A stretch of 64,000 bases of DNA, taken from positions 1,216,001 through 1,280,000 of the forward strand of contig OZ246001.1 of NCBI GenBank assembly GCA_965230295.1, read 5' to 3'. The notes beneath the pieces are model-generated. The model saw only the letters and a list, made by a program, of their open reading frames with translations, was not told the DNA's origin and made no database searches. Position numbers and translations under genes: made by a program. How positions within the stretch are numbered: position 1 is the stretch's first letter; each line of letters opens with the position of its first letter. Shown in pieces: positions 1-64,000 of the stretch. Origin of the DNA: Marinicella sp. Its GTDB lineage: Bacteria; Pseudomonadota; Gammaproteobacteria; Xanthomonadales; Marinicellaceae.

Positions 1-2
1 AC

Positions 3-122
3 GGGACACGAGCTGATTTTGACTTCATTCGATTTGCCCAATCACCGCCCCAATCGCAATCAGAATGTACCACTGCATTCAATAACATCAACGACTTGAT
101 TTTTGCCGATGATTTTGAGTGA
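3..122 (+). CDS. 3' end of a gene truncated by the window edge; ends in ...NDLIFADDFE*
   Basis: Manual translation of frame 3: GTRADFDFIRFAQSPPQSQSECTTAFNNINDLIFADDFE, stop TGA 120-122. Not in the ORF track. Confidence 0.75.
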   Translation, partial: GTRADFDFIRFAQSPPQSQSECTTAFNNINDLIFADDFE

Positions 123-168
123 TGGGTCGTTGGGTTAAAATACCCTTTTTGTCTGAATCGCATCAATC

Positions 169-942
169 ATGTCACATCTGAAAACCAACAGAGAATCATG
201 GAATCAACGGGTCGAAACCCATTTCAATTCAAAATTTTATGATGTGCCTGGCTTTCTTGCTGGCAACACTTCATTGAATGACATTGAGTTAAGCGGCCTG
301 ACAGATGTTGCCGGTAAAACCTTGCTGCATTTACAGTGCCATTTCGGCTTAGACTCTTTATCTTGGGCCAGATTGGGGGCCAATGTCACGGGTGTGGACA
401 TTTCTGATGTCGCCATCACCAAAGCCAATGACTTGCAAACCAAAACTGGCTTGAATGCAAAGTTCGTTGCGGCTGATGTTTATCAATTTGGCCTGATCAA
501 TCAACAACAATTTGATGTCGTTTTCACTTCATACGGTGCCATCTGCTGGTTACCGGATTTAACTCAATGGGCTCAAGTGGTGGCCAGCAGTTTAAATACT
601 GGAGGCTCATTTTTTATGGCGGAATTCCATCCAGTCATGGATTTAATCAGTGGCTACAGTTATTTCCACAACCCGGATCCAGATTTGTCGATGGAGGACA
701 CATACACCGAAAACGCTGATGGATCACAGCATGAGTTTGCGGTTTGGTCACATCCCATCAGTGATGTGTTGAATGCTTTGATCGAGGCTGGAATGCAGAT
801 TGAAGCTTATCATGAATATGATTACAGCCCCTATAACTGCTTCCCAAACATGCAAGAAAGTCATCCAGGTCAATTTTCAATCCTTCACGAAGGCCAAAAA
901 GTACCCGTGGTGTACGCTGTTAAGGCCACCAAAACAAAATGA
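169..942 (+). CDS. class I SAM-dependent methyltransferase
   Basis: LLHLQCHFGLD motif I variant, VTGVDIS, FDVVFTSYG. Confidence 0.9.
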   Translation: MSHLKTNRESWNQRVETHFNSKFYDVPGFLAGNTSLNDIELSGLTDVAGKTLLHLQCHFGLDSLSWARLGANVTGVDISDVAITKANDLQTKTGLNAKFVAADVYQFGLINQQQFDVVFTSYGAICWLPDLTQWAQVVASSLNTGGSFFMAEFHPVMDLISGYSYFHNPDPDLSMEDTYTENADGSQHEFAVWSHPISDVLNALIEAGMQIEAYHEYDYSPYNCFPNMQESHPGQFSILHEGQKVPVVYAVKATKTK

Positions 943-970
943 AACCACCCAGAATAAAACTGGGTGGTTT
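942..970. terminator. hairpin between convergent genes, likely bidirectional terminator
   Basis: aaaccacccag-aataaaa-ctgggtggttt perfect 11-bp inverted repeat. Confidence 0.75.
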
Positions 971-987
971 GCAGTCAGAACGGTCTA

Positions 988-3900
988 TTAATCTATGCCT
1001 TGATTGCGTTTAAACTTGGGCACCAGCAGCCACAATAAATAAGCCGCCCCTCCAACCAAGGCGGCGCTCAAGGGCATCACAGGGCTGGCTTTAAAATACG
1101 ACAATGAAAAGATCAATCCCAACAATCCTGTGGTGAATATTGGCAACAAAACCCGAGGCTTCATGGCTGAGGTTTTGAATGCAAATATCACCAACCAAAT
1201 CATAACCACACTGATCAGGCTGATCATCAAGCCCACCAGGTTGCCTTGTTCTGAGGCATAACGGATGGCGAATCCAGCCACTGCGTCTGACTGGTTGGCA
1301 TAGAGTTTTTCAAATCGATACAAAATACCTTGCTTGGGCACGGTCATGCGCAGGGGTTTACCCATTTGAATTGATCCATTCAAGTCATTGGAGCGATCAT
1401 TCATACCCATTTTATGTGGGTTGACCATGCGCTTGGCGCTGATCACATTCATGTTGGTGTCGACTGCCTGGTAATTGGGACCTTGAGGTAAATACACATC
1501 CCAAAAACTGTGTGTCACCACCATGTCTGGTATAGGCAGTTGGGCTTTGAGCGTGCCAAACAAACCCATTTTTGCAATCGGCACTGCATACACCACTTCA
1601 ACCGGAAAGCCAGTGGCTGAATTGAGCATCTTGATCAGAATATCCTGGCTCAAATCAGATTGGTTTTTGGCGTTGGCAGGTTTTTCCGCTTGACCATCAA
1701 CAAACACCGACCACACTTCGGCTTCTGCCGGTAAACTCAAACGCAAAAACTGCAACCTGGAATTGCGCACATCAAACCTCGCCGTGGTAACAGCCAGACC
1801 GTCATCGGTGACCAATGTTTGGTAATCAGCCGTTTCAATCGCAGCGACTTGGGTGGCCAATTCTTGGTGGCGGGTCATCTTCAAACTCAGTTGATGGGGA
1901 GAGTCGGCATTGACGTATTTGAAGGCCAACAAAATGGGGTTGGTGGTTTTCAACACCAGCTGCTGTGGCAATTCATTGATTTCCAAAGTCGACAACTGGG
2001 TCGTTTTGGCAGCTTGGATTTCTACCGCTGTCAAAGCTTCAACGGCAATGCGCCCATGTTGAACTTCCGCACCTGAGACTTGAATCGTGGGTACTGCCAG
2101 TTCGGACTGGCTGTCACTGAGGATGTATTCGTAGTTAACTTCCAATTGAAATTGTCCGGTCATTTCCTGGGTGAATTCCACTTCAATGGTTTGACCGTCT
2201 TCCTGACCTTCGACTTGGTGGTTTCGCAATGAAGGTCCGGTCACATTCAGCACATTGACACCTTTCGGGATGGATAAATTCAGATCAACCAAACTCCCTG
2301 ATTTCACATCAATTTGAATCCCAGCGCTGCCACGCATGGTCACTTCCCCCAATGAAACCAAGGTATCTACTTGGGCATCGTATTTGCCTTGCTTGCGGAT
2401 CGGTGCCATGGTGTTGACAGTCAACAAAGGCTGCGCACTGGTGTATTTAAAGGTGTGGGCAATGGTTTGGCTGATTTGGTTGCGGAAAAATGCCGGCAGC
2501 TGGTTTTCTCCCACTCGGGATACGCCTTGCTCCTTGATCGGTTTTAAAGTCAATTCATTACCCACCAACAAAGCCACAATGCCACGTTGTCGGTGCATGT
2601 TATTGGCCCGAATGATGGGCACTTTGATCGCTTGTGCCGCTTCTGGATCCGTTGACTGGCCTAACAGTTGCTCATATTCGACGTGTAATTGAAACTGGGA
2701 TTTGACTTTGCGGTCCAGATACACGTTGATGGTTTTTACAACCTCCCCTGCTTCTTCAGTCCAGTCAGAAATACCTGCCGTTTGAGCCTTGATGCGATTC
2801 ACCTGTGCCGCCACCGGCAGCTCAAAAGACAGCATGGATGTTTCACCTTGCGTGATTTCATAATCAATCAAACCACGGCCATACAACACCCCTTCTTCGG
2901 CTGAAATGGCATGGTAGATGTTGGCATTGGCCCTGACTTTTTCGAGGATGTCTTTGGGAATGGCGTCAATCCATGAAATGTTGACCGCTTCAGACAAGGG
3001 AATGAATGCCTGGCCGGTGGTGAAGTCATCATCGCTCTGGGTCAGCACCTGACTCTTGGGAGAAAAAGTGATGTCCTTCTTACCAGGCAGCTTCAGTTCA
3101 AATTCTGAAATGGCCACTTGTGGGATCGGGAATGACACCGCAGGCGGCCCTTGTTGTTGCACCACCGGGGTTTGAAATGTGACATCCAATTGGTGTTGGC
3201 CACGGCCCTGGATCATGACTTTAAAGTAACCTTCATCTAACAGCACCGTCGCGGGTTGTTGATCGATCAACACCTCATTGAGGATCACCGAATCCGGCAT
3301 GATGGGCAATTCCACCGATTCGCCAGTAAACAGTTCCACCTGATAATTGGCTGCAAAGGTAAAGGCTTGATCGATCAATTCACCTGAGTACTTGGCGCGA
3401 CTGACCACATAGGGTCGTTTGGTGGGAACCCGCCAAGTAATCAAGAATGCCGATGTGGTGGGTATGTCAGCAGTCAGGGTGTTGGTGTCATTTTGGCTGA
3501 CCATCAGCTGATCAGATGACGGGATAACGGCCATGTCTAATTCTTGGCCATTGAAATGCACGGTCAACTCGGTGGATGAAGCCCGTGGTATGGGCACCGG
3601 TAATACAAAACCTTGGTCAGATCGTTGGGCATCGATGGTGTAGTTGATCACCAAACGTGAAATACCTGATTGTTGGGTACTCCATGACATCCATTCAGCA
3701 TCTTGTACCAATTGAATGGCCTGCCCGTCAATCATCACCGATGAAATCGCAGCCCCATAGGGTAAAACGGGAATCAGCGTCCACTGGTCCTCGAACACCT
3801 CAATGCTGGCACTGATTTGGACTTCAGCTGTGGTGCGATCTTCCTGTTCGGTTAACACCACTGTGGCTGCTGACTGCCCGATGGCATAAGCCACCGGCGC

Positions 3901-4080
3901 CGAATCTTCGGGTTTCCTGGCATCTTCAATCAGCTTGATGTAGTTGGCCAAGGGAACCCTGACATCCCCTCCAGGAACAGTCAAGTCAGTGGTTGTTAGA
4001 GTTCCGTTGGCTGGGTTAATGGTTTTGGCTGAGGCCAAATTGGTCAGCATCAACAACAGGATTAAGCATAAATTTTTCAT
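988..4080 (-). CDS. large exported protein with repeated beta-rich modules and C-terminal membrane anchor
   Basis: Likely start MKNLCLILLLMLTNLASA (signal peptide) after GAGGA RBS; about 5 similar segments; about 3 C-terminal TM helices. Confidence 0.8.
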   Translation of the reverse strand: MKNLCLILLLMLTNLASAKTINPANGTLTTTDLTVPGGDVRVPLANYIKLIEDARKPEDSAPVAYAIGQSAATVVLTEQEDRTTAEVQISASIEVFEDQWTLIPVLPYGAAISSVMIDGQAIQLVQDAEWMSWSTQQSGISRLVINYTIDAQRSDQGFVLPVPIPRASSTELTVHFNGQELDMAVIPSSDQLMVSQNDTNTLTADIPTTSAFLITWRVPTKRPYVVSRAKYSGELIDQAFTFAANYQVELFTGESVELPIMPDSVILNEVLIDQQPATVLLDEGYFKVMIQGRGQHQLDVTFQTPVVQQQGPPAVSFPIPQVAISEFELKLPGKKDITFSPKSQVLTQSDDDFTTGQAFIPLSEAVNISWIDAIPKDILEKVRANANIYHAISAEEGVLYGRGLIDYEITQGETSMLSFELPVAAQVNRIKAQTAGISDWTEEAGEVVKTINVYLDRKVKSQFQLHVEYEQLLGQSTDPEAAQAIKVPIIRANNMHRQRGIVALLVGNELTLKPIKEQGVSRVGENQLPAFFRNQISQTIAHTFKYTSAQPLLTVNTMAPIRKQGKYDAQVDTLVSLGEVTMRGSAGIQIDVKSGSLVDLNLSIPKGVNVLNVTGPSLRNHQVEGQEDGQTIEVEFTQEMTGQFQLEVNYEYILSDSQSELAVPTIQVSGAEVQHGRIAVEALTAVEIQAAKTTQLSTLEINELPQQLVLKTTNPILLAFKYVNADSPHQLSLKMTRHQELATQVAAIETADYQTLVTDDGLAVTTARFDVRNSRLQFLRLSLPAEAEVWSVFVDGQAEKPANAKNQSDLSQDILIKMLNSATGFPVEVVYAVPIAKMGLFGTLKAQLPIPDMVVTHSFWDVYLPQGPNYQAVDTNMNVISAKRMVNPHKMGMNDRSNDLNGSIQMGKPLRMTVPKQGILYRFEKLYANQSDAVAGFAIRYASEQGNLVGLMISLISVVMIWLVIFAFKTSAMKPRVLLPIFTTGLLGLIFSLSYFKASPVMPLSAALVGGAAYLLWLLVPKFKRNQGID

Positions 4081-4172
4081 GGTCTTGTCCTCATTCTTCA
4101 GGCGCAAGGGCGCCCAGTGGTTACAAAATAGGGTTTAACAAATGGTGTTCCGGGTTTGGTTAGGTCAGCCGA

Positions 4173-6977
4173 TCATGGGCTGTGGGTCAATAATCGCCGC
4201 CAACTGTTGACATTCATCGACGTCACAATCAATTGGTATTGCTCAGGGTTGATACTGGACTGTGTGGTCAACAATTTCGCATATTGTTTGATCACCTGTT
4301 CATCTTGCATGATTTCCCGGTCTTCTTTCCATGCTGGAATCTGTGTCCGCATGGCTTGTAACAAGCGCAACATGTTTGACAACTCCTGTATCGCCTCATC
4401 GTGTTTGTTCTCATGCAACAAGCTTGCTGCTTGTTTCATGGTTGTGGCGAAGCGGTGGGCCAATACATTTTTCATCACATTCAGCTCCAAGGGTGAAAGT
4501 TGATTGGATCCCATGGCCAAATCCAGGGTTTTGCTGCTGCTGGCGTTGCGCAAGTAGATCAGGTCTTTGTACTTGGCATTCACTTCCACAACCGGTACAG
4601 CCTGGCGGCTACCGCTGTGATTGACCAACACATCCAACAGCACCACATGAGTGTCGCCTGCAAAGAAGCTGGGGATCACCATTTGGATGCCGTCTTCGTC
4701 TTCTCCCCGATCAGCTTGGATGCCGAGGTTTTTGGCCATGCGTTGATCCAGACTTTGTTCGGCCTCCCTGACTTGTTGTGCCTGGGCATCATCCAGGGAA
4801 TAAGAACCCAGCACATCGACCAGTTGCACGCCTTCAGCCAAACGGATTTGTAAGCGCAAGGCCCTGGCTACGGCCCGGGATGCTGCCATCATTTCGGCCT
4901 GAATCACCCGCTCGGCATCATTGACACCGGTCATCACCCGGCTATGCCCTTGTCCTTGTAAGGCCAATCGTTCCAAAGGATCGCGTTGGAAAGCGTCACC
5001 CATGGCCAAGGTACTGAAGGTGATGCCTTCGGTGGCATGGCGATGCACCGCATGTTCCAATGGTTTGGTTACCAAGGCATTGCTGTTGGCAGAAACCAAC
5101 CAAACTGCACTGGAACCCAACACGGCATTGGGGTCGTCCTGGGTTTTCAGCCATTGGGTGGCCGCTTGGATGCTCTGCTCCAGGCTGACGTGGGTTTGTT
5201 CAACTTCAACTGGTTTGGTGAACAAATTATTCAACATCACTTGAATGGGGCCATGCCTGAAATCACTGGCTTGGATCAACTGCCCCCCACCTGCGCCGGT
5301 GAAGAACACCGACACTTGGTCAGAAGATCTTTTGTTTTTCAACAAGGCATCCAGCAGTGCTTTCAGTTCGTCTTGGACGGGTTGCTCACCCAGGTCCAAG
5401 ACCAAGGCCAAATTCAAGGCTGAACGGTGGCCCCCTTTTTGTTTGCCTGCTTGCAGACCCACTTGTAGCCGCATGCGGGTGGGGCCAGTGGCCTCCAGAC
5501 TGTTGCGATCACTGTTCACATACAAGGCCAGGGCCGAGTTACTGGGTGCATCAAAAGGCTGTGCGTTTTGTCTGACTGCAGGCAGTTCAAGCGAACTTGA
5601 TTGTGCCAATTGCGCTTGCAGCCAACGCATGTTCGAATCACCAGGAATGTAGGTGTTGGCCCAATAACCAGTGGCGGCTTTGAAACTCAGACCTTCGGTG
5701 TTGGCCAGCTGGTCCAGGTAGGTTTGAGCATCCCTTTGTCTGATTGACAGCGGCGCCTGTTCTACCGCAGCAGATTCTTCGGTCATTTCGACATCAGATC
5801 GTTTGATCCTGGAACCAGTGACTCTGATGCGCTCTGTCACCACATCGTCTTGCTCATCATCCCGACCTGCCCCTGCCAAGTTCGCTTGACGGTTGTCTTT
5901 GCGCAGGTAGCCTTTGTTGGCTTCGTCCAGGCTTTGACGCCGCGGTGCGGGGGCGTTGTTACTGACCAAACCATCTGCTGGCATGCTGTCTGCTTTCAGC
6001 TTGGCTTGCTCTTCTCTTTGTGCACGAAATTCTGTTTCTCTTTTAGAATCAACTTGAGGTGAAACTTTTCCAACTCGATCTACACCCAACTCTTCTAAAG
6101 ATCTGTTAACATGTATTTGGTCTTTTGAAATCGGACTTGAGAATTCATTTCCAGATATAACGGATTCATCCAAATCAACTGCATCAGGCTTAGACTCCTT
6201 CTTCTTTTCAGCCGCTTTGGCTTTGTCTTCAAACCAGGCTGCTTCCTGACTGGATTCGGCTTCTTCTATCATGGCACCAAGTTTCGGCTCGGTTCGAGTT
6301 AACATGTCCATATCCGGGGATTCACGCAACAGATCCGGCATGGGTGGCGCAGCCAAATGTGGTATGGCTTCAGTCGCAGGTTCGGGGGTAACAAAAGCAC
6401 CGGGCTCAGTCCCTTGCAGTTGCTTCAGTGTTTCACCTACTGAAGCTGACTCACTAGGTGCTGCCACATTCATGCTTTGAACCCGTCTGTTTCGTTCGAT
6501 GTTCACTTCATCAATGTCCACCAACTCTACGGTGATGTCATCGACGGCCTCACCTTCAGGGTCTATCCATGGGGTTTCTTTCGATGCCTCGGGTTTGGCC
6601 TGTTCAGTGGCAACCGTGACTTCACCGAAGTCACCCTGGAATTCAGAAATGGTGCCGTCGTACAACAAACCGACCACAGCCACCAGCACAAAAGAGGCGG
6701 CCAGGCCTGAGGCCCATTGTTGGTTGATTCTTTTGCGGTTGACCGGTTGGTTGTTGTTGGCTTCTTGTTGGACCGCAGCCAAAGTCCTGGCAAACACGTC
6801 ATCACTGACATCGTGTTCGGGCAGTTGGTCCACTTGCTGTTGTAGGCTCAATAAGTCTTCATAATAAGCCGCACATGCACTGCATTGCTTAAGGTGTTGT
6901 TCCAGAGCTGGATCCTGGATGGTCATCGACACATCCAGATCGAGCAGCTGCTGTCTGATGTGATCGCATTTATTCAT
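4173..6977 (-). CDS. putative zinc-binding anti-sigma factor fused to a periplasmic degenerate vWA domain
   Basis: N-terminal C...HLKQCSAC (HxxxCxxC ZAS motif), one TM helix, acidic linker, LNLALVLD vWA-like strand; start overlaps the sigma factor stop. Confidence 0.8.
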   Translation of the reverse strand: MNKCDHIRQQLLDLDVSMTIQDPALEQHLKQCSACAAYYEDLLSLQQQVDQLPEHDVSDDVFARTLAAVQQEANNNQPVNRKRINQQWASGLAASFVLVAVVGLLYDGTISEFQGDFGEVTVATEQAKPEASKETPWIDPEGEAVDDITVELVDIDEVNIERNRRVQSMNVAAPSESASVGETLKQLQGTEPGAFVTPEPATEAIPHLAAPPMPDLLRESPDMDMLTRTEPKLGAMIEEAESSQEAAWFEDKAKAAEKKKESKPDAVDLDESVISGNEFSSPISKDQIHVNRSLEELGVDRVGKVSPQVDSKRETEFRAQREEQAKLKADSMPADGLVSNNAPAPRRQSLDEANKGYLRKDNRQANLAGAGRDDEQDDVVTERIRVTGSRIKRSDVEMTEESAAVEQAPLSIRQRDAQTYLDQLANTEGLSFKAATGYWANTYIPGDSNMRWLQAQLAQSSSLELPAVRQNAQPFDAPSNSALALYVNSDRNSLEATGPTRMRLQVGLQAGKQKGGHRSALNLALVLDLGEQPVQDELKALLDALLKNKRSSDQVSVFFTGAGGGQLIQASDFRHGPIQVMLNNLFTKPVEVEQTHVSLEQSIQAATQWLKTQDDPNAVLGSSAVWLVSANSNALVTKPLEHAVHRHATEGITFSTLAMGDAFQRDPLERLALQGQGHSRVMTGVNDAERVIQAEMMAASRAVARALRLQIRLAEGVQLVDVLGSYSLDDAQAQQVREAEQSLDQRMAKNLGIQADRGEDEDGIQMVIPSFFAGDTHVVLLDVLVNHSGSRQAVPVVEVNAKYKDLIYLRNASSSKTLDLAMGSNQLSPLELNVMKNVLAHRFATTMKQAASLLHENKHDEAIQELSNMLRLLQAMRTQIPAWKEDREIMQDEQVIKQYAKLLTTQSSINPEQYQLIVTSMNVNSWRRLLTHSP

Positions 6978-7596
6978 GGTTGACTCCTGATGGACGCACT
7001 TGGGTTTCAGGCGCATTTTGTTGGGCCTGAAAAGCCGACAATAAAGTTTGTCGAGCACGTCTGAGTTGTGATTTGATGGTGTTGATGGGCAGCCCCAATG
7101 CGGCCCCCACTTCTTTGATTTTCATGCCCTTAACAACAGACAATGTAAAGGCTTCCGCTTGGGCTTGTGGCAGCTTGATTACAGCCTGTTCCAACCAGTT
7201 GATGGTCTCGTCCAATTGTGCTGATTTTTCAGGTGTGGGCTGCTCGTCTTCAATCGTCTCGGCATCTTCTATTGCATAGCCCTTCAGTTGCTTTTTTCGT
7301 TGGAAATCTCGCAATGTGTTGACTGCAATGGTGAAAATCCAGGGACCCAAGGGTCGATTGGGTTGGTAGGTATGAGCGGCTTTGTGGATTTTTAGAAAAA
7401 TCTCCTGAAACACATCGTCTCTTTGTTGTGACTCCAAGCCGTGACGGACCAAAAATGAGTAGAGTGGTTTGCGGTAGGCTTGCATCAGTTTAACAAAAGC
7501 CTGTTGATCACCCCGCAAATGAGCAGCCAGCCAGGTACGCTCTTCGAGATCCACCACTCGGGGTTCGGTTTTATGTTGGCTGGTTAGTTGCGGCAT
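6970..7596 (-). CDS. ECF RNA polymerase sigma factor (sigma-70 family)
   Basis: GDQQAF, DVFQEIFLKI, WIFTIAVN region 2; LPQAQAEAF...GLPINTIKSQLRRAR region 4; alternative GTG start at 7605. Confidence 0.92.
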   Translation of the reverse strand: MPQLTSQHKTEPRVVDLEERTWLAAHLRGDQQAFVKLMQAYRKPLYSFLVRHGLESQQRDDVFQEIFLKIHKAAHTYQPNRPLGPWIFTIAVNTLRDFQRKKQLKGYAIEDAETIEDEQPTPEKSAQLDETINWLEQAVIKLPQAQAEAFTLSVVKGMKIKEVGAALGLPINTIKSQLRRARQTLLSAFQAQQNAPETQVRPSGVNHE

Positions 7597-7677
7597 GGTT
7601 GGCACTGTCTGTTTTCAAGCTGTACATACCCCACTATACCCCTGCCAACCAAAAAGGTTGCATTTTGAGTGAAAAAA

Positions 7678-8280
7678 TTACTGACAGCTTTTAACTTCTT
7701 GTTGAACAGCTTGCTCATCCACCACATAACACTGGTCTAACATGGAACAATAACAGGCCTCAAAGCCAAAATCAAAACGGATGTCATTCAACAACTCCCA
7801 CAACTCACTGGTGTCTTCAGCATATTTGAATTTCAGAAACACATGCACATCTTGACCGGCAATGATGGTGTTGGTCAAAGGACTGGTAATGAACCAGGGT
7901 AATTCGCCAGCGGCCTGCTTTTCTTGGGTATAAAATTTCTTGACCACCGATTCACAACAATCATGTAACAACCTGAAAATATTGGGGTAGGATTTATTTC
8001 GATAACTGAATTCAACAGAGCGTATCAAAGCAGGCCCAATGCCGGCATTTTTCAAGGAAAAATTGATCACCCTTTCATCGTCTCCCATGGCATTGCCATG
8101 TCCATATTGCAACATCGGCAAGGTCATGGCTTTGACTTGCTTGTTGGCGGCATCGGCTTGCAAATAAGTGGCATAGAAAGAAGCGGCTGAAATCAAAATG
8201 GCACACACCGCAATGATAAAGTTCAAACGTTCACCACTGGGTTTTTCAGTTTGGTGAATAATCTCTTCGGGTTCTGACAT
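7678..8280 (-). CDS. hypothetical membrane-anchored protein
   Basis: 200-aa ORF, N-terminal TM, C-terminal CYCS..C motif. Confidence 0.7.
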   Translation of the reverse strand: MSEPEEIIHQTEKPSGERLNFIIAVCAILISAASFYATYLQADAANKQVKAMTLPMLQYGHGNAMGDDERVINFSLKNAGIGPALIRSVEFSYRNKSYPNIFRLLHDCCESVVKKFYTQEKQAAGELPWFITSPLTNTIIAGQDVHVFLKFKYAEDTSELWELLNDIRFDFGFEACYCSMLDQCYVVDEQAVQQEVKSCQ

Positions 8281-8382
8281 AAGTGACTAACCTCTGTGCT
8301 TGGTTGTTATTTTTCTGAATAAATCATTTACTTTCAACGCTGGTGAACTATGATATTCAGGATCAGACAATAAGGATATCAC

Positions 8383-8922
8383 ATGCACATAGTATTGGCA
8401 CTGGCTGGAGCCATCATCACCATCTTAATTCTCATGCGCCGCTTGGGCGATGCAGGCATTACCCTCGATAGCTTTAATCCGTTTGCATGGTATCGCAAAC
8501 ACAAGTGGTTGAGACGTTACCACACCAAACCATTATTCACCATTGACGACCCACAAAAAGTCGCGGCATTGTTGATTGTCTCTGTCGCCAAAGCTGATGG
8601 CCTCATTTCAATTGAAGAAAAAAATCAAATACTTGATATGTTTGAAAAAGAATTTGGCCACAGCAAAGAAGACGCTTCAGGTCTGTTTACCTCAAGTGCA
8701 TTTTTCTTGAAAGATGAAGATGAAATATCACCCCTTGTCCCAAAAATTCTTGAAATATCCGCTGCTAAATTCACAGAAAATCAAATCACATTTACTGTCG
8801 AGTGCATGAATAAAATATCTTCACTGAGTGCAGAAAACGCAACCAGCAAAGATAAAATCATCCATGAGTTCAAAAAGTACTTTGAAAGGCTTCACAAGAA
8901 ATCAAAATTTGACAGTGTCTGA
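8383..8922 (+). CDS. TerB-like (tellurite resistance / DjlA N-terminal-like) protein
   Basis: N-terminal TM; VAKADGLISIEEK motif. Confidence 0.75.
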   Translation: MHIVLALAGAIITILILMRRLGDAGITLDSFNPFAWYRKHKWLRRYHTKPLFTIDDPQKVAALLIVSVAKADGLISIEEKNQILDMFEKEFGHSKEDASGLFTSSAFFLKDEDEISPLVPKILEISAAKFTENQITFTVECMNKISSLSAENATSKDKIIHEFKKYFERLHKKSKFDSV

Positions 8923-9547
8923 TCTATTTTATAATACCAGCCAATCGATCGATGAAATCTACCCAGATCTTTTCTTACTGAGAAAATTCACATCCTTGGA
9001 ATCTTTATTGGACGACATCAAAAAAACAGTGTCCGCCGCCCCTTTCAGGTTCATGTACACACCAGGTGGTAAACGACTGAACATTTCCATGACCAACTGT
9101 GGTGATGTGGGTTGGATCAGCGAAGCCAGTGGATACCGTTATTCAGCATCAGACCCGACATCTGACCAACCTTGGCCTGAAATGCCAGCTTCATTCAAGT
9201 CTTTGGCCAAACAAGCTGCCAACTTGGCAGATTTTCCGGGGTTCGAACCCAATGCCTGCTTGATTAACCATTACAAAATGGGTCAAGAGTTAACCGCTCA
9301 TCAAGACAAAAACGAACCCGATCTGTCCCAACCCATCGTGTCTGTTTCCCTTGGCATGAGTGCCCGTTTTCAAATTTATGGTGATGCCAGAAACAACAAA
9401 CCGCAAGACATAGAACTGTATGACGGCGATGTGTTGGTTTGGGGTCGCACGGCGCGTTTGATCTACCATGGGGTGAAAACCAACCGCAGCCAACCACACC
9501 CTGTCTTGGGACCCCATCGGATTAACCTCACCTTGCGCAAGGTTTAA
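8915..9547 (+). CDS. alkB: DNA oxidative demethylase AlkB
   Basis: MTNCG.GW, ACLINHY, HQDKNE, HGV, RINLTLRK; likely GTG start at 8915 (ORF track extends to 8828). Confidence 0.9.
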   Translation: MSDLFYNTSQSIDEIYPDLFLLRKFTSLESLLDDIKKTVSAAPFRFMYTPGGKRLNISMTNCGDVGWISEASGYRYSASDPTSDQPWPEMPASFKSLAKQAANLADFPGFEPNACLINHYKMGQELTAHQDKNEPDLSQPIVSVSLGMSARFQIYGDARNNKPQDIELYDGDVLVWGRTARLIYHGVKTNRSQPHPVLGPHRINLTLRKV

Positions 9548-9580
9548 CCGTCTATTTATCAAAATGCCCTAACCGCACAC

Positions 9581-9624
9581 TGAGCGGAGTCGAAGTGAGC
9601 GGAGTCGAAGTGAGCAGAGTCGAG
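9581..9624 (+). repeat. three tandem 15-bp copies of TGAGCGGAGTCGAAG (REP-like family)
   Basis: Copies at 9581, 9596 and 9611 (third degenerate); same core at 53963-54013. Confidence 0.85.
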
Positions 9625-9711
9625 ATAAAACTAACCTTGAAATGAAAAAATCTTTGGCGCAATCTCTTGTTAGATTACGCATGTATGTATATACACTGGA
9701 CGAGAACCAAC

Positions 9712-11157
9712 ATGACACATAAATTTGGCCTGTTTTTTTTACTGTTAGTTATAAGCGTTGCATGGGCCGGACCTTCAATTTGGAATCTGGGAACCTCACC
9801 CACTTCAGAAGTATTCAATGGTATCGCATCGGCTGATGGTAATTTTATTATCGCGGTGGGTGAGAATGGCACCATTGTCCATTTCAAAGACGGTGACAGC
9901 GGCACACTGATACCTTCAGGCACCACCGAGGAGTTATATGATGTCTATGTTGCTTCCCCCAATATGGCTGTAGCTGCCGGAGAGGACATTGTATTGTTGT
10001 GGGATGGCATCCAATGGGACCCCATTCAAACTGGCAACACCGACACCATTTATACCGGCGCTTGGATTTCACCCGAACAAGACGTGGTGCTGTTTGAATC
10101 CTTGGGCCAGTTCAATGTGATATGCCCCTATTTACCTGATGAAACCAACCAGCCCTTTTGTCGCGCGTATTCACAACCCATGCTCACTGCTTGCGGTAAC
10201 AGCAACGACATCAAAATGTTGATGGCCAGCGGTGACATTCAACATGTGGATAACTTCTTAGGTGATTTAAGTAACGGACAACCTTTACATACCGAAGCTG
10301 TGCCTTTGTTTTTAACAGCCATTTGGGCACCACCTCTGGCCTGCCTGCCAGGCTCCATTGAGCCTGAAGAGCTGTTTGCCATCAGGAGTGGCAATGAATT
10401 TTGGCATTTTGATGGTGCTGAATGGTCCAACATGAATGCCAATGTGCCTTTCGGCCAAACCCTCACCTGGCTCAGCGGCACCAGTAACCGCAACATCATT
10501 GCCATTGGATTCAAAGACGATGGCATGGGTGGTAATGAAGGGGTGGTATGGATCTACGATGGGCAAAACTGGACTGAAGACTCCAACCTGCCTGCTGGCA
10601 CCCCAGGTTTGACGGATATCGTGGCACATATCAATTTGCCGGATTTAATTTTTGCGACAGGTTTTGAATCTGGAACGCTCAACAGGACGATAGACGACTC
10701 CAGGATAGACATATTGGCAGCAGCAGAAAATGGTCGATATATTTTTACCAATCAACTCTTCCCTCCGACACCCACTGACTTATCCATCGACAAGCGCTTG
10801 CTGACACCAGAACCCATCACCCAGGGACAACAAGTCATCTTTGAAATTGAGGCGCAAAATTTGGGCAGTGAAACCGCCACCAATGTACGCATGACTGATG
10901 CCTACAACCCCAATTTACAGTTGGTGACTGACAATTGTGGCATGACTCAATTCAATGTTTATGTGGGCTGGCGTTATCGTGAACTGAATCTCCCATCGAT
11001 GGATGCAGGTGAGGTATTTACTTGTACCATGGTGTTTGCGGCCGTTGGTGTACCTGGTGATAATTTATATAATTACGCCCAAATTGATGGTGTAGCCGAC
11101 AACAATTACAGCAATAACCGCAGCGATGTCAAAAATGTATTTATTCAAGCGCCATGA
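9712..11157 (+). CDS. secreted protein with beta-propeller-like repeats and C-terminal DUF11-like Ig domain
   Basis: Signal peptide MTHKFGLFFLLLVISVAWA; AVGENGTIVHF / WDG repeats; DLSIDK...NLGSETATNV...DNNYSNN. Confidence 0.75.
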   Translation: MTHKFGLFFLLLVISVAWAGPSIWNLGTSPTSEVFNGIASADGNFIIAVGENGTIVHFKDGDSGTLIPSGTTEELYDVYVASPNMAVAAGEDIVLLWDGIQWDPIQTGNTDTIYTGAWISPEQDVVLFESLGQFNVICPYLPDETNQPFCRAYSQPMLTACGNSNDIKMLMASGDIQHVDNFLGDLSNGQPLHTEAVPLFLTAIWAPPLACLPGSIEPEELFAIRSGNEFWHFDGAEWSNMNANVPFGQTLTWLSGTSNRNIIAIGFKDDGMGGNEGVVWIYDGQNWTEDSNLPAGTPGLTDIVAHINLPDLIFATGFESGTLNRTIDDSRIDILAAAENGRYIFTNQLFPPTPTDLSIDKRLLTPEPITQGQQVIFEIEAQNLGSETATNVRMTDAYNPNLQLVTDNCGMTQFNVYVGWRYRELNLPSMDAGEVFTCTMVFAAVGVPGDNLYNYAQIDGVADNNYSNNRSDVKNVFIQAP

Positions 11158-11290
11158 ATTGAAATAAGTAGCTGAGCTATCATTGTGGTTTAAACCGAAT
11201 GACATCACTCACAGTTTTTCAACATACCAACGCAGTTAACACACATCAAAATAGCGTTGTCTCTAACAAACTGTGGGTGATTTCTTACTA

Positions 11291-11452
11291 ACTCATCTAA
11301 TACATCTTTCGCAGCCGGTTTTTCCGCAGGAAAAGAAGGGAAGAAAGATACACCCATGGATGCGGTTGGATTGCGCAGCAATTCAGAGCAGACTCATCTG
11401 ATGCATCTTTCGCAGCCGGTTTTTCAGCAGGGAAAGAAGGGAAGAAAGATAC
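11291..11452. repeat. 61-bp direct repeat x2 (4 mismatches) separated by 40 bp
   Basis: 11291-11351 versus 11392-11452 aligned by eye. Confidence 0.9.
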
Positions 11453-11841
11453 TAACGATGCTGGTCTATGAGAATCGCATTGCCATCCGGATCCACCAAA
11501 CTGATGTGTCCAGGACCGGTGGCTTCATCAATATTTGAATCTTTGATAGTGACTCCGGCATCAACCAGGTGCTGATGTATGGCTCTGACATCGGTGAAAT
11601 CATCCACATTGTTACATTTGCTGTCCCAACCCGGATTGAAGGTCAAGATGTTGCTATCGAACATGCCTTGAAACAAACCGATGGTGTGGTCACCATTGCG
11701 CAGAATTAACCAGTTTTGATCTTGTTCACCACCAATCACTTCGAAACCGAGGTGTCCATAAAATGCTTTAGAAGTGGCGATGTCTTTGACCGCCAGACTG
11801 ACTGAAAACGCCCCCAGTGGCATGGTTTTTTGAGCTGTCAT
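11452..11841 (-). CDS. VOC/glyoxalase family protein
   Basis: SLAVKDIATSKAFY...LVDPDGNAILIDQH; GGAGG RBS before ATG 11841. Confidence 0.9.
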   Translation of the reverse strand: MTAQKTMPLGAFSVSLAVKDIATSKAFYGHLGFEVIGGEQDQNWLILRNGDHTIGLFQGMFDSNILTFNPGWDSKCNNVDDFTDVRAIHQHLVDAGVTIKDSNIDEATGPGHISLVDPDGNAILIDQHR

Positions 11842-11988
11842 ATTGACCTCCATAAAATATTGAACAGGTCCATATACTAACCACAAACGAATTAAGCTGC
11901 ATCACCCATGTGGGTGAAATACCACTTTCAAGTCATTTTTTGGCCTGTTCATGTTAAAATTTTTTGTTCAAAACAGCGGCTATTTCTC

Positions 11989-12855
11989 ATGAATAATGAC
12001 CTCATCAAACGTATCATAGAACCCAGACTGAAAGACCTGGGAGGCTTTTCAGTGCGACGGGTATTGCCCATCGCCCAACAAAAAACCATTGGTCCCTGGA
12101 TCTTTTTCGACCACATGGGTCCGGCAAATTTCCCAGCCGGCAAAGGCATTGATGTCAGACCCCATCCGCACATAAACCTGGCGACCGTCACTTATTTATT
12201 TGAAGGTGAGATCCTGCATCGGGACTCGTTGGGTTCCTTGGCATCCATTGTTCCTGGAGACATCAACTTGATGGTGGCTGGTAAGGGCATTGTACATTCT
12301 GAACGTGAACGGGACGAAATCAGAAACCAAGACCATCGCTTGCACGGCTTGCAATTGTGGTTAGCACTGCCTGAAGCCGACGAAGAAACAGAGCCTGCTT
12401 TTTACCATTATGACCGAGCAGACATACCTGGAACACGGATCGATGACATTCCTGTCAGGGTGTTGATGGGTTCAGCATATGGCATCACTTCTCCTGTCAA
12501 AGTGTTCGCTGAGACCCTTTATATTGAAGCGACTTTACAACAAGGACAATCACTGATATTACCTGAAACTGAAGAACGTGGACTCTACATAGCCAAAGGT
12601 CAAGTTCGATTGTCAGGTAACCTCATTGAGACTTACCACATGGTTGTCATGAACCCTGGTGAAGCCAAAATCACTGCTTTAGGAGATGACACCCGCATTG
12701 CGCTGGTGGGTGGTGCACACATCGGCAAACGCTACATTGATTGGAATTTTGTCTCATCTCGTCCACAACGCATTGAACAAGCCAAAGATGACTGGCAGGC
12801 GCAACGGTTCCCTAAAGTGCCTGGTGACGAAGAAGAGTACATCCCGTTGCCTTGA
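11989..12855 (+). CDS. pirin family protein
   Basis: GPWIFFDHMG, PHPHINL, HSE, GLQLWLAL. Confidence 0.93.
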   Translation: MNNDLIKRIIEPRLKDLGGFSVRRVLPIAQQKTIGPWIFFDHMGPANFPAGKGIDVRPHPHINLATVTYLFEGEILHRDSLGSLASIVPGDINLMVAGKGIVHSERERDEIRNQDHRLHGLQLWLALPEADEETEPAFYHYDRADIPGTRIDDIPVRVLMGSAYGITSPVKVFAETLYIEATLQQGQSLILPETEERGLYIAKGQVRLSGNLIETYHMVVMNPGEAKITALGDDTRIALVGGAHIGKRYIDWNFVSSRPQRIEQAKDDWQAQRFPKVPGDEEEYIPLP

Positions 12856-14007
12856 TCAGGCTTCAACCTGGGGCTGCTCAATCGGCTGTAAAAATGCTTT
12901 GATTTCACTGGCTTGGTTCATGGCATCTTGGTGGCCCAGGTCGATCAAAGCCTTGGTGTAACTGGGTTCAAAAAGCAAATATGAAGGCATGCGCCAGTCT
13001 TTTCCCCAACCCCCAATCATTTTCAATAAAGTCTTGACCGGGCTGGGTATACAATCAGCATGGGCTGCAGTGATGTCCCTGACATCCACACTGGGTTTGA
13101 TAATCAGGGTTTGGATGGGTCGCAAATGAACTTGCTTGCGATTTTTTTCCGGTATCATATCTAATGTACGGTTGATGCGTTTCAATCGTGACAAGTCAGC
13201 CATCATGGTGTCCATAAAAATGGTGTCTAACATATAACCACCCAATTCACCCATACTCGGATATTCCCCTGGCTCGTCAGGCACGTTGATTGGGCTTTCA
13301 TCTCGGGTACCAATGACCAATATACGATCAGCACCTAAGTGAACAGCCGGTGACAAGGGTGCTGTCATACGCAAACCACCATCACCGTAGTATTCATTAC
13401 CTATCAGTTGAGCAGGAAACAAAAATGGTAAGGCAGTTGATGCCATGATGTGTTCAACAGTGATGTCCTCGCGCAAGCCCACTCGACGCGTGCGGTGCCA
13501 GGGAATTGCCGCTTCGTTGGCCTGGAAAAAACATTTGGCTATGGCAGTGTCGTATGAAGAGGCGGTGATCGATAACCCATCTAATACACCTTCATCAATC
13601 GCTTCTTGAATTTGTGGCAGCCGCAATTCACGCCGCAGTAATTCTGCCAACGGTGCATTGTCTAGCAAGGAATTGGGTGGTTTGACACCAAACCGACCCA
13701 ACAACACCGATCCGATCACTTTGGCCATGGTTTTGAAAATTTGTCTGGCATCGGTTCGGTAAACATCCGGACAATGGATGGTTGACCAAAAATGATGTAA
13801 ACGGGCGATCCCATGGCGCTGATTTTTGGCATGAGAGGCCATCACCACCGCATTGATTGCACCCGCAGAGGTGCCATTGACGATGGGGAAATGAAATCCT
13901 TCTGGCATGAATTCCATAATGGCCTTGATGACCCCGACCTGATAAGCACCACGAGCGCCACCGCCAGGCAGCATCAATGCTGTCTTGTGTAATACCGAAT
14001 CCAACAT
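12856..14007 (-). CDS. patatin-like phospholipase
   Basis: GGGARG, GTSAG, DGG motifs. Confidence 0.92.
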   Translation of the reverse strand: MLDSVLHKTALMLPGGGARGAYQVGVIKAIMEFMPEGFHFPIVNGTSAGAINAVVMASHAKNQRHGIARLHHFWSTIHCPDVYRTDARQIFKTMAKVIGSVLLGRFGVKPPNSLLDNAPLAELLRRELRLPQIQEAIDEGVLDGLSITASSYDTAIAKCFFQANEAAIPWHRTRRVGLREDITVEHIMASTALPFLFPAQLIGNEYYGDGGLRMTAPLSPAVHLGADRILVIGTRDESPINVPDEPGEYPSMGELGGYMLDTIFMDTMMADLSRLKRINRTLDMIPEKNRKQVHLRPIQTLIIKPSVDVRDITAAHADCIPSPVKTLLKMIGGWGKDWRMPSYLLFEPSYTKALIDLGHQDAMNQASEIKAFLQPIEQPQVEA

Positions 14008-14035
14008 CCCATCATTATAACCAGAAGCCCCGCTG

Positions 14036-15550
14036 TCAGCTGAGCTTTTCTCTGACTTGCGGCAGGATGCGCTTACTGACGGGCACAACAGCACCCTGAG
14101 AAAGCACCAATTGACCCGCCCCGGATGGGTTGCGCTCAAGTGAGTTGATTAAAGTGGTGTTGACCAGATAAGATCGGTGGGTTTTTAGAAACGTGGTTGG
14201 CAGACGCAATGACAATTCTGTGATGCTGCCATGAAACAATTTCACGTCGCCGTTGACGTCAAATAATTCAACATAATCACCCGCACCTTTGCAATAAGCC
14301 AAATCTCTGATCAGTTGCCACTCGGTCTTGCCGGCACTGCGAATCTCAATTTTTTCAGTGCTGTCCTGCATGGTTTTTTGTTCAATAATCTGTTGCAACT
14401 GATCAGCCCTGGCTTGGTATTTCAACTGCAATTTTTTGTCTAACGCGGCCTGTTTGGCTTGTTGGGCCATCAACAAGAAAATCAACAAAGCAACGAAATA
14501 GTAATAGACCGTATCGATAAAACTATACGCACTCAAAAAGATCATCAAAATAAAACCCAACAACAAAAACAACACAAACCTGGCTTGGGGTTGACCCAAG
14601 TACCAGGCTCTGCTTGAATAGGCCATGGCCACCGCTACTGACAACATGATGGCCAACAAGCTTTTTGAATCAAAACCTGGGATCACCCAAATGACACCCA
14701 TCAACACAACGGCTGTCACCAACCAATGAATCATTCGTTTCTTGATGGGCATTGTTTGGAGTACATAAGCCAATAAGCTGAGCCCGAAACCCAAGGAAAA
14801 CAGCAAGATGGCCATCAGGCGCAAGTCGTGCCATGGGTAGGAATATGCATGTATACCTCTGATGACTTCCACAAACAGTTGGGCGGCAGCCAACACAGCC
14901 ATTAATGGCAACAAAAACACATGTCGCGGCATGCGATTCAGCCAGGCCATTAAAGTTAAATAGAAAAATCCCAATAACAACACCCCAAAAGGCAACAGTG
15001 AAGGCCAGTAATAGCGCAAGATGCCGTTGGTCGGGCGCTGATAGGTTCCCAATGATATGCTGTGAATGGGGTGGGCCAGGCGAATGAATCCATGGTGTGC
15101 GGACAACAGCAATTGCAGTTGATTATCGACCGGTTGCAAAAGATCAATGGGTAGATGTATCACGGCATCAATTTGTCCTGCCACCTCATTCTCTGCCATG
15201 CGGGCCGGCTGGCCATTGTTGCCTAAGATTTGTCCATTGAAATACACCTGTGCGCTGGTTTTACCAGAAATGAACAAACCCAGCGGTTGCATTGAATGCA
15301 AGGTGTCCATTTCCACATCCAAATCCACGGCCACCCATAACAGTCGACCTTGCGGGTCCAGTTGGTCAATGTTCAGGTCATGGCAGTTGGCCGACAAAAA
15401 ATCCGGTTGGGTGGTGGCAGTGATCACTGTACCATCCACCACACAGACTCGTGCCATACCGGTTTGGTTCAAACTGATGGCCACAGCTGCTGCGCATGAG
15501 CACAGTAAGATCAGCAAGATCAGGATTTTAAAATGCCATGAATCATTCAT
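14036..15550 (-). CDS. membrane-embedded sensor fused to a LytTR DNA-binding domain
   Basis: Periplasmic N-domain, about 7 TM helices, C-terminal GDYV...FLKTHRSYLVN...VPVSKR. Confidence 0.88.
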   Translation of the reverse strand: MNDSWHFKILILLILLCSCAAAVAISLNQTGMARVCVVDGTVITATTQPDFLSANCHDLNIDQLDPQGRLLWVAVDLDVEMDTLHSMQPLGLFISGKTSAQVYFNGQILGNNGQPARMAENEVAGQIDAVIHLPIDLLQPVDNQLQLLLSAHHGFIRLAHPIHSISLGTYQRPTNGILRYYWPSLLPFGVLLLGFFYLTLMAWLNRMPRHVFLLPLMAVLAAAQLFVEVIRGIHAYSYPWHDLRLMAILLFSLGFGLSLLAYVLQTMPIKKRMIHWLVTAVVLMGVIWVIPGFDSKSLLAIMLSVAVAMAYSSRAWYLGQPQARFVLFLLLGFILMIFLSAYSFIDTVYYYFVALLIFLLMAQQAKQAALDKKLQLKYQARADQLQQIIEQKTMQDSTEKIEIRSAGKTEWQLIRDLAYCKGAGDYVELFDVNGDVKLFHGSITELSLRLPTTFLKTHRSYLVNTTLINSLERNPSGAGQLVLSQGAVVPVSKRILPQVREKLS

Positions 15551-15587
15551 CCGAACATACTATCGTGTTTTTAAAACCTCGCCAAGC

Positions 15588-15621
15588 CCGTTGACCGAAA
15601 ATACCTGACCGTTGACCGAAA
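15588..15621 (+). promoter_or_regulatory. putative LytTR-binding direct repeat
   Basis: ccgttgaccgaaa at 15588 and 15609, period 21 bp. Confidence 0.75.
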
Positions 15622-15681
15622 CACTGAGTCAGGTGGCATTTGGCTTTGTTACAGTGGTTATTTTAAACACGGGTATTACAC

Positions 15682-17112
15682 ATGAAAATCTGCCAAATAA
15701 CCTTATTGATGGCCTGTTCTTTGATTCCTTTCAACACCTCAGCGGCTTCAATTGCCAATGAAGGGGCCATTGTCTTTGCCTCTGAAGACGGTACCAGTAA
15801 AGGACAAACCGTTGAGGCATTCGAAGGTCATTTTTCGGTCACTGAAAACCGCCAGGCTGCCAACAGCCGTCAATTGAAACTGAAGTATGTGAGGTTCCCC
15901 AGCACCAGTAACCACCCTGGGCCACCGATTGTTTATCTTGCTGGCGGCCCTGGTGGCTCTGGTATAGCCACCGCCAAGCACCGCCGGTTTGAATTGTTTA
16001 TGGCCATGCGCGCTGTGGCAGATGTGATTGCTCTGGACCAACGGGGTACCGGGCAATCGAATGATTTGCCACGCTGTGAATCCAAGCAGGTCATTCCACA
16101 AGATCGTGCCATCGATGATGCTGAATTCATTGAATTGAATCGCCAGGCTTTGGGCGAATGTATGGATTTTTGGGGTGACCAAGGAGTGGATCTGGCTGCC
16201 TACAACACCCAAGAGAGCGTCAAAGACCTGGATGCTTTGAGACGACACCTTGGGGTTAAAAAAATCAGCCTGTGGGGCATTTCTTATGGCAGCCACCTGG
16301 CCTTGGCCACCCTTAAAAAACAACCTGAAATACTGCACAAAGTGATCATCGCCAGTGCTGAAGGGTTGGCCCAAACCATAAAATACCCAGCCAGGACCGA
16401 TGCTTATTTTGACCGCCTACAAAATTACATCAACAACAAGACCCAACAAGACACCGACATCAAAACCATCATGCGAACCGTCCACCAGCAACTGGATGAA
16501 AAGCCGGTGTTGTTTCAGTGGAAAAACAAACAACAACAGACTGTCAGTTATTATTTGCAAGCCAGAGACATGCAACAGATGACTTCCGCCATGATATCTG
16601 ATCCATCTCGAGCGCAACAGGTGTTGCCGTTGTATTTCGCTTTACAAGCAGGCTTCCATGCGCCAGTACAAAACATTTTGGAAAAATACATGAATCCAGA
16701 AAAGCCGATCAGTTTCAGCCCCATGAGTACGGCCATGGATTTGGCCTCCGGGATCAGCCTCAAACGATTCATTGAAATTGAAAACCAAGCCAAAACTTCA
16801 CTGTTGGGTGGCTATCTGAATTTCAGTTACTACTTCACTGACCTGGCGAAAAAACACCAACTGGATTTGGGTGAAGCTTTTCGCAGCAAGCCGATCAGCG
16901 ATGTCCCCACCTTGTTACTCTCTGGGACTTTAGATGGCAGAACGTATATTGAAAGCCAGCTGGAAGCGACCTCTGGCTTGAGTCAGCGCACAGCCATTAA
17001 AGTGGTCAATGCCGGACATAATTTATTCAAATCTTCACCATTGGTGATCAAAAACATGCTGTTGTTTATGCAAGACCAGCCCATCACTGACCCTGTCATC
17101 ACAGTGGAATAA
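15682..17112 (+). CDS. secreted alpha/beta hydrolase (TAP-like / S33 peptidase)
   Basis: Signal peptide, GGPGGSG, DQRGTG, GISYG nucleophile, NAGH. Confidence 0.88.
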   Translation: MKICQITLLMACSLIPFNTSAASIANEGAIVFASEDGTSKGQTVEAFEGHFSVTENRQAANSRQLKLKYVRFPSTSNHPGPPIVYLAGGPGGSGIATAKHRRFELFMAMRAVADVIALDQRGTGQSNDLPRCESKQVIPQDRAIDDAEFIELNRQALGECMDFWGDQGVDLAAYNTQESVKDLDALRRHLGVKKISLWGISYGSHLALATLKKQPEILHKVIIASAEGLAQTIKYPARTDAYFDRLQNYINNKTQQDTDIKTIMRTVHQQLDEKPVLFQWKNKQQQTVSYYLQARDMQQMTSAMISDPSRAQQVLPLYFALQAGFHAPVQNILEKYMNPEKPISFSPMSTAMDLASGISLKRFIEIENQAKTSLLGGYLNFSYYFTDLAKKHQLDLGEAFRSKPISDVPTLLLSGTLDGRTYIESQLEATSGLSQRTAIKVVNAGHNLFKSSPLVIKNMLLFMQDQPITDPVITVE

Positions 17113-17138
17113 CCTCAAACCTGCCATCAGTTGCGCAC

Positions 17139-17160
17139 CAGGCTGTAGTTTCACAGCCTG
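17139..17160 (+). terminator. stem-loop, putative terminator
   Basis: caggctgt-agtttc-acagcctg followed by atgttt. Confidence 0.5.
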
Positions 17161-17200
17161 ATGTTTGATATAGTGATTGACTGTTTAACCGACTATCACT

Positions 17201-18034
17201 ATGCGATACACCACACTTTTCACATTGTTTTTGGTTGTTGTTATCATCTACGAAGTAGATGCAAAAACCATTGATTATGATTCAGCACCTGCACAAGTCA
17301 GTTTCAGCGCTGTCACTCAATTGGCCGTTGACCAGCCCGATGAAAAAATTACCTATGGCGAAGACCCTTTACAATTTGGGTGGTTGTGGCAAACAGACCT
17401 GACCAACAGCAAACCGCTGATCATCTTGGTTCACGGAGGTTGTTGGCTGAATGCTTTCGGGGTCGATCATTCATTCCCAATGGCCACGGCCTTGTCCCAA
17501 CAAGGGCACCCCGTATGGTCACTGGAATACCGCAGAACCGGTGATGCGGGCGGTGGTTGGCCAGGCAGTTTCAACGACATCAAACAAGCCTTGTTGTCTA
17601 TAGAACAATTGAATAATCACGGCATCAATACAGAATCCGTGATCTTAATGGGCCATTCAGCAGGTGGTCATTTGGCCTTGTTAGCGGCCAGTGACTTACC
17701 AGAAATCAAGTTTAAGCAAGTGATTGGTCTGGCTGCAATCACTGACATCAGCCGCTATGCATTGGGTGAGAACAGCTGCCAAATGGCCACGCCTCAATTT
17801 ATGCGCGGTATGCCAAACGAACAGAGTACGGCCTACCAACAAGCCAACCTGATTTACCGCCGACTGCCTAAACAGGTTTTGTTGTTGCAAGGTGATGCCG
17901 ATCGGATTGTGCCCACCATCCAGTCTAAACTGCATGATGTCAAAGTTGAAATTCTGAAAGATGCAGGACATTTCGACTGGATTCATCCTGGTTCACCCGC
18001 TTTCAAACAATTACTGTTGGCATTGGATCCATGA
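17201..18034 (+). CDS. alpha/beta hydrolase (esterase/lipase)
   Basis: HGGCW, GHSAGG, AGHF. Confidence 0.88.
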   Translation: MRYTTLFTLFLVVVIIYEVDAKTIDYDSAPAQVSFSAVTQLAVDQPDEKITYGEDPLQFGWLWQTDLTNSKPLIILVHGGCWLNAFGVDHSFPMATALSQQGHPVWSLEYRRTGDAGGGWPGSFNDIKQALLSIEQLNNHGINTESVILMGHSAGGHLALLAASDLPEIKFKQVIGLAAITDISRYALGENSCQMATPQFMRGMPNEQSTAYQQANLIYRRLPKQVLLLQGDADRIVPTIQSKLHDVKVEILKDAGHFDWIHPGSPAFKQLLLALDP

Positions 18035-18366
18035 ATGAAAAGCAACTTCAGGCTTTCAAACAGCAGTTATTGGAACTAAAATCAATAACTGAACAGCGTG
18101 CCAGCAGCAATCAAGATGCGCTGGATACGGTTGAACTGGACCAAAACAGGGTGGGTCGTTTGAGCCGCATGGATGCCTTGCAAGGTCAGCAAATGGCGCA
18201 AGAAGCTGAACGGCGACGCTTGCTCAAACTCAAACAAATTGAAGGTGCCTTGTTGCGCATCAAACAGGGTGATTATGGTGACTGCTTTGTCTGTGATTGT
18301 GAAATTCAATACGCTCGACTGCAGTTCGACCCAACCATCACACGCTGTGTTGATTGCAGTGAATAG
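18031..18366 (+). CDS. TraR/DksA C4-type zinc-finger protein
   Basis: VGRLSRMDALQ, YGDCFVC...RCVDC. Confidence 0.9.
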   Translation: MNEKQLQAFKQQLLELKSITEQRASSNQDALDTVELDQNRVGRLSRMDALQGQQMAQEAERRRLLKLKQIEGALLRIKQGDYGDCFVCDCEIQYARLQFDPTITRCVDCSE

Positions 18367-18386
18367 TTCAGTTAAGGGGGGACTTT

Positions 18387-19679
18387 ATGGAAAATGATTT
18401 GCTGATACAGAATGTGGTTTTTTCTCTGGTGATTCTGATCATCGCCAGCTTACTGGCTGAACCTTTGGCCCGTTTATTCAGACTTCCATTTGTGGCTTTC
18501 TTAATTGTGGTCGGCTATTTGGGTTCAGAACTGGTGGTGATTCTTGGATATGACACCGGTATCAGAGCCAGTAATTTCAACCTACTGGTCTTTTATGTAT
18601 TCCTACCGATCATCATTTTTGAGTCAGCTTACCGAATCAATCAGAAAGCCCTGATCCGATGCCTGCTGCCGATTTTGATGCTGGCCATGCCCATCATGTT
18701 CATCTCCGCCGGGATAGCTGCTTTGTTGATTTACTGGGGCATTGGACACAGCACCGGTTTCCCGATCTACACCGCCCTGGTGGCCGGTGCTTTGCTGGTG
18801 GCCACCGACCCCATGGCCGTGGTCAGTCATTTAAAAAGGATCAAAGCCCCAACCGAAGTCACCACCTTGATCGAAGGTGAAAGCTTGTTCAACGATGCCA
18901 TCGCTGTGGTGTTGTTCATCACTTTATTAAACCTGGCATTGGCCACCGAACAAGTGGGCATGGACGGTCATACTGTGATGCTGAGTGATCAGGTGCTCAA
19001 TTTTTTAAAAATGTTTTTTGGTGGACTTATATTTGGCGCCATCTGTGGTGCGATTGGCGCCTTTCTCAGTTACCTGATTGTGACCAGGATTTTAGAAAAT
19101 GTGTTGTTGGTTTCAGTGGCATATGGGTCTTTTCTGATTGCTGAAGATTTCATCGGCGTTTCTGGGATGATGGCTGTGTTGGCCTCAGGTTTGATCATGA
19201 ACAAAGCCCATGAAAAATTCATCCCGGCAGAAGACCGCACCTTTATCCATTATTGGTGGGAAGTGATCAGTTTTTTTGCCAATTCGATGATTTTTATCTT
19301 ATTGGGTGTCACCATCACCGCCAGCATGTTCCAAGAACGTTGGCTGGCGATGCTGATCGCCATTGGAGCCGTTTTGATCACCCGCGCCATTGCCATATTT
19401 GGCTTGTTGCCCTTATTCACTTTGGGCAGCAAGAATCCGGTCAATGAACCGACCAAGAAAATCCTGTTTTGGGGTGGTACCCGAGGCGCTGTGACTGTGG
19501 CATTGGCCCTGTCGCTACCCATCGAACTGGACGCCTGGTGGACCATCCAATCGATGGCTTTTGGTGTGGTGCTGTTCACCTTGTTTGTGCAAGCTCCGAC
19601 TGTCCCGATGTTGCTGTCAAAGACCCACCCCAAACACACCGCCAGCCACATCAACCTGATGGGTCATAAAAGCGATTGA
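18387..19679 (+). CDS. CPA1 family Na+/H+ antiporter
   Basis: ATDPMAV, EGESLFNDA, GTRGAV; many TM helices. Confidence 0.9.
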   Translation: MENDLLIQNVVFSLVILIIASLLAEPLARLFRLPFVAFLIVVGYLGSELVVILGYDTGIRASNFNLLVFYVFLPIIIFESAYRINQKALIRCLLPILMLAMPIMFISAGIAALLIYWGIGHSTGFPIYTALVAGALLVATDPMAVVSHLKRIKAPTEVTTLIEGESLFNDAIAVVLFITLLNLALATEQVGMDGHTVMLSDQVLNFLKMFFGGLIFGAICGAIGAFLSYLIVTRILENVLLVSVAYGSFLIAEDFIGVSGMMAVLASGLIMNKAHEKFIPAEDRTFIHYWWEVISFFANSMIFILLGVTITASMFQERWLAMLIAIGAVLITRAIAIFGLLPLFTLGSKNPVNEPTKKILFWGGTRGAVTVALALSLPIELDAWWTIQSMAFGVVLFTLFVQAPTVPMLLSKTHPKHTASHINLMGHKSD

Positions 19680-19766
19680 ATCATTCAACTGTATGATCAA
19701 AAAAACAAAAAACTTTTTTGTTTGGATATGCCCAGCTCCTTATCTGGTGTTTTCTCACTGGCTTAC

Positions 19767-20063
19767 TTAGTCATGTGGACAATTACAATGGTTTAAGCAG
19801 CGATTGAAAATATTGCGGCAGGCCTCCCTTTTAAATTGGTCATTTCCTGCAATATCCAAGCAACCTACATAGGAGTTAAAGCAACCTGTCTCACAGGTGG
19901 CGATGCTATTGGTGGTCGTGATGTTACTGCTTGTTATCAGAGTAGTTTGCTGAGGTGCTTTATTGGACAGAAACTCATCAAATGCCGTGTAGCTGTTATT
20001 CTGCTGAGCTGCAGCTGAACCAATAGCGAATAAGATGTAACACATCAATAATATTTTTTTCAT
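19767..20063 (-). CDS. small secreted cysteine-rich protein
   Basis: Signal peptide; C-terminal CxxxC..C...C..CxxxCxC; GAGGA RBS. Confidence 0.65.
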   Translation of the reverse strand: MKKILLMCYILFAIGSAAAQQNNSYTAFDEFLSNKAPQQTTLITSSNITTTNSIATCETGCFNSYVGCLDIAGNDQFKREACRNIFNRCLNHCNCPHD

Positions 20064-20380
20064 GGATCTTCCTCATTGTAGTTAATAATAAAAATGGTCA
20101 ATATCAATTGACAACGCTCCCAGCAGCATACTTTCGTGGTACTGCCAGTGCTTTTCAGTTTATAAGCGATCAACCGTCAAGAGTTAGATCAAAAAAGGAC
20201 AGGAAAGCGCAAAATGGCGACATATTTATGAACTATTCGGTCAGCAACTGAAAATTTAAGGACAACAGTTTGGTCTAAACCATGGCATAAATCACATTTT
20301 CTTACACCATGGTCAGAAAACAACTGCTGTCAAAATGTCAGGTAAACAATACACTGACAACTTTATCTGACAATATAATC

Positions 20381-20481
20381 ATGACCAAACTGGCGGTGGT
20401 GTTATCCAGGGCTGAATTTGGGGTGCAAGCACCGCAGGTTCGGGTGGAAGTACACATTTCTCGGGGCTTACCCGCATTGAA
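20381..20481 (+). pseudogene. duplicated 5' fragment (101 bp) of comM
   Basis: Matches 23485-23585 with 2 synonymous mismatches; the frame runs into TAA at 20503. Confidence 0.9.
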
Positions 20482-23400
20482 TAATATAGGGTACATTAAT
20501 TAAACTTGTTGCAACAGATTGAATCAACCACAACAAGTTGATCTTGTGGTCTATTAAATTTTTCACAGATTAAGTATTCATAGAAGTTTCATTCTCTGAT
20601 AGTAATGGTATTAACTGTAAGGAATAAATCAGGAGTTCGTCAGGTATATAGAATTTTTTTTAACTAATATTTGGTAATACGCGTACAAGGAATTTTTTAG
20701 GAACAAATGGATGAACACCATGAAATTTTTATTACCAATAATAACAATTTTCTTATTTTCAAACAGCAATGCGGCTTCGATGGATGATTTTGTCATTACT
20801 GTAAATACTGGCATTAATGATGATGGCTCTTCACAGTTTTCAATCTACACCAACCCAAGCTACCAATACAATTTTAATGTAGATTGTAACAATGACGGCA
20901 TAAATGAAGCTGAAAATCAAACCACGGACTTTACATGCCAGTATGAAAGTTTTGGGGGGCCTGGGATTTATACCATCAGGATAAAGGACAATGTTGGCGA
21001 TGGTACTGGGTTTCCTCATTTTTGTTTTTGCGCTGAAACAATTTCCGAATACGCTAGTATAAAAAACGCAATAAAAATAATTTCTTTAGACCAGTGGGGT
21101 ACTGGACAATGGAAGAGTATGCAAAGGGCTTTTCGAAATGCTCTAAATATGGTCATATTGGCAACTGATAAACCCAACTTAACTCAAACTACTGATTTAA
21201 CAGAAATGTTTTTACTTGCTAATTTAGCAGATCCAAATGTTAAATTCTGGAATGTATCTTCAATAACTGACATGAGCAGTATGTTCGCATTTGCTAAATC
21301 AGCAAACCCTGATGTGAGTAACTGGGATGTATCATCCGTTATTGATATGTCATGGATGTTTGCATGGTCAAATGCAAATCCTGATGTGAGTAAATGGGAT
21401 GTGTCATCAGTAACAAACATGGATGCTATGTTCTGGAAAGCTCAATCTGCAAACCCTGATGTGAGTAAATGGGATGTGTCTTCTGTAACAGACATGTCTT
21501 TGATGTTCGCACATACTAATGCCGACCCTGATGTCAGTGATTGGGATGTGTCATCAGTAAAATCAATGTATGCAATGTTCGAGGAAGCTGAATATGCAGC
21601 CCCTGATGTAACTAATTGGGACGTTTCTTCCGTAAATTATATGACTGGAATGTTTTATGGCACTGACTCTACCAACCTAGATGTGAGCAAATGGGATGTA
21701 TCTTCTGTAACCAATATGGGTTTTATGTTTGCACATACTAATGCCGATCCTGATGTCAGTGATTGGGATGTGTCTTCAGTAACAGGCATGGGTGAAATGT
21801 TCTCTGGAGCCGAATCTGCTAATCCTGATGTGAGTGATTGGGATGTGTCTTCTGTCAATAGCATGTTCAGGATGTTCTCTGATGCCGAATCAGCTACACC
21901 AAATATTACTAATTGGCAAATCAGCAATACGGTTAATATGAGAGAAATGTTTACAGGAATTGCACTGCCGCCGCGCCTGTATGATCAAGTCTTGATGAGT
22001 TTCAGACATCAGTCATTACAAAGCGATGTTACATTTGGTGCTGGAAATTCTTATTACTGCCAAGCCGCAATTGCCAGAAACATAATCCGCAACACTTACA
22101 ACTGGGATATTACTGACAGTGGATTCAACTGTGGTTCTGATGTTGCAATCGAATTTGGCTCACATGATGTAAACGCTGAACTTAACCAACTAAAACTGTA
22201 CACAAAAAATATTGGTTATCAAGATGAAAGTCATATCGCAGTAGCAACGGAATTCTCTGATAATTTCAGCAATTTATCATGGGTATGTGAGGTATCGGAA
22301 GGTTCTGCAACCTGCCCTGAAAACAATGGGACTGGCGATTTAATTGAGTTTTTAGATTTAAGAGTAGGTGATGAGTTGATGTTTACTTTTCAATTTGAAA
22401 TCAATGGCTCTGGAGGTGGTTTGGATGCTATAGCAAGTATCACACTCAACACGCCTACAGATGACATCTACACTCGAAACAATCAAGACAATATCAACTT
22501 AGTCATATCATCGAATCATTCAGGTTCATGGTACGATCCAGATACACCCGGACATGGTATTTTTTTGGAACGGCTGGATGAAAACACGAATCAAAATGAT
22601 CGTCTGAACATGTATTGGTTTACTCATCATGAGTCAGAACCTGTTTGGATGGGTGGGGTTGGAGCAATCATCGAAAACGAACCTGTTATCATTGACTTAC
22701 ACATAACAGATGGCACTGACTTTCCACCTCATTTCAATGCCAATGAAGTAGACTTAAATGAATGGGGACAAGTTACTTTAGATTTTGAAACCCCACATTC
22801 AATGAGAATGGATTGGTCAGCAGATGCTTCTGAATATGGTACAGGATCCATAAATCTTACTCGTTTGTCAGAAGTTTCTGATTCATCAAAAGGTTGCTTC
22901 AGCGGATCATTTTATGATCCTGATCAATCGGGTCACGGCCTGTTTATTCATATCACTAATAACAATGGCCAAGATCAAATCAATGTGGCTTGGTTTGTTT
23001 ATCATGAAGGACAACAATTCTGGTTAGTCGGCTCTGGCATATTAAACAACGACAACCATTCGTTAGTAACATTAAACCAACTTTCTGGTGCCTCCTTTTT
23101 TGATCCGACGGCTATTGATGGGTGGACATTGAATCAAGATGATTTGATAAGCAGTGAATGGGGGACGCTATCTTTATCCTATATTGACCCAAATAATATG
23201 ACTGTTGAATACTTGCCTAATGACACCAATCAATTTGAAAGTGGGGAAATCAACATGACTCGCCTGACTGAAATCAAGGGACATAAGTGTCAATGACTTT
23301 TTTTGATCGTGATTTATTGACTGGATATTACGTCACAGAAAAATCAAAGCATAACTAACAAAATGACAATTGATACTCAATAAACCAATAACAGTCAATT

Positions 23401-23484
23401 TTCTCTGACACACAGGTAAGAAATTCATCATAGCATTTTGATAACACCACACCTACACTGTCATTTTGTTCAACGGAATGAATT
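20482..23484. mobile_element. AT-rich inserted island between the comM 5' duplications (no integrase visible)
   Basis: Flanking 101-bp direct repeat; visible compositional shift; single cargo gene. Confidence 0.55.
20711..23296 (+). CDS. DUF285/BspA-like repeat surface protein
   Basis: Signal peptide; about 10 repeats of PDVSxWDVSSVxxMxxMF; duplicated C-terminal SGxxYDPxxxGHG domain. Confidence 0.88.
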   Translation: MNTMKFLLPIITIFLFSNSNAASMDDFVITVNTGINDDGSSQFSIYTNPSYQYNFNVDCNNDGINEAENQTTDFTCQYESFGGPGIYTIRIKDNVGDGTGFPHFCFCAETISEYASIKNAIKIISLDQWGTGQWKSMQRAFRNALNMVILATDKPNLTQTTDLTEMFLLANLADPNVKFWNVSSITDMSSMFAFAKSANPDVSNWDVSSVIDMSWMFAWSNANPDVSKWDVSSVTNMDAMFWKAQSANPDVSKWDVSSVTDMSLMFAHTNADPDVSDWDVSSVKSMYAMFEEAEYAAPDVTNWDVSSVNYMTGMFYGTDSTNLDVSKWDVSSVTNMGFMFAHTNADPDVSDWDVSSVTGMGEMFSGAESANPDVSDWDVSSVNSMFRMFSDAESATPNITNWQISNTVNMREMFTGIALPPRLYDQVLMSFRHQSLQSDVTFGAGNSYYCQAAIARNIIRNTYNWDITDSGFNCGSDVAIEFGSHDVNAELNQLKLYTKNIGYQDESHIAVATEFSDNFSNLSWVCEVSEGSATCPENNGTGDLIEFLDLRVGDELMFTFQFEINGSGGGLDAIASITLNTPTDDIYTRNNQDNINLVISSNHSGSWYDPDTPGHGIFLERLDENTNQNDRLNMYWFTHHESEPVWMGGVGAIIENEPVIIDLHITDGTDFPPHFNANEVDLNEWGQVTLDFETPHSMRMDWSADASEYGTGSINLTRLSEVSDSSKGCFSGSFYDPDQSGHGLFIHITNNNGQDQINVAWFVYHEGQQFWLVGSGILNNDNHSLVTLNQLSGASFFDPTAIDGWTLNQDDLISSEWGTLSLSYIDPNNMTVEYLPNDTNQFESGEINMTRLTEIKGHKCQ

Positions 23485-24993
23485 ATGACCAAACTGGCAG
23501 TGGTGTTATCCAGGGCTGAATTTGGGGTGCAAGCACCTCAGGTTCGGGTGGAAGTACACATTTCTCGGGGCTTACCCGCATTGAACATTGTTGGCATGCC
23601 GGAAACTGCTGTCAAGGAATCCAAAGACCGGGTGCGGGCAGCCATCATGAATTCAGGTTATGAATTTCCCATGCACCGCATCACCATCAACCTGTCCCCA
23701 GCCGACATCCCCAAGCAAGGTGGCCGTTATGACCTACCCATTGCCGTTGGGGTATTGGCTGCATCTGGGCAGTTACAACGGGATCAATTGTTGGATGTAG
23801 AGTTGGTCGGTGAGCTGGCACTGGGTGGTGACCTCAGGCCCATTCGAGGTATTTTGCCGGTGGTCAGTGCGGTGGCTGAAACCGGCCGCAGCCTGGTATG
23901 TCCGGTTGATAATGGTGTTGAAGCCGCGCTGGTCCAGTCTTGTGATTGCATGCTGGCCAATAATTTGTTGGAAGTGTGCGCCTGGCTGGATGCGGTGGAT
24001 GAATTGCCCAGGGCGGCCATCAAGCAACAAACCAGCCCGTACAACTGCCCTGACCTGATCGATGTCAAAGGTCAGGAACAAGCCAAACGGGCTTTGGTGA
24101 TTGCCGCAGCTGGAAAACACAACCTGCTGTTTTATGGGCCACCTGGCACCGGAAAAACCATGTTGGCCAGTCGCCTGCCGGGCATTTTGCCTGATCTGAC
24201 AGAAGCCGAAGCTTTGGAAACGGCTTCGGTGGCATCGATCAGTGCCCAAGGATTCGACCCTGCTTGTTGGAGCCAACCGCCTTTTAGGGCGCCACACCAC
24301 ACGGCATCGGCACCTGCTTTGGTCGGTGGCGGTTCGAATCCCATGCCTGGCGAAATTTCTTTGGCCCAGAACGGCGTGTTATTTCTGGATGAATTACCTG
24401 AGTTTTCCAGGCATGTGTTGGAAGTGTTGCGAGAACCTTTGGAATCAGGTCGAATCATCATATCAAGGGCAGCCAGAACCGCCGAATTTCCAGCGCGATT
24501 CCAGTTGTTGGCCAGCTTGAACCCTTGCCCCTGTGGGTATTTTGGCGATCCGGACCGTTCTTGCGCCTGTTCTGTGGGCCAAATCCAAAACTACCGCAAC
24601 CGCATCTCGGGGCCACTGCTTGACCGCATCGATTTACAAGTGGAAGTGCCACGCATACCACATCAAGTATTGCGCACGAAAAACCCAGCAGGAAGCAACA
24701 GCCAATCCATCAAACAACAAGTGGTTAACAGCCGTCACATTCAATTGCAAAGGAATCAGGGAAAAAGCAATGCCCAACTTGAAGGCAAGGAAATTGAAAA
24801 GTTCATTCCATTAAATGGAGAACTGCTGGATTTTTTATCGCAAGTTGTCGACCAATTGCGATTATCAGCACGTGCCTATCACCGCATCATTAAAGTGAGT
24901 CGCACCATTGCTGATTTGTCAGGCAGTGAACGGGTACAACAAAAGCATTTGGCTGAGGCCATCAGTTTCAGAGGCTTTGATCGCACCCGCTGA
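23485..24993 (+). CDS. comM: YifB family Mg-chelatase-like AAA ATPase / ComM
   Basis: GPPGTGKT, FRAPHH, LFLDELPEF, NPCPCG, SARAYHR. Confidence 0.95.
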   Translation: MTKLAVVLSRAEFGVQAPQVRVEVHISRGLPALNIVGMPETAVKESKDRVRAAIMNSGYEFPMHRITINLSPADIPKQGGRYDLPIAVGVLAASGQLQRDQLLDVELVGELALGGDLRPIRGILPVVSAVAETGRSLVCPVDNGVEAALVQSCDCMLANNLLEVCAWLDAVDELPRAAIKQQTSPYNCPDLIDVKGQEQAKRALVIAAAGKHNLLFYGPPGTGKTMLASRLPGILPDLTEAEALETASVASISAQGFDPACWSQPPFRAPHHTASAPALVGGGSNPMPGEISLAQNGVLFLDELPEFSRHVLEVLREPLESGRIIISRAARTAEFPARFQLLASLNPCPCGYFGDPDRSCACSVGQIQNYRNRISGPLLDRIDLQVEVPRIPHQVLRTKNPAGSNSQSIKQQVVNSRHIQLQRNQGKSNAQLEGKEIEKFIPLNGELLDFLSQVVDQLRLSARAYHRIIKVSRTIADLSGSERVQQKHLAEAISFRGFDRTR

Positions 24994-24998
24994 TACCA

Positions 24999-25682
24999 TC
25001 AGAAGTGGATGTTTATACCCACACTGAATTGGGCCAAATCCTGATCAATGCGAGCACGGTAATCATCAACCATAAATTCCGCATTATCGATCAGCAACAC
25101 ACTTTTCTTACCAAAGTCTGTGTAATTGTATTCAGCAAACCATGAGTAAGTTTGGCTGATTCGGTACTCATAACCAAGACCCAATGTGTAACCATCGCGG
25201 CTGGTACTCTTTTGGAAAGCCAAAACCGGAGGCGATGGATCGTCATCATTATAGAGGCTGGATGCCTGTGTGTAACCCAGGTTTCCGTAGACCATGCTTT
25301 TATCAGACAATTTGAAACCGACTTTACCAATCAGTGAAATCACATCATCAGTTTGGTAAGAAACAAAGTTATCAAGTCCGGTGCCACCAATATACAGGTG
25401 TCTGGCATTGATGGTGTGATCGGTGGCAACCAATTTCGCACCCAAGACCCACTCTTGATCTTCATAAAAGTTACAACCCAACTGTGCGCCTATGGAAGTG
25501 TCATCACCACTGGCCGATCCGGCGCTGGCGTTTATGGGGTCATCTTGGAAAAACAGTGTTTCCCATTGATGGTCACCATCCACAAAACTGGCTTGCAGGC
25601 CAAAAAAACAGCCTTTAAAATTGTCTTGGGCGTTTACATTCAAAGCCGTCATTCCTAGGGCCAATAAGATTATTTTTTTCAT
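24999..25682 (-). CDS. outer-membrane beta-barrel protein (OmpA/Omp25-like)
   Basis: Signal peptide, GYTLGLGYEY, AEYNYTDFG, terminal Phe. Confidence 0.85.
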   Translation of the reverse strand: MKKIILLALGMTALNVNAQDNFKGCFFGLQASFVDGDHQWETLFFQDDPINASAGSASGDDTSIGAQLGCNFYEDQEWVLGAKLVATDHTINARHLYIGGTGLDNFVSYQTDDVISLIGKVGFKLSDKSMVYGNLGYTQASSLYNDDDPSPPVLAFQKSTSRDGYTLGLGYEYRISQTYSWFAEYNYTDFGKKSVLLIDNAEFMVDDYRARIDQDLAQFSVGINIHF

Positions 25683-25973
25683 CTTTTATTAAATCCAATT
25701 TACTTAAGAAATGTTGATTATACTGAAATCAATAAATCAAAGAAAAGCACAAAACGTTGCAATAATGTATCAATTTGTAACAGAAATGGCCTTAAAAACT
25801 GTAATTCCTATGGATATAACGAATATATAACACTTAAGAAGGGTTGTTCTTGGGGCCGCAAGAATTTCACCCTCGCACGCACTGCGGCATTCACATAAGG
25901 CCACTTGACTTGGTCAAACCACCATATGCTCATTGGCTATTCTCTTCGCCTCTGATTCGAAGTGCTTGGTATT

Positions 25974-26084
25974 TCACAGCACCCATTTAATGACTGAACT
26001 GATCGTCAACAACACCACCACACCACCCAACCACAATAGACCAAACCACAACCACTGCTTTTGTTTATCACTTAATTTCATCAT
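25974..26084 (-). CDS. small membrane protein downstream of cydB (DUF2474-like)
   Basis: Manual translation MMKLSDKQKQWLWFGLLWLGGVVVLLTISSVIKWVL*; starts 4 nt after the cydB stop; below the ORF-track cutoff. Confidence 0.75.
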   Translation of the reverse strand: MMKLSDKQKQWLWFGLLWLGGVVVLLTISSVIKWVL

Positions 26085-26088
26085 GGAA

Positions 26089-27093
26089 TCAATGGTAACT
26101 GTCTTCGTTGCTCACTTTACCGCGGAAGACCCAATAAGAATAGGCCGTATAAGCAATGATGGTGGGAATCAACACCCCTGCTCCAACCAATAAAAATTTC
26201 AAACTCGAATCAGGTGAAGCAGCCTCCCAAATATCAATCGAAGGCGGTACTATCTGTGGGTAGAAACTGATACATAACCCAAAAAAGCTCAACGCAAATA
26301 ATCCAATGGACAGTAAAAATGGAGCCAACTCTCGTCCTGTTTTGATCGCTCTGAGTAACCACAGACCCAGGCCTAATGTGATGATAGGCACGGGTGATAA
26401 GTACCAATAGTTTGGGTACTCAAACCAACGATTCATATAAGAGGCTTGCTTAAAAACCATCCAGATGCTTACCACCACTATCATCAGTCCCAAAGCCATG
26501 GCCAAGATAAAAGCCACTTTTTGACTGTATTGCTGTAAATCATCTTCGGTCTTGTAGATTAACCAACAGGCTCCCAATAGCGCATAGCCAATAATCACGG
26601 CAACCCCTGTCATCATACTGAATGGGGTCAACCAATCCCACCAACCACCGGCATAGGCCCGTTCCGCCACAACCACGCCTTGGACCAGAGCTCCTAGAGC
26701 GATGCCCTGAGTTAATGCGGCCACCAATGAACCCAAGGTAAAACCCAAATCCCAGCGCCTCTTTCCTGCTTCCGTCTCAGCTCGCCACCTGAATTCAAAA
26801 GCCACACCTCTGAATATCAAAGCCAACAACATCAAGATCAATGGCACATACAATGCCGGCATGATGATGGCAAATGCCAATGGAAAAGTCGCATAAAGCC
26901 CACCGCCCCCGAGTACCAACCAGGTTTCATTGCCATCCCAAAATGGGGCAATTGAATTCATTGCAGTGGCTTTATGTTCCTGTTGTTTAATGAATGGAAA
27001 CAACACACCTATGCCCAAATCAAATCCATCCAACACCACATATGCAAACACAGCAAATGCCATCAAACCAGCCCAAATCAACACATAATCCAT
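26089..27093 (-). CDS. cydB: cytochrome bd ubiquinol oxidase subunit II (CioB type)
   Basis: LDGFDLG, PFWDGNETWL, RGVAFEFR. Confidence 0.95.
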   Translation of the reverse strand: MDYVLIWAGLMAFAVFAYVVLDGFDLGIGVLFPFIKQQEHKATAMNSIAPFWDGNETWLVLGGGGLYATFPLAFAIIMPALYVPLILMLLALIFRGVAFEFRWRAETEAGKRRWDLGFTLGSLVAALTQGIALGALVQGVVVAERAYAGGWWDWLTPFSMMTGVAVIIGYALLGACWLIYKTEDDLQQYSQKVAFILAMALGLMIVVVSIWMVFKQASYMNRWFEYPNYWYLSPVPIITLGLGLWLLRAIKTGRELAPFLLSIGLFALSFFGLCISFYPQIVPPSIDIWEAASPDSSLKFLLVGAGVLIPTIIAYTAYSYWVFRGKVSNEDSYH

Positions 27094-27094
27094 T

Positions 27095-28495
27095 TCACTT
27101 CTCCTCTTCAATCAAACCTTGAATTGGCGTGATACCAGCCGCTTTTCGAGGCAGGCCCAGCTTGATGTCCCGTTCATTGAGGCTCGGTGTACGTTGAAAG
27201 AGTTTGAACAAATAATAAATTCCAGCACCAAAAACCACAAAATAAACCACCACAAAAACCAACAAAGATGCATTCACAGCCGGTGCATCCAATGGCGAAA
27301 CTGAATCAATGGTTCTCAATAGTCCATAGACTGTGTAGGGTTGTCGGCCCACCTCTGTGGTGATCCAGCCAGCCAATATGGCCAATGATCCACTGGGCGC
27401 CATCAAAACGGCCACCCGCTGCAACCATGTAGAATCATAGAGCTTACTTCTGATGCGGGCTATCAAAGACCACAACCCAACCAAAGCCATGGCAAAACCT
27501 ATGGCCACCATCACCCTGAATGACCAAAACACCAAGGGCACATTGGGCCAATCTTCTTCCGGAAAAGCATCCAAACCCGGTAAATATCCATCCGGATCAT
27601 GGGTCAATATCAAACTACCTAATTTGGGTACGGCCACTTTTCCATGGATTGTTTTTTCTTCAGCATCTGGCCAACCGAATAAGATCAATGGTGCGCCATT
27701 TTGACTTTCAAAATGACCTTCCATGGCCGCAATTTTCATCGGCTGGTGTTTCAGGGTGTTGAGCCCATGTAAGTCGCCTGCCACAATTTGGATGGGGGCC
27801 ACAATCAATGCCATCCACATGGCCATTGAAAACATCAGTTTCGCCGCAGAATTGGTCCTGTCCTTCAACAAGTGCCAAGCTGACACACCGCCAACCAAAA
27901 AAGCTGTGGTCAGAAATGCCGCCAACATCATGTGGACAAAACGATAAGGAAAAGATGGATTAAACACCACTTGCCACCAGTCCACTGCAATGAATTGACC
28001 CACATCGTTGATCGCATAGCCAGCAGGTGTTTGCATCCAAGAATTTACCGATAGGATCCAAAATCCTGAGATCATGGTACCTACTGCCACCATGACAGTG
28101 GCAAAGAAATGCAGTTTTCGGCCAACTCGGTTTGAGCCGAATAACATCACACCCAAAAAACCGGCTTCTAAGAAAAAAGCCGTTAGGACTTCGTAACCCA
28201 TCAGTGGTCCCAATATAGGCCCGGTCTTATCAGAAAAGACGCTCCAGTTTGTCCCAATCTGGTAACTCATGACAATCCCGGAAACGACACCCATACCAAA
28301 AACCACAGCAAAAATCTTGATCCAATAACGCCAAATCCTCCGATAGATGTCTCTTTGAGTCTTTAACCACAAACCCTGTAAGACCATTAGATACCAGACC
28401 AGGCCAATCGAAATAGCAGGGAAAATGATGTGAAAAGCAATGGTGAAAGCGAACTGCAAACGGGCGGCCAAAACCGCATCAAACAACTCAAACAT
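27095..28495 (-). CDS. cydA: cytochrome bd ubiquinol oxidase subunit I (short Q-loop, CioA type)
   Basis: [39 protein letters not shown]. Confidence 0.95.
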
Positions 28496-28817
28496 CAATG
28501 TGCTCCAGAGGTGAGTAAGGTGTGCCTTATATGTGGCGTCAAGGTATGAATTTTTCAAGTCAAATTCATTCGAAAATCGAACTTCTGAAAATCTGATAAA
28601 CTTATGTATTTAAAACATATTTTTTACCTTTCCACCCAATGTATCTTATGCATTCAAAAAGATTTAAAATCACCAATGAAGTCTCTGAGTACAAAGCAGA
28701 TTAAATGTATCAGGAATAGGAATAATGAACATCATTGAAAATAAGCCTTGAAAAACATGTACATTGCTCTGCAGACCGTTATAATACGCGGCTTTTGAAC
28801 ATCGGATAGGATAAATC

Positions 28818-29366
28818 ATGTCTGTAAAACATATCCCTGTAGGTAATGATGTGCCTCATGACATCAATGTATTGATAGAAATTCCACGCAATGGCGAAGC
28901 CATTAAGTACGAAGTCGACAAAGACTCTGGCATGATTTTGGTTGATCGCGTGTTAAACACCGCATTCAGATACCCATGTAACTACGGTTTTGTACCTCAC
29001 ACCTTATGTGGTGATGGTGACCCTGTGGACGTCTGTGTGATCATGCCTGTTCCTTTGTTACCAGGTTCAGTGATCAAATGTCGCCCTGTTGGTGTGTTGA
29101 AAATGACCGATGAAAGTGGCGAAGATGCGAAAATCATCGCCGTACCGGTCAACAAAGTCAGCGGCTTATACCGCCACGTCAGCGATGTTCGCGATGTGAA
29201 TGCCGAAACTCTGGACAAAATCGCTCACTTTTTTGAGCACTATAAAGACCTGGAAAAAGGCAAGTGGGTTAAGATTGAAGGCTGGGGTGGTGTTGAAGAA
29301 GCCAAACAAGAAATCCTCGACTCAGTTAAAAACTACGAAGAAGCCGAAGAAAAACCACGCTTCTGA
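28818..29366 (+). CDS. ppa: inorganic pyrophosphatase
   Basis: KYEVDK, YPCNYG, DGDPVD, FFEHYKDLE. Confidence 0.97.
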   Translation: MSVKHIPVGNDVPHDINVLIEIPRNGEAIKYEVDKDSGMILVDRVLNTAFRYPCNYGFVPHTLCGDGDPVDVCVIMPVPLLPGSVIKCRPVGVLKMTDESGEDAKIIAVPVNKVSGLYRHVSDVRDVNAETLDKIAHFFEHYKDLEKGKWVKIEGWGGVEEAKQEILDSVKNYEEAEEKPRF

Positions 29367-29385
29367 CCAGTATCAACATGACAAG

Positions 29386-29414
29386 AAAACCCAGCTTCAA
29401 GCTGGGGTTTTTTT
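29386..29414 (+). terminator. rho-independent terminator
   Basis: cccagct-tca-agctggg stem followed by a T run after ppa. Confidence 0.85.
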
Positions 29415-29510
29415 GCCTTAATATAATCAGCCAACCGCTTAACCTTGTTCAATTAATAACAAAAAACAGGTGTAATGATTGATAACCAACCACCTGAATG
29501 ATATCTTCTT

Positions 29511-31187
29511 GTGATAACTGAGAGGAGTTTGATCATGAGCCTGAGCACCAACAAAGCCTATTTCATCAATCAAAGGGATGTGGTGTTGCGCATCCAACCC
29601 CAGGATAAAACCAGCAAAAATGCCGCCAACCACTTGATCCTGGGTGATTACCTCAGGTACCTGGGGGAGACCAATGGCGACTGGGCCAAGGTCAAATGCC
29701 GTGGCGATGAAGGGTGGCTCAAGAAAGACTGGTTCAGTGATCAACGGCTGTTAGAAATCAACTTTGTCGACATTGGTCAGGGCGATGGCTGCCATGTAGT
29801 CACTCCGGATGATGAAGTGATTCTGATCGATGCCGGCGAAGGAGAAGGGTTCACGGGTAAAGGAGGTGACAACATGACACGTTTCATCAGCTGGCGCTAC
29901 AACCTGCGTTGCCGTGACGATGCCGAACCGCCCTTTGACATTCAGCACGCGGTGATCACACACCCGGATTTGGACCACTATTTCGGTTTCCACAACCTGT
30001 TCTGTCACCCCAAACTCAATTTCAAAACCATCAGTCACAATGGCATCGTGGAACGGCCGTTGGCTGGCGCCAGCCAAAGTACCTTCATGTATGATCTGGG
30101 CCGCAAAGTACCCCCTGAACCGCGCAAGAAAACCTACCATTTGTGGGACACTGTTCGAACCCACCAAGACATGATTGACTTACTGGATGCCCATCCGAAT
30201 TCGCAAAAGTTCTATCTATCTACCCTCCGCGGTGCTCGCAACAACAACCCCAACGTCAAATTTAAATTCATTGATCAATCGTTGAAATTTTTCGATAAGT
30301 ACAACCAAAACAATGACCTGCAAATGGAAGTCCTCGGACCCATCACCGAAGACGTCACGTTCAACGGAGAAACCAAAGACTGCTTGATTAAATTAGGCAA
30401 TGAAGGCGAAACCAAGAACGGGCATTCAGTGATTTTCAAATTGAGGTTTGGTAAGTTGAAAGTGCTGTTAGGTGGAGATTTGAATGCCAAATCACAAGAT
30501 TACATCGCCCAATACTATTCTGGCATTGACACCAAAATGAGCGATTTGGAGGATGAGATCAGAGAAATCAGAGAAGATTTGATCAGTGACAACCTCACCA
30601 TCGATGAACGAAAAGCCATGGAACAAAGACTCGATGAGCACAAGAAATTATTGGACCTGATCATCAGCAAAACCCGTGGTGTGTTTCAATGTGACATTGC
30701 CAAAGCCTGCCACCACGGTGCCAGTGATGTGCTTGATTCATTCCTCAAAGCCATCAACCCCATAGCGACAGTGATTTCCAGTGGCGATGAAGAATCGCAC
30801 TCACATCCTAGGCCCGATGCCCTGGGCGCCTTCGGTAAAGCCAGTCGTGGGCATCGACCATTGATCTTTTCCACCGAATTGGCGCGCAGCTCACAAGAGT
30901 TTTCCTACCCCATTAAATCCTATGAGAAACTCAAAGCCCTGGATGCCAAAAAACAAGCGGCCTCCACCCAAGCCGATAAAGATGCCATCCAACAGGAAAT
31001 GGAAGAATTTCGCGACTCCAATGTGGCCCGCTACGGCATGATCACCATCCGCACCGACGGTGAACGGGTCATCATTGCCCAAAAGCTCGAAGAAGAACGA
31101 TCAGCCGGCCAGAAATGGGACATCTATGATTTGTTCTGGAATGAAAAACTGGAAGAGTTTGAGTATCGCAAAAGTGGCGGTCACTGA
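29511..31187 (+). CDS. SH3-like domain + ComEC/Rec2-type metallo-beta-lactamase-fold hydrolase
   Basis: FVDIGQGD, LIDAG, THPDLDH, GDL, HHGA; N-terminal GDWAKV...GWL. Confidence 0.8.
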   Translation: MITERSLIMSLSTNKAYFINQRDVVLRIQPQDKTSKNAANHLILGDYLRYLGETNGDWAKVKCRGDEGWLKKDWFSDQRLLEINFVDIGQGDGCHVVTPDDEVILIDAGEGEGFTGKGGDNMTRFISWRYNLRCRDDAEPPFDIQHAVITHPDLDHYFGFHNLFCHPKLNFKTISHNGIVERPLAGASQSTFMYDLGRKVPPEPRKKTYHLWDTVRTHQDMIDLLDAHPNSQKFYLSTLRGARNNNPNVKFKFIDQSLKFFDKYNQNNDLQMEVLGPITEDVTFNGETKDCLIKLGNEGETKNGHSVIFKLRFGKLKVLLGGDLNAKSQDYIAQYYSGIDTKMSDLEDEIREIREDLISDNLTIDERKAMEQRLDEHKKLLDLIISKTRGVFQCDIAKACHHGASDVLDSFLKAINPIATVISSGDEESHSHPRPDALGAFGKASRGHRPLIFSTELARSSQEFSYPIKSYEKLKALDAKKQAASTQADKDAIQQEMEEFRDSNVARYGMITIRTDGERVIIAQKLEEERSAGQKWDIYDLFWNEKLEEFEYRKSGGH

Positions 31188-31195
31188 CCGGGCCC

Positions 31196-31316
31196 GCCAT
31201 CCCGACCGATGCCGGCCGTTACCACCTCCTGCTCTCAAGGCACGCCTACATCCATGTAGGCGAGGGATCTCACAAGACGAAACCCCATGTCATCCCGAGC
31301 ACAGCCGAGGGATCTC
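31196..31316 (+). repeat. two GTCATCCCGA...CGAGGGATCTC palindromic repeats, the first carrying an inserted segment
   Basis: Copies 31196-31271 and 31289-31316; gcctacatccatgtaggc hairpin inside copy 1. Confidence 0.7.
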
Positions 31317-31376
31317 CCTAAGCTGATTTGATGGTTAAATCTATGAGTTTGAAACCTCAATAGCCCTAGAGTCCAA

Positions 31377-31426
31377 GGTCGACTGAAGTCGACGCTCCGT
31401 ATGGTTTTTTTGGAGCGTTGACTTCA
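31377..31426. repeat. REP-doublet-like inverted repeat (GGAGCGTCGACTTCAGTCGAC family)
   Basis: tgaagtcgacgctcc...ggagcgttgacttca; related copy at 52635-52652. Confidence 0.65.
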
Positions 31427-31531
31427 TGCTATGAAAAATCTCTGACTTGCATATAAATTCTCTTACAGAAAATCCGTTTTATTCGACTGATCATGCTTTA
31501 GGATAGTTTATATACTGATCAACACTTATTA

Positions 31532-31561
31532 TCGTCATACCGGCGCAAGCCGGTATGACGA
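31532..31561. repeat. perfect 13-bp-stem palindrome with GCAA loop (REP-like or terminator)
   Basis: tcgtcataccggc-gcaa-gccggtatgacga. Confidence 0.8.
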
Positions 31562-31572
31562 CGTTATTTGGA

Positions 31573-31842
31573 TTAAATGAATTGTATGAAATACCAGGCG
31601 TGTAATATCAGCACTACTTGAGGAAGCATTGAATACCATTTTTTCTTTTGTAGGACCATACCAGCAAAGCCAAACAGTCCACCAAATGCTTGAAGGTATA
31701 AGGCAAACATCAAACCATAACCATGTCTATCAAGTCTGCCAAGTAATTCAATTTCAACCAATATAAAGAATGAATATGCAAACATCAAAATACAAATGAC
31801 GATTTCAATCCAGGAAATTACTTGAAGGATTTTCCTATTCAT
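31573..31842 (-). CDS. small hypothetical membrane protein
   Basis: 89 aa, about 3 TM helices, overlaps the mpl stop. Confidence 0.6.
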   Translation of the reverse strand: MNRKILQVISWIEIVICILMFAYSFFILVEIELLGRLDRHGYGLMFALYLQAFGGLFGFAGMVLQKKKWYSMLPQVVLILHAWYFIQFI

Positions 31843-33190
31843 TCATCAACTCAAACAGCCTCCTCGGCGCATTCTCAAAGCCGCCGTTGCTCATCATCAC
31901 CACTTGATCGCCAGGTTGGAGGTCTTGCTGCAGGTGCGTCAGTAATTCATCGACTGAGGTCATCACCTCGCATTGGTCAGCCAGTTGGGCTTTGATGTTG
32001 GGGTCCCAATCCAGATCAGGATAGATCATCACATAGGCATGATCACAACCAGACAAAGCTTTTGGCAAAGCTGCCGCGTGAGCGCCGGCACGCATCGAGT
32101 TGCTGCGAGGTTCCAACACAGCAATGGTGCGGCCATGGGTGACGGCCTTAAGACCCGCCAAGGTGGTTTCGATGGCCGTGGGGTGGTGGGCGAAATCATC
32201 GTAAATGTGGATGTCATTGACTTCACCAATCAACTCCATGCGCCTTTTTACATTTTGAAAACGGCTCATCGATGCAGCAGCATCTGCGATTGAAACACCG
32301 GCCTTTCCGGCTGCCAGCATGGCCGCCAAAGCATTGAGTTGGTTGTGAGTACCAGTGATGGCCCAATCGATCACTGCCAACTCGCCAGTGGCATCATGGA
32401 TGCTGAATTTTCGCGGATCATTTGGATCAGTGACCACCCAATAATCAGCAGAATCATCACGCCCAAAACTGACCACCGGTGTCCAACAACCCATGGCCAG
32501 GACTTCTTGCAGGTTCTCATCGTCTCCATTGACCACCATCTGGCCATTGGCGGGAATGGTTCTGATCAAATGATGGAACTGGGTTTTGATGGCATCGAGG
32601 TCTTTGAATATATCGGCATGATCAAATTCCAGGTTGTTCAAAATCACCACATCACTGTGGTAATGTACGAATTTAGAACGTTTATCAAAAAAGGCTGAAT
32701 CGTATTCATCCGCTTCAATGACAAAGGCTCGGCTCTCAGTCACCCGCGCTGATTGTGGGAAGTGATGACACACACCACCAATCAAAAAACCTGGGTTCAC
32801 CTCATTGTCTTCCAGAATCCAGGCCAACATGGAAGCGGTGGTGGTCTTGCCATGGGTGCCGGCAACGGCAAAAACTTGCTTGTCTCGCAACACCTGTTCA
32901 CCCAACCATTGCGGCCCTGAGCTGTATGGAGTGCTGTGTTCCAAGGTGTACTCTACGGCTGGCATACCACGTGTCATGACGTTGCCCACGATCACTTGGT
33001 CCAGATCCTCTGATGTTAAAGGCTCGGCATCATAACCTGGGTGGATGTCGATGCCCAATTGGGCCAATTGGTCACTCATCGGCGGATACACATTTTGATC
33101 AGAACCTGAAACCTGATGGCCCAACTGCCTGGCAATGGCCGCGATCCCACCCATAAAGGTTCCGCAGATGCCTAATATATGAATTTTCAT
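31835..33190 (-). CDS. mpl: UDP-MurNAc:L-Ala-gamma-D-Glu-mDAP ligase
   Basis: HILGICGTFMGG, GTHGKTTT, EADEYDSAFFDKRSKF, DDFAHHP. Confidence 0.96.
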   Translation of the reverse strand: MKIHILGICGTFMGGIAAIARQLGHQVSGSDQNVYPPMSDQLAQLGIDIHPGYDAEPLTSEDLDQVIVGNVMTRGMPAVEYTLEHSTPYSSGPQWLGEQVLRDKQVFAVAGTHGKTTTASMLAWILEDNEVNPGFLIGGVCHHFPQSARVTESRAFVIEADEYDSAFFDKRSKFVHYHSDVVILNNLEFDHADIFKDLDAIKTQFHHLIRTIPANGQMVVNGDDENLQEVLAMGCWTPVVSFGRDDSADYWVVTDPNDPRKFSIHDATGELAVIDWAITGTHNQLNALAAMLAAGKAGVSIADAAASMSRFQNVKRRMELIGEVNDIHIYDDFAHHPTAIETTLAGLKAVTHGRTIAVLEPRSNSMRAGAHAAALPKALSGCDHAYVMIYPDLDWDPNIKAQLADQCEVMTSVDELLTHLQQDLQPGDQVVMMSNGGFENAPRRLFELMNE

Positions 33191-33213
33191 GAGCCTAGTA
33201 TACCGGTTTTGCT

Positions 33214-34434
33214 TCAGCCATGGCTGACTTCATAGCCAAATGGATCATCGATGGAATGCGATGGTTCAGTGAACCACTTAGGACCCGTGCTGGTCATGTA
33301 GAAGTGGTCTTCCAAACGCACACCAAACTCACCAGGCACACACAACATCGGCTCATTGGAAAAACACATGCCCACATCCAAAGGTGTTTGGTCGCCCTTG
33401 ACCAAATAAGGCCCTTCATGGATGTCCATGCCGATGCCGTGACCGGTGCGGTGGGGCAATCCTGGGGTTTGGTATTCAGGACCAAATCCTTGAGAAGCCA
33501 GGAATTGTCGAGCTGCCAAGTCTGCCTTTTCACAGGGTTGGCCCAACCGAGCTGCCGCAAAAGCCTTGGCTTGGGCGTTTTTTTCGGCCAACCATATCTC
33601 ACGGTGTCGTTCCGTCGGCTCGCCATATACATAGCTGCGGGTGATGTCTGAAATGTAATGTTCAACCATGCAGCCGGTATCAATCAATACCATGTCACCG
33701 TGCTCCAAGGATTTTGGGTTTTTAACACCATGCGGATAAGCGGTGTCTTCGCCAAACAAAACAATGCAAAAATAGGATCCTTTTGGGGCTCCAACTGCTT
33801 GGTGGGCTTGGTTGATAAAATCAGTGACTTCTTGAGTACTGATCCCGTCTCTGAGTATACGAGCCGCCGCTTTGTGCACCTGCAAAGTCATGGTTTTGGC
33901 AGTTTGTAATAAACTCAATTCCTGAACAGATTTTCGACTGCGGCAGTATTGACTGACCGCTTGTCCATTTTGAAATTGAGTGTCTGGGCTGGCCCCCTTC
34001 AATTGAGCGTACATATTGAATGGTAAGGATTCATCCAACGCCAGGGTGTTGATCCCATAAGCTTTGATTTGTTCAGCCAGCAGCTCAAAAGGGCTTTCAT
34101 GTTCCTGCCAGCCCAACACGGGTCCAGTCAGTTGCATGAAACCTTGCAAGGTACCCATTTCAAAATGAGGTGAGATATAAACCAATTCACCGGTGGCAGT
34201 TAACAATGCCCCGACCAGTCTTTCGCTGGGATGCCAATGGGTGCCGGTGAAGTAGCTGAGGTTGGTGCCAGCATGGATATACAAAGCATCCCAACCTTTG
34301 TCATTCAAACGAGCGGTTGCCCGGTTAATCCTGTCTTGATACTCAACCAAGCTTATGGGCTTAACAGAGCCCGTCATGTTGGTTAATTTGGCCAATTCTG
34401 TTTGGGCATCGCTGCCACCAATTCCAATGGTCAT
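33214..34434 (-). CDS. Xaa-Pro peptidase (M24 family)
   Basis: DTGC...SDITR, HRTGHGIGMDIHE, NEPM, RLED. Confidence 0.93.
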   Translation of the reverse strand: MTIGIGGSDAQTELAKLTNMTGSVKPISLVEYQDRINRATARLNDKGWDALYIHAGTNLSYFTGTHWHPSERLVGALLTATGELVYISPHFEMGTLQGFMQLTGPVLGWQEHESPFELLAEQIKAYGINTLALDESLPFNMYAQLKGASPDTQFQNGQAVSQYCRSRKSVQELSLLQTAKTMTLQVHKAAARILRDGISTQEVTDFINQAHQAVGAPKGSYFCIVLFGEDTAYPHGVKNPKSLEHGDMVLIDTGCMVEHYISDITRSYVYGEPTERHREIWLAEKNAQAKAFAAARLGQPCEKADLAARQFLASQGFGPEYQTPGLPHRTGHGIGMDIHEGPYLVKGDQTPLDVGMCFSNEPMLCVPGEFGVRLEDHFYMTSTGPKWFTEPSHSIDDPFGYEVSHG

Positions 34435-34613
34435 TACATTATATTGATGTCTAAATTGACAGTCATTTTACCTGCACCTGGCTTTTAATATATGCATATT
34501 TTTAAGTTTTAAAAGCCACCTGCGCTGGTGTATCTATATGCCTAAATTCTGCAGGTTACATGCAAAAAACGTCGAATTCTCTTATAATGTGCGGCTTAGT
34601 CATTTCCCGAACT

Positions 34614-35405
34614 ATGCTTTTGGATACAATCTTACACATCATCAGATTCCTGTTGCGGATCATGGCCTTTGTATTGTCTTTGGTCTTTGTGTTGCCGTTT
34701 GTGATTTTTGGCATCTTACTGGCAAAACTGTTTCGCAATCATGACACCAATGAATTCATCCTGGTTTATTGGTCCAGGTTGTTGTGTTTTATTTGTGGTC
34801 TAAAAGTTTATGTCCATGGCCAAAAACCCGCTTCACCGGTCTTGCTGGTGGCCAATCATGTCTCCTGGTTAGACATTCCCATCATTCATTCATTGATGTT
34901 GGCAGGTTTTGTGGCCAAAAGCGAAATTAAGTACTGGCCCATCATAGGCTGGGTGACCATGGTCGGCGACACCTTGTTCCTTAAACGTGGCAGTGCTGAG
35001 TCCCGCAAAGGGGTTTTGACTCAGATAAAAAAACGATTGAACAGTGGTCGTTCTGTGGCTGTATTTCCAGAAGGCACTGTGACTGATGGCAGTCATCTAA
35101 GGACATTTCATCGCCAACTGATCCATGCAGCGGTTGAAACTGAAACACCCATTTTACCGGTTGCCATAAAATTCTTAAATAAAGACGGCAGTCGCAATGA
35201 CCAGGTAGGGTTTTTAAATGATGAATTTTTCTTAACCCATGTTTGGCGCATCTTGAGTTTACCCAATTCTGTGGTTGAGATTCACTGTGGTGAGTTGGTT
35301 ACTGATTTTGACTCAGGTGCACGAGCTGTGACATTACAATCCAGATCTTACATTGAACAGGAGTTGTTGAAGAATGATTATATGTCAGCCCCCAATCAGG
35401 CCTAA
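34614..35405 (+). CDS. 1-acyl-sn-glycerol-3-phosphate acyltransferase family
   Basis: NHVSWLD, FVAKSE, FPEGT. Confidence 0.92.
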   Translation: MLLDTILHIIRFLLRIMAFVLSLVFVLPFVIFGILLAKLFRNHDTNEFILVYWSRLLCFICGLKVYVHGQKPASPVLLVANHVSWLDIPIIHSLMLAGFVAKSEIKYWPIIGWVTMVGDTLFLKRGSAESRKGVLTQIKKRLNSGRSVAVFPEGTVTDGSHLRTFHRQLIHAAVETETPILPVAIKFLNKDGSRNDQVGFLNDEFFLTHVWRILSLPNSVVEIHCGELVTDFDSGARAVTLQSRSYIEQELLKNDYMSAPNQA

Positions 35406-36333
35406 AAACAAGCACCTCCAATCCATCCTGGCCAGTTCAAAAGTTCGTTTGTTGCGATTACGTAAGGGCAATCCTGTGAATGAAAACCAGGTAGAACAAA
35501 CCCTACAGAACCCACACGCCACTTTGTTGGGCTATTACACACAAAACCCCAATCCATCAGATACTGTCGCTATTTTGTTACATGGCTGGGAAGGCAGCTC
35601 TGACTCAACCTACATTCAATTGCTGGCTGATTCATTGTACCGCGAAGGTTTAGACATTTATCGACTGAACCTGCGTGACCATGGTGATTCGCATCACATG
35701 AATGAAGATTTGTTCCATTCGTGTCGCATCGAAGAAGTGGTTCATGCAGTTCAAGACATCCAAAAACAATTCCCAGATAAAAAATTCATCCTATGTGGCT
35801 TTTCATTGGGTGGCAATTTTGCTCTCAGGGTCGCTGCCAGGGCACAACAGGCCAAACTCGATTTTAAACATGTTTTTGCTGTTTCGCCGCCTATCATTCC
35901 CAAGAACAGCATGCAAGCCATTCATGGCTCCAAGTTATATAACAAATACTTTCTTCGTAAGTGGAAACGATCCTTACACATCAAGAACAACTTATTTCCC
36001 CACATTTTTGCTGACCACCAATGGCAAGCTGAAGAGAATCTGGAGCGATTGACCCAGATGCTGATTGTGGCACATACTGAGTACACCAGTACTGATGATT
36101 ATTTCAATGGCTATTCGATCACTCCAGATGTGATCAGAGCCATCACCCACCCAACTCATGTCATCACCGCATGGGATGACCCCGTGATTCCATTCGAAGA
36201 TTTTAGTACAATTGACCGCTTACCTCAGATCAAACTGTTGACCACTGCCCATGGCGGGCATTGCGGTTTTATTCAAGGATTGAGCATGAGGTCATGGATT
36301 GAAGACCACATCATTCAAGAGATAAAGCAATGA
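35374..36333 (+). CDS. YheT-like alpha/beta hydrolase
   Basis: HGWEGS, GFSLGGN, DDPVI, GGHCGF. Confidence 0.88.
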   Translation: MIICQPPIRPKNKHLQSILASSKVRLLRLRKGNPVNENQVEQTLQNPHATLLGYYTQNPNPSDTVAILLHGWEGSSDSTYIQLLADSLYREGLDIYRLNLRDHGDSHHMNEDLFHSCRIEEVVHAVQDIQKQFPDKKFILCGFSLGGNFALRVAARAQQAKLDFKHVFAVSPPIIPKNSMQAIHGSKLYNKYFLRKWKRSLHIKNNLFPHIFADHQWQAEENLERLTQMLIVAHTEYTSTDDYFNGYSITPDVIRAITHPTHVITAWDDPVIPFEDFSTIDRLPQIKLLTTAHGGHCGFIQGLSMRSWIEDHIIQEIKQ

Positions 36334-38333
36334 GCCAAATAGAAGAGATAAAAAAACTACATCAAGCTGGGCAGTTTGAAGCTGCCATCAAAGGTTATCA
36401 TGACATATTAACCGCAGAACCTAACAACGATGAGGCCCATTTCGGTATGGCCCATGCCTGCAGCCGCATCAATGACCTTGAATTGGCTTTGAAACATGCC
36501 AAAGAAGCAGTGAACCTGTCACCCAACTCAGATCGCTACCAACAATTCAAAGGCCAGATGTTGATGGCCAATGGCCAGTTGGATGACGCCATGAAAGCAT
36601 TCAAGCGATCAATCAAAGAGAACCCAAACCTGTTTTTTTCATATTTGGCCGTGGGTGACATATACGCCATTAAAAATGAATCCAACAAAGCCAAGAACAA
36701 CTACAAAATGGCATTGAAAGTCCACAGCAATGGCGTCCCGGCCATCACCAAACTGGCCAAATTGCTGTTGATAGAAGGTGACTACAACGGTGCTGAGGAT
36801 TTACTTCAACAATCAGAATTACAATACCCCAATGACCCCAATATCAAACTGCACATGGGCATTTTAAAGTTAGAGCAGGGCGAAGAAGGTTTTGCTGAAT
36901 TGTATTTCAAAAAATTGTTGGAAGACGACCCGAACAACCATGTGGCCAAAGCCTATTTGAGTTCAAGTTTACTGCGCAGCGACCCAGAAAAAGCCACACA
37001 ACTGATCACTGAAATGCTGAACCAACGGATACAAATTCCTGAATTAATGGCTGCATTGGGTAAATGGTATGCCAGTACCAACAACCACCAGGAAGCCATC
37101 AGGTACCTGACTCCAATCTGCCAATCTGGTTTGGCTTACCCCAGTTGGCTGTTAACCCTGGCGCAAACCAGTGTGGGCAATTTACAACCCAACACTGCCA
37201 TGGGGATTTTGAATGAAGTGTTGAAACGGGGCGAAAACAGCCGGGCCTTGTTGATGTTAGGCCAAATTCACCAAATCAATGCCAACTACCCTGCTGCGAT
37301 CAAAACCTACCAAAAAATCAACCCCAACGATCAATTCTTCCAAGAGGCTCAATTGATGCAGGCCGAATGCCACTATTCTGCGACCGACTATCCGGCCGTG
37401 ATCAAACAATTGGATGAAGTGCTGGCCGCCAAACCTGATCACAACACAGCGGTTAAGCTGAAACTTAACACCCTCTCACAATTAGGCAAAGTTGATGATG
37501 CGCTGGCCCTGATTGACTCAATTGACAACGATAAACAAACCCCCTCTTTCAATCAGTTGATGCATTTGTACGCCGGCTTACTGCTTGATGAGAAACATGA
37601 CTATGACCAGGCCTGGGAACATTTTGTCAAATTGGAACACCCCAAGCCGCAAACCATTGAAATGTTGAGCAGCGAGGATGAAAAAGCCATACAGGCTTTA
37701 CCTTCTCCACCAGCAAGTTCGGTATTCAGGTTTGTTTTTACCGACCCTGCCACCGGACACCATGATTTTCTTAATTGGCTGCTGCAAAATAAAGTCACAC
37801 CATTAATTGACCGCTTCACCAACAAAGCCAGGGGGGATGTATTTTCTCAGCAGTGGACAGTGAAGATGCTGAATGATTTGAATGAAGGTCAAATGCATTT
37901 GTGGCGCAAAAAATACATCAAACAATTGAATTTTGCACTGCAAAATGATGCTGAAATGGTGGTCGACTTCCTGCCGTTTTCGCCCATCAACGCAGCCATC
38001 ATCAAGCGCATTTTCCCACAAGCACATGTTTTGGTGTTGAGCAGAAACATTGCTGATTTGAGACTACACAACCAAGTCTTTGGCAGCCATCAGGTCCATT
38101 ATTCACATTTTTCAAAAGTGGCCAACCAAATGATTGCCATGAACCCCAATGTGGCATTGGTTGATATGGATGCCTGGCAGGCCGGAGATGACCTGGCTTT
38201 GAAAAACATCCACAAGACCTTTGGAGAATATGTGAAGCCATTCGCCATGGCCCAAGTTACGCCGTTGGATCGTTTGATGTTTCCATTCATGCATTGGAAA
38301 AATTATCAAAAACAACTCAACGCCAGTTCCTAG
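36330..38333 (+). CDS. TPR protein with degenerate sulfotransferase-like C-terminal domain
   Basis: Many TPR repeats; DFLP...IFPQAHVLVLSRN. Confidence 0.8.
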   Translation: MSQIEEIKKLHQAGQFEAAIKGYHDILTAEPNNDEAHFGMAHACSRINDLELALKHAKEAVNLSPNSDRYQQFKGQMLMANGQLDDAMKAFKRSIKENPNLFFSYLAVGDIYAIKNESNKAKNNYKMALKVHSNGVPAITKLAKLLLIEGDYNGAEDLLQQSELQYPNDPNIKLHMGILKLEQGEEGFAELYFKKLLEDDPNNHVAKAYLSSSLLRSDPEKATQLITEMLNQRIQIPELMAALGKWYASTNNHQEAIRYLTPICQSGLAYPSWLLTLAQTSVGNLQPNTAMGILNEVLKRGENSRALLMLGQIHQINANYPAAIKTYQKINPNDQFFQEAQLMQAECHYSATDYPAVIKQLDEVLAAKPDHNTAVKLKLNTLSQLGKVDDALALIDSIDNDKQTPSFNQLMHLYAGLLLDEKHDYDQAWEHFVKLEHPKPQTIEMLSSEDEKAIQALPSPPASSVFRFVFTDPATGHHDFLNWLLQNKVTPLIDRFTNKARGDVFSQQWTVKMLNDLNEGQMHLWRKKYIKQLNFALQNDAEMVVDFLPFSPINAAIIKRIFPQAHVLVLSRNIADLRLHNQVFGSHQVHYSHFSKVANQMIAMNPNVALVDMDAWQAGDDLALKNIHKTFGEYVKPFAMAQVTPLDRLMFPFMHWKNYQKQLNASS

Positions 38334-38336
38334 TCT

Positions 38337-39095
38337 ATGCTGTTAGATGTGCTGCAATGGGTGGTGTTGTCCTTGGTTCAAGGGCTGACTGAATTCCTGC
38401 CCATTTCATCTTCAGCACATTTGATTCTGGCATCCAAATTTGCCAGCTGGCAAGACCAAGGTCTGGTGATGGACATCGCGGCTCATTTTGGTTCTTTGTT
38501 GGCCGTGATGATTTATTACCGCAAAGAGATCACCAAACTGTTATCGGGTCAAGACTGGCCTTTGTTCCAACAACTGTTGGTAGCCAGCATACCCATCGCC
38601 TTGACCGGCATCTTGCTGGCCGGGGTGATTGAAGAGCACCTTCGTGAAACCTGGATCATTGCTGCTGCTTCAGCACTGTTTGGTGTGCTGTTGTGGTTCA
38701 GTCAAAGATACAGTAAAAACCGATCTATGGACATGAAAGCGGCCGTCCTGATTGGCTTGGCACAATGCCTGGCTTTGATTCCGGGTGCTTCACGATCAGG
38801 CGTAACCATGACAGCTGGTATGGCCTTGGGATTGAATAAATCACAGGCCGCCAAATTTTCATTTCTACTGGCCATTCCTGCCATCTTGATGACCAGTGCT
38901 TACGGCGCGATGAAACTGATTGAAGCACCACAAACTTATGATCTGATGGGCGTGATCACCATAGTTTCTTTGAGTTTTTTCTCGGCTTGGATGTGCATTC
39001 ATTGGTTCATGAAATACATAGAACGCATTGATTTTATTTGGTTCATGCACTACCGCTTGTTGTTGGCTATACTGATACTATTAACACTCATCTGA
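38337..39095 (+). CDS. uppP: undecaprenyl-diphosphate phosphatase
   Basis: QGLTEFLPISSSAH, ALIPGASRSG. Confidence 0.95.
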   Translation: MLLDVLQWVVLSLVQGLTEFLPISSSAHLILASKFASWQDQGLVMDIAAHFGSLLAVMIYYRKEITKLLSGQDWPLFQQLLVASIPIALTGILLAGVIEEHLRETWIIAAASALFGVLLWFSQRYSKNRSMDMKAAVLIGLAQCLALIPGASRSGVTMTAGMALGLNKSQAAKFSFLLAIPAILMTSAYGAMKLIEAPQTYDLMGVITIVSLSFFSAWMCIHWFMKYIERIDFIWFMHYRLLLAILILLTLI

Positions 39096-39109
39096 AAGAC
39101 TGTAATTAT

Positions 39110-40003
39110 ATGACTGGCATTGATTTACCCAAAGACATCATTTTTGAAACCCGTTATGGCAACATAGCCGGCTTACAATGGGGTAAAGGCAACACCGAAT
39201 CAGTTCTGGCCCTGCATGGATGGTTAGACAACGCCGCCAGTTTTTGGCACCTGGCACCTTTGTTGGCAGCCCATGACATGGAAATCACAGCGATCGACTT
39301 TCCTGGCCACGGTCACTCAGACCACCGTGCTCCAGGACACAATTACGGCTTCATAGATTACGTGATGGACTTGCAGGCCGTGTTGCAACAAATGGAGCAG
39401 CCGACCACCTTACTGTGTCATTCCATGGGTGCAGCCATAGCCGTCATGTATGCGGCGGCTTTTCCCGAACATGTCAAACAGTTGGTATTGATTGAAAACT
39501 TAGGACCTGTGCCGCCCTTTCAACCAGGCAAAGCAGCAGAATCATTGCGAGAGGCATTGAAACTTTGGGGTAAGCACAGTCTAGAGCATAAACGCTTTTA
39601 TTCAGACATCGATAAAGCCATCAAAGCCAGACAAGAAGCGACACCGATTGATACAGAAATCATCAGACCCATGGTTGAACGCGGTTTGTGTCAAACCACC
39701 CAAGGCTATCACTGGCGAACCGATAAGCGTTTGCGGTTACGCAGCTTTTTCAGGATGGCTGAAGAACAAATTCAGGAGTTTTTGGCCGCCACCCAAGTAC
39801 CCGCTCAACTGATCATTGCAGAGCCCAAAACATACGCCTTGCAATACCCCATGGTTGATGCCCGCTTAGCTGCACTGGACCCAACCCGGTTTGATCAAAT
39901 TCCAGGCGATCATCATTTACATATGGGCCAAGCCAAGCTTGTATCCGAAGCCATATTGGCCTTCCTCAACCGCACTCAAGATAACAGCAGTGATGCAAGC
40001 TGA
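39110..40003 (+). CDS. alpha/beta hydrolase
   Basis: LHGWLDNAASF, CHSMG, GDHHLH. Confidence 0.9.
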   Translation: MTGIDLPKDIIFETRYGNIAGLQWGKGNTESVLALHGWLDNAASFWHLAPLLAAHDMEITAIDFPGHGHSDHRAPGHNYGFIDYVMDLQAVLQQMEQPTTLLCHSMGAAIAVMYAAAFPEHVKQLVLIENLGPVPPFQPGKAAESLREALKLWGKHSLEHKRFYSDIDKAIKARQEATPIDTEIIRPMVERGLCQTTQGYHWRTDKRLRLRSFFRMAEEQIQEFLAATQVPAQLIIAEPKTYALQYPMVDARLAALDPTRFDQIPGDHHLHMGQAKLVSEAILAFLNRTQDNSSDAS

Positions 40004-41141
40004 TTTTCCAGATTTATTGGATCAACACATGCGCAGGATCCGAGCCAGCGCTTCGGCAGTTGCTTTGGAAATCGGGATGAGTCGAGAAGCCGTAAACAAT
40101 TGGCGCAGGGGGTATTCCAAACCAAGCAAGAAACACCGCGACAAGGTGGTTGCTTGCTCAAATTACCTGCGATTAAGTGAAGCGGAATGCAATGAGTTGT
40201 TGGCATCCGTCGGTTTTGATCACGAATATGCCCTGTATCAATCCACCAACCAGTCCCAAGACCACTTGTTCATCCAGCTGGAACAGGCTCAACCATACCC
40301 CATATTGATGGTATTGACTCAGGACCACCTGGACCAACCTCCACAAAAACAACTGATCGTTGAGGCGGCTCAAACCAAATACCCTGATCGCCAGACCCTG
40401 CACGTCCAATTACCTTATTCAAACAACATCACAGTCGCTGATTTTTTTCACTTCATTGGCCAGCAAATGGGATTGATGCAGGTGCATGATGAATTGAGCT
40501 TTGAATTTGCTCTTAATGATCTATTACAGGCCACTGAAATCAATTTGATCATCACCCGTTTTGAACAAGGTAACCAAACATGTCGCAACCTGTTATCCGG
40601 CGTTTTAAGGAATTTATGCGAAATGCACGTCGGACGAATTCATTTGGTTCTGTGTGGCGGCGAACAACTCTCGGCTTTGAAATACGCACAAGGCGATTTA
40701 TCTTTATTGAACATTGCCAGTGCTTACATGATGACTTTTGATTTGGCTCAATGGCTGGCCGTTCAAACAATCATCAATCATTCATTTGATCACCATCAAG
40801 TGATGTATGAACTGATAGGAAATCACCCATCAATGGCCTCTTCCTTATTTGCCGCCATTCAAGAAGGGCACGATCATGAAGCACTCATACAAATGGTGAT
40901 GAACAGTGATGTGCTGTTCAGTGATTTCAATCAAGTCATCCGACAGTCCGGTAAAGCCCCATTGCAAGAAAAATTAACTGCTGACGGTCTGGGACCTTAT
41001 CGACCTTACATCCAAGACCCGGTGCTGCGCCAATTGTTTTGGTTGAATTTAATTGGTAAGAATCAAGACAATCAGCTGGTATGGCATTCAGATACCATCC
41101 GACAGGTGGGCATTAATTTGTTGGCAGAACAATCACTTTGA
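39993..41141 (+). CDS. Xre-type HTH fused to a degenerate (probably inactive) STAND-like NTPase
   Basis: VALEIGMSREAVNNWRRG HTH; NTPase-like strand order with no GxxxxGK; GNHP motif. Confidence 0.7.
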   Translation: MQADFPDLLDQHMRRIRASASAVALEIGMSREAVNNWRRGYSKPSKKHRDKVVACSNYLRLSEAECNELLASVGFDHEYALYQSTNQSQDHLFIQLEQAQPYPILMVLTQDHLDQPPQKQLIVEAAQTKYPDRQTLHVQLPYSNNITVADFFHFIGQQMGLMQVHDELSFEFALNDLLQATEINLIITRFEQGNQTCRNLLSGVLRNLCEMHVGRIHLVLCGGEQLSALKYAQGDLSLLNIASAYMMTFDLAQWLAVQTIINHSFDHHQVMYELIGNHPSMASSLFAAIQEGHDHEALIQMVMNSDVLFSDFNQVIRQSGKAPLQEKLTADGLGPYRPYIQDPVLRQLFWLNLIGKNQDNQLVWHSDTIRQVGINLLAEQSL

Positions 41142-43258
41142 AAGGCGATACATCGATCCAAAGAATCTTACTGATCATTGTGCTCAGCGTTTTGACTTTG
41201 CCTTATGTGATGCAAGTACTGTTGTCCCGAGGCAGCTTGTTACCTGATGAAGCCGAATTAGAAACCTTACAATGGTTCACTGAATTGAAAAGCATCAGAA
41301 ACCTCGTCACCCATCACCAAAATCAAACCAACCAATGGCCACAATCGCTCAACGAACTGATCTACAACTTTGGTAAACCCCGTTACCAAGAACTGGATCT
41401 TTCGATTGAATTTCAAATCACCAGCACACCCGGTAAGCGCATCAAAAGTAACGAATTACAAGGCTCACAAATTGTTTTGAAATATGGCACTGGTTGGCAC
41501 TGCGTGCCTGATAAAACGACCATTCCTGATGCCTACAAACCCATCGAATGTGGCGGTTCATTGCGAAGCACAACCCAACGTTCTTTACCATCGGAAAAGA
41601 CCATGCACATCATTGCCATCATTGCCCTGCTGGGCATTGTGATTGGGGTGGTGTTTTATCACCCAACCATCAGATTATTGCGAGGTCGTGAATTCTCCTT
41701 AGCCACCCAAAGATTGGTGGATCTCAGAAAGCTGTCTCTGTTAACCCGGTTATCAGGTTTACAACCCAACATCCTGCAGGCCAATGATTTGAACAGCCGG
41801 TCCTGGCAGAAGGTTGCTACTTTTCGGTCATTGCCTGCGAAACAAAAGATCAATTGGTTCAAAAGGGTGTGGCCTACCCAACAGATTAAAAATGTCAAAC
41901 CCCAACTGTTTCATGTTCAACTCGACCCTGAGTTTGTATTGAACATGGATAATTTGTATCTCTACATGGCTGACAAGGGCATCAGCATCAATCGCATCAA
42001 AAGCCACCTCAAGCAAGCCAACATAGACCATCAAGCAGTGCTGATTTGGGCAGAAGACCCGGCATTGAGCCAACAATTACAAGTTCATCGGTCTCGGTTC
42101 CAACAGCCCGTTCTACTGCCCAACCAACAGCAAATGACTCAGTTACTGGTGGCCAAATATGCCAGCCAAACATGGATTGATTTGATGGTCTCATTCCTGC
42201 CGATCAACCAATTGTCTCCTTATCAGGGCAAGGGCGGGATTTTAAAATCCAGCCACTTCTATGGACGCGAGCACATTTTAGATCAACTGAAAAACAACAC
42301 CCAATCGTGCTTCTTGTTGGTCGGTGGTCGACAATTGGGTAAGACATCGATTCTCAAAGCTTATGAACGACTGCTGAAACATTCAGCCAGACACCACTGT
42401 TTTTACATTTCCATGTCTGATGATCGATTAATGGCCAGGTTGGCGTACCACTTAAAGATCACTGAATATGCTGATTTGACAGACTTGCTCAACCAATACC
42501 ATCAACTCAATCCTGGTATTGAGTTGGTCTTGCTGCTGGATGAAACAGATCGATTCATCGCGACTGAAGTGACCCATGATTTTCCTTTGTTGGCAGAGGT
42601 TCGCGCGTGTGCTGAACAAGGGTTGGGTCAAATGGTGTTTGCCGGTTTCTGGGATTTGTATGCCAGTGCTGTTTTGGATTACCAGTCACCGATCAGAAAT
42701 TTTGCTGAAGTCATCACTGTAGGCGCTCTTCAAGCCATGCCAGCCAAGCGCTTATTAACAGAACCCATGACTGTTCTGAAACAGCATTACAGCAACCAGG
42801 AAGTGATTGAATATGCGTTGAACCAAACCGGCCATCGGGCCAATTTACTCAACCTGATTGGTGAGTCTTTGGTCGAACAACTGGCCCAAAAAGCGCAGCC
42901 AATCGATCAGACAATGATTGATGAAGCCTTACAAAGTCAGACCATGTTTGATGCCTTACAAGGCTGGTCCCAATTGACCAGAGATCCTGATGCCTCTGCA
43001 TTGGACCGCATGGTTGTGTATCTGACATTTATCCATCAACAAATTGACTTGACACTGATCTTGCAGCATTTACAACAAGCTCAAGTCCCAATCGATGCTG
43101 AACAACTGAAACAAGCATTGCAGCGACTGCGTTTGGCCCACATCTTGGAAAAAAACAACGATCATTACTGTTTTTCAGTGCCATTATTTACTCAACAACA
43201 CAGCGTACAGGAAGCCAAGGCCCTGTTAGCACAAGAGTGCCAAAACCACCACAGTTGA
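41138..43258 (+). CDS. pilin-like domain + TM + STAND-like AAA ATPase + winged helix
   Basis: QWPQS...WHC...IPDAYKPIEC pilin pattern; SPY...FYGRE, GGRQLGKTS Walker A, LLLDETD Walker B; TTG start overlaps the upstream stop. Confidence 0.8.
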   Translation: MKGDTSIQRILLIIVLSVLTLPYVMQVLLSRGSLLPDEAELETLQWFTELKSIRNLVTHHQNQTNQWPQSLNELIYNFGKPRYQELDLSIEFQITSTPGKRIKSNELQGSQIVLKYGTGWHCVPDKTTIPDAYKPIECGGSLRSTTQRSLPSEKTMHIIAIIALLGIVIGVVFYHPTIRLLRGREFSLATQRLVDLRKLSLLTRLSGLQPNILQANDLNSRSWQKVATFRSLPAKQKINWFKRVWPTQQIKNVKPQLFHVQLDPEFVLNMDNLYLYMADKGISINRIKSHLKQANIDHQAVLIWAEDPALSQQLQVHRSRFQQPVLLPNQQQMTQLLVAKYASQTWIDLMVSFLPINQLSPYQGKGGILKSSHFYGREHILDQLKNNTQSCFLLVGGRQLGKTSILKAYERLLKHSARHHCFYISMSDDRLMARLAYHLKITEYADLTDLLNQYHQLNPGIELVLLLDETDRFIATEVTHDFPLLAEVRACAEQGLGQMVFAGFWDLYASAVLDYQSPIRNFAEVITVGALQAMPAKRLLTEPMTVLKQHYSNQEVIEYALNQTGHRANLLNLIGESLVEQLAQKAQPIDQTMIDEALQSQTMFDALQGWSQLTRDPDASALDRMVVYLTFIHQQIDLTLILQHLQQAQVPIDAEQLKQALQRLRLAHILEKNNDHYCFSVPLFTQQHSVQEAKALLAQECQNHHS

Positions 43259-43409
43259 CAAAACGTCAAGTCTACACATCAAGCACTGGACAACATCACC
43301 ACGACACGGTTAATACCTCTTCGTAAAATGCCCATAATCTGATCACGACAGCATACTTTCATGGCTGTTGGTCAGTGTAAACACAACCCATAACCAAAAG
43401 GAAAGAACC

Positions 43410-43910
43410 ATGAAAAATCATTTACCAGTGATCGGCTTGATGGGCTTAATGATCACCCAATGGAGCCAGAGTCATGCTGCAGAAATCAACACAAAAGATG
43501 TCATCGCCATCCATGAATCATTCATCGATGCCATCAAAGATCGGGATTTCACAGTGTATGAAAAGTACTTACACAAAGACACCAAAATTTTTGTTGATTT
43601 AGACCCAGCACCAGGCAATGAATTACAACGAATAGAACTGGATGAATTCAAAGAATTGGCGTTGATGTCATTGCAATTGGCAGATGAGATTGATGTTGTT
43701 GAAGACCTCATCAAAGTGGACCATAACAAACAGAATAACGAAGTGGCCATTTACTCAAGAAGTACAGTTAACATGACCATGATGGGCACCCACATCACTG
43801 AAATTGCTGAAGGAATTACTGTCTACGGGGTGAGAGAAGGGTCAATCAAAATATTGTCCATCAGCGATCAGGTGATTGAATCATCAATCAAAAAAGCCAC
43901 AAATGATTAA
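43410..43910 (+). CDS. secreted NTF2/SnoaL-like fold protein
   Basis: Signal peptide; FIDAIKDRDF...YLHKD NTF2-like pattern. Confidence 0.6.
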   Translation: MKNHLPVIGLMGLMITQWSQSHAAEINTKDVIAIHESFIDAIKDRDFTVYEKYLHKDTKIFVDLDPAPGNELQRIELDEFKELALMSLQLADEIDVVEDLIKVDHNKQNNEVAIYSRSTVNMTMMGTHITEIAEGITVYGVREGSIKILSISDQVIESSIKKATND

Positions 43911-43956
43911 TTATTAAATGTAGAAAATCGGCCTCAGTGGCCACAGGAGCAATACC

Positions 43957-44478
43957 ATGTTAAAAATTAAAGTCAAAGACAGCACCCACCAAGTCATCTC
44001 TGTAATCAGCAAATACTTATGTATCATCGGATTCATTGGAACCGTTGGATTTTTTGGCTACTCGATGATTAAAAATTATCAGGAAGCGACCACCATCTTG
44101 AATGATGCCCAAGTGATTGATGCGGATTTGATGTTGACTGATGTGACTGTTGAAAGTGGTCGCAAAGGCCGGTCCAAAAATGTTTATGAGTTCACTTATT
44201 CTTATGAAGCTGGCGGACAACTGTATGAGAAGTCTTTCACCACCAGTGAAAACAACGCCGATAAATACGTTGATGAAACCACCATCCCGGTGGCCTATGC
44301 CAAATCCAATCCAGAACTGTCCGGCAAACTCAAGCAACTGGAGAAAAACAGCAGCATAGGCAGTTTAACCTGGCGTGGATTGGTGGCCTTGTTGGGTTTG
44401 ATGTTTCTAGCCGCAGTGATACATGGCATCATCACCGGTGTCTTGTTCATCAACAAAGACAATCCAGAAACCGAATAA
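43957..44478 (+). CDS. DUF3592-like membrane protein
   Basis: TM - YEFTYSYEAGG...IPVAYAKSNP - TM. Confidence 0.65.
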   Translation: MLKIKVKDSTHQVISVISKYLCIIGFIGTVGFFGYSMIKNYQEATTILNDAQVIDADLMLTDVTVESGRKGRSKNVYEFTYSYEAGGQLYEKSFTTSENNADKYVDETTIPVAYAKSNPELSGKLKQLEKNSSIGSLTWRGLVALLGLMFLAAVIHGIITGVLFINKDNPETE

Positions 44479-44500
44479 AGTAACTGACTGACACCTCTAA

Positions 44501-44536
44501 GCAGAGGTTTCTGTCTGATCTGGCAGTGACCTCTGC
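44501..44536. terminator. hairpin between convergent genes
   Basis: gcagaggt...acctctgc with inner ctgtc/ggcag pairing. Confidence 0.6.
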
Positions 44537-44538
44537 AC

Positions 44539-46041
44539 TCAAGATTTCACATCTTCTTTAGTTACCCAGATTTCTGTGCGGTTGTTCCGATAACGCCCCA
44601 CTTCACTGTCATTGCTGTCGATGGGCAACTGATTGCCCAAAGCGATTATTTCCACATTTCTGATCCCCCTTTGTTTCAACTCATAAGCCAACAACTTACT
44701 GCGGATGAAAGCCCGTGTTTGGTCGGCTTTTTCATTCTGAGATTCACCCGCCGAAAAACCGATTAAAGTGATTTTCTTGTGCGGTGTTTGATTCAGGTAA
44801 GTCACCAGGTGATTGATGTCTTGAGCAGACTTGTTGTCAATTTCTGCTCGGTCAGATCGCATCCTAAAGGTGGTGGAGAGCCGAACTCCGTTCAATGCAA
44901 TTTGCTGATATTTTATTGGAAATTCATGATCAATATAGGGCAGCGTGCTGGTGATTTTTTGTGGTATAAAACTGACTTGCTCAACCAATTGTTGTCCTGT
45001 GCCCGAAACAGCAAAATCTATCAACCCCGACACATGACTGTTTTCAGAACGTTCTTTATTGGCATACAAAAACAAACGCCGACTGAGGGCATAATCTTCT
45101 GAACTGATTGAAAACTGTTTGGGCTCGATGGCGGCAATCCCCACATCAGCAGATACTTTTAGAATCATGTCTTTTGAGGCATAGGCCAAACCGGTAAAAC
45201 CAATTGCTGATTCGTCAAGAGCCACTGATTTCGCCAACAACTCATTGGATTCATATCGGCTGGCTGGTGCCAGCTGTTTGTTGTATTTTTTTAATACCAG
45301 AGATTTAAAAGTATCATAGGTTCCAGATTGGTCATCCCTGGCATACAATGACATGGGTAAATCTTTTCCTCCTAATTCGGACCAGTTGGTTATTTCACCC
45401 GCAAAGACCTTTGACAATTGATCCACTGTGATAGTTTTTATTGGGTTGCCGGGATGGGTGATGATGGCCAGGCCATCCAATGCAATCACATGTTCGCTTT
45501 CCGAATTGGTCATGTCACCATATTTGATCAACAAATCTAAATTCTCACTGTGTTTAATCCGCCTTGAAGACATCGCCACATCGGTTTTGTTGGCAATCAA
45601 GGATTTGAATCCCGTACTTGATCCATGAGCCTTGATTTCTATGGCCACCACTTTGTTCTGATCTGGCAAAAATCCAATGACCTGCATTTCATTTTCGGTG
45701 GTTAAAGGCTTGCTGATGGTGACCTCTGAACCCAGCTGTCTGATATAGGCTGCAGCCAATGCAGGTGCCAATTTGTCACCAATGGTGTTTGATCCATCCA
45801 TACGTAAAATGACTTCTGCTTGGGCAGTTAACAAATCTGGAGGGGCGAGGCGCGTGGCGGTTTTCTCGACAACTGGTGTTTGGGTTTCAGTTTGAAAGAC
45901 CTCTTGCTGATCAACGGCTTCATCATCGGGATGATTCTCTGTAAAAAATTTAAAATAAAAGACAATGGCACCGAAGATCAAAAAGGCAACGATGAGGATT
46001 TCAAACAAATAACTTTTGATTTGATTCATGACAAAGAACAA
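44539..46041 (-). CDS. PstS-like substrate-binding domain + OmpA-like domain protein
   Basis: DGSNTIG, AHGSSTGF, RDDQSGT; C-terminal GRYRNNRTEIW. Confidence 0.88.
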   Translation of the reverse strand: MFFVMNQIKSYLFEILIVAFLIFGAIVFYFKFFTENHPDDEAVDQQEVFQTETQTPVVEKTATRLAPPDLLTAQAEVILRMDGSNTIGDKLAPALAAAYIRQLGSEVTISKPLTTENEMQVIGFLPDQNKVVAIEIKAHGSSTGFKSLIANKTDVAMSSRRIKHSENLDLLIKYGDMTNSESEHVIALDGLAIITHPGNPIKTITVDQLSKVFAGEITNWSELGGKDLPMSLYARDDQSGTYDTFKSLVLKKYNKQLAPASRYESNELLAKSVALDESAIGFTGLAYASKDMILKVSADVGIAAIEPKQFSISSEDYALSRRLFLYANKERSENSHVSGLIDFAVSGTGQQLVEQVSFIPQKITSTLPYIDHEFPIKYQQIALNGVRLSTTFRMRSDRAEIDNKSAQDINHLVTYLNQTPHKKITLIGFSAGESQNEKADQTRAFIRSKLLAYELKQRGIRNVEIIALGNQLPIDSNDSEVGRYRNNRTEIWVTKEDVKS

Positions 46042-46133
46042 TGATTTAATTAATTGAATTGTTCTCTGGTGTCATTTCAATTTAATGACAAATTAAATGA
46101 TTTATTCTTTTTATTACATTTGTTTCTAAGACA

Positions 46134-46910
46134 TTAGCCACCAAAAAAACAGCCCGGCATGGTTGATTGGATGTCTTCAAAGTCTCGTGAAGTACATTGC
46201 CACACCAATTGGTGGTTTCTCTCTCTGGGAATCAATACGATCTTGCCACCATCAACACCTGATTTAGCTGTGTATTCAATGGTGATGCGACCGCCTTTAG
46301 AAACAGCTATTGATTTCACTGTGTCATTGGCATAAGACTCAGGTCTGGGTAACCTTAACTTGGTGTTTGAATCTGGAAAACGTCCTTCCATCATATAATA
46401 TTCAGCCACATAGGTTTTGATCATCACTCCAGTTTGTAGTCCGGACGCCCGATAACTGGCATGCAATGCTTGTTTTTGTAGCACTTCATATTGAGCTTTC
46501 ATCTGTTGTTCTTGCTGTTGTTTCGCTGCCAAATCTTCAACCACAGCATCCAGTGTTTCTATTTGTCCTTCAATCACTGTGGATTGTTGCTTTGATTCTT
46601 CCATGCGCTGTTCAATCGCTTCAGACTGACGTTTGGATTCTGCCAGGCGTTGATCTAATAAATCACTTTGCTGCTCAGTCGCTTGCAATTGTTGTTCAAG
46701 GATTTGGGCTTGATTTTCCGCGGCTTCAATCAAAGCTTGTTGTTGATTTACTTGTTCAGCATCCTGAGTGCTGACTGACTTTTGTAACTGTTGTAAAGAC
46801 TCGTGCAGTTGATTCCGTTCTTCTAGCCACTGGCGTTTTTGTTGGTGATTGTCATACAACAAATAAGTCACTAACAGAAGTAATAGGCCTGCTGTTATCT
46901 TGATGTACAT
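46134..46910 (-). CDS. membrane-anchored coiled-coil protein with C-terminal type IV pilin domain
   Basis: KTYVAEYYMMEGRFPDSN...GRITIEY...WQC...PGC; long Q/E coiled coil; no prepilin GFTLIE motif. Confidence 0.8.
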   Translation of the reverse strand: MYIKITAGLLLLLVTYLLYDNHQQKRQWLEERNQLHESLQQLQKSVSTQDAEQVNQQQALIEAAENQAQILEQQLQATEQQSDLLDQRLAESKRQSEAIEQRMEESKQQSTVIEGQIETLDAVVEDLAAKQQQEQQMKAQYEVLQKQALHASYRASGLQTGVMIKTYVAEYYMMEGRFPDSNTKLRLPRPESYANDTVKSIAVSKGGRITIEYTAKSGVDGGKIVLIPRERNHQLVWQCTSRDFEDIQSTMPGCFFGG

Positions 46911-46995
46911 GGCATCATACCCTCATTGATTCAAAGCTCAATTGTGTCAGGGAATCGTGGCATACAAATGTCGGTATGATGATGTTTTGAGGCAT

Positions 46996-47520
46996 TCAGA
47001 AATCAAAACCATTGGAAAATATCGGGTCATAGAAAGAATATACGCCTGAATTGGTGCTGGCCCCATGTGACTCTCCACAAGTTCCGCCAGGTCCACTGGT
47101 ATTTTGACATACACCATCTTTGAAACCCTGAATGGTGTGTGACTGTACATTAAAATAGATGTCCATGCCTTCAACCACCCCACCTATCATGGTGGTTACT
47201 GGCGCTTTCCAGATGGTGATTCCTGACTCAGTGACTTGATTGCTGCCATTTACGGCCAGAGTGAAAAACAAAATGGTTGAATTGGTTTGATCCAAGGTTT
47301 GCACACCATCTGAAAAACTGTAAGAGACCAAAATAGGGGTGACATCAACCAGACCGGCATTAGGGGTTATGTTCGATGTTGTGACCACCACACCACTGAT
47401 GTTGTCATTGGTAGAATATTGACCATAAACCTCTTCAAAGTTTTCTGTGTCGATTCCATACACTGCTGCCGAAGCATTGAAAAAACAACCTGTTAATAAT
47501 AACCAAGCCCACTTGCGCAT
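46996..47520 (-). CDS. secreted hypothetical protein ending in DPIFSNGFDF
   Basis: Signal peptide MRKWAWLLLTGCFFNASA; C-terminal motif. Confidence 0.7.
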   Translation of the reverse strand: MRKWAWLLLTGCFFNASAAVYGIDTENFEEVYGQYSTNDNISGVVVTTSNITPNAGLVDVTPILVSYSFSDGVQTLDQTNSTILFFTLAVNGSNQVTESGITIWKAPVTTMIGGVVEGMDIYFNVQSHTIQGFKDGVCQNTSGPGGTCGESHGASTNSGVYSFYDPIFSNGFDF

Positions 47521-47627
47521 AACATCCACCATTTGTGTATCCAACATCAATGATTCTATGCCTGTGCAGTTGATGTGTCAATCAGTGGGGGCAGTATCTA
47601 TTCTTCACTTTGTGGCTAGGACCTGAT

Positions 47628-48419
47628 TTAATTTGATTGATTGATGTGCATTTGCTTGATCAATGAAACCAGAACAAAGCTAAGTAACATCAATAAGAAC
47701 CAAGAAACCAGTTTTGACAAAGAAACCATTTGCCAACCGGCAGCCTGATTAGGATAGATCCAGGTGTTGGTAAAGGTTCCAATATTTTCCGCCAGCCAGA
47801 TAAACAAAGCCACCAAAGTCCAACCCAGCAGCAGCGGCATGTGTCTATATGTATCAATGATTTTAAAATAAATGGTGGTCCGATAAAACATCACAAAAGT
47901 CGCTGTCAACAACAGCCAGCGAATGTCCCATATGAAGTGGTGGGTAAAAAAATTGAGGTAAATCAAAGTGACCAAAATCACTGTATATTTTCTGGCTGGG
48001 TAATGGTCATATCTGAACTCAAATATCCGCCACACTCGGGCCATGTAACTACCCACAGCACTGTACATGAAGCCGGTAAACAAGGGTACATTGCCTATAC
48101 CGAACACATAGGCTTCAGGGTAAGACCAGGAACCTATGGCATCAGAAGTTTTGAACAATTCCATCACTGTGGCCACCGCATGAAACACCACAATGACCAC
48201 CGACTCACGGATGGTTTCCAGTTTGGTTACCAATAAAAAAAACTGGAAGACTATGGCTGATAAAAAAATAAAATCATAACGATGTAGCCCTTCAATCGGG
48301 TACCAGTATTTAGTGATGATGATGACCAACAGCAGAAAGCCACCGAATAAGCAGGCATAGGCTTGTTTCAGACCAAAGATCCAAAATTCATACAGGAATG
48401 TTTTCAGGTGCTTGTTCAT
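47628..48419 (-). CDS. DUF817 (YoaT-like) membrane protein
   Basis: [35 protein letters not shown]. Confidence 0.85.
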
Positions 48420-48526
48420 CAGCAGTCGTCATGTATTGATAAGTTGACTGCATCTTAAAACGTATTTAAGTCCTTGAGGTGGCGAATTAGTGATTAAATA
48501 TGTCCTTACATTTTCTCGGAGAATCA

Positions 48527-48553
48527 GACAGCCTGATGAATCATCAGGCTGTC
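48527..48553 (-). terminator. stem-loop downstream of the AbgT gene
   Basis: gacagcctgatg...catcaggctgtc inverted repeat. Confidence 0.7.
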
Positions 48554-48566
48554 CAATGAACGCGCC

Positions 48567-50105
48567 TTATCCAGCTGGATAAACATAGCTGGCTTGTAAC
48601 CCTAAGGGCATACCCAAGCCCCAATAAGCCAACAGGAACAAGGTCCAACCAATCAAAAATGCAATGGAGAATGGAATCATCAGGGCGATCAACGTGCCGA
48701 CCCCGGTGTCTTTAACATATTTCTGACAATACACCACCACCAATGGAAAATATGGCATCAACGGGGTGATGATGTTGGAGCTGGAATCGCCCACACGATA
48801 GGCCGCTTGAGTTAAATCAGGCGAAATGCCTAATTGCATCAGCATCGGTACAAAGATGGGCGCTAATAAGGCCCATTTGCCTGAAGCGGAACCCACAAAT
48901 AGGTTCACAAAAGCTGTTAAGAATATGATCCCAACGATGGTCACGCCACTTGGCAATGCCAGGGATTTCAAAAATTGTGCGCCTTCAATGGCCATCAAGG
49001 CACCCAGATTTGATTGAGCAAAGGCCGCCACAAACAAGGCACAGAAGAACACCATCACCAGATAATAGGACATACCAGACATGGCTTTGGTCATGGCATC
49101 GATCATGTCTTTGGTGTTTTTAAAGGTCCCGGAAACAAAACCATAAACGGCACCAGGAATCCAGAATAGCAAGAAAATCAATGGCACAATCGATTGCATC
49201 ATGGGTGCTTGAAAAACAGCCAACTCACCTTCATACCTCAAAGGAGAATCAGGCGACCAGGCGGCCCAAACCAACAATGCAATACCCACCAACATCACGG
49301 TAGAAGCGATGTAAAAAGATTTTCTTTCAGTACTTGAAATTTCATCCAATTTGGGCAAATCTTCCGTGTCACCATCCATCTTGGTGTCCTTTAAGCGTGG
49401 CTCAATGATCTTGTCCGTGATGTACCAACCCACCAAAATAATAAACAAACTGGAAACAGATGTGAAGAACCAGTTGTTCAATGGATTAACCGCCATATCA
49501 GGCTGGATGATTTGTGCTGCACTTTGGGTGAAACTTTGTAGCAAAGGATCAATTCCTGAGGGCACAAAATTAGCACTGAAACCGCCACTGACCCCTGCGA
49601 ATGCAGCGGCAATACCGGCCAATGGGTGCCTACCCATGGCATAATAAATCACACCTGCCAGAGGAATCACCAATACATAGCCGGCATCTGTCGCCGTGTG
49701 ACTGACAATGGCTACCAATATGATGGTCGGTGTCAACAATGCTTTTGGCGTTCTGCGCAGCATCAGTTTAATCGCGGTATTGATGTAGCCGGAGTGTTCA
49801 GCCACCCCGACACCCATCATGGCTACCAGGACCACGCCCAAAGGTGCAAAGCCGGTGAATGTCGTCACCATGGTTGACAGGAAATTGGCCAAGGCATCAC
49901 CTGTCAACAAATTGTTGATGATAATGGGCCCATCGGTTCGTGGGTCGATGGCACTGAAATCTACGCCTGATAACATCCAGGACAGCACCCAAATCAGCAA
50001 CAAGGCAAATAAGAAAATGATGGCCGGATCGGGTAGTTTGTTACCCACACGTTCTACGGCGTTGAGAAAGCGGGCTACAGCCCCCGGCTTGGTGGTTTCT
50101 GTCAT
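48567..50105 (-). CDS. AbgT family transporter
   Basis: ERVGNKLPDP, GRHPLAG, GVSGGFSAN, YRVGDS. Confidence 0.93.
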   Translation of the reverse strand: MTETTKPGAVARFLNAVERVGNKLPDPAIIFLFALLLIWVLSWMLSGVDFSAIDPRTDGPIIINNLLTGDALANFLSTMVTTFTGFAPLGVVLVAMMGVGVAEHSGYINTAIKLMLRRTPKALLTPTIILVAIVSHTATDAGYVLVIPLAGVIYYAMGRHPLAGIAAAFAGVSGGFSANFVPSGIDPLLQSFTQSAAQIIQPDMAVNPLNNWFFTSVSSLFIILVGWYITDKIIEPRLKDTKMDGDTEDLPKLDEISSTERKSFYIASTVMLVGIALLVWAAWSPDSPLRYEGELAVFQAPMMQSIVPLIFLLFWIPGAVYGFVSGTFKNTKDMIDAMTKAMSGMSYYLVMVFFCALFVAAFAQSNLGALMAIEGAQFLKSLALPSGVTIVGIIFLTAFVNLFVGSASGKWALLAPIFVPMLMQLGISPDLTQAAYRVGDSSSNIITPLMPYFPLVVVYCQKYVKDTGVGTLIALMIPFSIAFLIGWTLFLLAYWGLGMPLGLQASYVYPAG

Positions 50106-50176
50106 GGTGTCCTCCGAAAAAATTCAACCATGGTTATACCCAATTCAAGACTTAGATTCAAGGTAGATTTTCGATT

Positions 50177-50578
50177 CTAAGCACCCAACATAGGCAAGTG
50201 CTTAATTTTATGATAACGCAATGACAAGGCAACACAATGCCTGAATGCTGGCCATGAAACTTTATCTGAGGTTTGAAAAACCATGGCCCGGTTGCCTTCA
50301 AAGGTAAATAAATCAGGATAAATTTCCTTGAATGTCTCGACTAAAGTGGTCTGACAGTTGAAGTAAACTGCATACTGATCAGGATGTTTCACTTTCCAAT
50401 CAAACCTGACGGCACTACCACCTTTGACTCCGTAGCTGGGCTCACCCCATTTCAAAGATTCAAGAAGTTTGAGACCTTGCTCCTCTGCAGCGAGAAAAAT
50501 TTGTTCCCTGATTTGCAACAACAATGGGGCCACTTCAACCGGGTAGCTTGCCATTTTATTTTTAACGGCTTGCTCCAT
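50177..50578 (-). CDS. DUF1801 domain protein
   Basis: ESLKWGEPSY, YFNCQTTL, FEGNRA. Confidence 0.85.
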   Translation of the reverse strand: MEQAVKNKMASYPVEVAPLLLQIREQIFLAAEEQGLKLLESLKWGEPSYGVKGGSAVRFDWKVKHPDQYAVYFNCQTTLVETFKEIYPDLFTFEGNRAMVFQTSDKVSWPAFRHCVALSLRYHKIKHLPMLGA

Positions 50579-50585
50579 CTTTACT

Positions 50586-51080
50586 CTAGGGCCTGTTAAC
50601 AGGTCCTAGATACTGGGCTGCCGTAATGAACTGGTTAAACGATTCACACCAGACGATCACAGTGTTGTATTGAGTAATGTCTATGTTTGCATCCACATCA
50701 ACCACGAAGTTTTCAAAGGTTTTGATATCGCCCACTTGTACCATGGTGTTTTTCAATCGCTTAAAATCTGCCTCTGTCTCAACAAACTCTGGGGAAAGGT
50801 ACAATTTATAATCCGGCCCAGGGGAAATACGACCCATGAACGTAATGTACTGATCACCCACAGTCACTTGACCTTCGCCTTGATGCAGGAAATCGCTGTC
50901 CTGTAAATCTTTTTTAAATTCAGCCGTGTATCTCGCAGCCGCTGACATGTTGCGGATCTCCGTGGCCTCTGGTGCTTGAGGCGCTGTCAGAATCGGCAAG
51001 GCATATATACCAGCAGCAAAACCAAACGCACCCACCACAGTATGGGTAATCAATAGAACGATCAATGTTTTTAATTTCAT
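50586..51080 (-). CDS. DM13 domain protein
   Basis: GPDYKLYLS, VIVWCESF. Confidence 0.88.
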   Translation of the reverse strand: MKLKTLIVLLITHTVVGAFGFAAGIYALPILTAPQAPEATEIRNMSAAARYTAEFKKDLQDSDFLHQGEGQVTVGDQYITFMGRISPGPDYKLYLSPEFVETEADFKRLKNTMVQVGDIKTFENFVVDVDANIDITQYNTVIVWCESFNQFITAAQYLGPVNRP

Positions 51081-51166
51081 AAAGGCCTCCGCTTGTTCAT
51101 TGAGTACAAGACCAAAAACCACATCTTGGCTTTCATTAAATCTTAAATATCTGTATTCTGATTAAC

Positions 51167-51421
51167 TCAGGACTTATTCGCTTGTGCCTGAATTTTGGCC
51201 ATAATCTCATTGAGTTTGGCTTGCATGGCAGCATCCACTTCATCAGGTTTGATTCTGGATATGATGTTATTCAAAACGCGAATTTCATTGTGATCAATCA
51301 CCCCATCTTTTTCTGCAATGTCTAAAATTTTTCCTAGTTCATCTGCATCCAACTTACCATCATTGCTGAAACATTCAATGGAGCGGAATGACATTTCTAA
51401 ATAATCTCTGGGTTCTTTCAT
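51167..51421 (-). CDS. small hypothetical protein (EF-hand-like)
   Basis: NDGKLDADEL, KDGVIDHNE; GAGG RBS. Confidence 0.7.
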   Translation of the reverse strand: MKEPRDYLEMSFRSIECFSNDGKLDADELGKILDIAEKDGVIDHNEIRVLNNIISRIKPDEVDAAMQAKLNEIMAKIQAQANKS

Positions 51422-51433
51422 AATTTCCTCTAT

Positions 51434-51955
51434 TTAATCTTCGGGTAGCCTGTGGGTCATGCCGCGAGCAAAACGCCACTGCCCTTGACCATCCTTTTGT
51501 AACACCGAAAAGGCGCGTTGCTTACTGATGCGGATTTCACCGGTGGTTTTTTGTGTCAATTTGTTCACTTCAAGCCCACGAATAAATGCCCATTCACCAG
51601 TAATGATCAACTCCTTACATTGATAATCCTGTTGCATGCTGTATTCTGCCAAAAATGGTTCAAAGGCTGCCACTAAGGCATCACGACCTATCAATGGTGC
51701 GGCTTCATGGGTCCAGAATTCTGCCTGTTCAGTAACCATCGCAGCTAATGTCGTAAGGTCTTCTTGTAGTACAGCAGTTTTCCAGTTTCGCAGCAATCGT
51801 TCGATGGCCTTGCGGTCATCCTCTTTTTGGGCAGAATCAGCAGCCTTATCAACTGGGCATATTGAATCATCAAGAACATCAGACCCCAATTGATCCGCAT
51901 GAATCTGAGTAGATCCAAGAATAAGCAAACAAAACCATGTTGAATCACACTTCAT
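51434..51955 (-). CDS. NTF2-like (SgcJ/EcaC, DUF4440) protein
   Basis: AIERLLRNWKTA, GRDAL, GQWRFAR. Confidence 0.8.
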   Translation of the reverse strand: MKCDSTWFCLLILGSTQIHADQLGSDVLDDSICPVDKAADSAQKEDDRKAIERLLRNWKTAVLQEDLTTLAAMVTEQAEFWTHEAAPLIGRDALVAAFEPFLAEYSMQQDYQCKELIITGEWAFIRGLEVNKLTQKTTGEIRISKQRAFSVLQKDGQGQWRFARGMTHRLPED

Positions 51956-52046
51956 CTCATGTGTTAATCTTGTATTTGATATCTATTTTATCGTTTTATA
52001 TCGACAGGTGTGAATAATATTTCAAACCCAAAGACAACAGGTTTGG

Positions 52047-52478
52047 CTACCTACTCTGCTCTGCCACAATCGCCTCAACTTCAACTTCTAAAATCAGCTC
52101 AGGCAAGAACAAACCTTTGACCTCAAACCAACTGGCAGCCGGGTACTGACCTTCTGGGTAGTATTTTTTACGTGTGGCTATTTGCGCTTTCATCGCTGCC
52201 ATATCGGTTGTAAACAACAACTCTTTGACCACCAAACCCATGGAAGAGCCGTGTTGTTGTAGGATGTATTGCAAGTTGGTGTAGACTTTGTCCACCGCTT
52301 GTTCCATGTCTGGCCCAGCCGCAGAAATGCCAGAAATATACAAATGATCGCCATGCTGTACCACCTGGGTGTAACCGATTTGTTTTTCAAAAGAGGCCAC
52401 ATGGGTTCTCTTGATGGTGGCTGGAGACGAACAGGCCATGAGGCCCAATGTGATGGTAATTAAACTGATGATTTTCAT
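52047..52478 (-). CDS. RidA family protein with lipoprotein signal
   Basis: MKIISLITITLGLMAC; GYTQVV, LYISG, LEVEVEA. Confidence 0.85.
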   Translation of the reverse strand: MKIISLITITLGLMACSSPATIKRTHVASFEKQIGYTQVVQHGDHLYISGISAAGPDMEQAVDKVYTNLQYILQQHGSSMGLVVKELLFTTDMAAMKAQIATRKKYYPEGQYPAASWFEVKGLFLPELILEVEVEAIVAEQSR

Positions 52479-52719
52479 GGTTGGGTACTCATATGATAAC
52501 GACTCAAACATCTTACGCTTATCCACTTCGTTCATCATGTCCCAAAAGTCTAGGGCTTGAAAAAAACCACACCACTGCAAACAAACAATCATATGGGTGA
52601 TGTTGTTGAAAAACCAAGGCACTGCTGTAGCAAGGGTCGACGGAAGTCGACCACCCATTCAAATCTTGCTACAGTCTTACAAGCCCATTAGAATGGATGC
52701 TTTTTCAGTGGACACCATC

Positions 52720-53934
52720 ATGGACATCAATTGGGTCAGACAACAATTTCCTGCTTTGCAGCACAGTGACATGATATTTATGGACAATGCCGGCGGTTCA
52801 CAGACCGTGTGTCATGCGATGGATGCCATCACCGAATACCTGACCCACTATGATGTGCAACTGGGCGCCAGTTATGCCACTTCGGCCACCGCAGCCAAAA
52901 AACTGGAACAAGCCACCCAAGCGATCCAAACCTATGTCAATGCCGAGCACCTTGAGGAAGTGATTGTGGGTCCCAGCAGCACCGCTTTGGTGCGGATTCT
53001 GAGTTTATGTTTGGCACAAGGCTGGCAAGCCGGCGATGAAATCATCATCACCGACGTGGACCATGAAACCAACCGCTCTGCTTGGTTGGCATTACAGCAA
53101 CAAGGCATTGTCATCAAAACCTGGCACATCCGACCCCATAGTTTAGAGTTACATGTCGATGATTTATTGGTCTTGATGACCAATAAAACACGTTTGGTGT
53201 GCTTCACCCATGTTTCCAACATTTTAGGCACCATCAACCCAATTAAACAATGGACTCAGTTGGTCCATGAGCATGGCGCCCAAGTTTGCGTTGATGGTGT
53301 GGCTTATGCCCCACATCGGTTGATTGATGTACAAGAATGGGATGTGGATTACTACTATTTCAGCACTTACAAAACTTTTGGACCTCACCAAGCTGTGATG
53401 TTTGGCAAACTCGAATTACTCAAATCATTGCCCGGCATCAACCATTCTTTTATCCAGAGCATCCCCTATAAATTTCAACCTGGCAATGTCAACTATGAGC
53501 TGTGTTACGCCATGGGTGCGGTGGTGCAGTATCTAAGTGAATTGGGGTCCGGAATCACCAACGCCGAGATCAACCGTGATAACCTTGCCTGCGCCTATGC
53601 AAAAGTTGCCAACCATGAGGCGCTGTTATTGCAAAAACTTTTGGATTATCTGTCATCTGTTCCCGAGATTAAGATCACAGGTATTGCCGACAGTGATCCC
53701 ACACAACGCGTGGCCACCTTGTCAATTGTGCATGAATCATTAAACTCCCATGCCATTGTCGAACACGTAGATCAATTCAACATTGGCATACGGTTTGGTG
53801 ATTTTTACGCCGTTGAATTGATTGATAATCTGGGTCTAAGAAACAAACACGGCGTGGTCAGAATCAGTTTGGCGCATTACAACACCCAAGATGAGGTGGA
53901 TGCGTTGATTGAGGCACTGAAATCTATCCTATGA
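52720..53934 (+). CDS. cysteine desulfurase-like aminotransferase class V
   Basis: MDNAGGSQ, DGVAYAPH, STYKTFGPH, RISLAHYN. Confidence 0.9.
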   Translation: MDINWVRQQFPALQHSDMIFMDNAGGSQTVCHAMDAITEYLTHYDVQLGASYATSATAAKKLEQATQAIQTYVNAEHLEEVIVGPSSTALVRILSLCLAQGWQAGDEIIITDVDHETNRSAWLALQQQGIVIKTWHIRPHSLELHVDDLLVLMTNKTRLVCFTHVSNILGTINPIKQWTQLVHEHGAQVCVDGVAYAPHRLIDVQEWDVDYYYFSTYKTFGPHQAVMFGKLELLKSLPGINHSFIQSIPYKFQPGNVNYELCYAMGAVVQYLSELGSGITNAEINRDNLACAYAKVANHEALLLQKLLDYLSSVPEIKITGIADSDPTQRVATLSIVHESLNSHAIVEHVDQFNIGIRFGDFYAVELIDNLGLRNKHGVVRISLAHYNTQDEVDALIEALKSIL

Positions 53935-53954
53935 TGAAACACAGCATGAATCAT

Positions 53955-54014
53955 GTTCACTGCGACTCCGCTCAGTGAACGTATTACTTACCGTTGGCTG
54001 AGCGGAGTCGAAGC
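53955..54014. repeat. inverted pair CGACTCCGCTCAG / CTGAGCGGAGTCG (REP-like)
   Basis: Same core as 9581-9624; lies between convergent genes. Confidence 0.85.
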
Positions 54015-54117
54015 CCAATCCGTGGGTAACAAAATATAGACAGCACAAAGTGAGAACTCAGATAGTCATCAAATAAAAGTCATATCCTTGTGCCTGCGGC
54101 TATTGGCTGCATCAACT

Positions 54118-54146
54118 GGATCTCCGGGTCAAGTCCGAAGATGACG
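54118..54146. repeat. GGATC..GGGTCAAG.CCG..GATGAC palindromic repeat remnant
   Basis: ggatctccgggtcaagtccgaagatgac; resembles the GTCAT/ATGAC-ended repeats near 31.3-31.5 kb. Confidence 0.5.
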
Positions 54147-54166
54147 GTGGCAAGAATGAGAAATTT

Positions 54167-57100
54167 CTACAATGATTTAAACGCCTGCTTTAGCCGCTTC
54201 ACCGATACTTTCTGTTTGGTGCCTAAACTTTGCGCAAACAAAGAAACCCGCAATTCTTCCAGCAACATCAAGAAATCTTGATGGTCAGAGGTGAATTCAT
54301 CCATTTGGTCACAATAGTCATAAAATGGCTTACTGATCTGGCTCAATTCTTTGAGTTTCTCAGCTTCTTTAGGCGGTGAATGTAAGGCTGTTTCCAATCG
54401 CATGGCCAGACCATTGAAATAACGGCTGTAATTTTCCAAATCAGCCATCCTCACATGGTGGACAAAATCAGCATAGACCAGATAATCCAATTGGTATTGC
54501 ATGTCGTTGTAACTGGCTGCTGTCAACAGTTCGCTTTTTTTTTCAACCTGTTGCCAAATGGCATACCACTGTTGAATCACTGGTGCCAACTTTTGGGACC
54601 ATTCATAGGTGATTTTGTACAAATTTTTATTCAAATCATCGGCCAATTGATCGAACTGCTGCTGGTTACCAATCCATTCAAAAGCAGTGATGTGCTTTTC
54701 CAACAATGAATCAATCAACTCATCAATCAACTTGTGATCACTGCCCAATGCGTTCCAAGCCATTTCTGCTTTCAAATTAATTTGTACTTTTTGAGCCTGT
54801 TTGATGATTTTTGGGTATTTGATGCTGAGCAAGCGCTTAATTCCCTGAATGTGTCTCAATTCAGCCTGATGGACATTCTCGAATAGCCTTAATCCAACCT
54901 GATCGCCTTGATCGACGATGGCCTGATAAGCAAGCAAACCATTGTCCAACTGCGTTTCCTGAGACAATTCACCAAACACCCAATCTCTGGCGCCATCCAC
55001 TTTTTTTGCTTTCGATGCCGTTTTCTGAAAGCTCCGGTTGGCCTTGCGACTGAAATCATCCAACAAGGCGTTGAAGTCCCGACCACTTTTCAACACTTTT
55101 TTGTTGTTGTCATAAACCACATAACGAAACTTCAGGTGATCATCCAAGACTGTGGATTGCCAATCTTCAAGCTGAGTTTGTAAACCGTTTTTGCGAAACA
55201 CCCATTGCACAACTTGTTGATAAAACTCGACACTGTGGTCCAAAGAATCACTGAGCACTTCGGCATATTCTTTGATGGGAAACAACCCGCGACGAATGCT
55301 TTTCGGCAAACCTTTGATCAACATTTCTAATTTTTCAGGTAACAAGCCCGGCACTAAATATTCAAAATCATTGGCATTCAAAGCATTCAACCAGGGCAAC
55401 TGAATATGTGCTGTAACACCATCTGTTTCACTGCCAGGTTGAAATTCATAACTTAATTTCAAAGTCAGGTTACGAATGGTCATTTCTTCTGGAAACAGTT
55501 CAGCACGATCCTTGGGTGCTTGTCGCATATACAAATCATCATCACTGAATTTCAGTGCATGGTCACCCTGTTTGGCTACCCATTTTCTGAGTTGTACTTC
55601 AGAATAAATATCGGCAGGAATAATTGCATCGTATAAGTCGTATAAAGTACCTGGATCGATCAATAAATCCTTTTTGCGATGCCGGTCTTCTTCAGCTTGA
55701 ATGGCGGCGATTGATTTGGCGTTGTGATGGAAAAATGCCATGCGGGTGTTCATGTGCTGTTCCACCAGTGCTTGGCTGATGAACAAATGACGTGATGTTT
55801 TGGGGTCTTTAGGGCCATAGTGAATTTGGTGCTTCTCACTCAACACCAAACCCAACATCACACTGCGCTGATAACCCATCACAGTACCGTGTTTTTTCGA
55901 CCAAAATGGATCGTAATGCGATTTTTTGATCAAATGCCGCCCCACATCGTTGATCCACATGACATCCAAATCGGCCACCATCCGAGCAAACACCTGGCTG
56001 GTATGAACAATTTGTCCCGCCAAGATCCATTTGGGGTGGGTCCCGTACAAGCCTGAGCCCGGAAAAATCAGGAATTTTTTATTCCTGGTCCCCAAATATT
56101 CCCGATCCGATTGCTGCATACCAACGTGTGAAATGAAACCTGACAACAAGGCCTTATGGATTTGTTCATAATTGGCTTGTTGATCGGTGATGATCATTTT
56201 TTGGCGTTTGACCAATGCAGCTAACTGGCGGTTCACATCACGCCACTCCATATAGCGTTTGATCGATATAAAATTATCACGGCACCATTGTTTAAAGCCT
56301 TTATTTTTTAGCTTGCTGCGCTGTTTATTCAGGTGATTCCACAGCTTCAGCAAGGCCATAAAGTCTGATTTCTCATGGTTGTATTTCTGGTGCGCCTTAT
56401 CTGCCGCCTGTGACCACTCCAAAGGCCGTTCTCTGGGGTCCTGAATCGACAAACCCGCAACAATGACCAGCAGGTCTTTTAAACAACCCAAACCATTGGC
56501 TTTGATCAAAATCCTGCCAAGCTGAACATCAATGGGCAAATGAGCCATCATCCGCCCAGTTTTGGTCAGTTGTTGACCTTCATCCAATGCTTCGAGTTCT
56601 ATCAACAACTGATAGCCATCATTGATCATTTTAAAATCAGGTTGATCAATGAATGGAAACTCGGTCAGGTGACCCAAGTTCAACACATGGGTTTGTAAAA
56701 TCACTGAGGCCAATGAAGTGCGCAAAATCTCAGCGTCGGTGTGTTCAGGTCGACTTTCAAAATCCTGTTCGGCATATAACCTGAAACAATGGCCATCTGC
56801 AATCCGACCACAGCGACCCATGCGCTGATTGGCACTGTCTTGTGCAATCGCTTCAATCTGCAAGCCTTGAATTTTACTGCGGGCTGAATACCGACTGATG
56901 CGTGCCAGGCCCGAATCTATGACATAGTGAATACGTGGCACCGTCAATGAAGTTTCTGCCACATTGGTGGACAAAATCACTCGCCGCTTGTTGCCTGGTT
57001 TAAATATTCGCATCTGATCTGTAGCGGTTAAGCGGGCGTACAATTTAAGTATTTCTGTGTTGGGCAAATGCTTGCGTTGTAATTGATCTGCCGCATCATT

Positions 57101-57973
57101 GATTTCTCTCTCACCTGGCAAAAACACCAACACGTCACCTTCACCACTCATGGCATAAATTTCATCAATGGCACGGATGATGCCTTGGTTCAACTCCAGA
57201 TTGTTTTCTTCTAAAGGTCGATAGTGAGCCGTGACTGGATAAGAACGACCACTGACATTGATGATCGGTGCATTATTGAAGTGTTTTGAAAATTTGTCGG
57301 TATCAATGGTTGCTGAAGTGATGATCACTTTCAAATCAGATCTTTGGCTGATCAATTGCTTGATAAAACCCAGTAAAAAATCAATGTTTAAACTGCGCTC
57401 ATGGGCTTCATCAATGATAATGGTGTCGTAGTCATTGAGGAACTTGTCTCGCAAGGTTTGTTGCAACAAAATTCCATCAGTCATGAATCGAACATAACCA
57501 TCCGGACTGAACTTTTCATCGAAACGCACCTGATAACCAACCGCTTGTCCCAACGGTACATTGATTTCATCAGCCACTCGCTGGGCCACTGACTTGGCGG
57601 CAATCCGTCGCGGTTGTGTGCAGGCAATTTGACCAGCCACACCCAATCCTGCCTGTAAACATATCTTCGGGATTTGGGTTGTTTTTCCAGAGCCTGTTTC
57701 TCCGGCGATGATGGTCACTTGATGAGCCTGGATGGTTTTTTTTATTGTTTCAGCCTGCTGACTGATGGGCAGTTCGGGGGCCAATTCGACTTTGGGTGCT
57801 TGTTCTCTTCGCAGCTCACAAGTTTGTTGCGATTGTGTTAACGCCTCCAGTGCTTGGCTCAAGAATTTGGGTTGCTTTTTGGCTTTGTTGAGTTGGTTCT
57901 TTAAGCGATGTTGGTCTTTGGCCAGCACATGACCAGGCAATTGCGTTATCAGTTTATCTAGATCGACCTGCAC
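54167..57973 (-). CDS. hrpA: ATP-dependent RNA helicase HrpA
   Basis: GETGSGKTTQ, DEAHERS, SAT, QRMGRCGR, EELRVSLFAQ. Confidence 0.96.
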   Translation of the reverse strand: MQVDLDKLITQLPGHVLAKDQHRLKNQLNKAKKQPKFLSQALEALTQSQQTCELRREQAPKVELAPELPISQQAETIKKTIQAHQVTIIAGETGSGKTTQIPKICLQAGLGVAGQIACTQPRRIAAKSVAQRVADEINVPLGQAVGYQVRFDEKFSPDGYVRFMTDGILLQQTLRDKFLNDYDTIIIDEAHERSLNIDFLLGFIKQLISQRSDLKVIITSATIDTDKFSKHFNNAPIINVSGRSYPVTAHYRPLEENNLELNQGIIRAIDEIYAMSGEGDVLVFLPGEREINDAADQLQRKHLPNTEILKLYARLTATDQMRIFKPGNKRRVILSTNVAETSLTVPRIHYVIDSGLARISRYSARSKIQGLQIEAIAQDSANQRMGRCGRIADGHCFRLYAEQDFESRPEHTDAEILRTSLASVILQTHVLNLGHLTEFPFIDQPDFKMINDGYQLLIELEALDEGQQLTKTGRMMAHLPIDVQLGRILIKANGLGCLKDLLVIVAGLSIQDPRERPLEWSQAADKAHQKYNHEKSDFMALLKLWNHLNKQRSKLKNKGFKQWCRDNFISIKRYMEWRDVNRQLAALVKRQKMIITDQQANYEQIHKALLSGFISHVGMQQSDREYLGTRNKKFLIFPGSGLYGTHPKWILAGQIVHTSQVFARMVADLDVMWINDVGRHLIKKSHYDPFWSKKHGTVMGYQRSVMLGLVLSEKHQIHYGPKDPKTSRHLFISQALVEQHMNTRMAFFHHNAKSIAAIQAEEDRHRKKDLLIDPGTLYDLYDAIIPADIYSEVQLRKWVAKQGDHALKFSDDDLYMRQAPKDRAELFPEEMTIRNLTLKLSYEFQPGSETDGVTAHIQLPWLNALNANDFEYLVPGLLPEKLEMLIKGLPKSIRRGLFPIKEYAEVLSDSLDHSVEFYQQVVQWVFRKNGLQTQLEDWQSTVLDDHLKFRYVVYDNNKKVLKSGRDFNALLDDFSRKANRSFQKTASKAKKVDGARDWVFGELSQETQLDNGLLAYQAIVDQGDQVGLRLFENVHQAELRHIQGIKRLLSIKYPKIIKQAQKVQINLKAEMAWNALGSDHKLIDELIDSLLEKHITAFEWIGNQQQFDQLADDLNKNLYKITYEWSQKLAPVIQQWYAIWQQVEKKSELLTAASYNDMQYQLDYLVYADFVHHVRMADLENYSRYFNGLAMRLETALHSPPKEAEKLKELSQISKPFYDYCDQMDEFTSDHQDFLMLLEELRVSLFAQSLGTKQKVSVKRLKQAFKSL

Positions 57974-57983
57974 AGTTCAGCAT

Positions 57984-59165
57984 TCAGCTTTTGGCTGGAC
58001 TTGTAGGCATCTCTTTGATGTAAACATCTTGTTTGGCATAGGGGATTTCAATGCCAGCCGCATTGAATGCATCATAAACCTGCATATGTAACTCATGTCT
58101 GATGCGTCCACGCAATACCGGTTCGGGTATCCATGCCAATAACTCAAAATCCAAAGAAGATGGGCCAAAGGCACGCATCCTGACTCTGGGTGCTGGATCT
58201 TTCACCAATTCCTGGTGATCCGCAGCGACTTGCTGAAGCACTTCACATACTTGCTCAACATCAGATCCATAAGCAGCGCCGACTTTGACTCGAATGCGAC
58301 TTTTTTCCCAACGCCCTGAGCTTTCATTGATGATTTTCGCATTACCTATGACATTATTGGGTATGGTAATTTCAATGTCATCACGGGTTAACAGTCGAGT
58401 GGAGCGCATACCCACATGAGTCACCATGCCACGTTCACCTGAGTCCAGATTGACAAAATCTCCCACTTTATAAGGTGTATCAGCAATGATAAAGAACCCT
58501 GAGAATAAATTGGCCAAGGTGTCTTTGGCCGCAAAACCAACAGCGATACCAATCACCCCGGCAGAGGCCAGCCAAGCGGTTGGGTTGATGCCCCAGATGA
58601 TCAATAAAATGTATGAGCCCAAGCCGATCAACAATATTTTGCCAATCAACTCAAACAGCGGAATGGTTTTCGGTTGCACGATTTCAAACCGTTCTTTGAA
58701 CCTGGACAGGGTGGACAACAAAATGTGCAGCACTTTAAAGCCACGCATCATCCAACTGAGTACCAGAATACTGGCCAAAATTCTGATCAGGTTGCTTTCA
58801 AAGCCTTTTGATAACCCTATGGTCTTGACCGCCACCCCCAAAAAGAAAAAGAAGATGGTTAAAAAGAATGGCTTACGCAACACTGCAATGAGTTGATCAT
58901 CGACATCGCTTTTGGTTCGCTTGGCAATTTGTGACAGGCTTTTGGTGAACACCATCAACCCAATTTTCGCCACCACGTAGCCAAGCGCCACGATCAAAGC
59001 AAACCCCAACAATGGGATGGCTTGGATTTGTTCCCAGTAAGGCTGCCAAGAGTCTGGCAAATATGAAGACAGGTTATTGATGGCCAAGGTCACATCGCTC
59101 ACTGGAGCAGGATCAACCACCGGATCAGATTGTATGTTTGCTGCTACATTAACCCCCATGATCAA
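57984..59165 (-). CDS. small-conductance mechanosensitive channel (MscS family)
   Basis: GIAVGFAAKDTLANL, GMRSTRL, GIEIPY. Confidence 0.92.
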   Translation of the reverse strand: MIMGVNVAANIQSDPVVDPAPVSDVTLAINNLSSYLPDSWQPYWEQIQAIPLLGFALIVALGYVVAKIGLMVFTKSLSQIAKRTKSDVDDQLIAVLRKPFFLTIFFFFLGVAVKTIGLSKGFESNLIRILASILVLSWMMRGFKVLHILLSTLSRFKERFEIVQPKTIPLFELIGKILLIGLGSYILLIIWGINPTAWLASAGVIGIAVGFAAKDTLANLFSGFFIIADTPYKVGDFVNLDSGERGMVTHVGMRSTRLLTRDDIEITIPNNVIGNAKIINESSGRWEKSRIRVKVGAAYGSDVEQVCEVLQQVAADHQELVKDPAPRVRMRAFGPSSLDFELLAWIPEPVLRGRIRHELHMQVYDAFNAAGIEIPYAKQDVYIKEMPTSPAKS

Positions 59166-59560
59166 TCCACCAATTTCAAGTGTGATTTGCCTTTACTGGA
59201 CTTGTTACTGTCTTCACCAACAGATGAATCGTTTCCTTCGTCCAAAGCATCATTCTCAACATCAAACATCATACCTTTACCGTTTTCTCTGGCATAAATG
59301 GCTGATACCGCCTCCATCGGCACAATGATGGCATGTGACACACCAGAAAAACGGGCATTGAAGGTCAGCAGCTCTTCATCCATTTGCAAATTTTGTGTGG
59401 CATCGAATGAAATGTTAAGCACGACCTTACCGTCCTCTATCGCATCATCAGGTACGCGAATTCCGGGATAAGATGCATCAACCACAGCCAGTGGTGTTAA
59501 ACCATTGTCAGTGATCCATTCATGCAAGGCCTGAATAAAATACGGCTTAACCGAAGTCAT
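59162..59560 (-). CDS. sspB: ClpXP adaptor SspB
   Basis: KPYFIQALHEWITDNGLTP, FNARFSG, IYARENG, HLKLVD. Confidence 0.95.
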   Translation of the reverse strand: MTSVKPYFIQALHEWITDNGLTPLAVVDASYPGIRVPDDAIEDGKVVLNISFDATQNLQMDEELLTFNARFSGVSHAIIVPMEAVSAIYARENGKGMMFDVENDALDEGNDSSVGEDSNKSSKGKSHLKLVD

Positions 59561-59567
59561 GTCTTGA

Positions 59568-60200
59568 TCAAAAATCAAACCTGTACTCACGTTCTGATTC
59601 GGTGATGCTCTTCTTGAATGCTTTACTTTGAAACATTCTGTGCGCATAGTTTCGCAATGATTTGGGCAGTGCTTCCCAGTCCAAACCATAATGTTCTAAA
59701 CGCCACAAGAATGGCACTAAATTGGTGTCCACCAAGGTCATGTCTGCATTCATGAAGTATGGATTTTGACTGAATAATGATTCAGCAGCGACCAGTTCAG
59801 AAGTTAAGTCTGCAACGGCTTGTTGTTTTGCTTCTCCAACTGCATTCTCTATTTTTTCAACGTATTGGAACCAACCGTTTTCTAATCTGTAAACCGTGAA
59901 CCGAAGTCGAGCTCGGGTCATCGGATCTGGTGGCATCAAAGGAGGATGTGGGTACCGCTCATCCAGGTATTCAGTGATGACATTGACTCCATATAAATGC
60001 ATGTCTCGATCAACCAAAGTTGGGACTTCTAACTTTGGATTGTTCGCCAACAGGTCTTCCGGGGGGTCATTGCGGTCCACTGAAATGATTTTACAATTGA
60101 TACTCTTGGTGGCCAAAAGGAATCGAATTCGATGAGAATCAAATGCTTCTGTTTCTGAGTAGATGGTAATAACTGATCGTCCACGTTCAATAATAGACAC
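59568..60200 (-). CDS. sspA: stringent starvation protein A
   Basis: VPTLVDRD, EYLDERYPHPPLMP; synteny petC-sspA-sspB. Confidence 0.93.
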   Translation of the reverse strand: MSIIERGRSVITIYSETEAFDSHRIRFLLATKSINCKIISVDRNDPPEDLLANNPKLEVPTLVDRDMHLYGVNVITEYLDERYPHPPLMPPDPMTRARLRFTVYRLENGWFQYVEKIENAVGEAKQQAVADLTSELVAAESLFSQNPYFMNADMTLVDTNLVPFLWRLEHYGLDWEALPKSLRNYAHRMFQSKAFKKSITESEREYRFDF

Positions 60201-60225
60201 CTATTTTTCTCCTTTATTTCAATGT

Positions 60226-60264
60226 TAAAAAGGGTTTTTGCAAAGCAATTCTGCAAAAACCCTT
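60226..60264 (-). terminator. rho-independent terminator after petC
   Basis: aagggtttttgca...tgcaaaaaccctt followed by a T run on the minus strand. Confidence 0.8.
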
Positions 60265-60313
60265 CATTTTATCAAATTTTGACCTTTTTGTTAAGGCGCT
60301 CAAACTTGTGCCT

Positions 60314-61057
60314 TCAGTGAATGTCTCTGAAATAATTCACTTTAAGCAGGTATGCCAAAAATGTGAATATCACCACAAACAGCAGTACCCAAGGTGCATA
60401 GGCCATTCTGATCAACTGAGCCGGCTCAGATGAATAATCCAAGAAGTTAACCAAGTCAGTGACCATGTCTTTGTATTCTTGTTCGCTCATAGAACCGGGT
60501 TGAACCTGTTCAAAGCCTTTGAACTCTTTGTGCTCATTGCCTTCTTCATCGGTGTGGACTTCGAAATTTGCTTTACGAATACCTTGGAACTCCCATAAAA
60601 TATGAGGCATGGATGCATTTTCAAAAGTCAGGTTGTTCCAGCCGGTAGGTCTGGTTGGGTCAACATAATAATTGATCAAAAAGTTGTACAACCAATCCAA
60701 ACCACGCGCTTTGGCTATGACCGTCAAATCAGGTGGTGCTTTGCCAAACCATTTCGTTGCATCGGCTGGGTCCATGGCAATGGTCATTTTGTCGGTGAAT
60801 TTGGCATCAGTGAGTACCAAGCCATTCATCATTTCATCTTCAGTCAAACCCAAGTCCTCAGCCACTCGATTGTAGCGCTGATAAGCCATAGAGTGACAAC
60901 CCATACAATAGTTCATGTAGGTTTTGGCGCCACTTCTTAAAGAATCGGTCGAACGGATGTTGGTTTGTACGTGCTCGCCGATATAAGCATCACCTGCCGC
61001 GTTGGCCAAGCCTGAAAACATCAACAAACCCAATATCATTACATATACTTTTTTCAT
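60314..61057 (-). CDS. petC: cytochrome c1
   Basis: CMGCH, PPDL, C-terminal TM. Confidence 0.95.
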   Translation of the reverse strand: MKKVYVMILGLLMFSGLANAAGDAYIGEHVQTNIRSTDSLRSGAKTYMNYCMGCHSMAYQRYNRVAEDLGLTEDEMMNGLVLTDAKFTDKMTIAMDPADATKWFGKAPPDLTVIAKARGLDWLYNFLINYYVDPTRPTGWNNLTFENASMPHILWEFQGIRKANFEVHTDEEGNEHKEFKGFEQVQPGSMSEQEYKDMVTDLVNFLDYSSEPAQLIRMAYAPWVLLFVVIFTFLAYLLKVNYFRDIH

Positions 61058-62304
61058 CAGTGGTCCTCTATTCTATCTGGCACTTCATGGTACTTTTCAT
61101 TTCGACTGTATAAAAACAGCCAAATGAAGTAGAAGAAGTAAAAACCGGTCAATATTTGAGCAATCCTGGTCAAGGTGACACTACCTGCTTGCATACCTAA
61201 CCAACCCAATACAACAAAGGTAATGGTGAATAAGCCCAACATCAACTTGAAAGGCCAGCGTCTGTATCGAATTGATTTAACGGGTGAACGATCCAACCAA
61301 GGCAAGAAGAACAACACCACGATGGCCAACAACATGATCAAAGCACCCATTTGCATGTCCGGTACTGCACGCAACATGGCATAAAATGGCGTGAAGTACC
61401 ACACCGGTTTGATGTGCAGCGGAGTCACTGCTGGATCAGCAGGCACATAGTTGTCATGTTCCAAGAACAGTCCACCCATGTCAGGTTTGACAAAAACAAT
61501 GAACAAGAACACCAGCAAGAACATACCCACACCAAAGATGTCTTTCACCGTGTAATATGGGTGGAATGGAATGCCATCTAAAGGCTTGCCGTTTTCATCT
61601 TTGTGTTCTTTGATTTCAATGCCTTCAGGGTTGTTTGAACCCACAGTATGCAATGCGGCAATGTGTAACACCACCAAGGCCACAATGGCCAATGGCAAGG
61701 CCACCACATGTAAGGCAAAGAAACGGTTCAATGTGGCATCTGAGATCAAGTAATCGCCCCTTACCCATTCAACCAATGCATCACCAACAAGCGGGACTGC
61801 ACCAAACAACTGGGTGATCACTTTGGCACCCCAGTAAGACATGTTACCCCATGGCAACACATAACCCAGGAAGGCTTCTGCCATCAGGGCCAGATAAATC
61901 ACCATACCGAAAATCCACACCAATTCTCTTGGTTTCTTGTATGAACCATACAATAGCCCCCTGAACATGTGAAAGTAAATCACTATGAAAAAGGCAGAAG
62001 CCCCGGTGGTGTGCAGGTAACGGATCAACCAACCCCATGGTACATCTCGCATGATGTATTCAACCATGCCAAAAGCTTTCTCAGCATCTGGCTTGTAATG
62101 CATGGTCAACCAAATACCAGTCAATATTTGATTCACCAAGACCAGTAAGGCCAGAGAACCAAAGAAATACCAAAAGTTAAAATTCTTCGGCGCGTAGTAT
62201 TCAGACAAATGGTCTTTGTAGAACTGCGTGACTGGCAATCTGGCATTCAGCCAACCCATGAAACCAGAGGCAGATTTACTGCTCGAACTTGCTATTTTTC
62301 CCAT
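61057..62304 (-). CDS. petB: cytochrome b
   Basis: PKNFNFWY, RYLH, SYWGA, RFFALH, PVWYF. Confidence 0.97.
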   Translation of the reverse strand: MGKIASSSSKSASGFMGWLNARLPVTQFYKDHLSEYYAPKNFNFWYFFGSLALLVLVNQILTGIWLTMHYKPDAEKAFGMVEYIMRDVPWGWLIRYLHTTGASAFFIVIYFHMFRGLLYGSYKKPRELVWIFGMVIYLALMAEAFLGYVLPWGNMSYWGAKVITQLFGAVPLVGDALVEWVRGDYLISDATLNRFFALHVVALPLAIVALVVLHIAALHTVGSNNPEGIEIKEHKDENGKPLDGIPFHPYYTVKDIFGVGMFLLVFLFIVFVKPDMGGLFLEHDNYVPADPAVTPLHIKPVWYFTPFYAMLRAVPDMQMGALIMLLAIVVLFFLPWLDRSPVKSIRYRRWPFKLMLGLFTITFVVLGWLGMQAGSVTLTRIAQILTGFYFFYFIWLFLYSRNEKYHEVPDRIEDH

Positions 62305-62891
62305 TATGCTTGCTCCCCATCGTTACCAATTTCAATGGTGTTTTCATCTAAGAATGTGTAGGGCGGTATATCCAGGTTACGGCTGGCAGGTGATCCGGCA
62401 AAAACACGTCCTGAAATATCGAATCGAGAATTGTGACATGGACAGAAGAAGCCCCCTTTCCATTCTGCATCAAAAGTTTGGGGCACCAAATCAGGGTAGT
62501 ACTTTGGTGAACACCCTAAATGCGTACAAATACCAACCACAACCAAGAAATTATCTTTCCTGGCTCGATAAATGTTATCAATGTACTCAGGTTGTATGCT
62601 TTCTGCTGACTCTGGATCCTTCAGTTTATCGTTTAATGACTCCAAAACAGCTGTTTGTTTCTCAGTTCGGTTGACCAAAAACACCGGTTGACCACGCCAC
62701 AAAACATTGAGCATTTGACCTGGTTCTACTTTTGAAATATCAGCTTTTACCGGTCCACCGGCCGCTTTGGCGCGCTCAGACGGCAGCCATGATTTCAGGA
62801 AAGGAACAGCCGCAAACCCAGCTCCAACGACGCCTACTGCGCCGGTACTGAGCAATAAAGTGCGACGACTTTTATTGACATTATCAGTCAT
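62304..62891 (-). CDS. petA: Rieske iron-sulfur protein
   Basis: Tat RR signal, CTHLGC, CPCHNS. Confidence 0.97.
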   Translation of the reverse strand: MTDNVNKSRRTLLLSTGAVGVVGAGFAAVPFLKSWLPSERAKAAGGPVKADISKVEPGQMLNVLWRGQPVFLVNRTEKQTAVLESLNDKLKDPESAESIQPEYIDNIYRARKDNFLVVVGICTHLGCSPKYYPDLVPQTFDAEWKGGFFCPCHNSRFDISGRVFAGSPASRNLDIPPYTFLDENTIEIGNDGEQA

Positions 62892-63175
62892 TGAATTAAC
62901 CCCTAATGAATAAAATCTTGTCAACAGATCATGTCAACAAGGTGAATCTATTAATAAATCGGCGCAATTTTACAAGATTTTAATGTTTTTTCATAGCCAA
63001 GCTTAAATTTAATCAGTATTTTCAAGCAATTGTTTTGGGTGGAACAGATTTGGTTGCCTTGATACTTATCAGCCAGCACAAAGGCGCCTTATGAATCAAG
63101 ATTTATGACTATCGACCTCTACATCACTGTGTGTTTTTATATACAATGAAGGTTTGTAACCAGAAACAATGACTC

Positions 63176-64000
63176 ATGAAAGCACATATTCACTTTGTCT
63201 TTAAATATGTGATCATCGGCTTGGCTGTCGGATTTTTGTATTTGCTCATAGCGGGTAGAATCCAACTGCCCAAACAACAAGTAGAACAACCTCAACTGCT
63301 GTTCTCATATGCGCCTGCCATCAATAAAATTACCCGTTCAGTGGTCAGTATATACACCGAGAGTAATGAACGGGTCATGCCCAATTCGTCTGGTATTTCA
63401 CCCAGGGCACCTTACTTGACCAAAAGCTATTTGGGTTCCGGAGTCATTGTATCTTCCACGGGACACATAGCCACCAATAAACACGTGATTGATGGGGCGA
63501 CACGGGTCACTGTCTACCTGTGGGACAACCAGGCCTATGAAGCCAGTTATGTGGGCGCAGATCCGCTGACTGACTTGGCAGTGATTAAAATCAATGCACA
63601 AAACCTCACCCCGGCAGAATTTGCTGACAGTGAATTGGTTAATACCGGCGATGTGGTGTTAGCCATTGGAAATCCATTCGGCCTGAACCAAAGTGCATCA
63701 CTGGGCATAGTCAGTGCCACAGGTAGACAAGGATTAACTGAAAACCCAATAGACACTGAACGATTTATTCAAACAGATGCGGCCATCAACCAGGGCAATT
63801 CAGGCGGTCCACTGATCAACCCATTGGGTCAGGTGGTCGGCATCAGCACCGTCGGCTACACCCAATTTGGTGTTGAAGGTATCAATTTTGTCACCCCATC
63901 AAACACCACTGTCCAAGTCATCAATGCTTTAATCAAACATGGAAAAGTACTCAGGGGTTGGCTGGGTATCCAATTCATTAAACCTTATGGACATGCTGTA
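63176..64000 (+). CDS. degS: HtrA/DegS-family serine protease (truncated by window end)
   Basis: Manual translation MKAHIHFVFKYVIIG...LGSGVI...TNKHV...TDLAV...AIGNPFGL...QTDAAINQGNSGG; not in the ORF track. Confidence 0.85.
   Translation, partial: MKAHIHFVFKYVIIGLAVGFLYLLIAGRIQLPKQQVEQPQLLFSYAPAINKITRSVVSIYTESNERVMPNSSGISPRAPYLTKSYLGSGVIVSSTGHIATNKHVIDGATRVTVYLWDNQAYEASYVGADPLTDLAVIKINAQNLTPAEFADSELVNTGDVVLAIGNPFGLNQSASLGIVSATGRQGLTENPIDTERFIQTDAAINQGNSGGPLINPLGQVVGISTVGYTQFGVEGINFVTPSNTTVQVINALIKHGKVLRGWLGIQFIKPYGHAV

What the first reader, a model, noticed from the sequence alone, without database searches (positions are those of the whole stretch)
39993..43258. Pilin-domain receptor fused to a STAND-like ATPase, paired with an HTH-inactive-STAND protein: candidate new signalling or defence system
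Seen: two translationally coupled genes (TTGA overlap at 41138-41141). Gene 2 has an N-terminal hydrophobic helix; a type IV pilin-like globular domain (ELKSIRNLV...NQWPQS...LQGSQIVL..GWHC...IPDAYKPIEC, two-Cys D-region) without the prepilin G|FTLIE site; a second TM; a cytoplasmic linker; then an intact NTPase (FYGRE, GGRQLGKTS, LLLDETD) and a winged helix. Gene 1 has an Xre HTH plus a similarly ordered NTPase-like region with Walker motifs lost and GNHP kept. Established: STAND NTPases are switch proteins, and active/inactive pairs occur in bacterial conflict systems; pilins are phage receptors and are sensed in the membrane (PilS). Inference: a kinase-free two-protein relay in which a periplasmic pilin mimic senses pilus components or pilus-binding phage proteins (integrated-decoy logic) and signals through NTPase hetero-oligomerisation to a DNA-binding output. 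I know of no described system with this architecture.
Basis: partly seen in the sequence, partly recalled or inferred. Interest (0 to 1): 0.85.

Follow-up and report, generated by a model that had tools for sequence, protein, structure and literature searches.

The report
Pilin-headed membrane STAND receptor pair
Two coupled genes encode a membrane protein that shows a pilin-like knob to the periplasm and carries an ATP-driven switch inside the cell, plus a DNA-binding partner with a dead copy of that switch; this looks like an undescribed way for bacteria to pass an outside signal to their genes.

Summary
Gene 1 (39993-41141) is an XRE-type HTH fused to an AAA+/STAND-fold domain that lacks Walker A and B. 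Gene 2 (41138-43258, TTGA overlap) is N-in TM helix, type IV pilin-like head with a conserved disulfide, second TM helix, conserved linker, intact nSTAND1-like NTPase.

The pair is conserved. 78 of 80 genome loci with gene 1 have gene 2 directly downstream, and the 2 misses are contig ends. A complex model passes its controls (0.67 against 0.00) and puts invariant gene 1 residues on gene 2's nucleotide site.

The main new result is modularity. The TM-linker-NTPase module recurs behind signal-peptide WD40 or NHL propellers. There, 13 of 14 loci with enough upstream DNA encode a gene-1-like inactive-STAND partner whose N-terminus is TIR, HTH or a two-helix membrane segment.

I read this as a transmembrane STAND receptor plus an inactive-STAND adaptor with a swappable output, here transcriptional. 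What the pilin head senses is unknown. It is not detectably similar to the genome's own pilins, and the pilus or phage idea is untested.

No system in PADLOC or in the papers searched matches. I rate it a new variant of a known kind (STAND conflict/signalling systems). Interest is high.

The parts
39993..41141 (+). Gene 1: HTH plus inactive STAND-fold adaptor (382 aa)
   Evidence: ORF and translation. 236 homologues at E<=1e-3 among 2905 candidates. The start is supported by conserved F5 and L9. It overlaps the upstream hydrolase gene, which ends at 40003.
40029..40217 (+). Gene 1 residues about 13-75: XRE-type helix-turn-helix, nearly invariant across families
   Evidence: Pfam HTH_3 at 17.3 bits, below its cut-off of 23. 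Invariant MRRIRASA...EIG.SRE..NNW. Five helices at residues 5-71 in the model.
40284..41138 (+). Gene 1 residues about 98-382: AAA+/STAND-fold domain without Walker A or B ('PYPIL..Q.H..QPP', 'SRFEQG', 'GNHP')
   Evidence: Model pLDDT 88.7. Foldseek matches ORC2/Cdc6, 2qen, 2fna, MuB, NLRs and Avs3/4. Alignment A2. No Pfam family.
41138..41141 (+). TTGA: gene 2 start overlaps gene 1 stop
   Evidence: Sequence read. The 4-base overlap recurs in related loci.
41138..43258 (+). Gene 2: membrane receptor-NTPase (706 aa)
   Evidence: ORF. Homologues. Always directly downstream of gene 1 where sequence exists.
41156..41236 (+). Gene 2 residues 7-33: N-terminal hydrophobic helix, equivalent to pilin alpha1-N, with no conserved prepilin cleavage site
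   Evidence: Hydropathy. Model helix 7-33. The profile aligns from pilin residue 10. Variable residue at -1, no F+1 or E+5.
41237..41587 (+). Gene 2 residues 34-150: type IV pilin-like periplasmic head with conserved WP and C122...C138
   Evidence: It is the fastest-evolving part: 36% mean pairwise identity against 69% for the NTPase, 77 sequences.
41594..41662 (+). Gene 2 residues 153-175: second TM helix, followed by an R/K-rich cytoplasmic stretch
   Evidence: Hydropathy 155-173. Model helix 153-174. Sequence.
41663..42217 (+). Gene 2 residues 176-360: conserved cytoplasmic linker of unknown fold, shared with the WD40/NHL receptors
   Evidence: Profile matches start at position about 150-160 in non-pilin relatives. 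No Pfam hit. The Atlas gave no lead.
42218..42817 (+). Gene 2 residues 361-560: P-loop NTPase core (ISPYQGKGG, FYGRE, Walker A GGRQLGKTS, Walker B LLLDETD)
   Evidence: Pfam AAA_22 at 28.5 bits. nSTAND1 above its cut-off in 4 of 8 relatives scanned. Invariant columns.
42818..43255 (+). Gene 2 residues 561-706: helical and putative winged-helix end of the NTPase module (TGHRANL, QGW, LDR..VY)
   Evidence: Conservation. The nSTAND1 model reaches residue 665 in P0009. The fold was not tested.

Best explanation
The two genes form a kinase-free transmembrane signalling pair. It belongs to a larger modular family that I did not find described.

Gene 2 is the receptor. A pilin-derived head sits in the periplasm between two TM helices. 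A conserved linker joins it to an nSTAND1-like NTPase switch in the cytoplasm.

Gene 1 is the adaptor and output. Its inactive AAA+/STAND-fold domain docks on the receptor's NTPase in the manner of a neighbouring AAA+ subunit, with its invariant R206, E210 and LKY..GDLSLLNIA facing Walker A and B.

Proposed sequence of events: a periplasmic or membrane signal at the head triggers NTP-dependent assembly of receptor and adaptor. Assembly brings the adaptor's N-terminal domains together. In this locus those are XRE-type HTH domains, so the result is a change in DNA binding and transcription. In relatives they are TIR domains or membrane helices, so the result would be NAD+ cleavage or membrane damage.

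Shown: domain folds, topology signals, strict gene pairing, swapping of sensor and output domains, and a predicted interface that passes its controls. Inferred: the direction of signalling, oligomerisation, induced proximity, and every statement about the ligand and the regulon.
For: - Strict pairing: 78 of 80 loci, with the 2 misses at contig ends; 5 of 5 genomes; 10 of 10 pilin-type metagenome loci.
- Folds: gene 1's C-domain matches ORC/Cdc6, PF01637-type ATPases, NLRs and Avs and has no Walker motifs. The gene 2 head matches pilins. The NTPase motifs are invariant. nSTAND1 is above its cut-off in 4 of 8 relatives.
- Topology: two hydrophobic helices, conserved Cys pair in the head, R/K-rich stretch after TM2.
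- Predicted complex: ipSAE 0.67 against a best control of 0.00. That mark was reached by 58 of 80 solved complexes and 2 of 110 mismatched pairs. The runs agree in at least 82% of contacts and the partner's pLDDT is at least 82.
- The interface is enriched in conserved residues: gene 1 16 of 36 against 108 of 382 overall, p=0.022; gene 2 16 of 37 against 73 of 531 overall, p=4e-6.
- Modularity of the receptor: 377 representative clusters at E<=1e-30. 110 of 125 representatives with the Walker A motif have a TM segment 200-300 aa upstream of it. 28 of 40 members scanned carry WD40. One carries NHL.
- Modularity of the partner: 13 of 14 non-pilin loci with at least 1.5 kb upstream have a gene-1-like partner. 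Of 10 partners scanned, TIR_2 is above its cut-off in 5, HTH is weak in 3, and one has hydrophobic helices instead. 34 of 35 profile hits carry TIR.
- Precedent for an extracellular WD40 sensor giving a transcriptional response: the Esr pathway, PMC13622651 (abstract and passages).
Against: - No experiment and no expression data; no RNA run is listed.
- The complex model may score by likeness to solved AAA+ assemblies. Gene 2's conserved residues cluster at the nucleotide site anyway, which inflates the enrichment.
- hhalign does not relate the two NTPase-like domains (E 0.17).
- The Foldseek E-values for the head are weak (0.02-0.7), and the window protein itself misses the Pfam Pilin, nSTAND1 and HTH_3 thresholds.
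- No operator or regulon was found. Gene 1 overlaps the preceding hydrolase gene, and upstream regions show no shared palindrome.
- In 6 of the 13 non-pilin loci the partner lies 1-5.7 kb from the receptor ORF as I called it, rather than adjacent.
- The ectodomain topology of the WD40 forms rests on a hydropathy scan only. 56 of 103 with more than 60 aa before the TM show an N-terminal hydrophobic segment.
Confidence: 0.6

Rival explanations
1. Same machinery, defined biological role: an envelope-level anti-phage or anti-invader sensor. The pilin head detects pilus-dependent phage, or damage to the pilus machinery. The HTH switches on a protective programme, for example shutting down pilus genes.
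For: - Relatives carry TIR or membrane-helix outputs of the kind common in immune systems.
- The NTPase is close to nSTAND1, a clade named from conflict systems (PMC8195603, passages).
- Distribution is patchy: 3 of 400 class-level genomes (one of them, G346, unpublished), 6 of 24 Marinicella, 8 of 41 in the genus of L087.
- The head is the fastest-evolving part.
Against: - The locus is not in a defence island. Its neighbours are hydrolases, UppP, a TPR protein and a PBP-OmpA protein, and they are syntenic across Marinicella.
- No full-length PADLOC match.
- No homologue on plasmids or phages.
- The gene tree largely follows families (11 label changes, the minimum possible being 8), and the pair is present in 27 of 41 genomes in the genus of L022.
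- The head is not similar to the genome's own pilins.
- The HTH is nearly invariant, which is unusual for an arms-race component.
Confidence: 0.2
2. Same machinery, housekeeping role. The head senses the cell's own membrane pool of pilins, or the state of the type IV pilus or type II secretion platform (as PilS is reported to sense PilA; recalled, not checked here). The HTH adjusts surface-behaviour genes.
For: - The head keeps the whole pilin layout, including the membrane helix through which pilins contact each other.
- The pair is inherited mostly vertically and is common in some genera.
- The context is chromosomal and stable.
- This genome uses pilin heads as modules in at least three other non-canonical proteins.
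Against: - No linkage to pilus genes was seen in 80 loci.
- All host taxa are expected to have type IV pili anyway (recalled), so co-occurrence says nothing.
- The TIR-output relatives do not fit a homeostatic role.
Confidence: 0.15
3. Gene 1 is only the local transcriptional regulator, or an antitoxin-like partner, of gene 2. Gene 2 would then be an autonomous membrane ATPase with some other job.
For: XRE HTH proteins encoded upstream of and overlapping a second gene are typical of regulators and antitoxins (recalled). The genes are translationally coupled.
Against: - The HTH is exchanged for TIR or TM helices while the inactive STAND domain is kept. An autoregulator would not be replaced by an enzyme.
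- The large conserved C-domain is predicted to dock on the NTPase site.
- In the window there is no intergenic region upstream of gene 1 to hold an operator.
Confidence: 0.05

Closest known systems
nSTAND2 two-gene counter-invader system (Kaur et al. 2021, eLife, PMC8195603; section 15 read)
   Same: An operon of two STAND-type genes, one active and one with eroded NTP-binding motifs. The inactive one carries the variable effector. A hetero-multimer is proposed.
   Different: The effectors described there are GT4 and HEPN, not HTH or TIR. No transmembrane receptor or extracytoplasmic sensor is described in the text I read. That NTPase clade is said to be near CR-ATPase, S29 and RNA12, whereas relatives of gene 2 hit Pfam nSTAND1. 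The source data and supplements were not visible to me.
iSTAND and iSTAND2 components of MoxR-vWA ternary systems (Kaur et al. 2020 and 2021; passages)
   Same: An inactive STAND module with N-terminal signalling or effector-associated domains, in conflict-type systems.
   Different: Those systems need MoxR and vWA partners. None is present among the window's neighbours or the conserved neighbour clusters. There the inactive STAND is proposed as the sensor; here it is the output carrier.
Cytoplasmic bacterial STAND/NLR-like sensors (Avs, bNACHT; PMC13581612 passages)
   Same: A P-loop switch with a variable sensor and TIR-type effectors in relatives. Gene 1's fold matches Avs3 and Avs4.
   Different: Those are single cytoplasmic proteins that sense phage proteins inside the cell. 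Here the sensor is outside the cytoplasmic membrane and the output sits on a separate inactive paralogue-like protein.
Type IV major pilins (PilE, PAK pilin, FimA; Pfam PF00114)
   Same: Hydrophobic alpha1 helix, alpha-beta head, WP motif and a C-terminal disulfide loop.
   Different: No conserved prepilin peptidase site. The C-terminus continues into a second TM helix and a 530-residue cytoplasmic part, so it cannot polymerise as a pilin. No significant similarity to the genome's own pilins.
Esr threat-sensing pathway of Actinomycetales (Wang et al. 2026 preprint, PMC13622651; abstract and passages)
   Same: An extracellular sensor (WD40 propeller) of a conflict-type system drives a transcriptional response to a threat at the cell surface.
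   Different: It is built on MoxR, vWA, a kinase and FHA, not on a STAND receptor with an inactive-STAND adaptor.
'Transmembrane STAND ATPases' as sensors of Pepco-protease modules (PMC12642450; one passage)
   Same: A STAND ATPase combined with transmembrane segments in a defence context.
   Different: It is mentioned only as a fusion partner of proteases. No pilin head, no inactive-STAND partner and no HTH output are described in the passage I saw.

Membership tests
Type IV pilin (Pfam PF00114) | Class III signal peptide: G at -1, F (or M) at +1, E at +5, cleaved by prepilin peptidase (feature recalled) | tested here: not met
   The window protein begins LKGDTSIQR. The position before DTS is G, S, P, H, A or Q in homologues; there is no F+1; +5 is K or R.
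Type IV pilin (Pfam PF00114) | Hydrophobic N-terminal alpha1 helix followed by an alpha-beta head with an antiparallel sheet | tested here: met
   The model has helices 7-33 and 38-64 and strands 84-87, 93-98, 112-116 and 120-122, pLDDT 85.8. The first 14 Foldseek rows are pilins.
Type IV pilin (Pfam PF00114) | Score over the Pfam gathering threshold | tested here: inconclusive
   The window protein has no hit at E<=1. Homologue P0009 scores 25.8 bits against a cut-off of 22. The family profile against PilE gives E 1.1e-3.
Type IV pilin (Pfam PF00114) | C-terminal disulfide-bonded loop | tested here: met
   C122 is invariant and C138 is conserved in at least 90% of 20 sequences. The bond itself is not shown.
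Type IV pilin (Pfam PF00114) | Free-standing subunit able to polymerise into a filament | tested here: not met
   The head is followed by a second TM helix and a 530-residue cytoplasmic region in the same ORF.
STAND NTPase, nSTAND1 clade (Pfam PF20703) | Walker A GxxxxGK[ST] and Walker B hhhhD[DE] | tested here: met
   GGRQLGKTS and LLLDETD are present. G396-K402 and D468, E469, D471 are invariant.
STAND NTPase, nSTAND1 clade (Pfam PF20703) | Score over the Pfam gathering threshold (27.1 bits) | tested here: inconclusive
   The window protein has no nSTAND1 hit at E<=1. Of 8 relatives scanned, 4 are above the cut-off (P0009, P0012, P0143, L111 receptor), 2 are below it and 2 have none.
STAND NTPase, nSTAND1 clade (Pfam PF20703) | Helical and winged-helix domains after the P-loop core | not tested
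Only conservation and the reach of the nSTAND1 model to residue 665 in P0009 are available.
Inactive STAND (as a fold class) | AAA+/STAND fold with the Walker A lysine and Walker B acids lost | tested here: met
   Foldseek matches ORC2/Cdc6, 2qen, 2fna, NLRs and Avs. At the equivalent strands the sequence reads 'PYPIL..Q.H..QPP' and 'SRFEQG'.
iSTAND of MoxR-vWA ternary systems (Kaur 2020) | Encoded with a MoxR AAA+ gene and a vWA gene | tested here: not met
   The window neighbours carry no such Pfam domains. None appeared among the conserved neighbour clusters of 80 loci, though only some of those clusters were inspected by eye.
nSTAND2 two-gene system (Kaur 2021) | Adjacent active and inactive STAND genes, with the effector on the inactive one | tested here: met
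nSTAND2 two-gene system (Kaur 2021) | NTPase of the nSTAND2 clade; GT4 or HEPN effectors | not testable with these tools
   No nSTAND2 model appeared in any Pfam answer. The effectors seen here are HTH, TIR and TM helices. The paper's source data were not visible.
XRE/Cro-C1 HTH (Pfam PF01381) | Score over the gathering threshold; five-helix bundle (feature recalled) | tested here: inconclusive
   17.3 bits against a cut-off of 23. Five helices at residues 5-71 in the model. One homologue carries precomputed PF13560.
Known anti-phage defence systems (PADLOC-DB 2.0) | Full-length match of either protein to a system model | tested here: not met
   Only PDC-S01, E 8.6e-5, over residues 373-470 of gene 2. 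The TIR/WD40 relatives match TIR and repeat parts only.

The most novel reading that the evidence does not exclude
Bacteria possess a widespread, undescribed class of transmembrane NLR-like receptors. The architecture is an extracytoplasmic sensor (pilin head, WD40 or NHL propeller), one TM helix, a conserved linker and a STAND switch. They signal without kinases by assembling with an inactive-STAND adaptor that carries a swappable output (HTH, TIR or membrane helices). The pilin-headed, HTH-output form in this window would monitor pili, or pilus-borne invaders, at the inner membrane and reprogramme transcription in response.
Probability: 0.3. Interest if true: 0.88.

Novelty: new variant of a known kind. 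Interest (0 to 1): 0.72.

Why it matters
STAND/NLR-type switches are known in all domains of life as cytoplasmic sensors. Outside signals are thought to enter bacteria through histidine kinases, anti-sigma factors, chemoreceptors and ToxR-like proteins.

A receptor that couples an extracytoplasmic domain directly to a STAND switch, and passes the signal to a dead paralogue-like adaptor with exchangeable outputs, would add a new route across the membrane. It would also give bacterial immune-type NTPases a way to see the envelope.

The family is large: 377 representative clusters at E<=1e-30. It is modular, and the pair is small enough to transplant, so the idea can be tested directly. The pilin head also offers a concrete case of a filament subunit reused as a sensor domain.

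Tried and rejected
- Sequence paralogy of the two NTPase-like domains: hhalign of A2 against A4 gave E 0.17. I claim fold-level likeness only.
- Decoy of the cell's own pilin: BLASTP of the head against the genome's two canonical pilins and three other pilin-domain ORFs gave E>1. Rejected as a recent copy.
- Shared operator: the 130-250 bases upstream of gene 1 in 78 loci showed sigma-70-like promoters in Lysobacterales by eye, but no common palindrome. This was not analysed statistically.
- Promoter and terminator scan of 38000-44700: promoter-like sites were no more frequent than in shuffles (9 against a mean of 11.8), and the terminator-like sites were weak.
- Protein Atlas search for the linker (residues 176-365): best score 0.85, no family.
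- PDB sequence search with the gene 1 profile: nothing below E 0.17.
- NCBIfam: no meaningful hit.
- Mobile carriage: no gene 1 homologue in plasmids or phages.
- Expression: no RNA holder is listed for the stretch.
- Conserved third component: only lineage-specific small membrane proteins and a DUF3592 protein recur. They are not counted as part of the system.
- EACC1 'membrane-associated two-gene system' (PMC7159879, section 33): a different architecture (TM peptide plus caspase). Rejected as the match.
- The census of partner outputs by word-indexed search was cut short by the 8000-candidate limit, so the range of outputs is a floor.
- Literature: five full-text searches found no paper describing a pilin-headed STAND receptor or a TM-STAND receptor with an inactive-STAND partner. 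Supplements were closed, and the source-data files of the two eLife papers may list such architectures.

Full report
WHAT IS THERE. Gene 1 runs from 39993 to 41141 (382 aa) and gene 2 from 41138 to 43258 (706 aa, TTG start). Bases 41138-41141 read TTGA, so the start of gene 2 overlaps the stop of gene 1. Gene 1's start also overlaps the end of the upstream alpha/beta-hydrolase gene by 11 bases. Its first 12 residues are conserved in homologues (F5 and L9), which supports that start.

GENE 1. Pfam gives only a sub-threshold HTH_3 hit (17.3 bits, cut-off 23). The HTH stretch (MRRIRASA..EIG.SRE..NNW) is almost invariant in 25 homologues from Marinicella, Pseudomonas, Stenotrophomonas, Acidovorax and others. 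An AlphaFold model built on that alignment (pLDDT 88.7) has five N-terminal helices followed by an alpha/beta domain. Foldseek matches that domain to ORC2/Cdc6, the PF01637-type ATPases 2qen and 2fna, MuB, plant NLR resistosomes and Avs3/Avs4. There are 27 matches at E<=1e-3 out of 1211 at E<=10. [quoted passage not shown] It keeps a GG/NHP motif. So this is an inactive AAA+/STAND-fold domain with no Pfam family of its own.

GENE 2.
- Topology. Hydropathy and the model agree on helices at about 7-33 and 153-174. The stretch after the second helix is rich in R and K. The head carries a conserved Cys pair, C122 and C138. These fit an N-in, C-in topology with a periplasmic head.
- Pilin head. The head is pilin-derived on four lines of evidence:
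  - The family profile's best six PDB sequence matches are all type IV pilins. The best is PilE at E 1.1e-3, aligning query 13-137 to pilin 10-134, with 'WP' and 'W.C' in register.
  - A 40%-identical homologue passes Pfam Pilin (25.8 bits, cut-off 22).
  - The model of residues 1-180 (pLDDT 85.8) has the long helix plus a four-stranded sheet.
- Not a pilin. The prepilin site is not conserved, and the chain continues into the membrane and cytoplasm.
- Cytoplasmic part. A conserved linker of unknown fold (176-360) is followed by an NTPase with invariant Walker A and B. Pfam gives AAA_22 at 28.5 bits. nSTAND1 is above its cut-off in 4 of 8 relatives scanned but gives no hit for the window protein itself. 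The C-terminal 'winged helix' was not tested.

THE PAIR IS REAL.
- In 5 of 5 genomes with gene 2, gene 1 lies directly upstream.
- A pattern scan of species genomes returned 80 loci with gene 1. 78 of them have a full gene 2, pilin head included, immediately downstream on the same strand. The other two end at the contig edge.
- All 10 pilin-type metagenome loci are paired the same way.
- A complex model of gene 1 with residues 176-706 of gene 2 scored ipSAE 0.67 against a best control of 0.00. That mark was reached by 58 of 80 solved complexes and 2 of 110 mismatched pairs. The runs agree in at least 82% of contacts and the partner's pLDDT is at least 82.
- The interface puts gene 1's invariant R206, E210 and K230-I241 against gene 2's R398, Q399, T403, Y423-D428 and D468, E469, D471. 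It is enriched in conserved residues: 16 of 36 against 108 of 382 (p=0.022), and 16 of 37 against 73 of 531 (p=4e-6).
- This looks like an AAA+ subunit interface. For that reason it may owe part of its score to solved AAA+ assemblies. It supports binding but does not show it.

THE WIDER FAMILY.
- A profile search of 1.84 billion representatives gave 4319 hits at E<=1e-3 and 377 at E<=1e-30. Beyond the close relatives, matches start at profile position about 150, that is at the second TM helix, in proteins of 560-1993 aa.
- Of 125 representatives with the Walker A motif, 110 have a hydrophobic segment 200-300 aa upstream of it. 103 of those have more than 60 aa before that segment (median 413), and 56 of the 103 show an N-terminal hydrophobic segment.
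- Of 40 long members scanned, 28 carry WD40 propellers. One receptor carries NHL repeats, and some have no ectodomain.
- In metagenome loci, 13 of 14 non-pilin receptors with at least 1.5 kb upstream have a gene-1-like protein upstream on the same strand. The one miss has 1.6 kb that is probably still receptor gene. The partner is adjacent in L095, L096, L099, L110, L111 and L135, and lies 1-5.7 kb away in the others.
- Of 10 such partners scanned with Pfam, TIR_2 is above its cut-off in 5 (L095, L099, L110, L135, L159) and below it in 1 (L096). HTH is weak in 3 (L094, L104, L111). L130 has neither and instead has two hydrophobic helices.
- A profile of these partners found 35 proteins, 34 of them with TIR. 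That search was cut at 8000 candidates.
- So both the sensor and the output are swappable around a constant core of TM, linker and NTPase plus the inactive-STAND domain.

MECHANISM.
- I commit, at 0.6, to a transmembrane STAND receptor plus an inactive-STAND adaptor. A signal at the head drives NTP-dependent co-assembly, which brings the adaptor's N-terminal domains together.
- TIR domains and XRE HTH domains both act as oligomers (recalled). Induced proximity would therefore explain why they are interchangeable. In this locus the output is transcriptional.
- Shown here: domain folds, topology signals, strict pairing, domain swapping and a predicted interface. Inferred: the direction of signalling, oligomerisation and induced proximity.
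- The ligand and the regulon are unknown.

ROLE.
- For an immune or threat-sensing role:
  - relatives carry TIR or TM-helix outputs;
  - the NTPase is close to nSTAND1;
  - the pair is rare at class level (3 of 400, one of them unpublished) and patchy within genera (6 of 24, 8 of 41 and 27 of 41);
  - the head evolves fastest (36% mean pairwise identity against 69% for the NTPase).
- Against it:
  - the context is syntenic housekeeping genes in Marinicella;
  - there is no PADLOC system match;
  - nothing was found on plasmids or phages;
  - the gene tree mostly follows families, with Pseudomonas nested among betaproteobacterial sequences;
  - the HTH is nearly invariant.
- The 'decoy of the own pilin' idea finds no support in sequence.
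- A pilin-pool or pilus-state sensor remains possible, and so does an unrelated ligand.

COMPARISON AND NOVELTY.
- The closest described logic is the nSTAND2 two-gene system: active plus inactive STAND, with the effector on the inactive one (PMC8195603, section 15).
- iSTAND and iSTAND2 belong to MoxR-vWA systems, which are absent here.
- The EACC1 membrane two-gene system is a different architecture.
- 'Transmembrane STAND ATPases' are mentioned once, as protease-fused sensors (PMC12642450).
- The Esr pathway shows that an extracellular propeller of a conflict-type system can drive transcription (PMC13622651).
- Five full-text searches found no description of a pilin-headed STAND receptor, or of a TM-STAND receptor with an inactive-STAND adaptor. 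Supplements were closed and may hold such architectures.
- I rate this a new variant of a known kind, with interest 0.72.

Noticed in passing
window 46134-46910 (-): A 258-aa protein with an N-terminal TM helix, a long Q/E-rich coiled-coil-like stretch and a C-terminal Pilin domain (PF00114, E 8.9e-11). It has no prepilin leader. It is conserved near the pair in Marinicella loci L014 and L016.
   Followed up: partly
L177 1-1797 (+) and L178 1222-1770 (+), own genome near 2.854-2.856 Mb: Two more non-canonical pilin-domain ORFs in the same genome. One is a frame of at least 598 aa (724 aa open frame) ending in an alpha1-like helix plus a pilin head. The other is a 182-aa protein with a pilin-like head. 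Two canonical pilins with KGFTLIE leaders lie at L174 and L175. This organism seems to reuse pilin heads as modules.
   Followed up: partly
window 43957-44478 (+): A DUF3592 membrane protein (Pfam E 8.5e-7). Homologues lie next to the pair in 14 of 80 loci: downstream in Marinicella, and immediately upstream in Stenotrophomonas, Dokdonella and Pseudoxanthomonas-type loci. It may be a lineage-specific accessory component.
   Followed up: partly
window 44539-46041 (-): A 500-aa protein that joins a phosphate-binding-protein-like domain (PBP_like_2, E 1.5e-27) to a sub-threshold OmpA-like C-terminus. It is syntenic in three Marinicella loci.
   Followed up: no
L130 6951-8192 (+): A gene-1-like partner whose N-terminus is two strongly hydrophobic helices in place of HTH or TIR, upstream of a WD40 receptor. 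This is a possible membrane-acting output. It was seen in the sequence only.
   Followed up: no
L121 7013-9565 (+): Two tandem HTH-type gene-1 paralogues (E 4e-84 and 2e-97) upstream of one receptor fragment.
   Followed up: no
N-termini of P0143, P0176, P0184, P0212, P0260, P0271 and the L130 and L094 receptors: Many WD40-type receptors share a short motif of the form PPLVPEGE just after the predicted signal peptide. Its meaning is unknown.
   Followed up: no
L019-L083 (Comamonadaceae loci), about 200-600 bases upstream of gene 1: Two small acidic membrane proteins recur upstream of the pair on the same strand, in 51 and 37 of 80 loci. An ankyrin-like 476-aa protein follows it in 15 loci. All are lineage-specific, and none was scanned against Pfam.
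   Followed up: no
L094 6209-9301 (-): A 1030-aa ORF lies between an HTH-type partner and a WD40 receptor. By eye it looks like TPR repeats followed by a CHAT/caspase-like end. It was not scanned, so this reading is unverified.
   Followed up: no
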